Shown here: positions 1-64,000 of the stretch, piece by piece
Position numbering within the stretch: position 1 is the stretch's first letter
Layout of the letters: every line of letters starts with the position of its first letter
Assembly: GCA_965153355.1 (NCBI GenBank)
Contig: OZ231126.1
Coordinates: 24,986,001-25,050,000 of the forward strand
DNA: 64,000 nucleotides
DNA from: Flaccisagitta enflata
Taxonomy: Eukaryota
Reading direction: 5' to 3'
Program-made: the position numbers and the translations under genes
Notes under the pieces: model-generated
Told to the model about the DNA's origin: nothing
The model's input: only the letters and a program-made list of their open reading frames with translations
Database searches by the model: none

Positions 1-217
1 GGGAAGAGTAGGATCTTGAGAACAAGACAGTGGGTGAAACTGACTGAGGAATGATGAAAGAGAGGAAAGAAGAAGCAAGGAGTAGGAGGAGGAGGAGAAG
101 GAGGAGGAGGAGGAGAGGGAGAAAAAGAGAAGAAGGAGGCGAGGAAGAGGATAAAATCTTTAGAATGTGAAAAGAAAGTCGTAAAATTCTTTCGGGGTCA
201 CGATTTCCATCCTTGGG

Positions 218-640
218 GCCACCGAGGCGTCGCTCCCACTCTTCCTCTCCATTATCAACACCCCTTCCAATTCATCACCCTCTCTCTTTCACTATCATCT
301 TCCGTTATCACCCCTGTCACTAGTATCGCAACTCTTCCTTAAGACCACCAAGACGTCACTCCCACTCTTCCTCTCCATTATCATCACCCCTCAATTCATC
401 ACCCTCTCTATTTCACTATCATCTTCCGTTATCACCCCTGTCACTAGTATCGCCATTCTTCCTTAAGACCACCAAGGCTCCGCTCCCACTCTTCCTCTCC
501 ATTATCATCACCCCTTCCAATTCATCACCCTATTCTCTTTCACTATCATCTTACGTTATCACCCCTGTCACTAGTATCACCCTTCTTCCTTGACACCACC
601 AAGGCGTCATTCCCTCCCCGCTCCATTATCACCCCATATC
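218..640. repeat. ~125-bp tandem repeat, about 3.5 copies, decaying rightwards
   Basis: ctcccactcttcctctccattatc and cgttatcacccctgtcactagtatc recur from about 231, 357 and 481. Confidence 0.85.
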
Positions 641-1155
641 CAATATCACCCTCCCACTCCCTGTCTCTTCCTACGTTCTCTTCTGTTGCCAGTGGCAACA
701 TGCCACCCCTGTCTCTCCGGAAAGGGCCTCCCTTCATCTTCAACTATCAGTCTATCACCCCTGTTACCAGTCCGATTCTCTCCCTTTCATCAGCATCAAC
801 TTCCATTTTCCGTTTTATACATATCTGCCTCCTCACCTTTCTCGTCACTGTCACTTTAGCTATGGTCATTCTTAAATCCATTGCTGTAAACACCATCCTT
901 TTCACCTTTCTTAAAAACACTCAACACCAACCTCCCAACTTGAACCAGATCATCCCAACAACCCATCACCCACAACCCACAACCCATCACCCTTGTCGGC
1001 TTTGGATATATATTCTGCGATCTGGTTTGTTTCTCTCCTCTGTATTTCTTTTACACTCTTTTCAAAAAGTATTTCACGCGCTGAGATATCTTTCAAATTT
1101 CCCTCGGGACTAAATTCTATCCGTCATTCCATTCTCACACGTCTCTCTCTCTCTC

Positions 1156-1259
<104 letters not shown>

Positions 1260-1310
1260 ATCTCTGTTTCCCACTTCTTTTCGTTCTCAACATTCTTTTT
1301 TTCCTTCCCT

Positions 1311-2555
1311 TTTTTGGGCAGCGGCCCCGAAGGGGACAAAGTCCTGTAGAACACAGGGGGACTTTTGTTTTTGGGCAGCGGCCCTGAAGGGGACAAAGTC
1401 CTGTAGAACACAGGGGTACTTTCGTTCGTCCGTCCGTCCATCCGTTTGTTCGTCCATCCCCCCCCATCAGGCCTCTCAGGCCTCAAATCAGGCCTCTCAA
1501 GCCTCTAATCTGGCCTCTCAAGCCTCAATTCCGGCCTCTCAGGCCTTATCTGGCCTTGAAGGCTTCAAATCTGGCCTGCCAGGCCCCACACCTGGCCTTG
1601 CAGGCCTCAAATTAGCCCTCTCAGGCCTCAAATTAGCCCTCTTAGGCCTCAAATTAGCCCTCTCAGGTCTTAGATCTAGCCTCTCAATCCTCAAATCCAG
1701 CCTCTCTAATATGGCCTCTCAGGCCTCAAATCTGGTCTGTCAGGCCTCAAATCCGGCCTGTCACACCTGATGGCCTCAAACCTGGCCTCCTGAGCCTCAA
1801 GCTAGCCTTGGAAAAGCCTTCATACTCTTGAAGGCCTTCAATCAGCTGATTATAGCATCTCATCAACATTTTCAGGCAGGACGAACGAAAGTCCCCCTGT
1901 GTTCTACATGACTTCATCCCCTTCGGGGCCGCTGCCCTGCTACCCCTCACACAAATTCACAATCATGCAAAGCAGGGCAACAGGTATCGCTGACCACATA
2001 TTGCCCTTGGGCGACCTGTTCATTCCATCCGTCCGTCCATCTGTCCGTTTGTCCATCCATCCATCTGTCCATTTGTCCGTTCTCCCATTCGTCCCCCCAG
2101 GCCCTCTCAGACCTGAAATCTCCCCTCTCAGGACTGAAATTTACCCCCTCAGGCCTGAAATCTGCCCTCTCCGGCTTTGAATCTGCTTTCTCAGGCCTGA
2201 AATCTGCCCTCTCAGGCCTGCAATCGGTCCCCTCGGGCCTGAAATCTGTCCTCTCGGGCCTGAAATCTGCCCTAGCAGATTCAAGGCCTGAGAGGGCAAA
2301 TTTCAGGCCTGAGAGGGTAAATTTCAGGCCTAAGGCTAAGAGAACAGATTTCAGGTCTGAGAGGGCCTGGGGGGAACAGACGGATGGACAAATGGATGGA
2401 CGGACGGATGGAATGACGAACGAGAGTCCCCCTGTGTTCTACAGGACTTTGTCCCCTTTGGGGCTGCTGCCCTGCTTCCTCTCACTCCATTTCACAATCA
2501 CGCAAAGCAGGGCAACGGGTATCGCTGACCACATCTTGCCCTTGGGCGACCTGTT
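1311..2555 (+). mobile_element. Family B HINE-like element containing a second family B copy (1370-2020)
   Basis: Two heads GGGCAGCGGCCC.GAAGGGGACAAAGTCCTGTAGAACACAGGGG and two tails GGTATCGCTGACCAC...GCCCTTGGGCGACCTGTT. Internal 21-bp repeats and GTCC microsatellite. Confidence 0.85.
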
Positions 2556-3530
2556 TTTTCGTTTTTATCTTTTTTTATTCCCAGCCTTAAGTTATTTAAA
2601 ACTTTTGACCTTCGACACGTTTAGAGGGACATTACTCTGGACATTGCTCTCTGCTGCTTTCGTTAGCCAAAGCGCAGTAGGAAAAAATGAGTTGAAGGTT
2701 CTGGTGAAAAAGGGTGAGAAGTGCCGCGGGGAGGCGCTCAAAGAAAACTCGAATTCGTTCCAACGTTTGTTTGGTAAGACGGTAGCCGGTTAATACATGA
2801 AGCGAATTGGTAAAAGCCCCAGCGCACATCACAATGTGTCACTTGATCTCCCTAAAAGGTACATGTACTCCACTCAGCTCCCTTGTATTTGAATTCAAAA
2901 TGTATAGCGACCACGTCAGTAAATAGTGTAGTCTCTAGTGCGTGTGTTTCCTCGCGGGTATGAAAGTTGGACAAGATTACTACTCAACAATATCTGAAAT
3001 AAGGACAAGAGCGTGATAGACATGATCGCGTACTAGTGAGCGACACTCATGTGCACATGGGTATGCTCACATGCACAGGCATGTGTTGTTCATTGAGTTA
3101 AATCCACACACACATGAGTGTACTCACGTGCACAAACATGCGCGTCAATCAGCGAGAGACACCCACGTGCTTGAGCGTGGGCGCACGCAAGTAGGTCTAG
3201 TCTAGTCTCATCCCGATGACTGACGCTTTTGGCTGAATATTTCATACATAAAACATGATTTTTCGAAGGCGAAATCGCAGAGGGCAAATACGCGTGGAGG
3301 ACGAAAGGAAAGGGGAAAATACGAAGGACGACTCGTAGGGGTTAGGGGTTGAGGTGCTCACGGAGAATAGGGATGAGGGGATGAGGTGGTGAAAGTAAAG
3401 GATTTAGAATTAGAATGAGGGGTTGGAGGATTGCTTGAAACGGAGGAAACTTGACTCTCAAGAGGAGAGTGGGGGGAGCTACTGACAGCAGAAACACTGC
3501 AAGCAAGTTTGGGGTAGCGGACGGCTGGAG

Positions 3531-3647
<117 letters not shown>

Positions 3648-4277
3648 TACTTTTTAAAGTTAATTGAAATCCAAGAACGAATATCTAAAGGAAAGATTGG
3701 TAGGTAAATGGAAAGTGGGGACAGTTCTTTTCGAATGTCTCAAATTGTCAAAATTTTCATATTGATCGCCAGACACCAAAGAAAGTCACTAAGTCAGTTG
3801 TCAAAAAAGTCAAAAACGATCAACAGACACCAGAATAAATCGCTCAATTGGATGACATTTCAAACGATTGATATCCCTCATTTGCCTTTTTTAGGACACC
3901 ATTTTCATAACAATATTTGATTTCTAATCTTTGTTGAATTTCTTATGACGTATACTTTTTTTTAGCACCTGACGCGTTGGCATCTGTTTAAAACAGGTCT
4001 TGAGCCTTTTTTTTTCTTACGTCTTTTTTTCAAATTGACACTATTTTTAGTAAAGGACTCGTATGTTTTCAGTAGCAAATCTACGGCCTCATGAATAAGA
4101 ATATCGGTAGCTATTTACATAAACGTCCTGAAGAAAGAAATTGAAGGAATAAATCAAACAATAAAAATTCTGATAATCTTCATAAGGAAGAAAAAAATTG
4201 TGCAAAAGGAAGCATCCAAAATTAACTAAAAAGTGAAGGCGTGAAACAAAATTCTAAATTTGGTGAAATTGTGGGCG

Positions 4278-4351
<74 letters not shown>

Positions 4352-6111
4352 GAGGAACAGAATCCGAGTAAGATGTGTGCTCTAAGCTGTGTGTGGGAGG
4401 AAATTATGGTCTAGACGAAAAAGGCAAGTTAGGGTTTCCACGGGCGTTGTTTGTGGGTGTTGAAGCAGGTGTAGGTGTTAACATGGGTGTGAGGGTTGAT
4501 TAGGCCTCAGTGGGTGTTAATGTGGACATCAGTATGGGTATGAGGTGGGTACGAGTGTTGATGTGGTGATACACGTCGTTGTGGTTGTGATCGTTTATGC
4601 GGCTATGAGTTTTCAAATATATATGGTTGTTGAGTCACTCAGGTGTGCCAAATAGGGGTGATGACCGATTTCGACATCGTAACACTAACTCACTATGGGT
4701 AGGCATGGAATTTTAAGCTAAAAACGCATAGCAACAGTGAAAGATTCGGATAAGTGATTGAGGGGCTGTCTTAACTTGCTGTGTGTAAGTGGACAATGCT
4801 TGGTTCAAAGTAAAACATACTGCGCTTTTGAGTTTTAAATGTATACTATTATCATAAATTCCTCAACGATCAAGAGACCGCAGCTTGTTTTAAAATCCTC
4901 TGCCGCTACTCCTGATGCTGCCGATGCATTGTTCATATGTTTTTTGCGTTTTCTGCCTTGTGTCACTAGAGGGCCGCTAAAACAGAGATCAAGAGGAAGG
5001 CAGAAGAACAACTTTTGCTAGTAATTTCTTTGCAGATGATGACAAAGGCACAGGCGCTTTATGATTTTCGATATAACAAGGTGAAATTGGCGTCTTAACT
5101 GAAAGTTAAGACAGCTTATGGCCCCCCGAGGTGCCCTGAATCCTGGGATTCTCGCCATATTGCATGCCTACTATGGGGATATTGATTTCAAGACGATCGC
5201 CGTTTTCCTTTTTTCAAAATTCGATAGGGGTTTTGAAAATATGGAAAATAAGTGAAACATGAAAAAAGAAAAACGGTGAAGGTCTTTAAATTAAAAGCTC
5301 CATGTTGTCCTAGTGTTACATCTCCATAGGTTAATGTTTTGCATATTGGCACACCCGATTGAGTCACTGTTGTAGTATGTATGACTGCTGACGTGGATGG
5401 AGCTGCTGATGTGTTTCTTATTACACCACGGCGCCTGCTGAAAAAAGATTCTACATCACTCGCACTGTCCTTCCCACCAGATCGCGGTATTGTATTTGGC
5501 CTTGACCAATCGTTTTTGTTTTGGGGACGAGAATGTTTAGTCCGAAAACAGGCGCGTAAACTGAATGTTTTGTTACGGTTTGTATGAGTAAACAGCTAGA
5601 ATTTTGGCTTTCGCTTTGCCGGCATCCCTGTTGAGTGTGATTACGGTAAGCGTGAATTAGATTGACATTCAAACAGCTTCTCATGGGTGTAGTGAGGGAT
5701 ATTGTTCCACTTGTCATACTGTATTCAAGACGTATCGGGATAAAGTATTCATGATTGTTTAGATTCCCACCCCGGCCAAAGCTTAATTCCCACAGTGTTT
5801 TGTATACGACACTAATTTTATCGTTTTCAATAGTTGACATAATTTTCACATGTGTCACTTTCTGACCTGTTTCTCACCGTTACTTCACCAAATCCATAAC
5901 CTCACAATGGAAATGGGTCAAAAACGGAAAAAGACCGTAATAATAATAGAATCAACGGAAAGAAATATTTGTTCTTTTCGAGGAATCTAGAAGACTAGAA
6001 GCGAAGAGTGATGTTCAGTTGCGAAAGTTAAGAAGGGACAGTGATACTCATTCTATCTTTCTCATTGGGTAGGGGCAAGAAAAAAAATTCGTTATGAAGG
6101 AAACAGCCCTT

Positions 6112-6275
6112 AACAAGGACGGATACACGGTAATAGAGTCGCGGACGATTGGGCAGGAGCAGTAATGCGAAAACCGCTCGCAATTTTAGAAATATTTCGG
6201 ACGGATGGACGGACGGACGGGCGGATTTACCGACCGACACGGCAAGGTGAAGAGTCGCGTTTCCGCGACTAAAAA
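6112..6275 (-). mobile_element. Family A short HINE/DINE-like element
   Basis: AACAAGG.CGGATACACGG ... GGGCAGG ... (GGAC)n ... GAGTCGCGTTTCCGCGACTAAAAA hairpin plus A-run. Confidence 0.8.
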
Positions 6276-7491
6276 CAATGAGTTACCGTCGCGGATGAAG
6301 CGACAGAGCCGCGGGCCGCCCGGAGCTGAGGAAAGACAGCGGGACTTTTAAAATCGTGCGCACGCGATTCACAAACAAGGTCACACACATGACAAGCATA
6401 TTGCCTTGTGAGGCAAGTGCAATGAAGTGGGCAGCAGTTAGGAAGCTAAAATTCAGTTGTCCAATCAAGTACCTTGGCGGTGTAACAATTGCTTCACGTC
6501 ATGCCGTCACTCTCAACATCTATCTTGAGGCAATATCGCATCAAATCAAGGAGTACAGGAATGAGAGAATTGTGCATTTACGGATGGACAGGCAGAGTGG
6601 AGACACATCTAGAATGGACAAACTGCCAACCAAATAGAGATTCGCGCACGTGAGTAGTTAGAAGGGCGAAGAAAAGCACTCAGAGAAAATTCTCAGGGGT
6701 TGAAAAGTGCGGCTTGGCGATATATCAGAATGAATGATGCAAAAGGAGAAATTTAAGACCAACAAATCGAGATTCAAGCTGACAACTACGAGCCAATTTC
6801 AAACACAAATCGACCAACACTTATTTTGCTTTCTCCTTTGTCTTCGAAGAATTGAAAAGGAACAAGTCATCCAAGAATAACATAAATAACAGAATAACAG
6901 AATAACAGAAATTGGATATGTTAAAATATTCTAAGGAGAACTAAATTCTTTTCTAAATATGGCAAAGTACTTTATACCCCTTCATGGTGACCTATCATCC
7001 CATGATATATCTTCTTGAAGATGAATTCCTATTCCTCCAATCATTAAGATTTCCCTTTAACACAAAATAGTATAAATTGTCCATATTCCCACCCCCATAG
7101 TTTAATTGAAAGGAGGGGTAACAGCTAGGGAGTCGGATCCCCATAGCTCCTTCTTTTCAATTAGATTTAACCTTCGCTGAATTGACTATCCCTGTCAATG
7201 CCAGAAGTCAGCATTAACATTTATACCCTAACCTAATAGCTATAATGAAAAATCATAATTGTTTGAGAGATAAGACAAAAGTCTTGTTTTCTGCATAAAA
7301 ATTACTTATCCAAAGGTTTTGAATTTCAGTAACCACTAAATTTAGGTCGTACCTAAAATTGGATATGTAAGTATATGAGTGGAAGCATATACTATACAGA
7401 AATGAGTAGCTTTTGAATGTTTTATTTTACTTTTATATGTTAAGTTTATTTCTCAAAAACGTTTTCCTAAAGTTTTTTGTAAGATACTTTT

Positions 7492-7914
7492 TGTTGCACA
7501 TTTCATATGGTCAGCGGTACCCGATGCCCTACTCAGAGTGATAAAGGGAAAGTTGAGAGTAAGCAGGGCAGCGGCTAATGTCCTGTAAGACACAGGCTTG
7601 GATTTTTTTTGTTAATCTAACAAGTTATCTGATGGGAATTTTTGCAATTTTATCATTTTTTATCTGTTTTTCATGTTATTTAATTGAGATTTTTGCATGA
7701 TTTCATTTTTTATCAATTTTCCATGCTATTCATTGGGGATTATTCCATTTTTCTATTTTTTGACCATTTTGCATATCATTCAATGGGGATTGAGGTTTCT
7801 GGCCTGAGGAGGTGGGGGGGGGGGCGGATGTATGAATGTACGTATGGATGTACTTACGAAATTTGCCCCCTGTGTCCGACAGGACATCGGTCCTTTGGGG
7901 CCGCCACCCAAAAA
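7492..7914 (-). mobile_element. Degenerate family B HINE-like element
   Basis: TGGTCAGCGGTACCCGATGCCCT ... CAGGACATCGGTCCTTTGGGGCCGCCACCCAAAAA. Confidence 0.7.
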
Positions 7915-7952
7915 GGATATCCTTTAGTCACAATTAGTGAAGTAGTAATGGT

Positions 7953-7953
<1 letters not shown>

Positions 7954-8020
<67 letters not shown>

Positions 8021-8037
8021 AGAAAGAAAGACAGAAA

Positions 8038-8119
<82 letters not shown>

Positions 8120-8221
8120 AAAAAAGAAAGAAAGAAAGAAAGAAAGAAAGAAAAAGAAAAAAAGAAAGACTGAAAGAAAGAAAGAAAGAAGGGAAGAATT
8201 AAAGGAAGAAAGCAAGAAAGC

Positions 8222-8289
<68 letters not shown>

Positions 8290-8290
8290 A
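7954..8290. repeat. (GAAA)n microsatellite
   Basis: Direct reading. Confidence 0.97.
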
Positions 8291-10134
8291 TGAACGAAAG
8301 GAACATACCAGTAATGGCGGCTGTCGCCGTGAGGGAAAAAGTCGTGAACGTTGGTCTTTTTTCACTAATCTTTTATCTTCAGTCCCTGCATTTTTTTTAT
8401 TTGTTAGATCAAATCAGGAGCAATTGTATGTATTGATTGCATTGAAAATCAGAGAAAAATAGAACTGAGCCAAATGAGCTAGATGAGGTAAAATACTCAA
8501 ATGCTTTCTTGTATTTGCATGGTCAATTTAACATTTATTCATCCTAATTAAAATCAGAAAAAAAAATTATGCTAAGTGAACTAAGCTGAGCTAGAATACT
8601 TCAAAACACCTGCACAGATGAGCAGCTCTGCTCACTGACATGCTCTCTTATATCTGCTTTTTCAAGCAAGTATCAAAATATTTATTCATTTATTGCATTT
8701 AAAATCAGAAAAAAAGACTGAGCTAAATGAGCTAAATGAGCTAAAATGCTCAAAAACACCCACACAGATGAGCAGCTTGCTCATAAATATGTTTTCTAGT
8801 ATTTCTATGCTCAAACAAACATAAATACACTCCTTTGTTGATCCTGCTTAAGATAATAAAAAGTCGGAAAAAAATCAATTTAAATCTTTTGTAAATTGAT
8901 TTTTAAAAATTCACAACGCAAAAAATATTTGTCGAAGAGCATTCTGCTTGGCGGCATATGAAAGAGAAATATCAAATTTACTTACCCTCTAGTTTTCATT
9001 GGAGGCCCCAATCAGCCTTCTGAGTTCCTCAACTTTCGCATAAGAAAATCAAGACCCTGTTTCTCTCGAATATGTCAAAAAGTCGAAGACTGACTGAGAC
9101 AATTTTCCCGATCACTCAACGGAATGTCATGTCTGTAGGACTAGCACAGTCCATCAAATCCCACCCTGATGGGAAAAAAACACCTAGAGCCACTTGATCC
9201 CACTCAACCTACCTACACACAGTCCATCAAATCCCAACCTGATAGAAAAAAAAAACACCTAACGCCGCTTGATCCCACTCCACACTTATTTTTTTCCCCT
9301 GATTTTTGTTATCTATGGTAGAATGGTGACAACGATATGACGATTCCATCATTAGGGTCGTTTTTCATCGCGAAATCACTATGACACTCAAGAGACACAT
9401 GCTACACCGTCATGCACACTTTTCGGACAAATTATGATTAACTTCGGAGAAGTTTAAAAGGGGGACTAGCTCATTGTCTTTTTTTTCTCCCGCCTTAACC
9501 GTAGATAGCTAAGATACCAAACCTAGTGTACCTGACGTTAAATTTGTTGCGCTTTCTATCATTATGATCCCTAAAGAGTTTTGCCAAAGCAGTTAGTCAT
9601 TATCAAGTTTTTAGTCCGACGAAAAACTTCTTCTGATCGGTTTCGTGCAACGCTCAAACCGGCTCAAAATAATTTTGAATTAAGGTTTCAGGTTCAGCTC
9701 TTTTATTTGTTGCCGTTTTATTCGTTTGGGTGGGAAAAGGTGGGAAGTTGATTTTTTTTTCACTTTTTTGTCCGTCGTCGATTGTGATTTTGAGCTCAGG
9801 TGGCTCTTCTTTGGTGCTTTTTTACCAGGTGATTCTAAGTTGTTATGTTTTCTGGCTAAGAAATTTCCTGTTCCCTATTGGGCAGTAGCTGGTTACCGTT
9901 TGCTCATGTATGTTGAGAGGTGTTAAACTTGGCGGGTAAACTATTTTGATAAAATTCAATGTTGCGATTTTCTTTCGGCAGGAAAGAATTAAAAAGAAAG
10001 TAACAGGGAACAAAGAAACAAAGAAAAGAACACTTGAATAAAAACAAGTACCCCGGGGGTACAACGATGTGTCCACATGCGGCTTAGCTCGTGAATGACA
10101 TTCTTACTAAAATTGATAAGCTCAGACAGACAAA

Positions 10135-10203
<69 letters not shown>

Positions 10204-10456
10204 AACATTGCATCAGCCAATTATCAGAACCTGAAATGATGAAATCGACTTTGCGATTGTTTGCTATCGTTTTCAACTCTAGTGTGACACACCGACGGAC
10301 GGACCGACGGACCAACGGATGGACAAAGCCTTTTAAAGAGATGCGTGGACGCATCTAAAAATGTAAAGTAAGAAAGAAAAGAAGAATGAGAAAGGAATAA
10401 AACAAATGAAACAAACGAAAGAAAAGAAAGAAAAAAAGACTAGAAAAAAAGAAAAG

Positions 10457-10626
10457 AACAAGGCCGGATACACGGCCAATACCAGTCGCGGACGGGTGGG
10501 CAGGGGCGGAAATGCGTGTTTTCCCACTTTCCGACTCGATCACCACGGACCAACCAACCGTCCAACCAACCAACCGACGGACGGACGGACAAAGCCTCTT
10601 ATAGAGTCGCTAGTCTCGACTAAAAA
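10457..10626 (-). mobile_element. Family A short HINE-like element
   Basis: Same termini and (GACC/AACC)n core. Confidence 0.8.
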
Positions 10627-10630
10627 CTAG

Positions 10631-11209
10631 AAAACTAGTCATCCAAGGATCGCACATGGTCAGCGGTACCCGATGCCCTGCTGGTAGTGATCCAGTGAAG
10701 AGGTGGAGTGAGAGCTGGGCAGCGGCCCCAAAGGGCCGATGTCCTGTAGAACAAAGAGGGGAATTTCGAGACGTCCGTCCGTCCTGAGGGGGCATATTTC
10801 AGCTTTTAGATGGCTGATTCAGGGCACTGGGGGCATATCTCTGGGCTGGAGGGCAGAATCAAGGCTTAAAGAGCAGATTTGAGGTTTGCAGGGCTGATTT
10901 GATGCCTGTAAGGCTGATTGAAGGTCTGGAGGGCAGATTTGAGGTCTGGAGGGTGGATTTGAGGCATGGGGGAGGCTAATTTCAAGTTATGAGGGCTGAT
11001 TTGAGGCCTGGGAGGGCTAAAGAGGGCTAATTTTAGGCCCTGGAGAGCTAATTTGAGGCCCGGGAGGGCTAGTTTTAAGCCTTGTTGCTCAATGGGGGGG
11101 GGACGGACGGACGGAAGGACGGACGGAAGGATGGACGGACGGACAGACGTCTCAAAATTCCCCCCTGTGTTCTACAGGACATCGGCCCTTTGGGGCCGCT
11201 GCCCAAAAA
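10631..11209 (-). mobile_element. Family B HINE-like element
   Basis: Conserved ends, ~45-bp subterminal inverted repeat, degenerate 21-bp repeats, GGAC microsatellite. Confidence 0.85.
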
Positions 11210-11844
11210 GGAAGGATACACGGCAATCTAGTCGTTGATAGTTGGGCAGGGGTCATAAAAAGACATAATGAAATAATCGCTCGCAATTCAATGATATTTG
11301 TTACCTACCGACCGACACAGCGAGGTGTAGAGTCGCTTGTCCGCGACTAAAAAGAAAACAAGACCAAGTTGGCCATTAAGGCGTACCCTGTAGATTGTCT
11401 AACGTTCGCGTTACCGACCAACGAACTGACGGACACAGCAAGCAAAAGACGTGCGTTGGCGCACTTATACCTACCTTAAAAGAAAAGTATGAAAAGAATG
11501 AAAAGAAAATGAAAGAAAAAAGAAGAGAAAGAAAAAGAAAAGAAAGAAGAGAAAGGAAAGAATGAGAAGCGAAAGAAGAGGAAGAAGAGAAAGAAACGAA
11601 AGAAAAGAAAGAAAGAAAAGAAAAGGAAGAGATGAAAGAAAAGAAAAGGAAGAGATGAAAGAAAAGAAAGAAAAGAAAAAAAAGAAAAAAAGAAAAAAAA
11701 GAAGGATAAGAAAAGAAAGAAAAGAAAGAAAAGAAAGAAAAGAAAGAAAAGAAAGAAAAGAAAGAAAAGAACGAAAGGATAGAAAAGGGGTGAGGAAGAA
11801 AAAAAAAAGAAAATAAAGCCAAGTCGTGATATGTGGTAGCAATT

Positions 11845-12380
11845 TTTTAGTCTGGTCGCAATTTTAGTGTCTGTGACAGATATTTTGGGTCTATGGTCAT
11901 AATGTTCGAGTGTGTGGCAGCGAATTTTGCATCTGTGGTTGTGATTTTAGTGCCTGTGGTCTTAACTAAAATGAATACGTGGTCGCGACTTTTGAGTCTG
12001 TGATCGCCATTTTTAAATTTGTGGATGCGTTGATGGCCTGTGATCATGTTTATCAAGTCTGTGGTCGCCAATGTAGAGTATGCGGTCGCAATTATCAAGT
12101 CTTCGGTTGTGGTTATCTAGTCTGTGGTCGCTGTTTACAAGATTTTGGTCGCATGATCGCAATAATCGAGTCTGTGATCGCAATTACAGAGTGCGGTTGC
12201 GATTATGGAGTCTGTCGTTGCAATTATTGAGTCTGTGGTTACGATCACTGAGTCCGTGGTTGCGATTTTCGGGTCTGTGGTTGTAATTATCGAGTTTGTG
12301 GTCGCAATTATCGAGTCTGTGGTGGCGCTTTTAGGGTCGTGTGGTCATGATTTTCATGTCTGTGGGCATAATTACCACAG
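11845..12380. repeat. Degenerate 21-bp minisatellite (GAGTCTGTGGTCGCAATTATC-like)
   Basis: tgtggtcgc/tgtgatcgc recurs at ~21-bp spacing. Confidence 0.8.
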
Positions 12381-12467
12381 CTTTTATTCATTATCATTTT
12401 TGAATTCTTCATAAAAAGCCGATTCGAATGATATGCTGAAACATATACTTTATCAGTTATTATCTTA

Positions 12468-12968
12468 AAACAGGTCGCCCAAGGGCAATACGTGGTCAGC
12501 GATACCCGTTGCCCTGCTTTGCATGGTGTGAAAATGGAAGCGCAGAGCAGCGGTTGAAGGGGACGAGTCCTGTAGAACACAGGGGATTTTCGTTTGTTCG
12601 TCCGTCCTGTCCTCGTCCGCCCCCAGGCCCTCTCAGGCCTGAAATCCCTCTCAGGCCTAAAATCTGCCTTCTCAGGCCTGAAATCTATCCTCCCAGGCCT
12701 TGAATCTGCGAGTGCAGATTTCAGGCTTGAGAGGGCAGATTTAAGGCCTGAGAGGACAGATTTCAGGCCTGAGAGGGCAGATTCAAGGCCTGAGAGGGCA
12801 GATTTCAGGCCTGAGAGGGCAGATTTTAGGCCTGAGAGGTCAGATTTCAGGCCTGAGAGGGTCTGGGGGGGACGAACGAACGGACGGACGGACGGATGGA
12901 CGGACCAACAAACAAAAGTCCCCTGTGTTCTACAGGACTTCGTCCCCTTTGGGGCCGCTGCCCAAAAA
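12468..12968 (-). mobile_element. Family B HINE-like element
   Basis: AACAGGTCGCCCAAGGGC...; CAGGCCTGAGAGGGCAGATTT 21-mers; ...GGGGCCGCTGCCCAAAAA. Confidence 0.88.
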
Positions 12969-14403
12969 GGTACAGGAAGAAAAATCTTCCTCTTATCAGT
13001 ATTTGTAGCAACCACAATTTCGCGCCGCCGAAACATAACAACAACCTAGAAGATTTTTTGCCGAATTAATTTTAACTCATGCGAGGCTGTCTGCGCCAGG
13101 CTGCTTAGCCGATTTGGACGCGGCCAACGGCGTTCGATCACAAATTTTACATAGTTTATGCTATAAAGACATATGAACTAAAACGGCATATTAAGTACCG
13201 ATTCTGTTTGTTTTTCATAAACTAAATTCCTAGAGCTCAGAAAAGGTGTGAGAAAAATTTCAAGTATCGCTGTTTCACGGTGTAAATTGAACTCCCTGAG
13301 ACCCAAACTAATTCAGAAACATTGAAATGATATGTTGTCATCATATATACGTATCAAACAAGTTATTTTACGTTCAATTTATAAAAGATACATTGAAATT
13401 GAGCGATTTTTGACAATGAGAAAATCATGCTGAGCTGGTATCGCTCCCTCTCACTACCCTTGTACGAATGTAAGCCAAATGTGAAGAATGTTCTTGTTCT
13501 CTATATGATAGGTGGAACAATATCCTTGACTATACTGTAACTGAAATAAATGGAAGAGGGCCTTGTGAACCCTCACTGACTAGTTAATACGCACACCACT
13601 CATACACATACGCACACATATATGTTACTGACGCGTTTTATGCAGCGGCGACGCGGCGGCAGCGCAGCGGCGACGCAGCGGAATACGCGTCCTGACAGTT
13701 ATACGTCTGTGTGTACGTTTTCCCAGAATTAACGATGCTGTTTTTAGTCGCGGACACGCGACTCTATAAGCCACTTTTCGGTCTGTTGGTCCATCCGTCG
13801 GTCGGCTGGTCGGTCGGTCACAAAGTTGTTTTCAAAGTTTTTTCGCTCCGGCGCACCCGTCCGCGACTAATTCTGCCTTGTTAGTTGCGTGAACGCTACT
13901 CTACACCCTGGTATATCCATCAAGCTGTCTTACCGTCTGTCTGTCACACCTCTACTTTAATCGAATTTATTTCTTTTAGTCATTCCAAGTCATAGTCATT
14001 TTAGTTTATTTTGTCGTTCTAGTAAATTTTGTAATTTATTTTTTTATGTCAATTTACGTCAGTTAAGGTCATTCCCAGTCAATCTAAGTGCTTTTTACTC
14101 TTTTAGGGTCATTCTATGTCATTCTAAGACATTTTTCTTCATTTTTAGATGCGTCCTCGGTAATGCATTGATCAGTTCTTGCCCATTCTGAACAATATAA
14201 CAACCCCGCATCACTTGTTTATCACAGTATCCCACCAATCTCAATAACGAAGACGTCCATGATCACGAATCAGATTCCGATTAGTAACTATACCATAAAA
14301 CCATACGGCATAAAGAGTGACATGCCGCGTCTTGATCTTGCACAATTCAGACCATCATGTTGTTTTTACCATATCCTTACGTCCACACAGCATCATAGTA
14401 TCA

Positions 14404-14486
<83 letters not shown>

Positions 14487-15377
14487 CACACATGCTTGCG
14501 TGTTGGCCCAAAAGCACAACAAATTAGCCTCCTGGTTCAAAAGTCTAATGACTGACAATAGCGACAAAATTTTTTACACGCGTCACAAATTTTGATTGGA
14601 TAGGTTGATTCATTAAATTTGGCATTTACCAAGATAGATCCCGAAAGCATCAGACGAGTTCAGAAATCAGAATCCACGATTTAAAAAATCATGAAAAAAT
14701 CAAACGAACAAACCGCTTCCCGTAATCAAATAAAAACGATGTCAACATAAACAGGAGGTGATTGCGAACTCATAGAGGTACTATCATGATTTGTGGCCAC
14801 TTTCATTGGTAAAAAAATAAGTGTGCACTCAACCCACCTATCATGTATGACAGGACTGAAGTGTATAGAAGCGATATTTCGCTTCAATTCTGCATCTCGC
14901 TCTGTCTGTCATCAGGTCATGGATGCAAAGGTATTGCGATATGATTGAGTTGAAGGTCCAAAGAGAGACAGAGCAAAGAAAAGCCAACGTTGTGACCGAT
15001 ATGAATGATGCAAAAATTTGATGTAATTTTTTTCCAAGAACTGATACACAGAATTACAAAAAAACTCTTTCTAAGAATTCGATCGCATGTTTGCTCTATC
15101 AATGTCATTTCTTAGTTTCGATGGGATTACCTACATTATCTATTATTCTATTGTCAATGTCATTTCTTAGTTTCAATGCGATTACCTACATTATCTATTG
15201 TTCATTATTTCACCGTTAGAAAAAGATTCTCTCACGTCGAATTTATTCACAAGAATGATCACAAAAAAGTCTTACGGAGTTAGTCTTTGTGGAGATTTCA
15301 AGGAATCGATTGATCAAAACTCAAAAGAATTGGCTGCATATAGGAGTAACTCTTAAAAATATCATTTCTAAGAAATA

Positions 15378-15985
15378 ATGAATGAATGCATGAATGAATG
15401 AATGAATGAATGAATGAATGAATGAATGAATGAATGATTGAATGAATGAATGAATGAATGAATGAATGAAAGAAAGGACGAATGAATGAATGAATGAATG
15501 AATGAATGAATGAATGAATGGATGAATGAATGAATGAATGAAAAATTGAATGAATGAATGAATGAATGAATGAATGAATGAATGAATGAATGAATGAATG
15601 AATGAATGAATGAATGAATGAATGAATGAATGAATGAATAAATGAATGAATGAATGAATGAATGAATGAATGAATGAATGAATGAATGAATGAATGCATG
15701 AATGCATGAATGAATGAATGAACTTATGAATGAATGAATTCATGAATGAATTCATGAATAAATGAATGAATGGATGAATGAATGAATGAATGAATGAATG
15801 AATGAATGAATGAATGAATGAATGATTGAATGAATGAATGTATAAATGCATGAATGAATGAATGAATGAATGAATGAATGAATGAATGAATGAATGAGTG
15901 AATGAATGAATGAATGAATGAATAAATGAATGAATGAATGAATGAATGAATGAATTAATGAATGAATGAATAAATGAATGAATGA
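15378..15985. repeat. (TGAA)n microsatellite
   Basis: Direct reading. Confidence 0.97.
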
Positions 15986-16420
15986 GTATAAATGTGAGGG
16001 TGGATTATCATGAATGTCAAACGCTCATATATGGTGTTTTGGGTTGGCGAGGTGGTTGGTTGGTACCCGGTCTGCATCGGAGGTGTATAGGGGCCACGGT
16101 TCATCAGTCCTTCCGTTATCCATTCGGCACAAGTCACTCAATTCGTTCAAAAACAATAGCTAATCACCCATCTCCATTTTCAGATGCGTCATCGCATATC
16201 TGAAGCAGCATTTATCTTGATTTGATTTGATTTGATTTCTTCTATCATTTCTGTCCTTGCTTCAGTGGAATGAGTTTCAGATGCTTCTTTTCTAATTCTT
16301 TTTTTAGTATATGCAATTTCTTTTTATGGTATAATGTGACAAACTGTGAGGGGGAATGGTTAAAAATTATGTTCTTATAAGAAAACAAAAACTAAAGTTA
16401 TTACATAACTAATAGGCTGG

Positions 16421-16740
16421 CTTAAAGTGGGATTTTATCCATATCTCATGACGCTCGCGGGGAAAATAAGACCATTTCTATAGTGAATGAGAAATCTGAA
16501 ATTTGGGGATGATCGAATAAAGTTTACTCACGGCCGCCACCCCCTTATATTCCGTAGGAAATATACAGGAAGCATTTTCGCCTTTAATGCTTCCTAGACT
16601 TTGATATGGGAAAGGTGTGGGGTGGCGGCCATGAGTAAATTCTATCCGATCACCTCCCAATTTTGGATACCTCATTTATGAGGGAAATGATCACATTGTC
16701 TCCAAGGGCATCATGAGATTTGACAAAGAGCCCTCTTGAG
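16421..16740. mobile_element. Degenerate palindromic MITE
   Basis: TTTACTCACGGCCGCCACCCC / GGGGTGGCGGCCATGAGTAAA, central AGGAAGCATT/AATGCTTCCT, outer TCTCATGA/TCATGAGA. Confidence 0.7.
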
Positions 16741-16800
16741 GCCACCCTAATAAGTATAGTTATTACCAAAACCCTAGTTATTACATCATAGTATCCAATT

Positions 16801-17031
16801 TTTTAGTCGCGTGCTACGCGACACTACACCCCGCTTTGTCCGTTGGTCGGTCGGTCGGTCGGTCGGTCGGTCGGTCGGTCGGTTGGTTGGTTGGTCGGTC
16901 GGTCCCCATTTTACTTTTTTTATGTTTTTTCCGTCTTTGGCCTCACTGCACTTGCCCAAGTGCTTTAGTAACTCAAATACGGCCCCTGCCCACCCGCACG
17001 CGACTAAGGTAGCCGTGTATCCGGCCTTGTT
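16801..17031 (+). mobile_element. Family A short HINE-like element
   Basis: TTTTTAGTCGCGTGCTACGCGAC ... (GGTC)n ... GCCGTGTATCCGGCCTTGTT. Confidence 0.85.
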
Positions 17032-17143
17032 TATGAAAACTCTCAAATGCAATAGGAAAATGTCCGCCACTGAATTGAAAAGAACATTGGAAGAATTATG
17101 ATGACAGCGACACACTTAATCACTCAATACACTCACATTTATA

Positions 17144-17234
<91 letters not shown>

Positions 17235-18515
17235 ATGCAAGAGTTTTTACGCAATAGTAAAAATGTAAAACCCAAAATCTAGCCAGTTCCGCTGCCTATT
17301 CAGAGGCCAGATAGTAAATTAGCATTTCTGGTAATCATCGGGCACTAACGGATTATCTGACAAAGCCTGCATACATAATATATTCTACAGTATGATTTTT
17401 TTCAAATGACACAAAAGATGACGACATAAATCCTAAACGAATCAAAATAATCAAATTCTGAAAAAAACGCCTGAAAGAGTAGGTTATTGCATTTATTCAT
17501 GCCAAATTTCAGCATTCCGACTCAAGTAGTTTAGCCTCAATCGCTTTTTGAAGTCAAACTATGAATCATCCGATCTTTCAAATGAGACCTTGCTGGATAT
17601 CCTAGCTCTATCCGTTTAGAAATGGCATTAGATTGAAGACTAGGTAGTCAAAAATGCGGAATTTCACAACGTGATTTTCATGGGTTATCTTTATTCTAAC
17701 TTAAAAATCAAATGCATTAAGTCAGAAATTTGTTCTTGGTCCCATTTTAAAGAAAATTTGAAGCTCTTTAATTTGATCATGGATAACAAGTAGCTAAGAC
17801 AATCCTGAGCTGCATCATTGAAAAAAACGAAAAGACAAAAATTACTCATTGGAAAAAAATTGAAATGTTCATTTTTTTCAATCAGTGATTTTTGGGCAGC
17901 GGCCCCGAAGGGGCCGATGACCTATGCTTTCACACAGGGGAATTTTCTCCTTCTCCTTCTCCTTCTCCAGTGTACCCCCCCCCCCTCCCCAACCTCAAGC
18001 CTCAGAGGCCAAACTCTAGCCCAGAAGTCCATTTTACAGTCACCCGCCCCCAAATCCTAGCCTCAAAGCCCAAATTCCTACCCCAAATCTCAAATTCAAG
18101 GCTCAAGGCCCAAATCTCAGTCGAAAGCTTCAAATCACAACTTTTAGATCCAAATTTAAGCACCAAGGCGCCAAGCATAGGTCATTGGGTCCTTCGGGGC
18201 CTGCTGGCCTTCTCCTTCTCAAGCTTACCCCACCTCCCAGTCTCAAGCCTAAGAGCCAAAATTCTAGCCCGGAGGTCCATTTTCCAGTCACCCTCCCTCA
18301 TAGGGCCTCTGGACCCAAATCCTAGCCTCAAAGCCCAAATTCCTACCCACTAGGGCATCCAACGACCGCTTGCTTTAAACTAGGAGTACTTGAACTTTTA
18401 TTGTGGTTTCTGTTGGTCAAGCCCATGTGGGATCCATGGCAATTGATTGCAAAATTTTTCCAGGACAAATTTTTTTTAGATTTCAATTTTTTTGTGGGTG
18501 GGTGGTACAGGCCAT

Positions 18516-19240
18516 TTTCAGCCTTTACCATCAGAACAAGTTAACTTTTAAAGCATTTATCTCCTAAACGAATGAACAAATTGACCTCAACTTGGGCTCA
18601 TTTTTAAGAGGAGACACAGCTCTTTAAAATGAGTCCAAATTGAGCTTAATTGCTCAATTTGTTTAGGAGCAACAGTCCTCCAAAGTCGATGTTATTTTCA
18701 GCCTTTTCCATCAGAACAAGTTAACTTCTAAAGTATTTATCTCCTAAACAAATCAACAAATTGACCTCAACTTGGGCTCATTCTAAAGAGCAGACACAGC
18801 TCTTTAAAATGAGCCCAAATTGAGCTTAATTTCTCAATTTGTTTAGGAGCAACAGTCCTCCAAAGTCGATGCTATTTTCAGCCTTTTCCCTCAGAACAAG
18901 TTAACTTTTAAAGCATCTATCTCCTAAACGAATCAATGAATTGACCTCAACTTAGGCTCATTTTAAAGAGGAGACACAGCTCTTTAAAATGAGCCCAAAT
19001 TGAGCTTAATTGCTCAATTTGTTAGGGAGCAACAGTCCTCCAAAGTCGATGTTTTTTCAGCCTTTTCCATCAGAACAAGTTAACTTCTAAAGCTTGTATT
19101 TCCTTGCCTAATTGACGAATTGACCTCAATTTGGGCTCATTTTACAGAGCAGTCACAGCTCTTTAAAATGAGCCCAAATTGAACTTAATTGCTCCATTCG
19201 TTAAAGAGGAACAGCCCTCCAAAGTTGATGTTACTTTTAG
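18516..19240. repeat. About 4 x 180-bp tandem repeats forming the left Chapaev TIR
   Basis: ttttcagccttt.ccatcagaacaagttaac recurs at about 18516, 18696, 18876 and 19055. Confidence 0.9.
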
Positions 19241-19415
19241 CTGGGTTAGCCGTATATCCGACATTCTTTTTCATAAATTCTGTTTCACACATGATTTTCG
19301 TGATATTTGTTTGAATTGAGGACATATTTGTATCTTTTTTGTTTACTTTCTACTTTTTTTCTTTTCTGCAATAACAAAAAAAAACATACAATAAAACAAA
19401 CAATCACACACACAA

Positions 19416-19446
<31 letters not shown>

Positions 19447-19484
19447 AACACACACACAAACACAAACGCACACGCTTACACACA

Positions 19485-19551
<67 letters not shown>

Positions 19552-20232
19552 TCTAGCTCATAAATATACAGACACCTACTCATGTTCATAGCATCTAAAC
19601 TTCAATATCTAATTCAAAAATGAAAGCAGATCAACAAACTATAATAAAATTCTTCCATTCAAGACCAAGCAGAGATCAGTAGCTCAATCTATTTTCATAT
19701 GACAGCTTTTAGAAGAAAAACTGTCATTTACCAAATGCGAATTCAGAGGTTTTCAATTCATATCTATAAAGGATAACATAAATAGAAAGAGCTCTTGAAA
19801 CCATGAGGATTGGCCAAAATTATTCTGCTTGATGTCAATAGATCACATTTTTACAAATTTCTTTTTAACATTGGAAAAATTTAAGGCTGCAGTTGCTCTG
19901 AAATTATCTTATACCAAAAGAAAACAAAAAAAAATTGATGTTTTCTTTTTTGTTTTTAAAAAATCAAGGATACACTGATTTAAATTAAAAGATCATGGAC
20001 CAATCAAACAGAAACTCAAAACAGAAGCTTTGATAGATCAAAACATCATATACTGACTAAAAATTAGTTCATTTGAACATGTTTTTCATTCAGTGAGTCA
20101 ACATGCTTATTTTTTTTCCAGCTGTCTGTATATTTATGAGCTAGATGGTACACAAAAAAAAACACAGGATGCAAATCTATCGTTGCCCTTGGCTTTCGCT
20201 CGTAACCAGGATACCATGTTTTATTATCATAC

Positions 20233-20491
20233 CGGTAGCGAGTTTCATTGCCTCCCCTCTTGGAATGTTTTGCTCTGCCTCTGCTGCCTTGATAAGGTTG
20301 GAGCTAACTCATTGATATGATTTTGATCCAGACTGCCCGAAATTAGCTCCAATATTGAGTGCCGCCTGTGTCAAATTCTTAACCCCCTCCGCTGCCGTAC
20401 AATGGTGGGGTTTTCCACGTCCGATCTCACCATGACATTTCGTACACACCTTCATCGACCCTGGAATTTCCGGCGCTACCGCTGCAACGGG
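20233..20491 (-). pseudogene. Chapaev transposase exon 2, in-frame TGA at 20309-20311
   Basis: Acceptor ttttcacctcacag. PVAAVAPEIPGSMKVCTKCHGEIGRGKPHHCT...KLAT contains the CxxC-x3-IGRG-x2-HxC motif. G|GTATGA donor. Confidence 0.8.
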
Positions 20492-20610
20492 CTGTGAGGT
20501 GAAAACTTAAGTGATCATGAAAACCTCTTTATTTTGTTGGCGTCTCTTAGAGGGTATCAATGCATCATGGTTCCAATCCGCATGCTCCTGCCCAGTGAAA
20601 GACAGCTTAA

Positions 20611-22783
20611 GGGCTACAATGTCAGGCCCCCGGAAGGGTCATTGAAATATTTAGAGCTTGTTACGTCCTCCTAGGGGCCTTGTGGCGTCCACCTACAACG
20701 AGTTTGGGCAGTTACTGATTGAAATTATGATAGATGTACCTCAAGTTGTTGTTGTTGTTGTTGTTGTCGTTGGAATTATTGTTGTCGCTGATGTTGTCGT
20801 AGTCATCATCTTGTCGTCAATTTTAATTGTCAGCATCGTCGTCATGCATAATGTGATCGTTTTTGTCATTTTTCCTTCATTTTTAGTTTTAGATTAACAA
20901 GGCCGGATACACGGGCCAAGACGGTGCGCCGAGCGTTATTTATTCATAGCTATCCCTAGCTCCATCAGACCAATCCTAGCTCTATCAGACCGTTCCTAGC
21001 TCCATCAGACCTATCCCGCCGGGCATTATTAATCCATAGCTATCCCTAGCTCCATCAGACCTATCCCCAGCTCTATCAGACCATTCCTAGCTCTATAAGA
21101 CCTATCACCAGCTGTATCAGACCTATCCCCAGCTCTATCAGACCTATCCTAAGACCTATCCGACCTATCACCAGACTTATCCGACCTATCCACAGCTCTA
21201 TAAAACCTAACCGTAGCTGATTATATTAGTATCATTTATGATATATGTGATGTATATGATATATATGATATATATGATATATATGATGTATATGATGTAT
21301 ATGATGTATATGATGTATATGATGTATATGATATATATGATATGATATATGATATGATATATGATATGATATATGATATGATATATGATATGATATATGA
21401 TACGATGTATGATATGATGTATGATATGATGTATGATATGATGTATGATATGATGTATGATATGATGTATGATATGATGTATGATATGATGTATGATATG
21501 ATATGATATATGATATATGATATGATATATGATATGATATATGATATGATATATGATATGATATATGATATGATATATGATATGATTTATGATATGATAT
21601 ATGATATGATATATGATATATGATATGATATGATATATGATATATGGTATATGATATATGATATGATATATATGATATGATTTATAATATGATATATATA
21701 TGATATATGATATGATATGATATATAAGATATGATATAGATATGATATATAAGATATGATATATGATATGATATGATATATGATATGATATGATATATGA
21801 TATGATATATGATATGATATATGATATGATATATAATATGATATATGATATGATATATGATATATGATATATGATATATGATATATGATATATGATATAT
21901 GATATATGAATTATAATATATGATATATGATATATATATATGATATGATATATGATATGATCTATGATGTATATATATATATATATGATATATGATATAT
22001 ATGATATATATGATATATATGATATGATATATATGATATCATTTACGATATATAAGTATCATTTATGATGAACGAAATGAATTTTCTATTGATTTCAAAC
22101 ATTTTTAGTGATTTTTCATTTGAGCGTGACCGACGGATGGACGGATGGACGGACAGAGCTTCTTATAGAGATGCTATGGCGCATCTAAAATCATCCTAGC
22201 ATATTTCTGAATCATTTCCAGTGATTTTTGCCTCTTTTCGAGATTTTCAACTCGAGCGTTACGTGACCGACCAACCAACCGACCGACCGACCAACAGACA
22301 GAGCCTCTCATAGAGGTGCTATGGCGCACCTAAAAATGGAGGAAAAAAAAAGATCAAGTGTGAAAAAAAGTAAAGTAGCATCAATTGGGTATTGGATGAT
22401 CTTAGCAGAATTCGGAGAGCGATTTCTCATCATGTCAATGAAAATCATAATGGCCTTGTGCTTGGTCACCGTCTCATCACTATGTCATAAAATGAAATAA
22501 TAAACAATTTTTCCGTGTGTTTCAAGGTCGGCGCTATTGGCACATGATGATAGGGACTGAAACCTCTCCCAAAACACAAACAAAATTATTTTGGATGAAT
22601 TTGTTGAGTCAAAATGATTTAGATTATCATAAAATCTGATTTACAAGAACAAGGGTAGTTCTATCTTAAGATTAGTGGTGGGTGGGAAAATCTCCTTATA
22701 GATTAAAGTGTGTAGGTCCATAAAAGGACATAACAAGCTCTAAATATTTTAATGACCCTTCCGGGGGCCTGCAATTGTAGCCC
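20611..22783. mobile_element. Kolobok-like non-autonomous element in the Chapaev transposase intron
   Basis: TTAA|GGGCTACAAT..CAGGCCCCCGGAAGGGTCATT ... AATGACCCTTCCGGGGGCCTG..ATTGTAGCCC|TTAA. TTAA TSD with RR..YY termini. Confidence 0.78.
20896..22336 (-). mobile_element. Family A-related HINE-like element carrying 21-bp repeats and a (GATAT)n/(GATATAT)n array, with a duplicated hairpin end
   Basis: One end AACAAGGCCGGATACACGG. Other end GACG/GACC microsatellite + TAGAGATGC..GCATCTAAAA (22190), repeated as TAGAGGTGC..GCACCTAAAAA (22336). Confidence 0.75.
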
Positions 22784-23043
22784 TTAAGCAGAGTGCTAAT
22801 TTATTGTTTTTTGTTGTGGACACGCTACTCTATAAAAGGCTTTGTCCGTTGGTCTGTCAGTCCGTAACGTACGAGGCAAAAGTTGCAGAAGCGCACATTT
22901 GTTATGTGTGTTTGTAGCCAAGGGTTAGTTAGGGGGGAGTTGGAGTGAGACTGGTGGAAGGATGCCCCTACCCACCGGTCCACAACAATATTGTGACCCC
23001 TCGTCACTTGGTTCAGGTAAATTTGGCTTCAATGTTAGCTTGC

Positions 23044-23427
23044 CTCAGCCTCTTTGGTCTCATCAGTCTGCTTCCGTGGGAGATCAGCTTGCTGTGACGC
23101 CTCAAGCTTTTCTTCGGTGAAACGAGCTCTCTTGCATATCAAACATGAGCATGGGGTTGATCGCGATGGAGGGCGGAATCCAGCAAAATCGAGAGAGTTC
23201 CAGCGCTCGCGAACGGTTTTGGGGACAATCGCACCCTTCGAAGCAAAAAGCCACTTTCGGCATTGCCCGCAAACGCCATTGGGGAAGTAAGTATCGACGG
23301 TGCTGTACGCTTTGGTGACTTATGTCTGAATGATACTTTCGATGGCCGGGGTGATTTTGACACACTTTGTGTCCTTTTTGCCGCAGGCAGCGCAGACAAT
23401 TTGACAATTCTCGTCATGACTGCGCAT
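23044..23427 (-). pseudogene. Chapaev transposase exon 1 (N-terminal Cys/His zinc-finger region), in-frame stop at 23320-23322
   Basis: MRSHDENCQIVCAACGKK...T*VTKAYSTVDTYFPNGVCGQCRKWLF...RWNSLDF...PCSCLICKRAR, giving H-x7-CxxC / P-x3-CxxC / CxCxxC spacing. Confidence 0.8.
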
Positions 23428-23825
23428 TTGGTTAGTGTTGTTTAGTTCAATAAAAAGAATGAAGAAAAAAATGAAAGTGGCAAAATGTTTACCACAAATC
23501 ATGAACACAGGATGACACCAATGCTACTACTCACTTCCAGTCCAAGTTTCATCATTCATCAATCATCATTCATCATCCTCTATAGACAGTCCGTGACTAA
23601 AAATGCTGTGTCTATTTGTTCTTCCATGCTTCAAACCCATTCAGGTCGCTTAACAAATATACTTCTTAGAATTTTTCAAAGACACTGTGAATAATCGTTG
23701 ATATCTTGCATAAACCACAAGAAAACTTATTTGACAGATAAAGCGGTAGAATTCAAATCATTCCCATTTTCAAAAGCTGTTAATGCCTACAGTTGAAAAC
23801 TTTCTGCCATTTTTCTGCAATTGTC

Positions 23826-24722
23826 ATTAACTTTCGAGGACTGTTGCTCCTAAACGGATTGAGCAAATAAGCTCAATTTGGGTTCAATTCAAAGAACTGT
23901 GTCTGCTCTTTAAAATGAGCCCAAGTTGAGGTCAATTCGTCAATTCGTTTAGGAGTTATATGCCTAAGCAGTGACCATGTTCTGATTGAAAAGGCTGAAA
24001 ATAACATCAACTTTGGAGGACTGTTGCTCCTAAACGACTTGAGCAATTAAGCTCAATTTGGGCTCATTTTAAAGAACTGTGTCTCCTCTTTAAAATGAGC
24101 CCAAGTTGAGGTCAATTCGTCAATTTGTTTAGGAGATATATGCCTAAGCAGTGACCATGTTCTGATTGAAAAGGCTGAATATAATATCGACTTTGGAGGA
24201 CTGTTGCTCCTAAACGAATTGAGCAATTTAGCTCAATTTGGGCTCATTTTAAAGAGCTGTGTCTCCTCTTTAAAATGAGCCGAAGTTGAGGTCAATTTGT
24301 TGATTCGTTTAGGAGATAAATGCTTTAGAAGTTAACTTGTTCTGATGGAAAAGGCTGAAAACGATATCGACTTTGGAGGACTGTTGCTCCTAAACAAATT
24401 GAGCAATTAAGCTCAATTTGGGCTCATTTTAAAGAGCTGTGTCTCCTCTTTAAAATGAGCCCAAGTTGAGGTCAATTTGTTGATTTGTTTAGGAGATAAA
24501 TACTTTAGAAGTTAACTTGTTCTGATGGTAAAGGCTGAAAACAATATCGAATTTGGAGGACTGTTGCTCCTAAACAAATTGAGCAATTAAGCTCAATTTG
24601 GGCTCATTTTAAAGAGCTGTGTCTGCTCTTTAAAATGAGCCCAAGTTGAGGTCAATTCGTTGATTCGTTTAGGAGATAAATGCTTTAAAAGTTAACTTGT
24701 TCTGATGGTAAAGGCTGAAAGT
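23826..24722. repeat. About 5 x 180-bp tandem repeats forming the right Chapaev TIR (inverted relative to the left array)
   Basis: ggaggactgttgctcctaaac recurs every ~180 bp and is the reverse complement of the left array. Confidence 0.9.
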
Positions 24723-25636
24723 GGCCTGTACTACCCACCCACAAAAAAAATGAAATTTAAAAAAATTTCGTCCTGGAAAAATTTTGCAATCAATTGCCAT
24801 GGATCCCACATGGGCTTGACCAACAGAAACCACAATAAAAGTTCAAGTACTCCTAGTTTAAAGCAAGCGGTCGTTGGATGCCCTAGTGTACCCCAAATCT
24901 CAAATTCAAGGCTTTTTTGGGGCCTGCTGGCCTCCTTCCTTCTCAAGTTTACCCCCCTCCCAGCCTCAAGCCTCGGAGCCCAAATTCTTGCCCAGAGGCT
25001 CATTTTCCAGTCACCCTCCCTCATATAAATACAAAATCATTAAAAACAGCATAGGTCATCGGCCCCTTTGGGGCCGCTGCCCCTCTTACAACCACACACT
25101 AAAATACACTAACACAGGGGCATCGGGTACCGCTGACCATCTAACGCTTTTGCGACTATTTTACTTCAAACCTTTGCCATTTCTAAACGAATTAAGCTAC
25201 AATTACCAGCAACGTCGCCTTTGGAAGAATTTTTGCTGAGCTTTCAAACAATCATGGATTTTCTATGGTTCAGGTCCTTGGTTAAGCCAAAATTAGCAAA
25301 ACAAGGTGTTTGCCTTTTTTCTTTGCCATAAGAGTAAAAAGAAATTGATATCTTCACTTTAAATGTAAATTGAAGTTAAACTACTTGAGACGGAATGCTG
25401 AAATTTGGCATGAATAAATGCAATAACCTACGCTTTCAGGCGTTTTTTTCAGAATTTGATTATGTTGATTTCGTTTAGGATTTATGTCGTCATCTTTTGT
25501 GTCATTTGAAAAAAATCATACTGTATCTTCATACATTTGATCATTGAATGGTAATTTTTCGTGTCTTTGTTTGTATAATCACATAAAGGTTAACTTCCCT
25601 CCATAGAAAATCATTTGCGTTTTGTCAGTCTGTTAT

Positions 25637-25702
25637 TTCCAAGAATAAACTTTGTTCCGTAATCGAGACTATTTAAGCTCACCCCCTTTGAAGAGGTTTT
25701 CC
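25637..25702 (+). promoter_or_regulatory. Candidate proximal promoter of the lectin gene (STAT-like site, TATA-like box, kappaB-like site)
   Basis: TTCCAAGAA at 25637-25645, TATTTAA at 25670-25676 and GAGGTTTTCC at 25693-25702, all within 100 bp of the ATG. Motif matches only. Confidence 0.35.
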
Positions 25703-25730
25703 ACCGCCGAAGATTTACTTTTCTTTCAAA

Positions 25731-28066
<2,336 letters not shown>

Positions 28067-28110
28067 AAAAAAAAAAAAGAACCATAGGCCGACGTACACT
28101 TTTTTCTTTC

Positions 28111-28393
28111 TTTTTTTTAGTCGCGTGCTACGCGACTCTACATCCCGCTTTGTCGGTCCGTTGGTCCGTCGGTCCGTCGGTCCGTTGGTCCGTCCGTCCA
28201 TCCGTCCGTCGGTCCGTCGGTCCGTCGGTCCGTCGGTCCGTCGGTCCGTCGGTCCGTCGGTCCGTCACACTTTACTTTTTTAGGGTTATTGCGGTCATTG
28301 GCCTCACCGCTCCTGCCCAAACGATCCAGTGGCCTCAAATACGGCCCCCGCCCACCCGCACGCGACTGGGGTAGCCGTGTATCCGGCCTTGTT
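28111..28393 (+). mobile_element. Family A short HINE-like element immediately downstream of the lectin stop codon
   Basis: TTTTTAGTCGCGTGCTACGCGACTCTA ... (GGTCCGTC)n ... GCCGTGTATCCGGCCTTGTT. Confidence 0.85.
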
Positions 28394-30311
28394 TCTTTTC
28401 TATCTTTAAAGGAATGTAAAATATATTGTATCGGTTTTCAATTTGAATCATTTTTACATAGATTTGTATCTATTTGACTATATCTCTGTTAATCTATGTT
28501 CATTTTTAAGTAAGTCTATAAAAAAAGAATACACTTTATAGTACACTATCGTATTTACTCCCCGGTCACGGACGGGTGGGCAGGAGCGAAATAGCCAAAA
28601 AACGTTCACATTTTGTTTTGGTAACCGACGGACGGCCTAACGGATGGATGGACAAACCAACCAATTAACGCGCCCAAAAAGTATTACAAAAATCAGATTA
28701 GAATCTACTACTATTTCTAGTTTAAGGTATCTAAAAAGGATTACTAGGGATTCTAAGATGGAAAGATGTCGAGGATGTAGAGGATGTCGAGGATGGGCTT
28801 CTTCTTTTTTTTACCGTTACATGCAAGATTGGAGCTAGCTTGTAAAAAAAAAAAAATCGTTTAAGGTGTCCAAAAAAAAGTGAATCCTGTACAAAATTGC
28901 ATAAGGAATTCATTTTTTGGGGTTTCAGGGCCCTATGAGGGGGCTTTTAGAAACGCACCCAAAAAAACTGCTAAAAATGGCCATTTTTGGGTATTTTTGG
29001 TAAAAATATTTACCACTATGAGAGCCCAGCACCCAAAACTTGTACGTGGGAACTCATTTTAATGTAAGAGACTAAAACAGAAAGAATCATGATGGTAGGT
29101 GTAGCTTGGGGTCCCCAAAAAGGCCCAAAAGGGGCCCGTAAATCAAGAAAATATAAGTTTTTTATTCATTACGCTCCCAAAAATGCTTGGATTCTCACAA
29201 AATTTGAAATGGAACTTCCTATGTTATGCAACTACCTTCATGCAAATTTTTGTGGCCTTTGATGAACAGCTTCATAGGCTAAAATGACTCAAAAAACTAA
29301 AAATCGCCCTTAAAAAATCGCGTTTTTTAGTTTTTTCTCATGGAAACACTATTTTAAGGTTATGAAACCCAAATATTTTCTAATCAATGATATTTGCTAC
29401 ATCTGTAGAGATTCCAGAAAAAATTTCATCCCTTATTTCCCAAAAGTCGCTGAGATATGACAGTCCGAAATGATATGGTAAACACGAAAAAGTAAAAAAA
29501 TCATCATTTTTTTTATTTCTTATAAAAATCATTACCTGAATGAGATCTCAGCATCTAAAATAAGTATGTGGGAACTCTTCTTGATAAAAGTGACTGAATC
29601 AGAAAGAATCATGATGGTGGCTGTTGCTTGGGGCCCCCCAAAAAGGTTAAAAAAGGGCCCGTAAATCAAAAATATATAAGTTTTTTATTTATGACGATCC
29701 AAAAAATTCTTGGATGCTCAAAAAAATTTGTAAACTAACTTCCTATGTAATGTAACTACCTTCATGCAAAATTTTGTGGCCTTCAATGGACAGCTTCATG
29801 GGCTAAAACGGCTAAAAAAACTAAAAATTGCACCCAAAATGTCTTTTTTTTAGTTTTCTCTCAGTAAGATATTATTTCTAGGTCATTTTAATCGACTTCT
29901 TTTTTAATCAGTAATGAACAGCTTCATAGGTTAAAAAAAAACCCCTTCAAATGACTTAGAATGACTTAAAATGACGAAAAAACCCAAAAAACCCTTTTAA
30001 TGACCCTAATGACCAATAATGAATTAAAATGACTTAGAATGACTTAGAATGACTTGGAATAACTATCAATGACTTTAAATGACTTGAAATGGCTTAAGAG
30101 TTGACATTATAGCATAACATGTGACGGATGGACGGACGGACAGACTAACAGACCAACAGACCGACAAAGCTGGGTGTAGAGTCGCGAGCACGCGACTAAA
30201 AACATGCATTTTTTTTAGCCGAGTGGTACAGTTGTGTTCCGCGGCTCAAAAAACATTTTTCGGGAAAAAAGGGGAGGGATGGAGGGAAGAAAGTGATATG
30301 GGGCAATGAGT

Positions 30312-30418
<107 letters not shown>

Positions 30419-31327
30419 GCTACAGCAAGACAGAGACAGAGATACAGCGAGAGATTGACAGTAAGAAGGGGGAGGGAGTTGGGAGGGAGTTGGTGATTTG
30501 AAAGAACAAGGCCAGATACACGGCCAGACGCCCAGATGCCTGCTGTTGGACAGGGGACAAAGAAGGTTATTTCAGAGAGCAAAAAAACATGAAAAATACC
30601 AGAAAAGTAAAAAGAGGATGTACCAACCAACCAGCCTACAGACCAATATAGTGAGCTGTAGAGGCGCGTTGCATGCGACCAAAAAGAGTGATTTCTGCTC
30701 GAAACAAAACTCTGGCAATAAATCTCTTTTGTGTTCAAATGTTGGTTGATGAGAAGATGCCTCGCCTAAAAAGTAAGAAAGTGTTTTTTTAAGTCTTGTG
30801 CACCCATCTATATAAATTGGACTTGCGGTCCATCAGTCCTTTGCTCCATTTCTCAGTCAGATCTGAAACATTGTTTCCTTAGCTAACACAATTGTTTTTG
30901 AGTCATTTTCATCCTATTTATTTTTTTGCAGACACGCAACTGTATAAGAGGCTTTGTCCGTCTGTCTGTTGGTGTTTCTGTCTGTCTGTTGGTCCATCAG
31001 TCCATTGGTCCGTCTGTCATGATTGAGTTGAAAAGTGGGAAAACTAATTTTTTTTTTAAATTTTAGTGTATGATTAAGTGTTTTGTTAAGGTGGATTGGG
31101 GTTGTAGGCCCCTGCCCACCCGTCTGCAACCATGTTGTGACCCTGCCTTCCTTTTTTTTTTCACTGCCTCTGCCTATTTGCACGCGACTTGTGCCACATG
31201 CGCAGCCATGAATCTGGCCTTTTTTTAACAATAACTGTTATGTAATTGGTCGGCAGAACCCATTCATCCAAAACAAGGCTGGATACATGGCTACTGTAGT
31301 TGCATGCAGATGGGCAGGGGCAGTGAT

Positions 31328-31455
31328 AAACAGGTTGCAATAAGTGGTCAGCGATACCCAATGCCCTGTTTTGCTGGGTTCTAAATCAGAATTAGAGGCA
31401 GGGCAGCGGCCCTGAAGGGGACAAAGTCCTGTAGAATACAGGGGATTTTTGTTCA
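31328..31455 (-). mobile_element. Family B terminal fragment
   Basis: TGGTCAGCGATACCCAATGCCCTG...CAGGGCAGCGGCCCTGAAGGGGACAAAGTCCTGTAGAA. Confidence 0.7.
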
Positions 31456-31801
31456 TTTGTTCTTCTTACCTTAGCTTTTCTTACCTTTGTTTTTTTACCT
31501 AACTAAAAATCTTTTGGAGGTTCATTGAAAAAGGTCAAGGGTTCCAAGGGCTGCTGTTCAAAAACGAGAAGGATTCTTCGTAGGTTTTGCTGCTTCAACT
31601 TCTCATTTTCTTACGCGCAAGATTTTTTTAAACACAAGTGCGAGGGTTATTTTTTTTCCTTTTCCTTTCATTCTTTTTTCTTCTGGAGAATGTTTCACGA
31701 CATTTAGTCTGTTTTACTTTATATGCACTTCTCTTATTCTGGGTCTTTGTCTGGGTGTCTCTGTTTCACTTACCATGTACTTCTTTGTCTCAGTCTCTTT
31801 A

Positions 31802-31896
<95 letters not shown>

Positions 31897-31900
<4 letters not shown>

Positions 31901-32117
31901 AGTTGCAGACACGCAACTCTATAAGAGGCTTTGACCGTCCGTCTGTCCGTCCGTCCGTCCGTCCGTCCGTGGTCATCGAGTTGAAAAGTGGGAAAAACGA
32001 GCGTTTTTGATACTTTTTGTGTATGTTTGAGTATTGAGGATGGGTATGCGTGTGGATGGGGGTTGGATGCCCCTGCCCACCTGTCCGCAACAATACTGTG
32101 ATCCCGCGTCACTTGTT
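31897..32117 (+). mobile_element. Family A variant (ends CCCGCGTCACTTGTT); further copies or fragments near 11215-11352, 13741-13882, 22808-23012, 30121-30201, 30505-30684, 30920-31150, 41270-41447, 53735-53870, 55727-55870
   Basis: AGTTGC..ACGCAACTCTATAAGAGGCTT, (GTCC)n, GCCCCTGCCCAC..GTCCGCAAC shared between copies. Confidence 0.75.
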
Positions 32118-32506
32118 TTTAATTCATTTGAGGTTCACTAGAGTGCATGTAAAAGGACTGAGAAAAAATATGCCATACAGTGAAGCTACCTTATTGCCAA
32201 AAAAGAAATAACAAGAAAAAAATACATTTTTTTGCCTTGTATGCAGGCATGCCTTATTGGCAGATGTGCTCCACTGTACATAGTGGATTAGGATCACGCC
32301 ATTGCCTGAAATTTTTTTTTGTCTGACCTTCCAAGTATGTCCTTTTTATCTGTTGTTCTGCAAATCAGTCAGATGGTCTATTGGTTGTTGATATGTATGT
32401 TTTTTAAATTTTGTTTTTCATAAATTTACATTTCTAGTCATTGTTTTTTTTTGTCTTTGTTTATTATGTTCTTTTTCTTTCATTCAACTTTTTTTTGCAT
32501 ATTTAA

Positions 32507-33119
32507 GGTACTACCAGAATTAAAAAAAACGCAAGTTTTTTCTATGCCAATTTACGCGCCTTTGGCTAACTTTAGAAACAATTTATTGGTGACCAAATTG
32601 AAGCTTTTTTCAAGGGCTTTCTTTTGAGCGCAATCACACATTTGTAGCTTTATTCGTTTAGAAGTTACATTCAAATGAAGGTGAGTAAGTCAAAATTTCA
32701 TTTCGCAGTTGGAGGAGAAAGAGGTCATTTCTAATTAGAAATTATTTCTCTATGGTTGTCATTTTTGTAACCATTTGAGCATTTATGCTCATTTTGTCAC
32801 CAATCATGGTGCTCATATGAAAGTTACCCAATGTCTGCCATGAAACATGAAACACTTCTAGCGGGTAAGTGTGATAAAACGTCCAAAATCATCATGGATA
32901 TTTCCCAATACCATTATTTTTTTTTTCCAAAATACCTCCTGCTTTTGCGCGGCTTTTTCTCATCAGTTACTGAATTCTATTGACTAAAACTCTCAAATTT
33001 GATGGACAGGAGCTCTAAAAAACCTAACTTGCCCTCAAAATGCCGTTCATTAGTGAAATATAGTCCAATCTGAACAATTCTATGAAAAACTTGCGTTTTT
33101 TTTAATTCGGGTAGTAATC
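32507..33119. mobile_element. Kolobok-like MITE
   Basis: TTAA|GGTACTACCAGAATTAAAAAAAACGCAAGTTTTT and inverted AAAAACTTGCGTTTTTTTTAATTCGGGTAGTA. The right end is degenerate. Confidence 0.65.
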
Positions 33120-35724
33120 TCAGGTTTTTTTTATCCTTTTCCATTTTACCACTTGTTTATGTTTTTTCGGGCATTTCTATCCACATTGTGTCATCAAAAA
33201 TCATTTTATGACCTAGTCAGCTTTTTTCAGTAAAGTTCAATCATTTTACATTATTTTTTTTATTTCTATCATTAATTTTCTTTCATTTTAAACTTTTTTT
33301 TTTGCATTTTCTTGCTGATCTTTTCATGGTCATTTTAAGTCTTTCTTAGTCATTTTGATGAAGTTCAAGTCTCTCATTTTAAGTCTTTTTCAAATTTGTC
33401 TAAGTTATTTCAAATTATTCTAACTCTTTTTTTCACTCTCTTTTATCTGGTATACTCTCCCTGAATCATCTTTTATTTACTGATTTACTAAATTCTTTTT
33501 TGTTTTTTGTTGAATTCAAAAAGGGTTGAATGTATAGTGGAAAACCCAATGCACAAGACTATTGTACTCTCCATTTTAGAAAAACCTTTGCGGTTGACTG
33601 TTTTGGATTCCCTTGGAACAACCCGTGCATGGCTGTCAGCATCAATATTCTTTCTTAATAAGTAAATTACATCAAGAAAAGTTCACACCTAAATTTTTTA
33701 GATGTGGAGATCTCATTTAGGTAAAGATTTTTATAAGAAATATAAAAAAATGCTGATTTTTTTACTTTTTTGCGTTTACCATATCATTTCGGACAGTCAT
33801 ATCTCAGCGACATTTGGGAAATAAGGGATGAAATTTTTTCTGGAATCTCTACAAATGTAGCAAATATCATTGATTAGAAAATATTTGGGTTACATGACCT
33901 TAAAATAGTATTTCCATGAGAAAAAACTAAAAAACGCGATTTTCGAAGGGCGATTTTTAGTTTTTTGAGTCATTTTAGCCTATGAAGCTGTTCATCAAAG
34001 GCCACAAAAATTTGCATGAAGGTAGTTGCATAACATAGGAAGTTCCATTTCAAATTTTGTGAGAATCCAAGCATTTTTGGGAGCGTAATGAATAAAAAAC
34101 TTATATTTTCTTGATTTACGGGCCCCTTTTGGGCCTTTTTGGGGACCCCAAGCTACACCCACCATCATAATTCTTTCTGTTTTAGTCTCTTACATTAAGA
34201 TGAGTTCCCACTTACAAGTTTTGGGTGCTGGGCTCTGATAGATATAGATTTTTTTACCAAAAATACCCAAAAATGGCCATTTTTAGCAGTTTTTTTGGGT
34301 GCGTTTCTAAAAGCCCCCTCATAGGGCCCTGAAACCCCAAAAAATGAATTCCTGATGAAATTTTGTATGGGATTCACTTTTTTTTGGACACCTTAAACGA
34401 TTTTTTTTTTTTCGACTAGAAATAATGCAGCTAGCTCCAATCTTGCATGTAACGGTTTAGACCGGCCTTTTTCGAAATCATGTCCTCAGCCCCCTTAAAA
34501 ATGTTTTTCATCCGAGTAGCACAATCTAGCCCTCAAAATCTTCCGACATGAAAATCTGCCATATTTAACAAAGATTTACCCAACAACTTTGCCCAACAAT
34601 TTGAAAAGTATGTATGTAATAGGACAGGGGTTCTGACACAGATTTTGGCAGATCCTTCTTGTTAACGGCACTTTGGCTCAAAATCAATGTAGTATTAATG
34701 TTCTGCCTTCAAAAGTCGCATTGGGTATCAGGAAATTGTGACCGCCACCCCCCACCCCCCCTCAGAAGGTGGTGACCTCTAAAGATTAAGCAATTCGCCT
34801 TCTTTTGCTAATAAATTCTAAATGGATCATTCAAAAAGCCTGGTGATGGTCTCATTTGAAAGGTATTTACGTGGAGAACATGAAAGATTACTGATATGAA
34901 AGAGGGGTCCCAAGGGGGGGCCCTTAAGGGGCCCCTAAAGTGATTGAAGGGGCCCCCAAAGCATCCAATACATGAAAATGTGCAATGATTTGTTAAAAAA
35001 AACTAGGTAATGGTGTCATTTAAAACGTTTCTACCCATAGAATATGAAAATTACTGATGTGGAAGAGGGGGCGCCAAAGGGGCCCCTAAAGAACCCCAAA
35101 GAGGTTAAAGGGGCCCTAGAAGGATCTATAACCATGAAAATGTAGATTGGACTCTTTGATAAATCTGATTGTGGTGTTTTTGGAAGGTATCTACATGGAG
35201 AACATGAAATGTTATTGACATGGATGATGGGGTCCCTAGGTGGCCGCTTAGGGCCCCCAAAGGGGGCCCTAAGCAGGATCTAAAGCCTTGAAAATTTAAA
35301 ATGAATTGTTCAAAAAATCTGATAGTGGTCTCATTTGGGAGGTATTTACATAAAAAACATAAAACATTACTGATATGGAAAATTCGGTTCCCAGGGGGCC
35401 CCTAAGGAGCCGCTAAGGAGTAAAAGAGGACCCCAATGAATCCAAAATCATTAAAATCTTGAATTGTCATAGTCTTCTCTAAAAGACAGACCAAAATAAA
35501 CAAACAGATAGGTATACAGACAGAGGGACGGACAAAAAGACAGACAGACAAATGGGCGGATAAACCAAGGGAGTGCAGAGTGTGGAGTTCAGTTGAGTTT
35601 AGCTGGGCAATCAGTTATGGATGTCAACTCCTATGTGTCAAGATTAAGGAAAAATCTTGACACAAATGTCTGTCTGTCTTTTTGTGTGTCTGTCTTTTTG
35701 TGTGTCTGTCTATCTGAATACCTA

Positions 35725-36232
35725 CAGTAGATGTCGTCTATACTTGGAAATACGGGGGCCCTCATACTATAACTACCATTTATGCCAGTGAAATAAAACT
35801 GTGTGTGTATAATGCTTATGTCCTATAGGGTTGATGATGGGGTATGGCAGCTCTGTGGAAAGAAAATTCTTTTGAGTACACTAAATCATATTAGCTCCGT
35901 TTGAACAGCTGTCGGAATTGGTCTAGTGGTTAACTCACTTATCTTCAGATTTGTTGCAAGCAGTTTATTTCTTTAAAGGTTCCAGGTTCGAATCCGGGCT
36001 GGTTTTGCAACTTAAGCAAACAGATAAAGCTGAAATTCTGCCAAAAAAGTGATTGATTCTAATGTTTTATACTAAAAGTTTTTTTTGTAAAGTAAGCTGT
36101 AGGGGGATGCTATACCCCATCGTCAACCCCTTAGGGTCTATACATTACACCAGCAAAATATCAGTCCCCTCATTGTACTGATGCTCAGGTTATGAGCTCC
36201 CCCGTATTTCCAAGTCTAGACGACATCTACTG
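35725..36232. mobile_element. Tc1/mariner-type MITE nested in the hAT element
   Basis: TA|CAGTAGATGTCGTCTATACTTGGAAATACGGGGG ... CCCCCGTATTTCCAAGTCTAGACGACATCTACTG|TA. Confidence 0.85.
35911..36005 (+). other. tRNA-like Pol III promoter sequence (A and B boxes), probably not a functional tRNA
   Basis: A box TGGTCTAGTGG at 35919-35929 and B box GGTTCGAATCC at 35985-35995 in an imperfect T-stem. Acceptor and anticodon stems are poor. Confidence 0.6.
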
Positions 36233-38617
36233 TATCTGTTTATTTCGGTTTGTCTTTTTGGAGAAAACTAAAACAATTAAAGATTTTCATGATTTTGGAT
36301 TCATTGGGGCCCTCTTTTACTCCTTAGCGGCTCCTTAGGGGCCCCTTGGAAACCAAATTTTCCATATCAGTAACCTTTTATGTTTTTTATGTAAATATCT
36401 TCTAAATGAGACCACTTCCAGATTTTTGAACAATTCATTTTGAATTTTCAAGACTTTAGATCCTTTGGGGTCCTCTTCAATCCCTTTGGGGGCCCTAAGC
36501 GGCCACCTGGGGACCCCATCATCCATGTCAATAACATTTCATGTTCTCCACATAGATACCTTCCAAAAACACCACAATCAGATTTATCAAAGAGTCCAAT
36601 CTACATTTTCATGGTTATAGATCCTTCAAGGGCCCCTTTTACCTCTTTGGGGTTCTTTAGGGGCCCCTTTGGAGCCCTCTCTTCCATATCAGTAATTTTT
36701 CATATTCTATGGGTAGAATCGTTTTAAATGACCTAGTTTTTTTAACAAATCATTGCACATTTTCATGTATTGGATGCTTTGGGGGCCCCTTCAATCACTT
36801 TAGGGGCCCCTTAAGGGCCCCCCCCTTGGGACCCCTCTTTCATATCAGTAATCTTTCATGTTCTCCACGTAAATACCTTTCAAATGAGACCATCACCAGG
36901 CTTTTTGAATGATCCATTTAGAATTTATTAGCAAAAGAAGGCGAATTGCTTAATCTTTAGGGGTCACCACCTTCTGAGGGGGGGTGGGGGGTGGCGGTCA
37001 CAATTTCCTGATACCCAATGCGACTTTTGAAGGCAGAACATTAATACTACATTGATTTTGAGCCAAAGTGCCGTTAACAAGAAGGATCTGCCAAAATCTG
37101 TGTCAGAACCCCTGTCCTAGTATGTAACTCGACCTACACTGATTGATAAAAGCTTAAAAGAAAACCATCTTTGCCTAATCTTTCTTGAAATAACTAAATA
37201 CAGTAACAAAAGAGAAATTTGAGTTTATTATCACGACATCTTTTTTTCCAACTCTCTTTTTTTTTTTGACACAAAAACATAAAAGAAAGCGCAATGATCC
37301 TCTTTGATTGTTTATCATCCTTGTACAGTGTACACATACGCATATCTAACTTGAGTTTTTATACCTATTCTTCTTTTTGCCATGGCTGTTAAGTAGAGCC
37401 ATTCGTTATGAGCAATCCAAATTTATTTCAAATTAACAAAAGTGACGTCACTCTGAAAGCTACCGATTTAAAAATTGGATGGTATTTTCATTGCATTGAA
37501 ACAGTTATCAGTCGCGTGCACGCGACCCAATTATTTGTTATCGTTATGTCAGAAATAAATTAAAAATTTCCTCTTTGCCTGTTTGTTTTTAACCATTGCA
37601 AACCCGTCTGAGTCCATCTAGACACAATTTCTTTTGAAAGCCAGATGTCCCCTCAGTCTTCACATATCGAGAAACTTTGATCCGGAGGGGTTTGGGATAC
37701 TTATTTAAATATCATATGTCAAGTACCTAAATGATGAATGATATCTACATTAAGTGACAAATGCCGAAGTATGTTGATTCCTTGCCAATCAAATTTGTAA
37801 AATCAATCTATCCTTCTAATCGATCATTATCTCTCCTTTTTGATTGCGGACACGCCATTCTTTAAGAGGTCCGTTGGTCCATCTGTGCCTGTGGTGATCA
37901 ACCCATTGCATAACGACTTTTGTAGTAACGCCATTTCCGGTATTCTCCATGGCAACGTAACGCCATTTTGGCGTCTATATGGCGTTATTTGAGGCGTTAT
38001 TATTGTTGTCATCGGTGTCACTTTTTTGTCCATCTTTTTTTACTCACTATGGATTTTTTGTGATCATTTGAAAAAAAAACAAAGATAGAAAGAATGTTAT
38101 ATAATTAGAAAAAAGTCGAATTACGTAATTCGACTTTTTGAAACGTAGGGGAGAAATAAAGTTTTCCATTTTGGATTTGAGGCAATTTTAGAAAGTTAGG
38201 CCGTTTTTGGGCTGGGATGATACTTTTTTTGATATTCATAGCTAAGAAAGAGCTTATTTTTCTCTTTCAAATGGCGCCAACCAGAAGTCTCTACGATCAT
38301 TAGTTTTGGCGCTATGAATTTTTGAATCTTTTTGTATTTTTCCACATTTTTGCGAAAATAAATTTTTTTCATTGATCCTTTTTTTTTACCCTGTGTAACA
38401 AGAGAGAAGAGTCAAGATGTTACACAAATCGACCCTAACTTTTTTGAAGCTAGCTTTTGCATTTTACACTTTTTGAAAAAGAGAAAAAAGAAAACCGAGA
38501 GAGAGAAAGAGAGACAAAAAGAATAGAAAGTGAAAGAGAAAGAGAGAGAGAGAGACACACACACACACTCACACACACACCCACTCACACATACACATTC
38601 ACACACACACACATTCA

Positions 38618-38713
<96 letters not shown>

Positions 38714-39118
38714 ACACACACACACATACACACACTCAAAGACAAAGGAAGACCAAAAAAGAGACACAGAAAGACAGATTGAATAACCGGCAGGCAGTCA
38801 ACCAGACATCATGAGATGCACATAGAAGAACATGCATGGAAAAAAACACTCCCATTTACGACTTTTTTCCGGTCGGCGAGAGCCGCCTTTATTGGTATAT
38901 TTACTATCAATAATAATTTTTTTCATTTTTCACTCTTCACTTCTCATTTTTTATTTTTTATTTTTCATTTTCCATTTTCCATCTTTCACTTTTCACTTTT
39001 TACTTTTTATTTTTTATTTTTAGTTCTTACTTTTTTTTTCATTTTTTACTTTTCATTTTTCACTTTTTAGTTTTTACTTTTTTTTATTTTTTTAATTTTT
39101 GACTTTTTTCTTTTTTGA

Positions 39119-40647
39119 CTTTTTGTCCGCGACGGAATACCATTCCGACGTGGACTATAATTCGAGGCGGGTGGGTGTCGTCGTTGTCGTCGTTGTCGTT
39201 GTCGTTGTCATTGTCGTTGTCATCCACACTTTTAAAAATGGGCTAACTTTTGAACGCCTAGACCGATTTGCTTCATATTTGGAGGGAAGTTGTATTAGGG
39301 TAAGCCGCTTTGCAGCCTATGCGTATGTGATGATCCGACCCACCTAACCGGCCCAACCAGCCTACCAGCCTAAAAGTGAAAAACGTGCATAACTTCGGCA
39401 TTTTTCTACCGATTTGGTTAAAATTTGGTATGTAGTCCCTAAACGGAAGAACTCAACATATGTACTTGAATTGTAAAGATTTTAGCATGCTAACCGGCCA
39501 AACAGGCCTACCACCCAACCAGCCTACTAGCCTAAAAGTGAAAAACATGCATAACTTTGGCATTTTTCAACCAATTTGGTTAAAACTTGGTATGTAGTCT
39601 CTAAATGGAAGGACTCAACATATGTATTCTATTCGTAAAGATTTTAGCATGCTAACCGGCCAAACCAGCCTACCACCCAACCAGCCTACTAGCCTAAAAG
39701 TGAAAAACGTGCATAACTTTGGCACTTTTCAATCGATTTGGTTAAAACTTGGTATGTAGTGTCTAAATGGAAGGACTCAACATATGTATTTGATTTGAAA
39801 AGATTTTAGCATGGTAACCGGCCAAACCGGCCTACCACCCAACCAGCCTACCAGCCTAATAGTGAGAAACGTGCATAACTTCGGCATTTTTCTACCGATT
39901 TGGTTAAAATTTGGTATGTAGTCCCTAAATGGAAGAACTCAACATATGTATTTGAATTGTAAAGATTTTAGAATGGTAACCGGCCAAACCAGCCTACCAC
40001 TCAACCCGCCCACCAGCCTAAAAGTGAAAAACGTGCATAACTTTGGCATTTTTCAACCAATTTGGTTAAAACTTGGTATGTAGTCTCTAAATGGAAGGAC
40101 TCAACATATGCATTTGATTTGTAAAGATTATAGCATGCTAACTGGCCAGACTGGCCAAACCGCCATTTGACAATGCCGTTTGACATCGCCGTTTGACAAC
40201 GCCGTTTGACAAGACCGTTTGACAACGCCGTTTGACAACGCTGTTTGACAACGCTGTTTGATAACGCCATTTGACAACGCTGCTTGACAACGCCATTTGA
40301 CAACGCCAGCTTGACAACGCCGCTTGACAACGCCAGCGATAACGCCGCTTGACAACGCCATGACAACGCCAGATGACAACGCCGATGATAACGCCGTATG
40401 ACAACGCCGTATGACAACGCCGTATGACAACGCCGTTTGACAACGCCGTATGACAACGCCGTATGACAACGCCGTATGACAACGCAGTATGACAACGCCG
40501 TATGACAACGCCGTATGACAACGCCGTATGACAACGCCGTATGACAACGCCGTATGACAACGCCGTATGACAACGCCGTTTGACAACGCCATTTGACAAC
40601 GCCGTTTGACAACGCCGTTTGACCCCAGTCGCGGACCCATACTCTTT
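39119..40647 (+). mobile_element. HINE-like element carrying 5 x 162-bp and ~30 x 15-bp tandem repeats
   Basis: T-run + GTCCGCGAC at the start and inverted GTCGCGGAC at about 40628. (GTC/GTT)n near the 5' end. cctaa.agtg recurs at 39369, 39531, 39693, 39855 and 40017. GACAACGCCGT(A/T)T-based 15-mers at 40160-40622. Confidence 0.75.
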
Positions 40648-40969
40648 TAAGATTTTTTTCTTTTAATTTTTCCACTTTTAATTTTTGATACACAGTTTTT
40701 CTTTTTTCTCTTTTTTTAACCTTTAATGTTTAAGGTTTCATATTTAAATTCTAGTTTCATATACTTTAATTTTTTATTCTTTAGATTTTTTGTATAGCAG
40801 CATTTATATATTCCTTTTATCAAAAATGTTTGAAAGTTTGAAAATGATCAATCATTCTCCCACATGCTTAACATGAGATTCAATAACATTGATGTAACAT
40901 AAATGCTGAAACGACTCTCTTGGTTTTGGTCTCAGTCTCTCATAGAGGAATAACTACAGAGATACAGTG

Positions 40970-41038
<69 letters not shown>

Positions 41039-41970
41039 CAAACATTTCGTTTTATGTTTATTGACTAGCTTTAAATAGCTTTGAATAGCTTTTTATAGCT
41101 TCAAATAGTTGTAAATAGCTTTTGATATCTTTTTATAGCTTTAAATAGACCGTAACAACCAGAAACGAAGTTGTAATATGCAAAAATTGTAACTACAGTG
41201 TCTTTGATGCTATTGGGGAATAGCAAAACGTGACAAAAAACGGGTTTCCGAATTTTCTACGCAATCCGTTGGTGGTGATTGAGTCGAAAAGTGCGATAAC
41301 GAGATTTTTGAGGCTATGATTGTTTGTGTTTTGAGGTTATGATTGTTTGTGTGTGTGAGGGAGCATAGGATGGGGGAGGGAATGGATGTGGGTTGTATGC
41401 CCCTGTCCATCCGTCCGCAACAATATTGTGACCCCGCGTCACTTGTTCGTCATAATCTTGTGATCCGTCATGTCACTGTCATTTAAGTATGTGTCCTACA
41501 TCGCATGCGCATTGGACACCAGTAAGAGCTCCCAAGGCTCTTGTCCTTGTTCTTATTTTTTGGTTCTGATGTAAAGTTGTCCAAGTCACATATGACTCAA
41601 AGCTCGATGACGTCGCATCACGGGACCAATGACGTTGCCAGAGTGGTATATCGCAGCCTAAAAAGTGAATCTTTAAAACAAAAGCTTGAATTTTACTACT
41701 TGGCGAATCGCCGTCTCAGGTGTGAAATGTCGTTTGCTTGGCGAAATACCGCATACTTTGTCGAATCGCCGCCTGAGTGGCGAATCGCCGTCAGAGAATC
41801 GTATCCCCGCCAGAGGGGCGAATATCTCGCGTATTTCGTCTTTCTCGTTTGCATAAAAACGGTTTCCCTCACTTCTTTACGAATTTCTGATCCACGCAAA
41901 TGTGTGCCACCGACTATCAACATGACCCTAGAATCTATCTGTGTCCTTGTCAGTCTAATCTGTCCGTCCA

Positions 41971-42077
<107 letters not shown>

Positions 42078-42130
42078 ACACTCCTTTTGTTGGTCTCCGA
42101 ATATATGCTGATTAGTCTGTCTATCCGTCC

Positions 42131-42237
<107 letters not shown>

Positions 42238-42498
42238 CGTCCTGTTTCTATCTTTTCCCCCTCCTCCCTTCACAAAGTCAGCAGACGAGGAGGCTGAGGC
42301 AGAGTTATGGCGTTTTATATTATCTGTAAGGGCGTAAAGGGCGAATGCGATCAGGATATTCAAATAAGGCTAAACAGAACCGGCCGCTAGATTGGGCCCG
42401 GAGAGCTAAGGATGGAAGAAGAGGTGAAAGGAAATGAGGACGATGAGGAGGAAGAAGAGGAAGAGAATGTTGAAAAGAAGAAAGAGGAGGGGGGTTGG

Positions 42499-42580
<82 letters not shown>

Positions 42581-43249
42581 TGGCAAGGGTGTTAGGGATT
42601 GCCGTTGATGAGAACAACTGTTGGCATGGGAGAGTATGTGGCGTTGACGTGTTGTGGTGGTTTATCCGCTAATAAGAGTAAAGAAAACTTACTAACTTTT
42701 GAGAAATGAAAGAATTATTCATTCGCTTTTAACAGAATGAAAACGGTAACTTCATCATGCTCTCGGAGTTGAATTAACTCGGTCACAATCTATAAAGAGC
42801 CGGCGACAATTCACATCGATCCTGTTTCCAGCGCAATTGGATTTAGTTTATGCAACCATCTTTCATAACACGGACCCTCTAGAACTATTCAACGCCTTTG
42901 AGTATAATCACATGTGGATGGACATTGGACAAAGATTGTGAGGCAGATTTCAACTTTCACCAAAAGAAATCGATGAAAAAAATCAATCTAATCGACTGAT
43001 AAAAAACATGACGTGATTTTAGCAAAATATCATCAAATCTCCCGCTATCGTTTTCTCCCGTCCAGATGTCTGTTGTCATTTATTTTTCACGATCTACACC
43101 ACTAGTTTTCCTCAGTCTAATTTGTAAGCGTTGTCATTCCTCGGGGTTGCAAAAACGGGCGACTCATCCGATAACAAATGGACTGACAATTCCCTGACCA
43201 ACACCAACTCTTTTTAACCATTCATTTCCCTTCACTGATATCGCAACGT

Positions 43250-43356
<107 letters not shown>

Positions 43357-43503
43357 CCTTTCCCCTCCCATCTCAGACTAGCCTACGTTGGACCAGTAAG
43401 GCTGATAGACTCGCTTCGATGCTTCCACTCCATCTTCTTCGTCTGGCCCAAGTCGTGATCGTCGACATCTTCAACATCGTCGTTGTTTCCGTCGTCGTCA
43501 TCA

Positions 43504-43534
<31 letters not shown>

Positions 43535-43795
43535 TATCGTCATCATCGTCGTTGTCGTGGATCCCGTTGCCATGTCACGGCATGTCAGGGCATGTCACTT
43601 TGACGTGCGAGGATGGATGAGTTTTGGGATTTCATTCTTTTGTCTCCACGTCGAGATCGAATCCATCTTGAAGCTCGACGTCACGTGATGCACACGCACA
43701 TGCGCACACATGTGCATGTAGGCGCACATGTACGTACACAATCACAATCACATGCACACTCACAATGAGAATAATCTGGCCTGGCTTTGGGGAGG

Positions 43796-43850
<55 letters not shown>

Positions 43851-44197
43851 AGGACAGACAGAAACCGACAGAGACAGAAAGAGAAAGATAGAGTCAGGCA
43901 GAGACTGACAATGAGAGTCAGACACGGATAGAGACCGACATACAGACAGAGACAGTCACGTACAGAGACAGCAAAACATATGTATACACTCAAACGAACA
44001 AACAGCAACGGGATATTGATACTGGTTTAAGTAAGAATTATATCTAACAGCGTGGTATCGATCGACAGGCAGTAAAACAGAAAATATCTGAGAGACAAAT
44101 TGATGCGGGTTTGAGTAGGGACACAATAACGGACACAATAACTAACAGCGGCCAGGAGCTAACAAAAAACAGACAGAGAGACTGACATACAAACCAG

Positions 44198-44552
44198 CAG
44201 CGGCGTAGGAGAAGGGACTTCAGGGACTTCAATTGAAGTCCCTGTTGTCGGGACACTAAAGTAGTCGGGACACTAAATTTTCTAGGAGAAAAAAGGAAGA
44301 AAGGAAAAAAAGAAGGGAAAGAAAGGAAAAGAATGGAAGGAAAGGAAAAAAAAAGTAAAAGAAAGAAAGAAAGAAAAGAAGGAAAGGGAAAATTAAGTGT
44401 TTATCAACTTTATTTCCTTAGAAATTATAGTAATCACATATGTATATAATTATATGGCAAAATTTTTTTGTTGGCTTCAGTTGGGACACTAAATTTGTCG
44501 GACACAAATTGGGGGTTGAAGTCCTTAAAATCTATACTCTCCTACGCCGCTG
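44198..44552. mobile_element. hAT MITE
   Basis: CAGCGGCGTAGGAGA ... TCTCCTACGCCGCTG with 8-bp TSD CAAACCAG. Confidence 0.92.
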
Positions 44553-44900
44553 CAAACCAGCAAACACAACCGTAGAATGCCAAACTTAAATCAGACGTCC
44601 GAGACAGAAAAGGACAGACATATTGTATCTGTTTGGGACAGACAGACTCAAACAAAGGAGGAGAGAGAGAGGGAGAGCAAAAGAGAGACTTGAACGTCGT
44701 TCGGAGAGTAGGTTGGGTTTTTGTTCTGCGCCAACTCTTGCTTCAGTCTGCGTTTGACGTATTTTGACTGATCACGTCTTTTGTTCACAAAAGTCCAGAC
44801 ATTCGAACTCGACGCTGTTGGGGGTCAAATTTGCGTCTCGAATGCAAATCCATGAAAACCGAAACGAAGTAGATTTTCAGTGATGACGTCATTTTCTATC

Positions 44901-45205
44901 GTTTGTTTGTTTATTTGTTTGTTTGTTTGTTTGTTGGTTTGTTTGTTTGTTTGTTTGTGTGTTTGTCTATTTGTTTGTTTGTCTGTTTGTTTGTTTGTTT
45001 GTTTGTTTGTTTATTTGTTTGTTTGTTTGTTTGTTTGTTTTTTTGTTTGTTTGTTTGTTTGTCTGTTTGTTTGTGTGTTTTTTTGTTTGTTTGTCTGTTT
45101 GTTTGTTCGTTTGTTTGTCTGTTTGTTTGTTTGTTTGTTTGTTTGTTTGTTTGTTGGTTGGTAGGTTGGTTAATTGGTTTGTTGATATGTTTGTTTGTTT
45201 GTTTT
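44901..45205. repeat. (GTTT)n microsatellite
   Basis: Direct reading. Confidence 0.95.
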
Positions 45206-45706
45206 TGTTCCTCTGTATTCAACTTGTTTGTTTGTCCGTTTATCTTTTGACTACTCATTTTCTTTCGCGGCCAGTCAATCATGATTACCTACATATCTCA
45301 CCTCCACAGGTCTGAATCACTGTTTATCGAGTGCAATTACTTATCTCAACTCCAGTGCAGAGCCCCTAAATAAACCCTCCCCACGAGACTGTGTAATTTT
45401 GCACAAATAGCACCGACAGTCAAAGGGTTCACATCCCTGGCGGCTAGAAGGTCAACAGCAGCTAGATGGCCAACAGCACCGGCAGTTACAGCGCCAAAGT
45501 TATCGGCAGTTACAGCGCCGTTGGCACTGGTTGCTAGATGGCCAACAGCACCGGCAGTTACAGCGCCAAAGTTATCGGCAGTTACAGCGCCGTTGGCACT
45601 GGTTGCTAGATGGCCAACAGCAGCGACAGTTACAGCGCCGACGGCACCGATGCTATAGGCGCCGACAGTAAGTGGGCAAATCTCCCGTCCGCCATCAGAG
45701 ATTGCA

Positions 45707-45860
<154 letters not shown>

Positions 45861-46739
45861 GAGAAAAAAACGTTAAGACGGTTAAGGGATGAAAAGAAAA
45901 GTTCTCGAACCCATACAATTGTGTTTTTTTTTTTTTTTGCTCCCTTATTTCGTTCTTTTATTTTTTCTAACTCTCTCTTTTTTAAGATTCGTTTCTCATA
46001 ATTTCACAATCGATGGAAAAGTAGAAAAATGGAAAAAGGGAAAACCGAAGGCTGCATGAGGAAGAAGAGGAAGAAGAAGAGGAAGACGAAGAAGCAGAGG
46101 AGGAGGAAGTGGAGGGTGGGAACTGGGAGGAGTTGAAGAGGATGTGGAGGCGGTGCAGTGGGGACAAAAAAAAAAACTACGGAGACGAATCTGAGTTAAA
46201 ACACACAAAAAAGGGATGGAGAGGATGGAGGTGAAGTGTGGTTATTCTCATCGAATGATATGCGAATTGTTTAAGGAGAGTGCTGTGTAATTGCATGGAT
46301 TTTATAAAATGAATTTTCAAAAAAAAAAAAAAAAAAAAAAAAAAACTATTCTCATTTTTTAAAGTTAATCTTTCTGTGTTTTGATGATTTCTAATACACT
46401 GGCTGTTTAATAATATCCGTAATTAGGGTAAGCGTCAGAGTGTGAGACGAATGGGTGACTTCAGTCGGAAATATGGTTGTCAGTAAGGTGGTAGCGATAT
46501 AAAGCATAGCAAGTCCATTAATGTAACGCTGATGGTGTGTTTGACAGAGACGTATTGGGTAAGGTTGCCCTTGATTGCAAAGACCGCGTAGTGGACGTCT
46601 GTGGAAAGAAGACGGTGAGACCAAAGAAGCGGAGGGCAAAAAAGAAGAAGAGAAAAAAAAAGACCGATGGGTGGAGGAAACTTTGTTTTTAACCGCTGAT
46701 TCAGCAAAAACAATAACGGAAAATGGAATTGAATTCCGA

Positions 46740-47090
46740 CGAGGGAGAAATAAGGAACATTTGAGAGAAACGTATGGAAAAGGGTAAGGGGTAGGAAGGA
46801 AGGACGAAGGGGGGGGGGGGGGGGAAATAACGAACATAGGCGAGAAACGTACAGAAAAAGGTAAGGGATAGGAAGGAAGGACGAAGGTGGCGGGGGGGGG
46901 GGGGAAATAACGAACATAGGCGAGAAACGTAGAGGAAAAGGTAAAAGTTAGGAGGGAAGGACAAAGGGGGGGGAAATAACGAACATAGGCGAGAAACGTA
47001 GAGGAAAAGGTAAGGGTTAGGAGGGAAGGACGAAGGGGGGGGGGGGAGAACTAAGGAACATATGGAACATATATGAGAAACGTACGCAGT
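46740..47090. repeat. ~60-68-bp minisatellite with G-runs
   Basis: gggaaataacgaacataggcgagaaacgta recurs three times, plus diverged units. Confidence 0.85.
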
Positions 47091-47723
47091 AGGACAGGGG
47101 TTCTGACACAAATTTTGGCAGATCCTTCTTGTTAACGGCACTTTGGCTCAAAATCAATGTAGTATTAATGTTCTGCCTTCAAAAGTCGCATTGGGTATCA
47201 GGAAATTGTGACCGCCACCCCCCCACCCCCCTCAGAAGGTAGTGACCTCTAAAGATTAAGCAATTTGCCTTCTTTTGCTAATAAATTCTAAATGGATCAT
47301 TCAAAAAGCCTGGTGATGGTCTCATTTGAAAGGTATTTACGTGAAGAACATGAGAGATTACTGATATGAAAGAGGGGTCCCAAGGGGGGCCCTTAAGGGG
47401 CCCCTAAAGTGATTGAAGGGCCCCCAAAGCATCCAATTTTTAAACAAATCATAGCACATTTTCATGTATTGGATGCTCTGGGGGCCCCTTCAATCAGTAA
47501 TCTTTCATGTTCTTCACGTGAATACCTTTCAAATGAGACCATCACCAGGCTTTTTGAATGATCCATTTAGAATTTATTAGCAAAAGAAGGCGAATTGCTT
47601 AATCTTTAGAGGTCACCACCTTCTAAGGGGGGGTGGGGGGGTGGCGGTCACAATTTCCTGATACCCAATGCAACTTTTGAAGGCAGAATATTAATACTAC
47701 ATTGATTTTGAGCCAAAGTGCCG
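47090..47723. mobile_element. Internally deleted, right-truncated copy of the 34620-37119 hAT element
   Basis: Left arm TAGGACAGGGGTTCTGACAC.. nearly identical to 34620-34968, joined to the inverted arm, which ends at CCAAAGTGCCG. Confidence 0.9.
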
Positions 47724-48143
47724 GGAAGGACGAAGGGGGGGGGGGAGAACTAAGGAACATATGGAACATATATGAGAAACGTACGCAGTTGCAGGGTTTA
47801 GAGTGATAGGCGATGGAGAGAGGGAGAAATTGGGAACATGTGAGAGGAACTACGCATAATGTAATATGGTGGGCAGGAGGGAGGGAAAGAAGGGAATGCA
47901 GCGGAATAAATAGAGAAGAGTAAGAGGAAACATTGAAACGATGCAACTGATAAAAAGTTGTGGAGGTCACATTTGAGACTCTTTGAAAGAAAATAAATGC
48001 GGCCTACTATGAATTGGAAAACAGAAAAACAGATATGATGTAGGAAACGATAAAAGATTAGTGTAGGTCCGTGCCTGATTGTCCATGGGTCTGCTGGAGC
48101 TGATCCCCAAGTCGATATAATATGGGTCTGCTAGGGTTCTGCT

Positions 48144-48428
48144 CAGGGGCGTATGGGAGCCAAAGTTTTAGGGGTAGCCACCCCCAGTTTGTGTCCCAAC
48201 AAATTTTATGACCTGATGAAAATTTTGCCTAATTTTTATGTGTCTTTTAAAAAAAATATTAATTGATATATATTTGAATTAAAACAATGAAAAAACCATT
48301 GCCCTTTCTTTCTTTTTCTCTCTCTTTTTCTCTCTCTTTCTTTTTTTCTCTTTCTCTTTTTCTTTATATTTTGTGTCCCAACAGGGGTAGCCATGGCTAC
48401 CCCGACGACCCCTTCTAATACGCCCCTG
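48144..48428. mobile_element. hAT MITE
   Basis: CAGGGGCGTAT ... ATACGCCCCTG with 8-bp TSD GTTCTGCT. Confidence 0.92.
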
Positions 48429-48548
48429 GTTCTGCTGGCCATGATCCCCATAAGCTAGCGATTTCCATAGCAGATGGGTCTTCCAGGCTGTGGGTCTGCC
48501 AAAACACAAAAACCTAGAAACGAAGAGGGAAACACGACTAGGATAGCC

Positions 48549-49252
48549 TTTTTGGGCAGCGGCCCCAAAGGGCCGATGTCCTGTAGGACACAGGGGTGAA
48601 TTTCCTTACGTCTGTCTGTCCGTCTGTCCGTCCATCCATCCGTCCGTCCGTCCGTCCGTCCGTCCGTCCGTCCGTCCGTCCGTCCATCCGTCCGTCCGTC
48701 CGTCCGTCCGTCCGTCCGTCCGTCCTTCCTTCAGTCTGTCTGTCCATCCGTCTGTCCGTCTGTCCTTCCGTCCATACGTACGTCCCTCCCCAAGTTTCTC
48801 AATTCTCAAATTACCATTGAATAACATGGGAAAATGACAAAATGCAAACATCCCATTGAATAACATGGAAAATTGACAAAAAAATAGAAAAATATAAATT
48901 TCGTATCGAATAACATGGAAATTGACAAAAAAAAAAAAAATAAAAGCAAGATTCCTATTGAATAACATGGAATATTGATAAGAAAAATTAAAAAAAAGAT
49001 GAAATTCTCATTGAATAAGATGGATTATGGATAAAAGATGTAAAACTCCCATTGAATTTCATGGAAAATTGTCCAAAAGGCCTGAAATTTGCCTTCTCAG
49101 GAATCTCAGGACGTAAGGAAATTCACCCCTGTGTCCTACAGGACATCGGTCCTTTGGGGCCGATGCCCTGCTCTCACTCAACTTCTTCAGCTGATCATTC
49201 CAAGCAGGGCATCGGGTACCGCTGACCATGTGCGATCCTTGGATGACTTGTT
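48549..49252 (+). mobile_element. Family B HINE-like element with different central repeats (CCATTGAATAACATGGAAAAT-like)
   Basis: Head and inverted copy (48554-48612 vs about 49110-49168), (GTCC)n, tail GATCCTTGGATGACTTGTT. Confidence 0.85.
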
Positions 49253-50679
49253 ACTTAATAGTTGCATACATTGAACAGGATCAATGACGCGAAAACTCAG
49301 AAAGGCGGAGTAAAGGATGAAAGGATGGTAAGAGACAAACCCAATGCTTGTCACACATTAGATGCCTCGCTGCTTTAGAAAGAAGCAAAAATGTGAAGAA
49401 ATGATGCGTGGATGAATGGCAGGAACGGAGGGGAGGGAGAAAGGGGGATAGGAAAAATGTTGTAACAAGAAAAGGACAAAATGATATGAATTTCAAGTAA
49501 GTTGAGTAGAAAGAACAAGAAAAGTAGGCAGAATTAAAAAAAAAGGAGCCCGCGTGGTTTGAAGGAGGCAAGGGAAGAGAAGAAGAAAGCAGCGTTGCCT
49601 GAATTCGCCGCATCGCCGCTTGAGGGAGCAACAAAGCGGCCATTTTTCAATCGGAATCTCCCTTCTGTCGGCCACGTAATAAAAACAAGTGAGCAACAGG
49701 CGAGAAGAGAATAATTCAAAACTTTTTTTCCCTTTTTTGTCGGCGCATTGGGATGGCTGTGATGTAAATGCGAACTATTCTAGTTACTACTAAAAAAGCG
49801 AGGGCTAGAGTAAGTTCACGGTAAGTTTTTCTCACTTGAAATATATCAGCCTAACGGTTATGTGTTAATTTTACCTTAAAACGAGTCCAACAGAGCAGTG
49901 TCACCGTTTTTCCCCTACAAACTGACTAGTAGGGCCGCAAATGTCAAAAGAAACCAATTTGGACAGTCCGGCCGACCAAGAAGCGTCTATGATTGATAAC
50001 GCACCCTAGCGTTACGTTGCGTTAGCGCCTTAAACCAGACTTAAGAGCAAATGCAGCATGGTCATGCGTAACTTCCCAATTCATTAATCACTTTTCATTC
50101 TCCTCCTCCTTCTAGCCTCCTCCTCTAGATACACCATGAATGTTTACTGCTGCTCTTTTCCCCCTTTCCTCCTCAAGTTGAGGGCCTCAAAATACCCATT
50201 TCCTCATCGATACCTCTTCGTTCTCCTTTTACAAAGCGCTTCCTTCTATTCTCATTCTACTTTCTAAAGCTCTACTTCCTTTTTCCTAATTTCATTCTTA
50301 GATAAGGAAAGATGATGTCAATGGAGGCATTTGCCATCGAAAGGGAGAGGAAGAGGAAGAAGAGAAGGAGGAAGAGGAGGGTTTGATAGATCGTTAAGGC
50401 ATGTTCCCTGTATTCTCTATTCTTGGGTGAACAACTAGGACACGATGAGAACACCATGAGAGCACCATGAGAGCACCGTGAGAGCACCAAAGGATCTAAA
50501 GGCGATCGCTAGAAAAGCATTAGTCATGTGAAGCCGTCAAGAAAGAGAGAGAGAGAGAGAAAGAGGAAGGAAAAGGAAAGGGAAAAGGAAAAGGGAGGAA
50601 AAAGGAAAGAAACGAAACGGTTTTGATTAAAGGCAACAACACGAGACAAACGGTTTCTTATTTTTGAGGAAGAAGTGGT

Positions 50680-51055
50680 GGAGGGAGGATGAGGAAGGTT
50701 GAGAGAAGATGAGGGAGGATGAGGGAGGATGAGGGTGGTTGAGGGAGGATGAGGGAGGATGAGGAAGGATAAGGGAGGATGAGGGAGGATGAGGGTGGTT
50801 GAGTGAGGATGAGGGAGAATGAGGGAGGATGAGGGAGGATGAGGGAGGATGAGGGTGGTTGAGAGAGGATGAGGGAGAATGAGGGAGGATGAGGGAGGAT
50901 GAGGGAGGATGAGGGAGGTTGAGGGAGGATGAGGAAGGTTGATGGAGGATGAGGAAGGTTGAGAGAGGATGAGGGAGGATGAGGGTGGTTGAGAGAGGAT
51001 GGGGGAGGATGAGGGGGGGGGGGGTGAAAGAGGATGAGGGAGGTTGAGAGAGGAT
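50680..51055. repeat. (GAGGGAGGAT)n 10-bp minisatellite
   Basis: Direct reading. Confidence 0.92.
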
Positions 51056-51452
51056 AAGGTTGGTTGAGAGTTCGAGGGCGGATGAAAAAGCGGTAGAAAT
51101 GGAACAGAAGCGAGATGGTAACAGTGGGAGGCAGGGAAATTGAGAAAATGGCCCAAATTGTGATCTGAGTTCGGTGGATTAGGAAAAATGGAGAGACAAA
51201 TGGTTGCGAGAGTTGAAAAATAAGGGTAAAAAGAACTGATTATGATTTTGGTTCCACGGATTAAGGGGATATGGAGAGGGACAAACATTTTGGAGGTTGC
51301 GAGGGTGTAAACGTAGAATAGGAGAGAACAATTCTCGGAAAGATTGCGAAAACGAGTCATCGCAAAGGTTTGGGTCAAAAACAAAATGGAAAAATGGAAA
51401 AAAGTGACATTAGATGCTATAAAGACATCTCGAACAATGCAAAGATAATCAA

Positions 51453-51675
51453 AGGCGAAGTTTCTGATTATGGGTAGTCAGTGTTGAATAAAAAACAATA
51501 TGTTTTTCTTTCCGAATTTTCGAACTGATTGCACACAAGCACAGAACATCATCAGGGAATACATGTTTTTACATATTTCCCGATGATGTTCTGTGCAATC
51601 ATTTCGGAAATTCCGAAAGATAAACATATTGTTTTTTCATTCAACACTGACTACCTGTAGTCATAAATTTCTCCT
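51453..51675. mobile_element. Palindromic Kolobok-like MITE
   Basis: Whole-element hairpin GGTAGTCAGTGTTGAAT..AACAATATGTTT / AAACATATTGTT..ATTCAACACTGACTACC. Flanks TCAA|AGG..CCT|TTAA. Confidence 0.75.
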
Positions 51676-52888
51676 TTAAAGGAATTACATTCATTTACGG
51701 AAGAGACAAACTTGATGATAGACAGTTCACATTTTATTGAAATTTGTAATCTTAAGTGTAATAAGTCATCATTTACTTTTCTTCAGCCTGATGACTGATT
51801 GAATGCTGAACCGATTAAGGAGATCTTAGTATGGCATTGTCCATGGATGGCGTGTGAATTGATCTGAGTTGAGTAGGAAAATCCACGAGGAAGAATGAGA
51901 GAGGTTTGTCATTTATATTTGAATTGTTTTTTTAAAACAGCCGATGATGGAAAAGACTTCAACGAGTGCAAAATTGTCACGTGGTTCAGCAGTTAACGTT
52001 GGATGGTTCAGCCATCAGGGTGAATGTTAGCATTATTAGGAGGTAGAATGAATTCTTGGAGTTTATGAGAAGTGGTGGTGTAAAATTGAACGACAGTATT
52101 TGTGAAAAAGGTTGTGGACCTGAGTACTACTCAGTGAGTAGTCAATGAAGCATCAAAATATGTAATTGGCATTTGACTGATAGAAAATTGCGTTGGACAA
52201 TCATATAAAATGTAAAATTTTGAAGGCATTGCAATTGATTGCTCCCTGTGAGCATCGCTGCTGTTGTGTTGCTTCGTCTGAAAGGATTTTACCCATTCTC
52301 TATTATCGGTGGTTCGAAGTGAGCACGAAGTACACTTTTTATCTTTTATAAGAACGTCATTTTTTTGGCTGCGTTGGCCGCGTTGCACGTTGGCATAAAT
52401 CTTAATCGATGATCTTCAACTTGGTCTTAAAAGAAAGCTTGACGACTAACCTTTTCTTTGATGGTCTAACTTAAGAGCTCCAAAATCATCATGAACAAAC
52501 GTTGAGAAAAGCGTCTGAACAGACCGACCGACCTTCCGATCGACCAACCGACAAAGCGGTTTATAGATTCAGTTGCACACGACTAAAAAGTGTATTGTCG
52601 CGGACAGAGGGCAGGGGCGTCCACCCAAGAAGTTGGTGTACGCCACTAAAAATAAGGCCAAAAAAGGCATTTTGTTGCGCCCAAAAAGAGGAACTCCCGG
52701 ACCGACCGATTAATGTAATGGAAATAGGATATTTAGAGACTGGTCTTTTGTCTGAAATTTGAATATTAGGCAATAGAGCGAGCAGCTTATTTTACCTTTG
52801 ATTCTTAACGTTATGTGAGACAAAACCACATCGTCAATTTTCTCAACAAGTCACGCGGACAGAGGGCAGGGACGTTCACCACCCCCCT

Positions 52889-52962
<74 letters not shown>

Positions 52963-53213
52963 GACGTGTATTCAGCTCATTGACTTGTGCACTACACTTT
53001 TTATTTTTTATAAGAACTTCATTTTTTTCTAAAGGCTTCATGTTCTTATTTTTTAGACAAAATCAAGCCTTCAATGTTCTTAAAGCGTTCCTAATTCTAC
53101 CGGGTCATCAGCCTGAGATGCCAGATAATGTTAAGCTTTTTCTCTGAGATGCCAAATGCCACGGATTTCAAACTGATTGTCTCTTATAGAGTATAGGTTG
53201 ACGTTTTTGTATC

Positions 53214-53568
53214 AAAATTTCATCAAAATCGGTCAAAAGAGTTTAGACTTATATATATTTAAGAAAACTTCCCTTTTCGCCACTTCTGCTCTTTTTCATC
53301 TAAAACTATAACAGCTTTTTTTCCCATTCTCTCATTTATAACATTTTGTTTCAGAACTGCGAGATTAAATTTCTAATAAAGATGATTTAAAATTAAACTA
53401 CATCAATTTTTTTTTCATACTATAATTCATCTCCAGCTCAAAACAGCTGTTATAGTAAATTAAAATTGCCTTCTTTTCACAATTTTTACTGAAAAATTTT
53501 ATTTATTTATGAAAATAGTACTAAACACTTGTAAATCTAAACTACTTAACTGATTTTGATGAAATTTT
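53214..53568. repeat. Degenerate inverted repeat (old MITE)
   Basis: AAAATTTCATCAAAATCGGT / ACTGATTTTGATGAAATTTT and inner TATAACAGCT / AGCTGTTATA. Confidence 0.55.
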
Positions 53569-56500
53569 GTAGCCGTGTATCCGGCCTTGTTCAAGTATGA
53601 GAAGATTCTTCATCAGATTTCTCATTTTCAAAAGGTCAGATTTCTTTGGAAGAGGCAAAAAGTACCAAAAAATGTCAAAAAGTTATGTCGTGAACCATCT
53701 GTTCTTGGTCAGTTAATGTAAACAAGCGTCGATAATAATGCTAATCCATAGGCCGCGACAGCGTTGGTGGCAGAAAAAGTAAAATCATTCAAAAATGTGA
53801 CCGACCGACCGACCGACGGACGGACGGACCGACAAACCAAGGTGTAGAGTCGCGTGTCCGCGACTAAAAACTTTGGGGTTTTAAGACAGAAATATGCTGA
53901 AAATGCTTGAAATTTTATCAAACTTCGAAATCATTTGAAAGCCGAACCCCTCGAGCCAATTCAACGAAATCTTACATGAAATGACGGTAGGTTATTTGCT
54001 TCCAGATAGAACCAATCAGAATTTCTCAAAATGAAGACTTTAGTGGTGATTTCACTTTACTGGTGATGACAGGGTTATAGTGTAAGATCCAGCTGAGGCC
54101 AAATTGAACATGACTAAGGCAACTGAGAATCTGCTAATGTTGGAATAAGAAACATTATGAAAATGCCGTTTTTGAGATCTAAATAATCAATAAGAATGTC
54201 TACAGAAAAATTATTTATTCATCCATCATATTTTGCAGTGAATATGAAAACGAAACAACATTTATACATGCTAATCTACAAATATATCACAATTATGAAG
54301 GTACAATTTTTATGTCTTTTTATTTACTATAAGAAAGCATTGATCAGGAGTGGCTTTTATCCGTTGGCAAAGAATTCTGTAAGTAAAGAATTTTACAGAT
54401 ATATGTAAAAGTAAGAATAAATGTGCTAAAAAAGAGGTTAGGTAAGGTGGGAAAGAAAGAAAAGGAATGCACGCTCACCATATGACGTATTAGAATGAAT
54501 CTTAGTCGGTCCACGTTGTTTAAACTGAAGTCTGTGAATGTCGCATACCGCAGATATTGGATAGAAGATAAAATTTGGCGTCAGATTTTTTTCTTTCTCT
54601 TTTCTGTGTTTTTCGTTCAAACTGACAGAATCTAAAACACTTTGACACTGGCGCAATTAAAATAGAGATCAGGTTATGGCCAATATGCTCGCCTGGTTGG
54701 ATAACAACAAGTGAATGGATGAATGAATAATTGAATGAATGAATGAATGAAAGAATGAATGAATGAATGAACGACATAGTGAAAGTGAATGTGGGGAGGC
54801 AAGATAGGTGACAGAATGAAAGAAGCCGTAATCGTCATGCGTGATTTTAACTTATGCGATAGGCCAACAGACTGATAGACCAACCAACCAATGGAACAAT
54901 GGACAGACATGAACTCTTATAGATGTGGGAAGATGCACATGAAAAGAATTTTATATTTTTATACCTTCTCACCACAGTCTTGCCTCATTCTCATTCATGC
55001 TCAAATGCACATCGACTCAATATGACTCCTAAGCACTATCAGTCTACACTCAACTATAAGGGAAACGTTTTATCCTCAGAAGAATGCCCTTACTACAAAT
55101 TGAGCGAACAATCACCGACTAAATTGACTTCAGTCCAAAAACCGTGGATTCGATTCCAGTGCACAAATACATATAAATGTGGTGAGCGTGAATGTTCCAG
55201 GCAAGTTAAAACATCTTTTCGTTCTCTTTTTTTTCCATATTTTGTGTGAAATGCACTCGTACACAACGATTGAGACTCTTCGTGCATTTCGCCCTATAGA
55301 GGTTACCGAGATACCAATTTGTTATCTGCGGGCATTTTATCTTTTTTTTTTCATGTTAGAATTCTGAACTTTCGCTCAGATATTCCAGGATTCACCCCCT
55401 GTAAAGTCTCCAACTCTCGACTTTTACAGTAAGTTTTTTAAAAGATTGTATTCGTTTTCATTGAATTGCTCTCATTTACCAATAAAGGCGGCTCACGCCG
55501 TAGGAAAAAACTCATAAGTGTGAGGTTTTGGAATTTATTGTGTTTTGTCTGGTTGGTTGTCTTTTTTTTTTTCTCCGGGCATCTTTTTGGTTTGTTCCAC
55601 TCTCTACATGTGTTTCTCTGTTTGTCCTTTGTTTGCTCGTCTCTTTTTCTCTTTCTCTTTCTCTTTCTCTCTCCCATTCCCATTTTCTCTCTCCCCTTCT
55701 CTCTCTCCCTGTCCCCTTCTCTCATGTAACACGGGGTTACAATATTGTAGCGGACAGGTGGACAGAGGCATCCAACCCCCATCCACACTCCAACACCAAC
55801 CCCCACAGACAAGCATCTAAACCGCTTGTTTTTCCACTTTTCCTCTTGGACGGACAGACGAACTAACAGGCCAATGGATGGACTGATGGAGTTGAAATGA
55901 GAGAGAGACTGTGCTGTAAGGATGCACAATCATCACCTGGGACATTTCAAAGTTCAAATAGACTTTAACTAACTCGATTCCTTGTTTTTGGGAAAAATGT
56001 GAAAAATGTGAAAAAATAAAAAAAGATTTAAAAAATCATAGCTCCAAAACTATCAATTGCACAGAACATCTCCGACAAAACAGTTCCAAGGAGGGAGAGC
56101 CTAAATTTCTTCATTAGTTGACTCAACCAGGTTTTGTCAGAGCTTGCTTTTTCTTTTTTTTATTCAGTTCAAAAATATATCCCATAATATTGCCCAAAAT
56201 AACTAGCTGTAAAGAAGCAGCGCACCCACGTCATAAAAACATCAACGAATCGTCAAGGCAAGGGGGTGATGTCATATTCTGTCATTATTTTGTCATCTCT
56301 GGCCTTCCTAGCATATTCCCAAGCATATAACTTCGTTCGCTGCTCCTCTCCTTTCAGATCATCTACCAGACATGCTGAATAAGTTTCCAGAAATCAAGAA
56401 AACGCAGTTCAAAGACACCCGTAAATTGTGGAAAAGCCTCCAACGAACTGAAAACTAATCATATGAGTCAAATTAAACCAATTCAGATGGTCTATGTGTG

Positions 56501-56684
56501 TGATTGATCTGAAAAAAATGTAGAAAATCACCCTTTTGAAAATAGATTTGAACATGGTATAATCAAAAAACTGTCTACGTCGATATCTTTTTGCTTGGAA
56601 ACCATCTCTAAAAGGGAAGAATCTTTTTTTAGATGCTTCTGCCTGGCGTCACCTGAAAGAGGAAAATTAGCTCTTTCTAAGCTA

Positions 56685-57241
56685 CACCGTCTTTGGATCG
56701 GAGTGTGAAATGCAAAACCTTTATAGCTCCTAAACTACTTGACAAAAGGTCATGACATTTTCAGTGAATATTGGTAACATGTGACGTTTTTTACATGTGA
56801 AAGCTCAGATCATAATATAGAAAAGGTGAGGGGAAAACAAAATATTGAATGAACATATATTTTTTAAGCAAAATGGCTTTTTTTGACCTGTTTTTTGCGG
56901 AAGGTGCTGTTTTTCTCTCAGAATATGCAGCAAATAGATAATACATAAGTTAACATCTGTCATTGAAAATAAATCCTAGAGTTTTTGTTGAAATGCAAAG
57001 CAATTTCAAGCAGATAAAGACAACTCCTTCCTAAGGAAATGGGGAAAAATTAATCCTAATTAAAAATGGGTTTTCTTTCATTATTTTGTTATCCCCTCAC
57101 CTTTTCTATATTATGATCTGAGCTTTGACATGCAAAAACCGTCACATGTTACCAATATTCACTGAAAATTTCATGACTTTTTTTCTAGTGGTTTAGGAGC
57201 TATAAAGGTTTTGCATTTCACAGTCCGATCCGAAGACGGTG
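56685..57241. mobile_element. Tc1/mariner-type MITE with ~160-bp TIRs, inserted in a family C element
   Basis: TA|CACCGTCTTTGGATCGGA ... TCCGATCCGAAGACGGTG|TA. Confidence 0.87.
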
Positions 57242-57810
57242 TATTGATTTCATGCATAGTCTCATTCTGCCCCCAAAATGCAGCAACTTTCACAAACGCT
57301 TCATCAAAGAAAGGGAAGTCCGTTTTTCTCTGCAGGACTCAAAAAGATCGAAGGGACTTCGTCTCTTCGACTTTTTTCCAAATGAATTACTTTAACTACA
57401 GATGCGAGATTGGTTTCAAATTAATACAGTTGAACCCCGCTTTGACAGACCCGCCACTAACAAAACTCCGCCTATAATGAATGCAAATTTATAGTCCCTT
57501 TTACATGTTTCTCTTCAGTCTTCATTTCCTTTATTGGCTGTAACAAAATCCCTTGAAATCATTTTCTATTTGCTCTCATTTCTAAATCACCTTAACTACA
57601 GATCCTAGCGTTTAAGGTAGATTTCTTGTTACCCTCAAAATTTCTACAAAAAATTCAGTGAGTAGGAGATCATGAGCTGATTCCAAATCTGTGCCCATTG
57701 CCCTCTTCATCGTCAAGAAGTTGGTCAAAAAAATCAAAACATGTTTACCGCTGGTCGAAAGAATTCTGACAGAGTTGTGAACACCTCAAATCGCATGAGA
57801 AAAAAATTGT

Positions 57811-57880
57811 CTCTCTGTGGATTTGAACGTCCATCCTTCGGAATAGGAAGCGGAAGACTTACCACTGAGCTACCATAGGC
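57811..57880 (-). other. tRNA-derived head (SINE-like or tRNA pseudogene)
   Basis: Reverse complement GCCTATGGTAGCTCAGTGGTAAG...GGACGTTCAAATCC has A and B boxes at tRNA spacing. The cloverleaf stems are broken. Confidence 0.6.
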
Positions 57881-58154
57881 AGTGATGATTAATGAATTAA
57901 TAACTGAATTTTAACTCAGAAATTGATCCTGTAAAAGCCATGTAAGTGATTTCGAAATCAATTCTAACATGCCGCATCTCTGATTATGGTTACTTTGGCT
58001 TGCTGGCATTGACAGTCATCATCAGGCATTCAGGCAATGAACGTTTACACACCATGAAGCCATTCTGCATTCTTTTCATGTTGTCCCTATGTTACGCTGC
58101 CACACCTGATTTCTGGACCGTTACGTTAATGCACATTTCTAAAGCAACCACGCT

Positions 58155-58780
58155 AACGGTGACCTCAGTGACCTAATCGAAGCCTCAGTAACCTCATTGC
58201 GGCCTAAATGACCTCATTACGGCCTCAGCGACTTAACTGCGCGGCATTAGTGACCAAATCATGGCCTCGGCAACCTATTTGCGGCTTCAGTGGCCTAATC
58301 ACAGCCTCAGTGACCTTATCCCGGCAACAGTGACCTGAGCGCAGCCTCAGCAGCCTAATCGCGGCCTCAACAACGTCTTGCCAGCCCCAGCAGCCTCATC
58401 CTCACCTCAGCAACCACATCCTGCCCTCAGAAACCTAAACCCGGCCTCATTAACCCAAACTTATCAACATAATCTTGGCCTCGGTAACCAAATTGATAAC
58501 CTGATCCTGGCCTCGGCAAACTTATCTTGGCCTAAGCACACTAATCCTAGCCTCTCCAACCTGTTCCCAGCCTGAGAAAACATTATCCCGGCCTAAGCAA
58601 CCTTTTCCCGGCCTCAGTAACCTTTTCACAGCCTCAACACCCTAATCCCAGCCTTAGAAACCTAATCCCAATACTCGGCGACCTTATCGCAGCCTCAAAA
58701 TTATAGTCTCAGCCTGATTGACCTAATCCCGGTCTCAGCAACCTGATCCATCCCAACTTAGAGCAACCTAACCTCATGGA
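58155..58780. repeat. Degenerate ~21-bp minisatellite (GCCTCAGTGACCTAATCNCG-like)
   Basis: gcctcag..acct recurs at ~21-bp spacing. Confidence 0.75.
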
Positions 58781-59039
58781 CCCAGCCATGGCATCATAGA
58801 TCAAACTAGGTACATATGGAAAAATGATTTGTTAAGAACAATGATTAAACATAAATAAACGAAAACACAAAACATATTCATGAGAATAATATCGCATGCA
58901 CTTTCAAATGTCAAGTTTCCAGATCTACAAAAGAATGGAAGTACTACGTGTTGGTTGGAAAGACTGGCCAACAGACCAATGAACCTAAACAGTTGTATAC
59001 AGAGTGATTTCAATTGATCTGCATCTGTTGTAATTGTCG

Positions 59040-59107
<68 letters not shown>

Positions 59108-59574
59108 ATAACTATTTCTTCCCATTCCTTTTGCCCGAGTTGCATCAGCCTTTTTCCCTCCATCTTGAAAGTCAATTGACGTGTTTTGATTTTATTTGTA
59201 CAAATTGTCTTGGTTGACGCTTTGGCGTAAAAAGTAACACAGTTTCGTGTCTTTATACAGTATAATTCCAGAGCCTTGGAAGCTGCGTCGGCGTCAAACC
59301 CGCCACAGCCAGCACCAAAGAGAGAATGCCATGAATTGTAAAACAAAACTTCATGGCTGTAAACCTGAAAAAAGAGAGAGAGAGAGAGATATGATGGATA
59401 TCGCACTTACATCTAGAGAGCATTATAATAAAAAGAACCGGTATTTTGCTTCCCTTCATTAAACAAGGTTGCATAAATGGCTACCTACGTCGCATGCGGG
59501 TGGAAAGGGGCAGGTACAGCAATGTGTGTGGGCAGTGGCAGTTATGCACACACAAAAACACAACGCGCGCATAT

Positions 59575-59662
<88 letters not shown>

Positions 59663-59664
<2 letters not shown>

Positions 59665-59990
59665 ATATATATAATGATCTTTTATTCGTCACGAAGACAG
59701 TTCATACAACATCATACGTATAGTACTATTCTACATACAAATAAAAGGAAAAAAAAAAGAAACAAAGATTGTATTAAAATAGGATGTAAAAGAGTCAATT
59801 AATCCTCTTCAGAATGTAGGGACCTCAGAAGATTCAATGTGTCGTTTCTAAGAAAAGGCATACAATCAAGAAATTTCTTTGTACGTTTGTGAAAGATCTC
59901 AGTGAGTGAAAGGTAGCCAAGCTCTTGCCTTAAGTGCCGAACACTTTCCCATCGATCTCTGCCAAAAATTCTACGAATACAATCATATAT
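59663..59990 (-). mobile_element. 3' end of a non-LTR retrotransposon (ORF2 C-terminus + 3' UTR)
   Basis: YDCIRRIFGRDRWESVRHLRQELGYLSLTEIFHKRTKKFLDCMPFLRNDTLNLL* resembles post-RT C-termini of CR1/L2-group LINEs. It is followed by AATAAA and a (TA)n/(GT)n tail. Confidence 0.6.
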
Positions 59991-60244
59991 ATATATATGC
60001 ACACACGTTTATGTACATGTTCGGTGTTCACGTACAGTAACGGGGCCGGGATCGCGTAGGACGTCTTGCTATTTCTCCATCAACATTTTTTCCGCACAAA
60101 TTTTCCAATCAAGAAGGACATCCAGCGACTTTTCGTCCACAAAGAATTAATAGTCTCTTTGTTAACCCCTGGTCAGCATAGCGCGGCACCTGTAGTGGAG
60201 ATTGTACCATGAACAGAATTTTGCAATGAAATACAAAAACAACC

Positions 60245-61402
<1,158 letters not shown>

Positions 61403-61953
61403 ACACTTTCTCTCTCCTAATCCTGCTATTCTCAAGACGCCTGCGTGTTCTGAAGTTGAAATGATGTGTGATCGTCCACTCCCGCAGTTTGTTTCAGTAT
61501 TGGCGTTGAATCAATTAAAAAACGAAAAAAAATCATTTAGCTGAAAATGAGAAATGGAGTTCTGTAGCTGCGAATGATGAATGCAAGGAGTCATTTTAGA
61601 GAGGGTTAATATGCGAGCAGCAGACGACGAGAGGATTTACGCAGCATTGATGCTTAGTATCATAGCACGCCCATGCTTATCACTATCTCACTACATTATT
61701 GAACAAATTTTCCCAGCCATATAAGGGTTTGATATTTTTTTGGTGAATACCCTATAGGAGAACACGCACGATGGCAAAATATGATGTCCTTATATGGCTA
61801 TATGAGGAAGATGATTTTTTTTCTCCGCTCGAATAGTCGTCACCAACATGATATTCCATTACTGCATATCAGACCTCATCAGGTGCTCACTAGTAACATC
61901 TTCTCCAATCAGGACTCCACCTTAAGGTGAAAGTTGAGTCGTTGAGCTTGAGG

Positions 61954-62198
61954 CATAGTGAATGTATTTGGACGCAAATATCATCGATGGTGAAAATTGA
62001 AATCCGATAATTTTCGATTTGTACTCAAATCTTCATCAGTTCTCTTCCTCTTTCTCTTCCTCTGCCCTTATCTCTCTTCCACTTTATCTTTATATCTTTT
62101 TTCTCATTCCGACTGATGAAGATTTGAGTACAAATCGAAAATTATCGTATTTCAATTTTCACCATCGTTGATATTTGCGTCCAAATACATTCACTATG
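61954..62198. mobile_element. MITE-like hairpin with ~87-bp near-perfect arms and a pyrimidine-rich spacer
   Basis: CATAGTGAATGTATTTGGACGCAAATATC... / ...GATATTTGCGTCCAAATACATTCACTATG. No TSD found. Confidence 0.75.
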
Positions 62199-62534
62199 AT
62201 CCTAGCGTTGTCTCAAATAAGAAGTATCAAATTATTGTCCACTTCAGACCAATCTGTTATGTGGAGCTCAAACAGTTTGATGTGGATGAGACAGATGAAA
62301 CGTCTTAATAAAAGAAAGAAAACAATCAATTGAGCTGAGGTCCAGCGGATATTACTTTTTGTAGTTAAAATTGATGTCGTAATCAAACTATTCAACTCAA
62401 ACCAATGAAACTTTCAAACAAAAATGTAAATAAAGAAAAGTATAGAGACGTGATTCTCTTGCCCCTAAAAACATTCATTTTATTCAAAGCCCTTGCCTCA
62501 TATTTTCAACTTTAAAAACATTATTATCATGCCT

Positions 62535-62998
62535 TTACCCGTACATTTTGACGTCCACAAACGATACACACCCACAACCAACACCACAACCTCCTCGTCT
62601 TTGTACCGTCTTGATTCCGTAGCACTGGTAGGATCCTTGACGATCGCAGGGAATGTTGATGGTCTTGGTTTGTGCAGGGGCACTGAATCCAAGATCATCC
62701 CAATATCCGAGGTAGTTCCATGCTATGCAATCATCAGACGCAACAACCGTGATCGATTTGGGTGATTGCTCCCCCCAGAGCGAACTTTGTCTAGACGTGA
62801 TGGATATCCTCGAGACAACCTTTTTGTCGTTGAATCTGTACCAAACCGTTGCCGGGACCTGGTTTTGAGCGCTCGCGTATGGTAAGTTGTTGGTTTGCGG
62901 TTTGAAAGCGTTTGCGGCACCATGACTTGAATGCCAAATGCTATCAGCATCAGAATGTCCTTCATATTCAATGAGGCTTGGATTCGTGTCGCATGAAG
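62535..62998 (-). CDS. Terminal exon encoding a discoidin/F5-8C-like domain (paralogous to lectin exon 5); upstream exons not identified, probably beyond the window end
   Basis: Acceptor ctgtctctctcatgttttgaccag, phase 1, 153 open codons: SCDTNPSLIEYEGHSDADSIWHSSHGAANAFKPQTNNLPYASAQNQVPATVWYRFNDKKVVSRISITSRQSSLWGEQSPKSITVVASDDCIAWNYLGYWDDLGFSAPAQTKTINIPCDRQGSYQCYGIKTVQRRGGCGVGCGCVSFVDVKMYG*. AATAAA on the minus strand at 62479-62484. Confidence 0.85.
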
Positions 62999-63393
62999 CT
63001 GGTCAAAACATGAGAGAGACAGGGTAAGAGTGCTATCATCTTGGTTATCTGCGCGATTTTAGTGCTCACCATATTTCATGTAGGAGGTATATTAGTCGAA
63101 TAGTCGTATGAAATGTTGAAATTCGAGGTTATAGAAATTCAGACTAAAATTGTCTGTGAGTCACAATGCAAATGAAGATGAAATTTGATGTTCAGTCCTT
63201 ATGAACAATTTCAGACAATCATTTTTATCAATATCAAAACCTGTATTTTGTTTTTCACGCTTCTGATTATTTTAGATGTATTTCAAAAAGATTAACCGAC
63301 AGAAATTACTAATTGTTTATGGTTAAAGACAAACATTACTCAACAAAACATGAATATTTCTCACCAAAAAGATAACAAAATTTCAAACAGCTG

Positions 63394-63538
63394 TTGGGTG
63401 AAATTATATCATTACTTGTGGATATAAAATTTTGCATTTTCAAAAACATGGCCCTGTTCTAAAAAGTATTTAGAAAAATGCCATATTTTTGAAAATGCAA
63501 ATTTTTAAATCTCTATGCATAGATAAAATTTCACCCAA
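63394..63538. repeat. Imperfect palindrome (MITE core)
   Basis: TTGGGTGAAATT..TTTGCATTTTCAAAAACATGGC / GCCATATTTTTGAAAATGCAAA..AATTTCACCCAA. Confidence 0.65.
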
Positions 63539-63799
63539 GGCATGTCAGATTGGAGAAAGAAATTTTCTTTAAAAAACCAATGTTTTTCTAACATCCATCC
63601 CTATAATTCATAGTTGATATGGACTTTAAATTAATTTCAACTATATTCAACTGTATACAACAATATTTTAACTGTAAACTAATAATTATTTCTGATTAGT
63701 AAAAAAATGCAAATACACAATATTAACAATATTAAAAACAATGAGTTGACTCATGTAATTTCATCTTCGTATGCACTGTGACGTAACCTTAGCAAAAAG

Positions 63800-63983
63800 A
63801 ACAAGGCCGGATACACGGCCACCATCGGGTGGGCAGGGGCGGAAATGCGCGTTTTCCTACTTTTCAACTCGATCACCTCTACGGACCGACCGACCAACTG
63901 ACCAACTGACTGACCGACCGACCAACCGACCAACCAACGGACGGACAAAGCCTCATATAGAGTTGCGTGTCCGCAACTAAAAA
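63800..63983 (-). mobile_element. Family A short HINE-like element (intronic to the minus-strand discoidin-like gene)
   Basis: AACAAGGCCGGATACACGGCC ... TAGAGTTGCGTGTCCGCAACTAAAAA. Confidence 0.85.
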
Positions 63984-64000
63984 GAATTAGGCTTAACCTA

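Follow-up and report, generated by a model that had tools for sequence, protein, structure and literature searches.

A three-exon gene ending in a discoidin/CBM32-fold exon, and the expanded exon family to which it belongs, in the genome of Flaccisagitta enflata

The gene at the end of the window

The stretch of DNA analysed here, referred to as the window, comprises 64,000 nucleotides of the Flaccisagitta enflata genome (G000:C1:24986001-25050000, where C1 is contig OZ231126.1). It holds a lectin gene on the plus strand and, close to its end, the terminal exon of a minus-strand gene with three exons, the first two of which lie 0.4-0.8 kb past the window end (Table 1). Exon 3, the subject of this study, carries a frame at 62996-62538 that lacks a leading ATG and runs for 153 stop-free codons to a TAA at 62537-62535; two nucleotides precede its Ser codon, which places the exon in phase 1. 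The first-pass annotation had described exactly such an ATG-less frame with a strong acceptor, a stop and a downstream AATAAA, and had read it as a phase-1 terminal exon; all of these elements are present in the sequence. The frame is not a chance one, because dN/dS measured against four paralogues is 0.20-0.29, four open-frame copies that are 95-98% identical to exon 3 occur in public assemblies, and RNA contigs lie on the gene. Exon 3 is under purifying selection and terminates a genuine gene.

Table 1. Features of the two genes, in window coordinates; numbering is continued past the window end.
Feature	Position	Strand	Remarks
Lectin gene, exons 1-4	25731..27365	+	signal peptide, charged helical exon, two-exon C-type lectin domain
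Lectin gene, exon 5	27585..28066	+	phase 1, terminal; subfamily B domain; no match in a Pfam search
Polyadenylation signal AATAAA	62479..62484	-	50 nt past the stop; 3' region spanned by X1 RNA contig record 1
Exon 3	62535..62998	-	phase 1, terminal; discoidin/CBM32-fold domain; 153 aa, split codon and stop
Intron 2 acceptor AG (63000-62999) and pyrimidine tract	62999..63030	-	CAG, seen in the sequence
Intron 2	62999-64430	-	1432 nt, GT-AG, phase 1; window ends at 64000
Exon 2	64431-64604	-	174 nt, phase 1-1; encodes a coiled coil with about 7 heptads
Intron 1	64605-64721	-	117 nt, GT-AG, phase 1
Exon 1, coding part	64722-64800	-	79 nt; ATG and signal peptide (hydrophobic; judged by eye)
TATA-like box	64967-64975	-	judged by eye

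When joined, the three exons form a single open frame of 238 amino acids that comprises a signal peptide, a coiled coil and the discoidin/CBM32-fold domain. The product would be secreted, given the signal peptide predicted by inspection. Upstream exons for a signal peptide or a C-type lectin domain (CTLD) had been anticipated beyond position 64000; the signal peptide exon was found there, whereas the partner of the domain turned out to be a coiled coil rather than a CTLD. A weak match resembling exon 1, at 33580, does not represent a gene.

Four RNA runs were compared, of which three were informative, these being low-depth marine metatranscriptomes from one study. A 284-nt contig with six differences (X1 record 7) skips exactly intron 1, and its alignment breaks off precisely at the donor of exon 2, leaving 28 letters unaligned. 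Further X1 and X3 contigs match, at 96-99%, portions of exon 3 as well as the 3' end, and one X3 contig runs two letters past the exon 3 acceptor, both of which fit either side; the raw reads of X4 match an intron repeat only and give no evidence on this gene. Of the splicing that had been proposed for checking at position 62998, the RNA shows that exon 3 is covered and intron 1 is spliced, but the exon 2-exon 3 joint is not among the RNA contig alignments listed from the three metatranscriptomes. The frame, the gene structure and the splicing of intron 1 are established, and splicing at 62998 is presumed; in a paralogue, the public protein P0019 (domain 88% identical) reads through the coil-to-domain junction as the genomic phase-1 splice predicts.

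In the exon 2 peptide, 9 of the 15 a and d positions are L, I, M, V or F, and three copies of it model as a parallel coiled-coil trimer with a score of 0.76, against 0.02 for the best of three controls, with at least 91% contact agreement between runs and a pLDDT of at least 87. In the calibration, which used two copies and in which a pass may be due to memorisation by the model, 21 of 30 solved pairs and none of 23 single chains from microbes came up to the mark, as did 7 of 16 from animals. The coil is thus modelled to trimerise, and the protein has the layout of a signal peptide, an oligomerising coiled coil and a terminal globular head, with the trimer as a prediction.

The lectin gene has features of its own. 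Its two Lectin_C matches (E 5.5e-4 and 1.5e-3) each fall under the cut-off. Intron 3 (27079-27214) needs a phase-2 donor, and among the sites at 27075-27110 only the GC after 27079 fits, the GT sites being in other phases, which leaves two possibilities, a GC-AG intron or damage to the gene. At 27640-27700 exon 5 is without the A..AF segment present in 18 other aligned members of its subfamily, and a run of A follows directly after its stop (28064-28082). Elsewhere in the window, Cys-rich frames on the minus strand at 23035-23445 resemble, by eye, a zinc-finger piece from a mobile element, and two arrays of 180-nt tandem repeats, about 90% alike, lie in opposite orientation at 23825-24888 and 18348-19241.

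Fold and sequence affinity of the domain

The discoidin-like fold originally proposed for exon 3 is borne out by structure modelling. The model has a pLDDT of 94. In a fold search its best matches, at Z 17.0-17.5 and rmsd 2.1-2.8 Å over 129-139 residues, were CBM32 modules from sialidase, GH92 and galactose oxidase, led by sialidase (Z 17.5, rmsd 2.8 Å over 139 residues) and followed by GH92 and the NanJ CBM32 (both Z 17.4); Foldseek agrees, with 259 matches at E<=0.001. Discoidin folds outside CBM32 come about 1-2 lower, at Z 15-16.6 for DDR2, neuropilin, factor V/VIII, muskelin and APC10, with neuropilin and muskelin at 16.6.

The affinity is fainter in sequence. Pfam PF00754 (F5/8 type C) matches exon 3 with 19.2 bits (E 0.0014), under the gathering cut-off of 28.2 bits. 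At E<=0.1 the same model finds 15 of 20 members of the exon 3 type and 4 of 19 of the lectin exon 5 type, the best at 2.8e-11, and since several members match it the family connects transitively to PF00754. Against solved chains, exon 3 as a single sequence gave nothing real (best E 0.86, with no CBM32 at E<=10), whereas a 43-member family profile ranked the two modules of GH92 7nsn first (5e-14), a chitosan-binding CBM32 second (3e-5) and muskelin third (1e-4), with factor VIII at E 0.026-0.049 and neither neuropilin nor DDR among the 25 sequences at E<=10.

The bacterial F5/8 type C or CBM32 chains 7nsn, 2v72, 1eut and 4zxe, respectively a GH92 mannosidase, the NanJ CBM32, a sialidase and a chitosan-binding module, thus combine the same fold with the best sequence matches among solved chains. 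They have in common the ordered motifs A.S...A..AF...W.S...P..W..F...P..F...GSND..W..L and are 14-19% identical to exon 3, compared with 9-12% for the metazoan discoidin/FA58C domains of factor V/VIII (C), neuropilin (b), DDR, CASPR2 and lactadherin, which share the fold and are likewise extracellular and shuffled with EGF, VWA and other modules. Judged by sequence, the domain appears closer to bacterial modules than to the canonical metazoan discoidins. However, CBM32 modules are appendages of glycosidases, whereas the exon 3 head would be a free secreted domain on a coiled coil, encoded by a spliced animal gene. An Arg conserved in at least 90% of the family (Arg69) is kept in exon 3, but Ala stands at the W-H-S histidine and Lys at the A-F-D aspartate of the related modules, the His being kept in subfamily B. 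We assume that this His and Asp act in sugar and calcium binding, CBM32 modules presumably holding sugar in a His/Arg/aromatic site and calcium in a separate structural site. The animal clade also has an added Cys pair (C90 and C125 of exon 3) that is at least 90% conserved in alignment A1. The head is part of a separate animal clade of discoidin/CBM32-like domains that is faint in Pfam and of known fold and design.

F-type lectins (fucolectins) have the same fold (Z 15.0-15.4), and the passages of PMC5712786 that concern them describe secreted proteins, single, tandem or mosaic, of patchy distribution and suggested lateral transfer, with a fucose motif HX24RXDX4(R/K) and a cation motif h2DGx. 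An F-type identity was ruled out, as neither the former (spacing 23-27 allowed) nor the latter (first 60 residues) occurs in any of 77 genomic domains.

A dispersed family and its phase-1 boundary

The suggestion that exon 3 belongs to an expanded family was supported by a genome-wide scan. The exon 3 query gave 64 matches from 93 candidates. For lectin exon 5, with 150 of 239 candidates scored, there were at least 149, and a third subfamily (query range 350-530) added 28. These 241 matches, none overlapping another, fall on all nine contigs in at least 168 places, a lower bound that results from merging at a 10-kb gap and includes halves and pseudogenes. The PF00754 search of the genome gave 44 matches. 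At C1:34105723-34125846 (L088-L104) at least nine near-identical exons of the third subfamily stand in tandem at a spacing of about 2 kb, as a multi-domain gene or an array. The genome is also rich in C-type lectin exons, with at least 150 matches (the best 150 of 503 candidates scored), and has dozens of kringle exons.

The annotation had paired exon 3 with exon 5 of the lectin gene on the strength of four motif pairs, and these do align with their order kept (BLASTP 23% identity over 124 columns, E 4e-6). The statement that both exons begin with SC is nearly right, the exact starts being (A)SC in exon 3 and (E)ISC in lectin exon 5. A pairwise alignment of the two subfamily profiles with hhalign (99.7%, E 4e-26, 144 columns) and a common fold (lectin exon 5 model pLDDT 77, Z 12.9) confirm the homology. 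It is nevertheless very improbable that exon 3 is an ancient local paralogue of lectin exon 5 within a small local family, even though both are phase-1 terminal exons of convergent genes 34.5 kb apart. In the tree the two fall into separate clades, lectin exon 5 into one of 22 members with support 0.999, and the nearest relatives of exon 3 lie at C1:24.86 Mb, C1:24.87 Mb and on C4 and C5. Only two of the 64 exon 3-type matches are found <=35 kb from a lectin-type match, against about 0.8 expected (0.013 per point), so that nothing about the convergent pair calls for explanation. The 64-kb window yielded no further copy of the domain beyond these two. The truly local relatives are instead those at C1:24855696 (91% identical, with a premature TGA) and C1:24873283 (74%), and the idea of a local family does not survive.

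The first of these (L002) and a copy at C4:10321745 (L003) are full three-exon paralogues, the closest to exon 3 at 91-92% identity, and in both of them the same conserved Trp position carries a premature TGA. They are 97% identical to each other over 3.5 kb with unrelated upstream flanks, and by this comparison appear to be a recent DNA-level duplication between contigs in which the introns were kept. Two such close paralogues indicate that copies die often. In addition, a direct repeat of at least 5 kb occurs at 47059-52241 of the window and again about 22 kb downstream (L031:6160-10000 and L032:1-1210; 91-99.8% identity), so that the exon 3 gene lies between its two copies. Both observations would suit a decaying or stranded duplicate, but the frame is intact, as are all splice sites, the RNA is spliced, dN/dS is below 0.3 and four intact copies exist elsewhere; there is hence very little chance that the gene is anything other than a working one.

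It had also been proposed that the domain is a shuffled single-exon module at the C-terminus. An acceptor was called near the domain start in 40 of 49 distinct fetched places, always in phase 1 (40/40), whereas six shifted control windows gave 4-13 calls out of 48-49 in mixed phases. As the copies at the 49 places share ancestry, this represents one conserved intron position and not 40 events. Shuffling of exon modules between phase-1 introns is a familiar concept, and the partners found here agree with it. Exons for a signal peptide and a coil stand beside the domain on the same strand in the exon 3 gene, L045, L132 and L134; a VWA exon lies just upstream of the domain arrays at all four array loci fetched at 10 kb; kringle exons follow 1.6-3.6 kb downstream at L127; and a CTLD precedes the domain in the lectin gene of the window and, at C7:22.54 Mb and C3:21.85 Mb, lies no more than about 2 kb upstream of it. 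These are co-locations that probably reflect membership in single genes. For most single-domain loci (L035, L037-L040, L046, L128-L131, L133, L135, L136, L139-L142) no partner exon was recognised in 10 kb with stored relatives as the only queries, which is not evidence of absence. Public relatives show fusions of the domain with kringle, EGF, VWA, CBM14, H-lectin, CAP, SRCR, ankyrin and CTLD.

The shuffled, phase-1-bounded module is thus upheld, with all 40 acceptors in one phase and several partner domains, but single-exon and C-terminal do not hold as a rule. Exon 3 and most fetched copies finish in a stop. However, at 7 of 30 fetched lectin-type loci only part of the domain lies in one frame, internal introns splitting it near profile positions 42, 52, 63, 79, 88-100 and 121; the arrays L041-L044 (C6:30.93 Mb, C5:46.58 Mb, C5:8.40 Mb and C7:2.60 Mb) hold 3-6 tandem domains per open frame, some after a Pro/Lys/Thr-rich linker; and a phase-1 donor motif follows directly after the domain at L006, L007, L010 and L025. 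As the internal introns sit at many different positions, the simplest reading would be that the ancestor was intronless and gained introns later. A phase-1 opening intron would let the head join any phase-1 exon, be it coil, C-type lectin or VWA, and a phase-1 donor after the head would let it precede others such as the kringle.

Relatives, origin and probable function

Protein searches by word index lacked sensitivity (7, 19 and 3 matches); at E<=0.001 a full HMM search recovered 3702 proteins. Among the best 150 of these, 113 are animal-type and 37 are mostly giant multi-domain proteins that stand apart in the tree; one is named Paenibacillus, and "bacterial-type" for the other 36 refers to architecture and tree position. 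Per-domain scores are at least 59 bits for the 110 animal-type proteins scored and at most 68 for the 37 giant-type ones. The tree covers 260 of 364 domains (up to two per protein or locus), is midpoint-rooted without an outgroup and leaves out a few short animal-type fragments. The relatives are unnamed marine proteins and proteins of krill; when 30 relatives were looked up by name, three had an organism attached, two being krill and one Paenibacillus. Krill is the only animal named among the relatives, with four proteins; those of Meganyctiphanes norvegica (CAL4114092.1 and CAL4130272.1) are unnamed members of the same animal-type group, with best per-domain scores of 59-77 bits against the exon 3-type profile, the former having CTLD partners, and another krill protein carries kringles beside the domain. 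Of the animal-type relatives of at least 225 aa, 30 of 42 have a hydrophobic N-terminus by a crude hydropathy rule. The family had been called possibly undescribed, and no description was found in searches of an open-access library, although subscription papers or supplements may list the expansion.

The origin of the domain is a question independent of its function. It is fairly probable that the domain descends by vertical inheritance from a muskelin-, BTBD9- or protist-type discoidin of eukaryotes without any transfer, its bacterial look arising from bacterial modules being numerous and conserved. Muskelin ranks third by sequence, the animal group forms its own clade and is not nested in the giant multi-domain proteins (in a tree rooted as above), the occurrence in krill suggests an old origin, and a feature search with a full-length relative puts echinoderm and parabasalid clusters on top (0.87), a weak lead. 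On the other hand, within the best 150, the relatives outside the animal type that come nearest are those giant proteins, including the Paenibacillus one, the canonical discoidin exons of the genome are unmatched by the family profile at E 1e-4, and the scattered internal introns would suggest an intronless ancestor. The data are compatible with a bacterial origin, although a tree lacking an outgroup cannot show transfer. More speculatively, and on balance unlikely, a bacterial CBM32-type module may have entered an early animal lineage intronless, been fixed downstream of a phase-1 intron, acquired a disulfide and turned into a major shuffled recognition module, giving rise to an unrecognised lectin repertoire of hundreds in marine plankton animals that would be secreted, common to krill and largely invisible to Pfam.

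As to function, we consider it likely, with a probability of roughly 0.6, that the functional three-exon gene encodes a secreted trimeric lectin-like recognition protein, for which glycan binding and a part in defence are putative roles. Three heads held by the coil would gain avidity for repetitive sugars, and such soluble, multivalent recognition of microbial, prey or self surfaces would resemble that of collectin-like, C1qDC and fibrinogen-related lectins. The discoidin fold also binds collagen, lipids and peptides, and the same gene and family could instead have a head that binds protein or lipid, or that is a structural or adhesive part of cuticle, mucus or extracellular matrix, after the manner of the DDR, neuropilin and lactadherin discoidins and not of a lectin. 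We regard this, the chief alternative, as possible but doubtful. Non-glycan discoidins are nearly equal in the fold search, the candidate sugar and calcium residues differ in exon 3 (Ala and Lys), the animal clade has its added C90-C125 Cys pair, and partners such as VWA, EGF and kringle are characteristic of matrix proteins. However, the closest solved chains by sequence are bacterial carbohydrate modules (GH92 and the chitosan-binding CBM32), ahead of muskelin and factor VIII. The relatives' partners (CTLD, kringle, EGF, CBM14, H-lectin, CAP, SRCR and VWA) are extracellular recognition modules, several of them lectin or chitin-binding, and rapid birth and death together with variable loops would fit a recognition repertoire.

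A lectin-like role also has parallels in design. According to parts of PMC8878817, bivalve C1qDC and single-domain FReD proteins combine a signal peptide, a coiled coil and a carbohydrate-recognition domain (CRD) in hundreds of paralogues. The architecture and oligomerising neck of the bivalve proteins are those of the exon 3 gene, but their heads are C1q or fibrinogen in place of discoidin, and the likeness is one of design, by analogy and without homology. PMC8878817 also mentions a secreted rotifer protein with a discoidin-like CRD unlike F-type lectins.

The single gene is ordinary in design, and it is the family that constitutes the main result. It offers a clean, countable case of exon shuffling, and were a bacterial origin true it would represent a rare transferred domain turned mobile extracellular module. 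As Pfam mostly misses the domain at the 168 or more places, a large secreted repertoire would go without names in annotation. This repertoire may prove to be a lectin family of marine plankton animals and, as a candidate, is open to testing.
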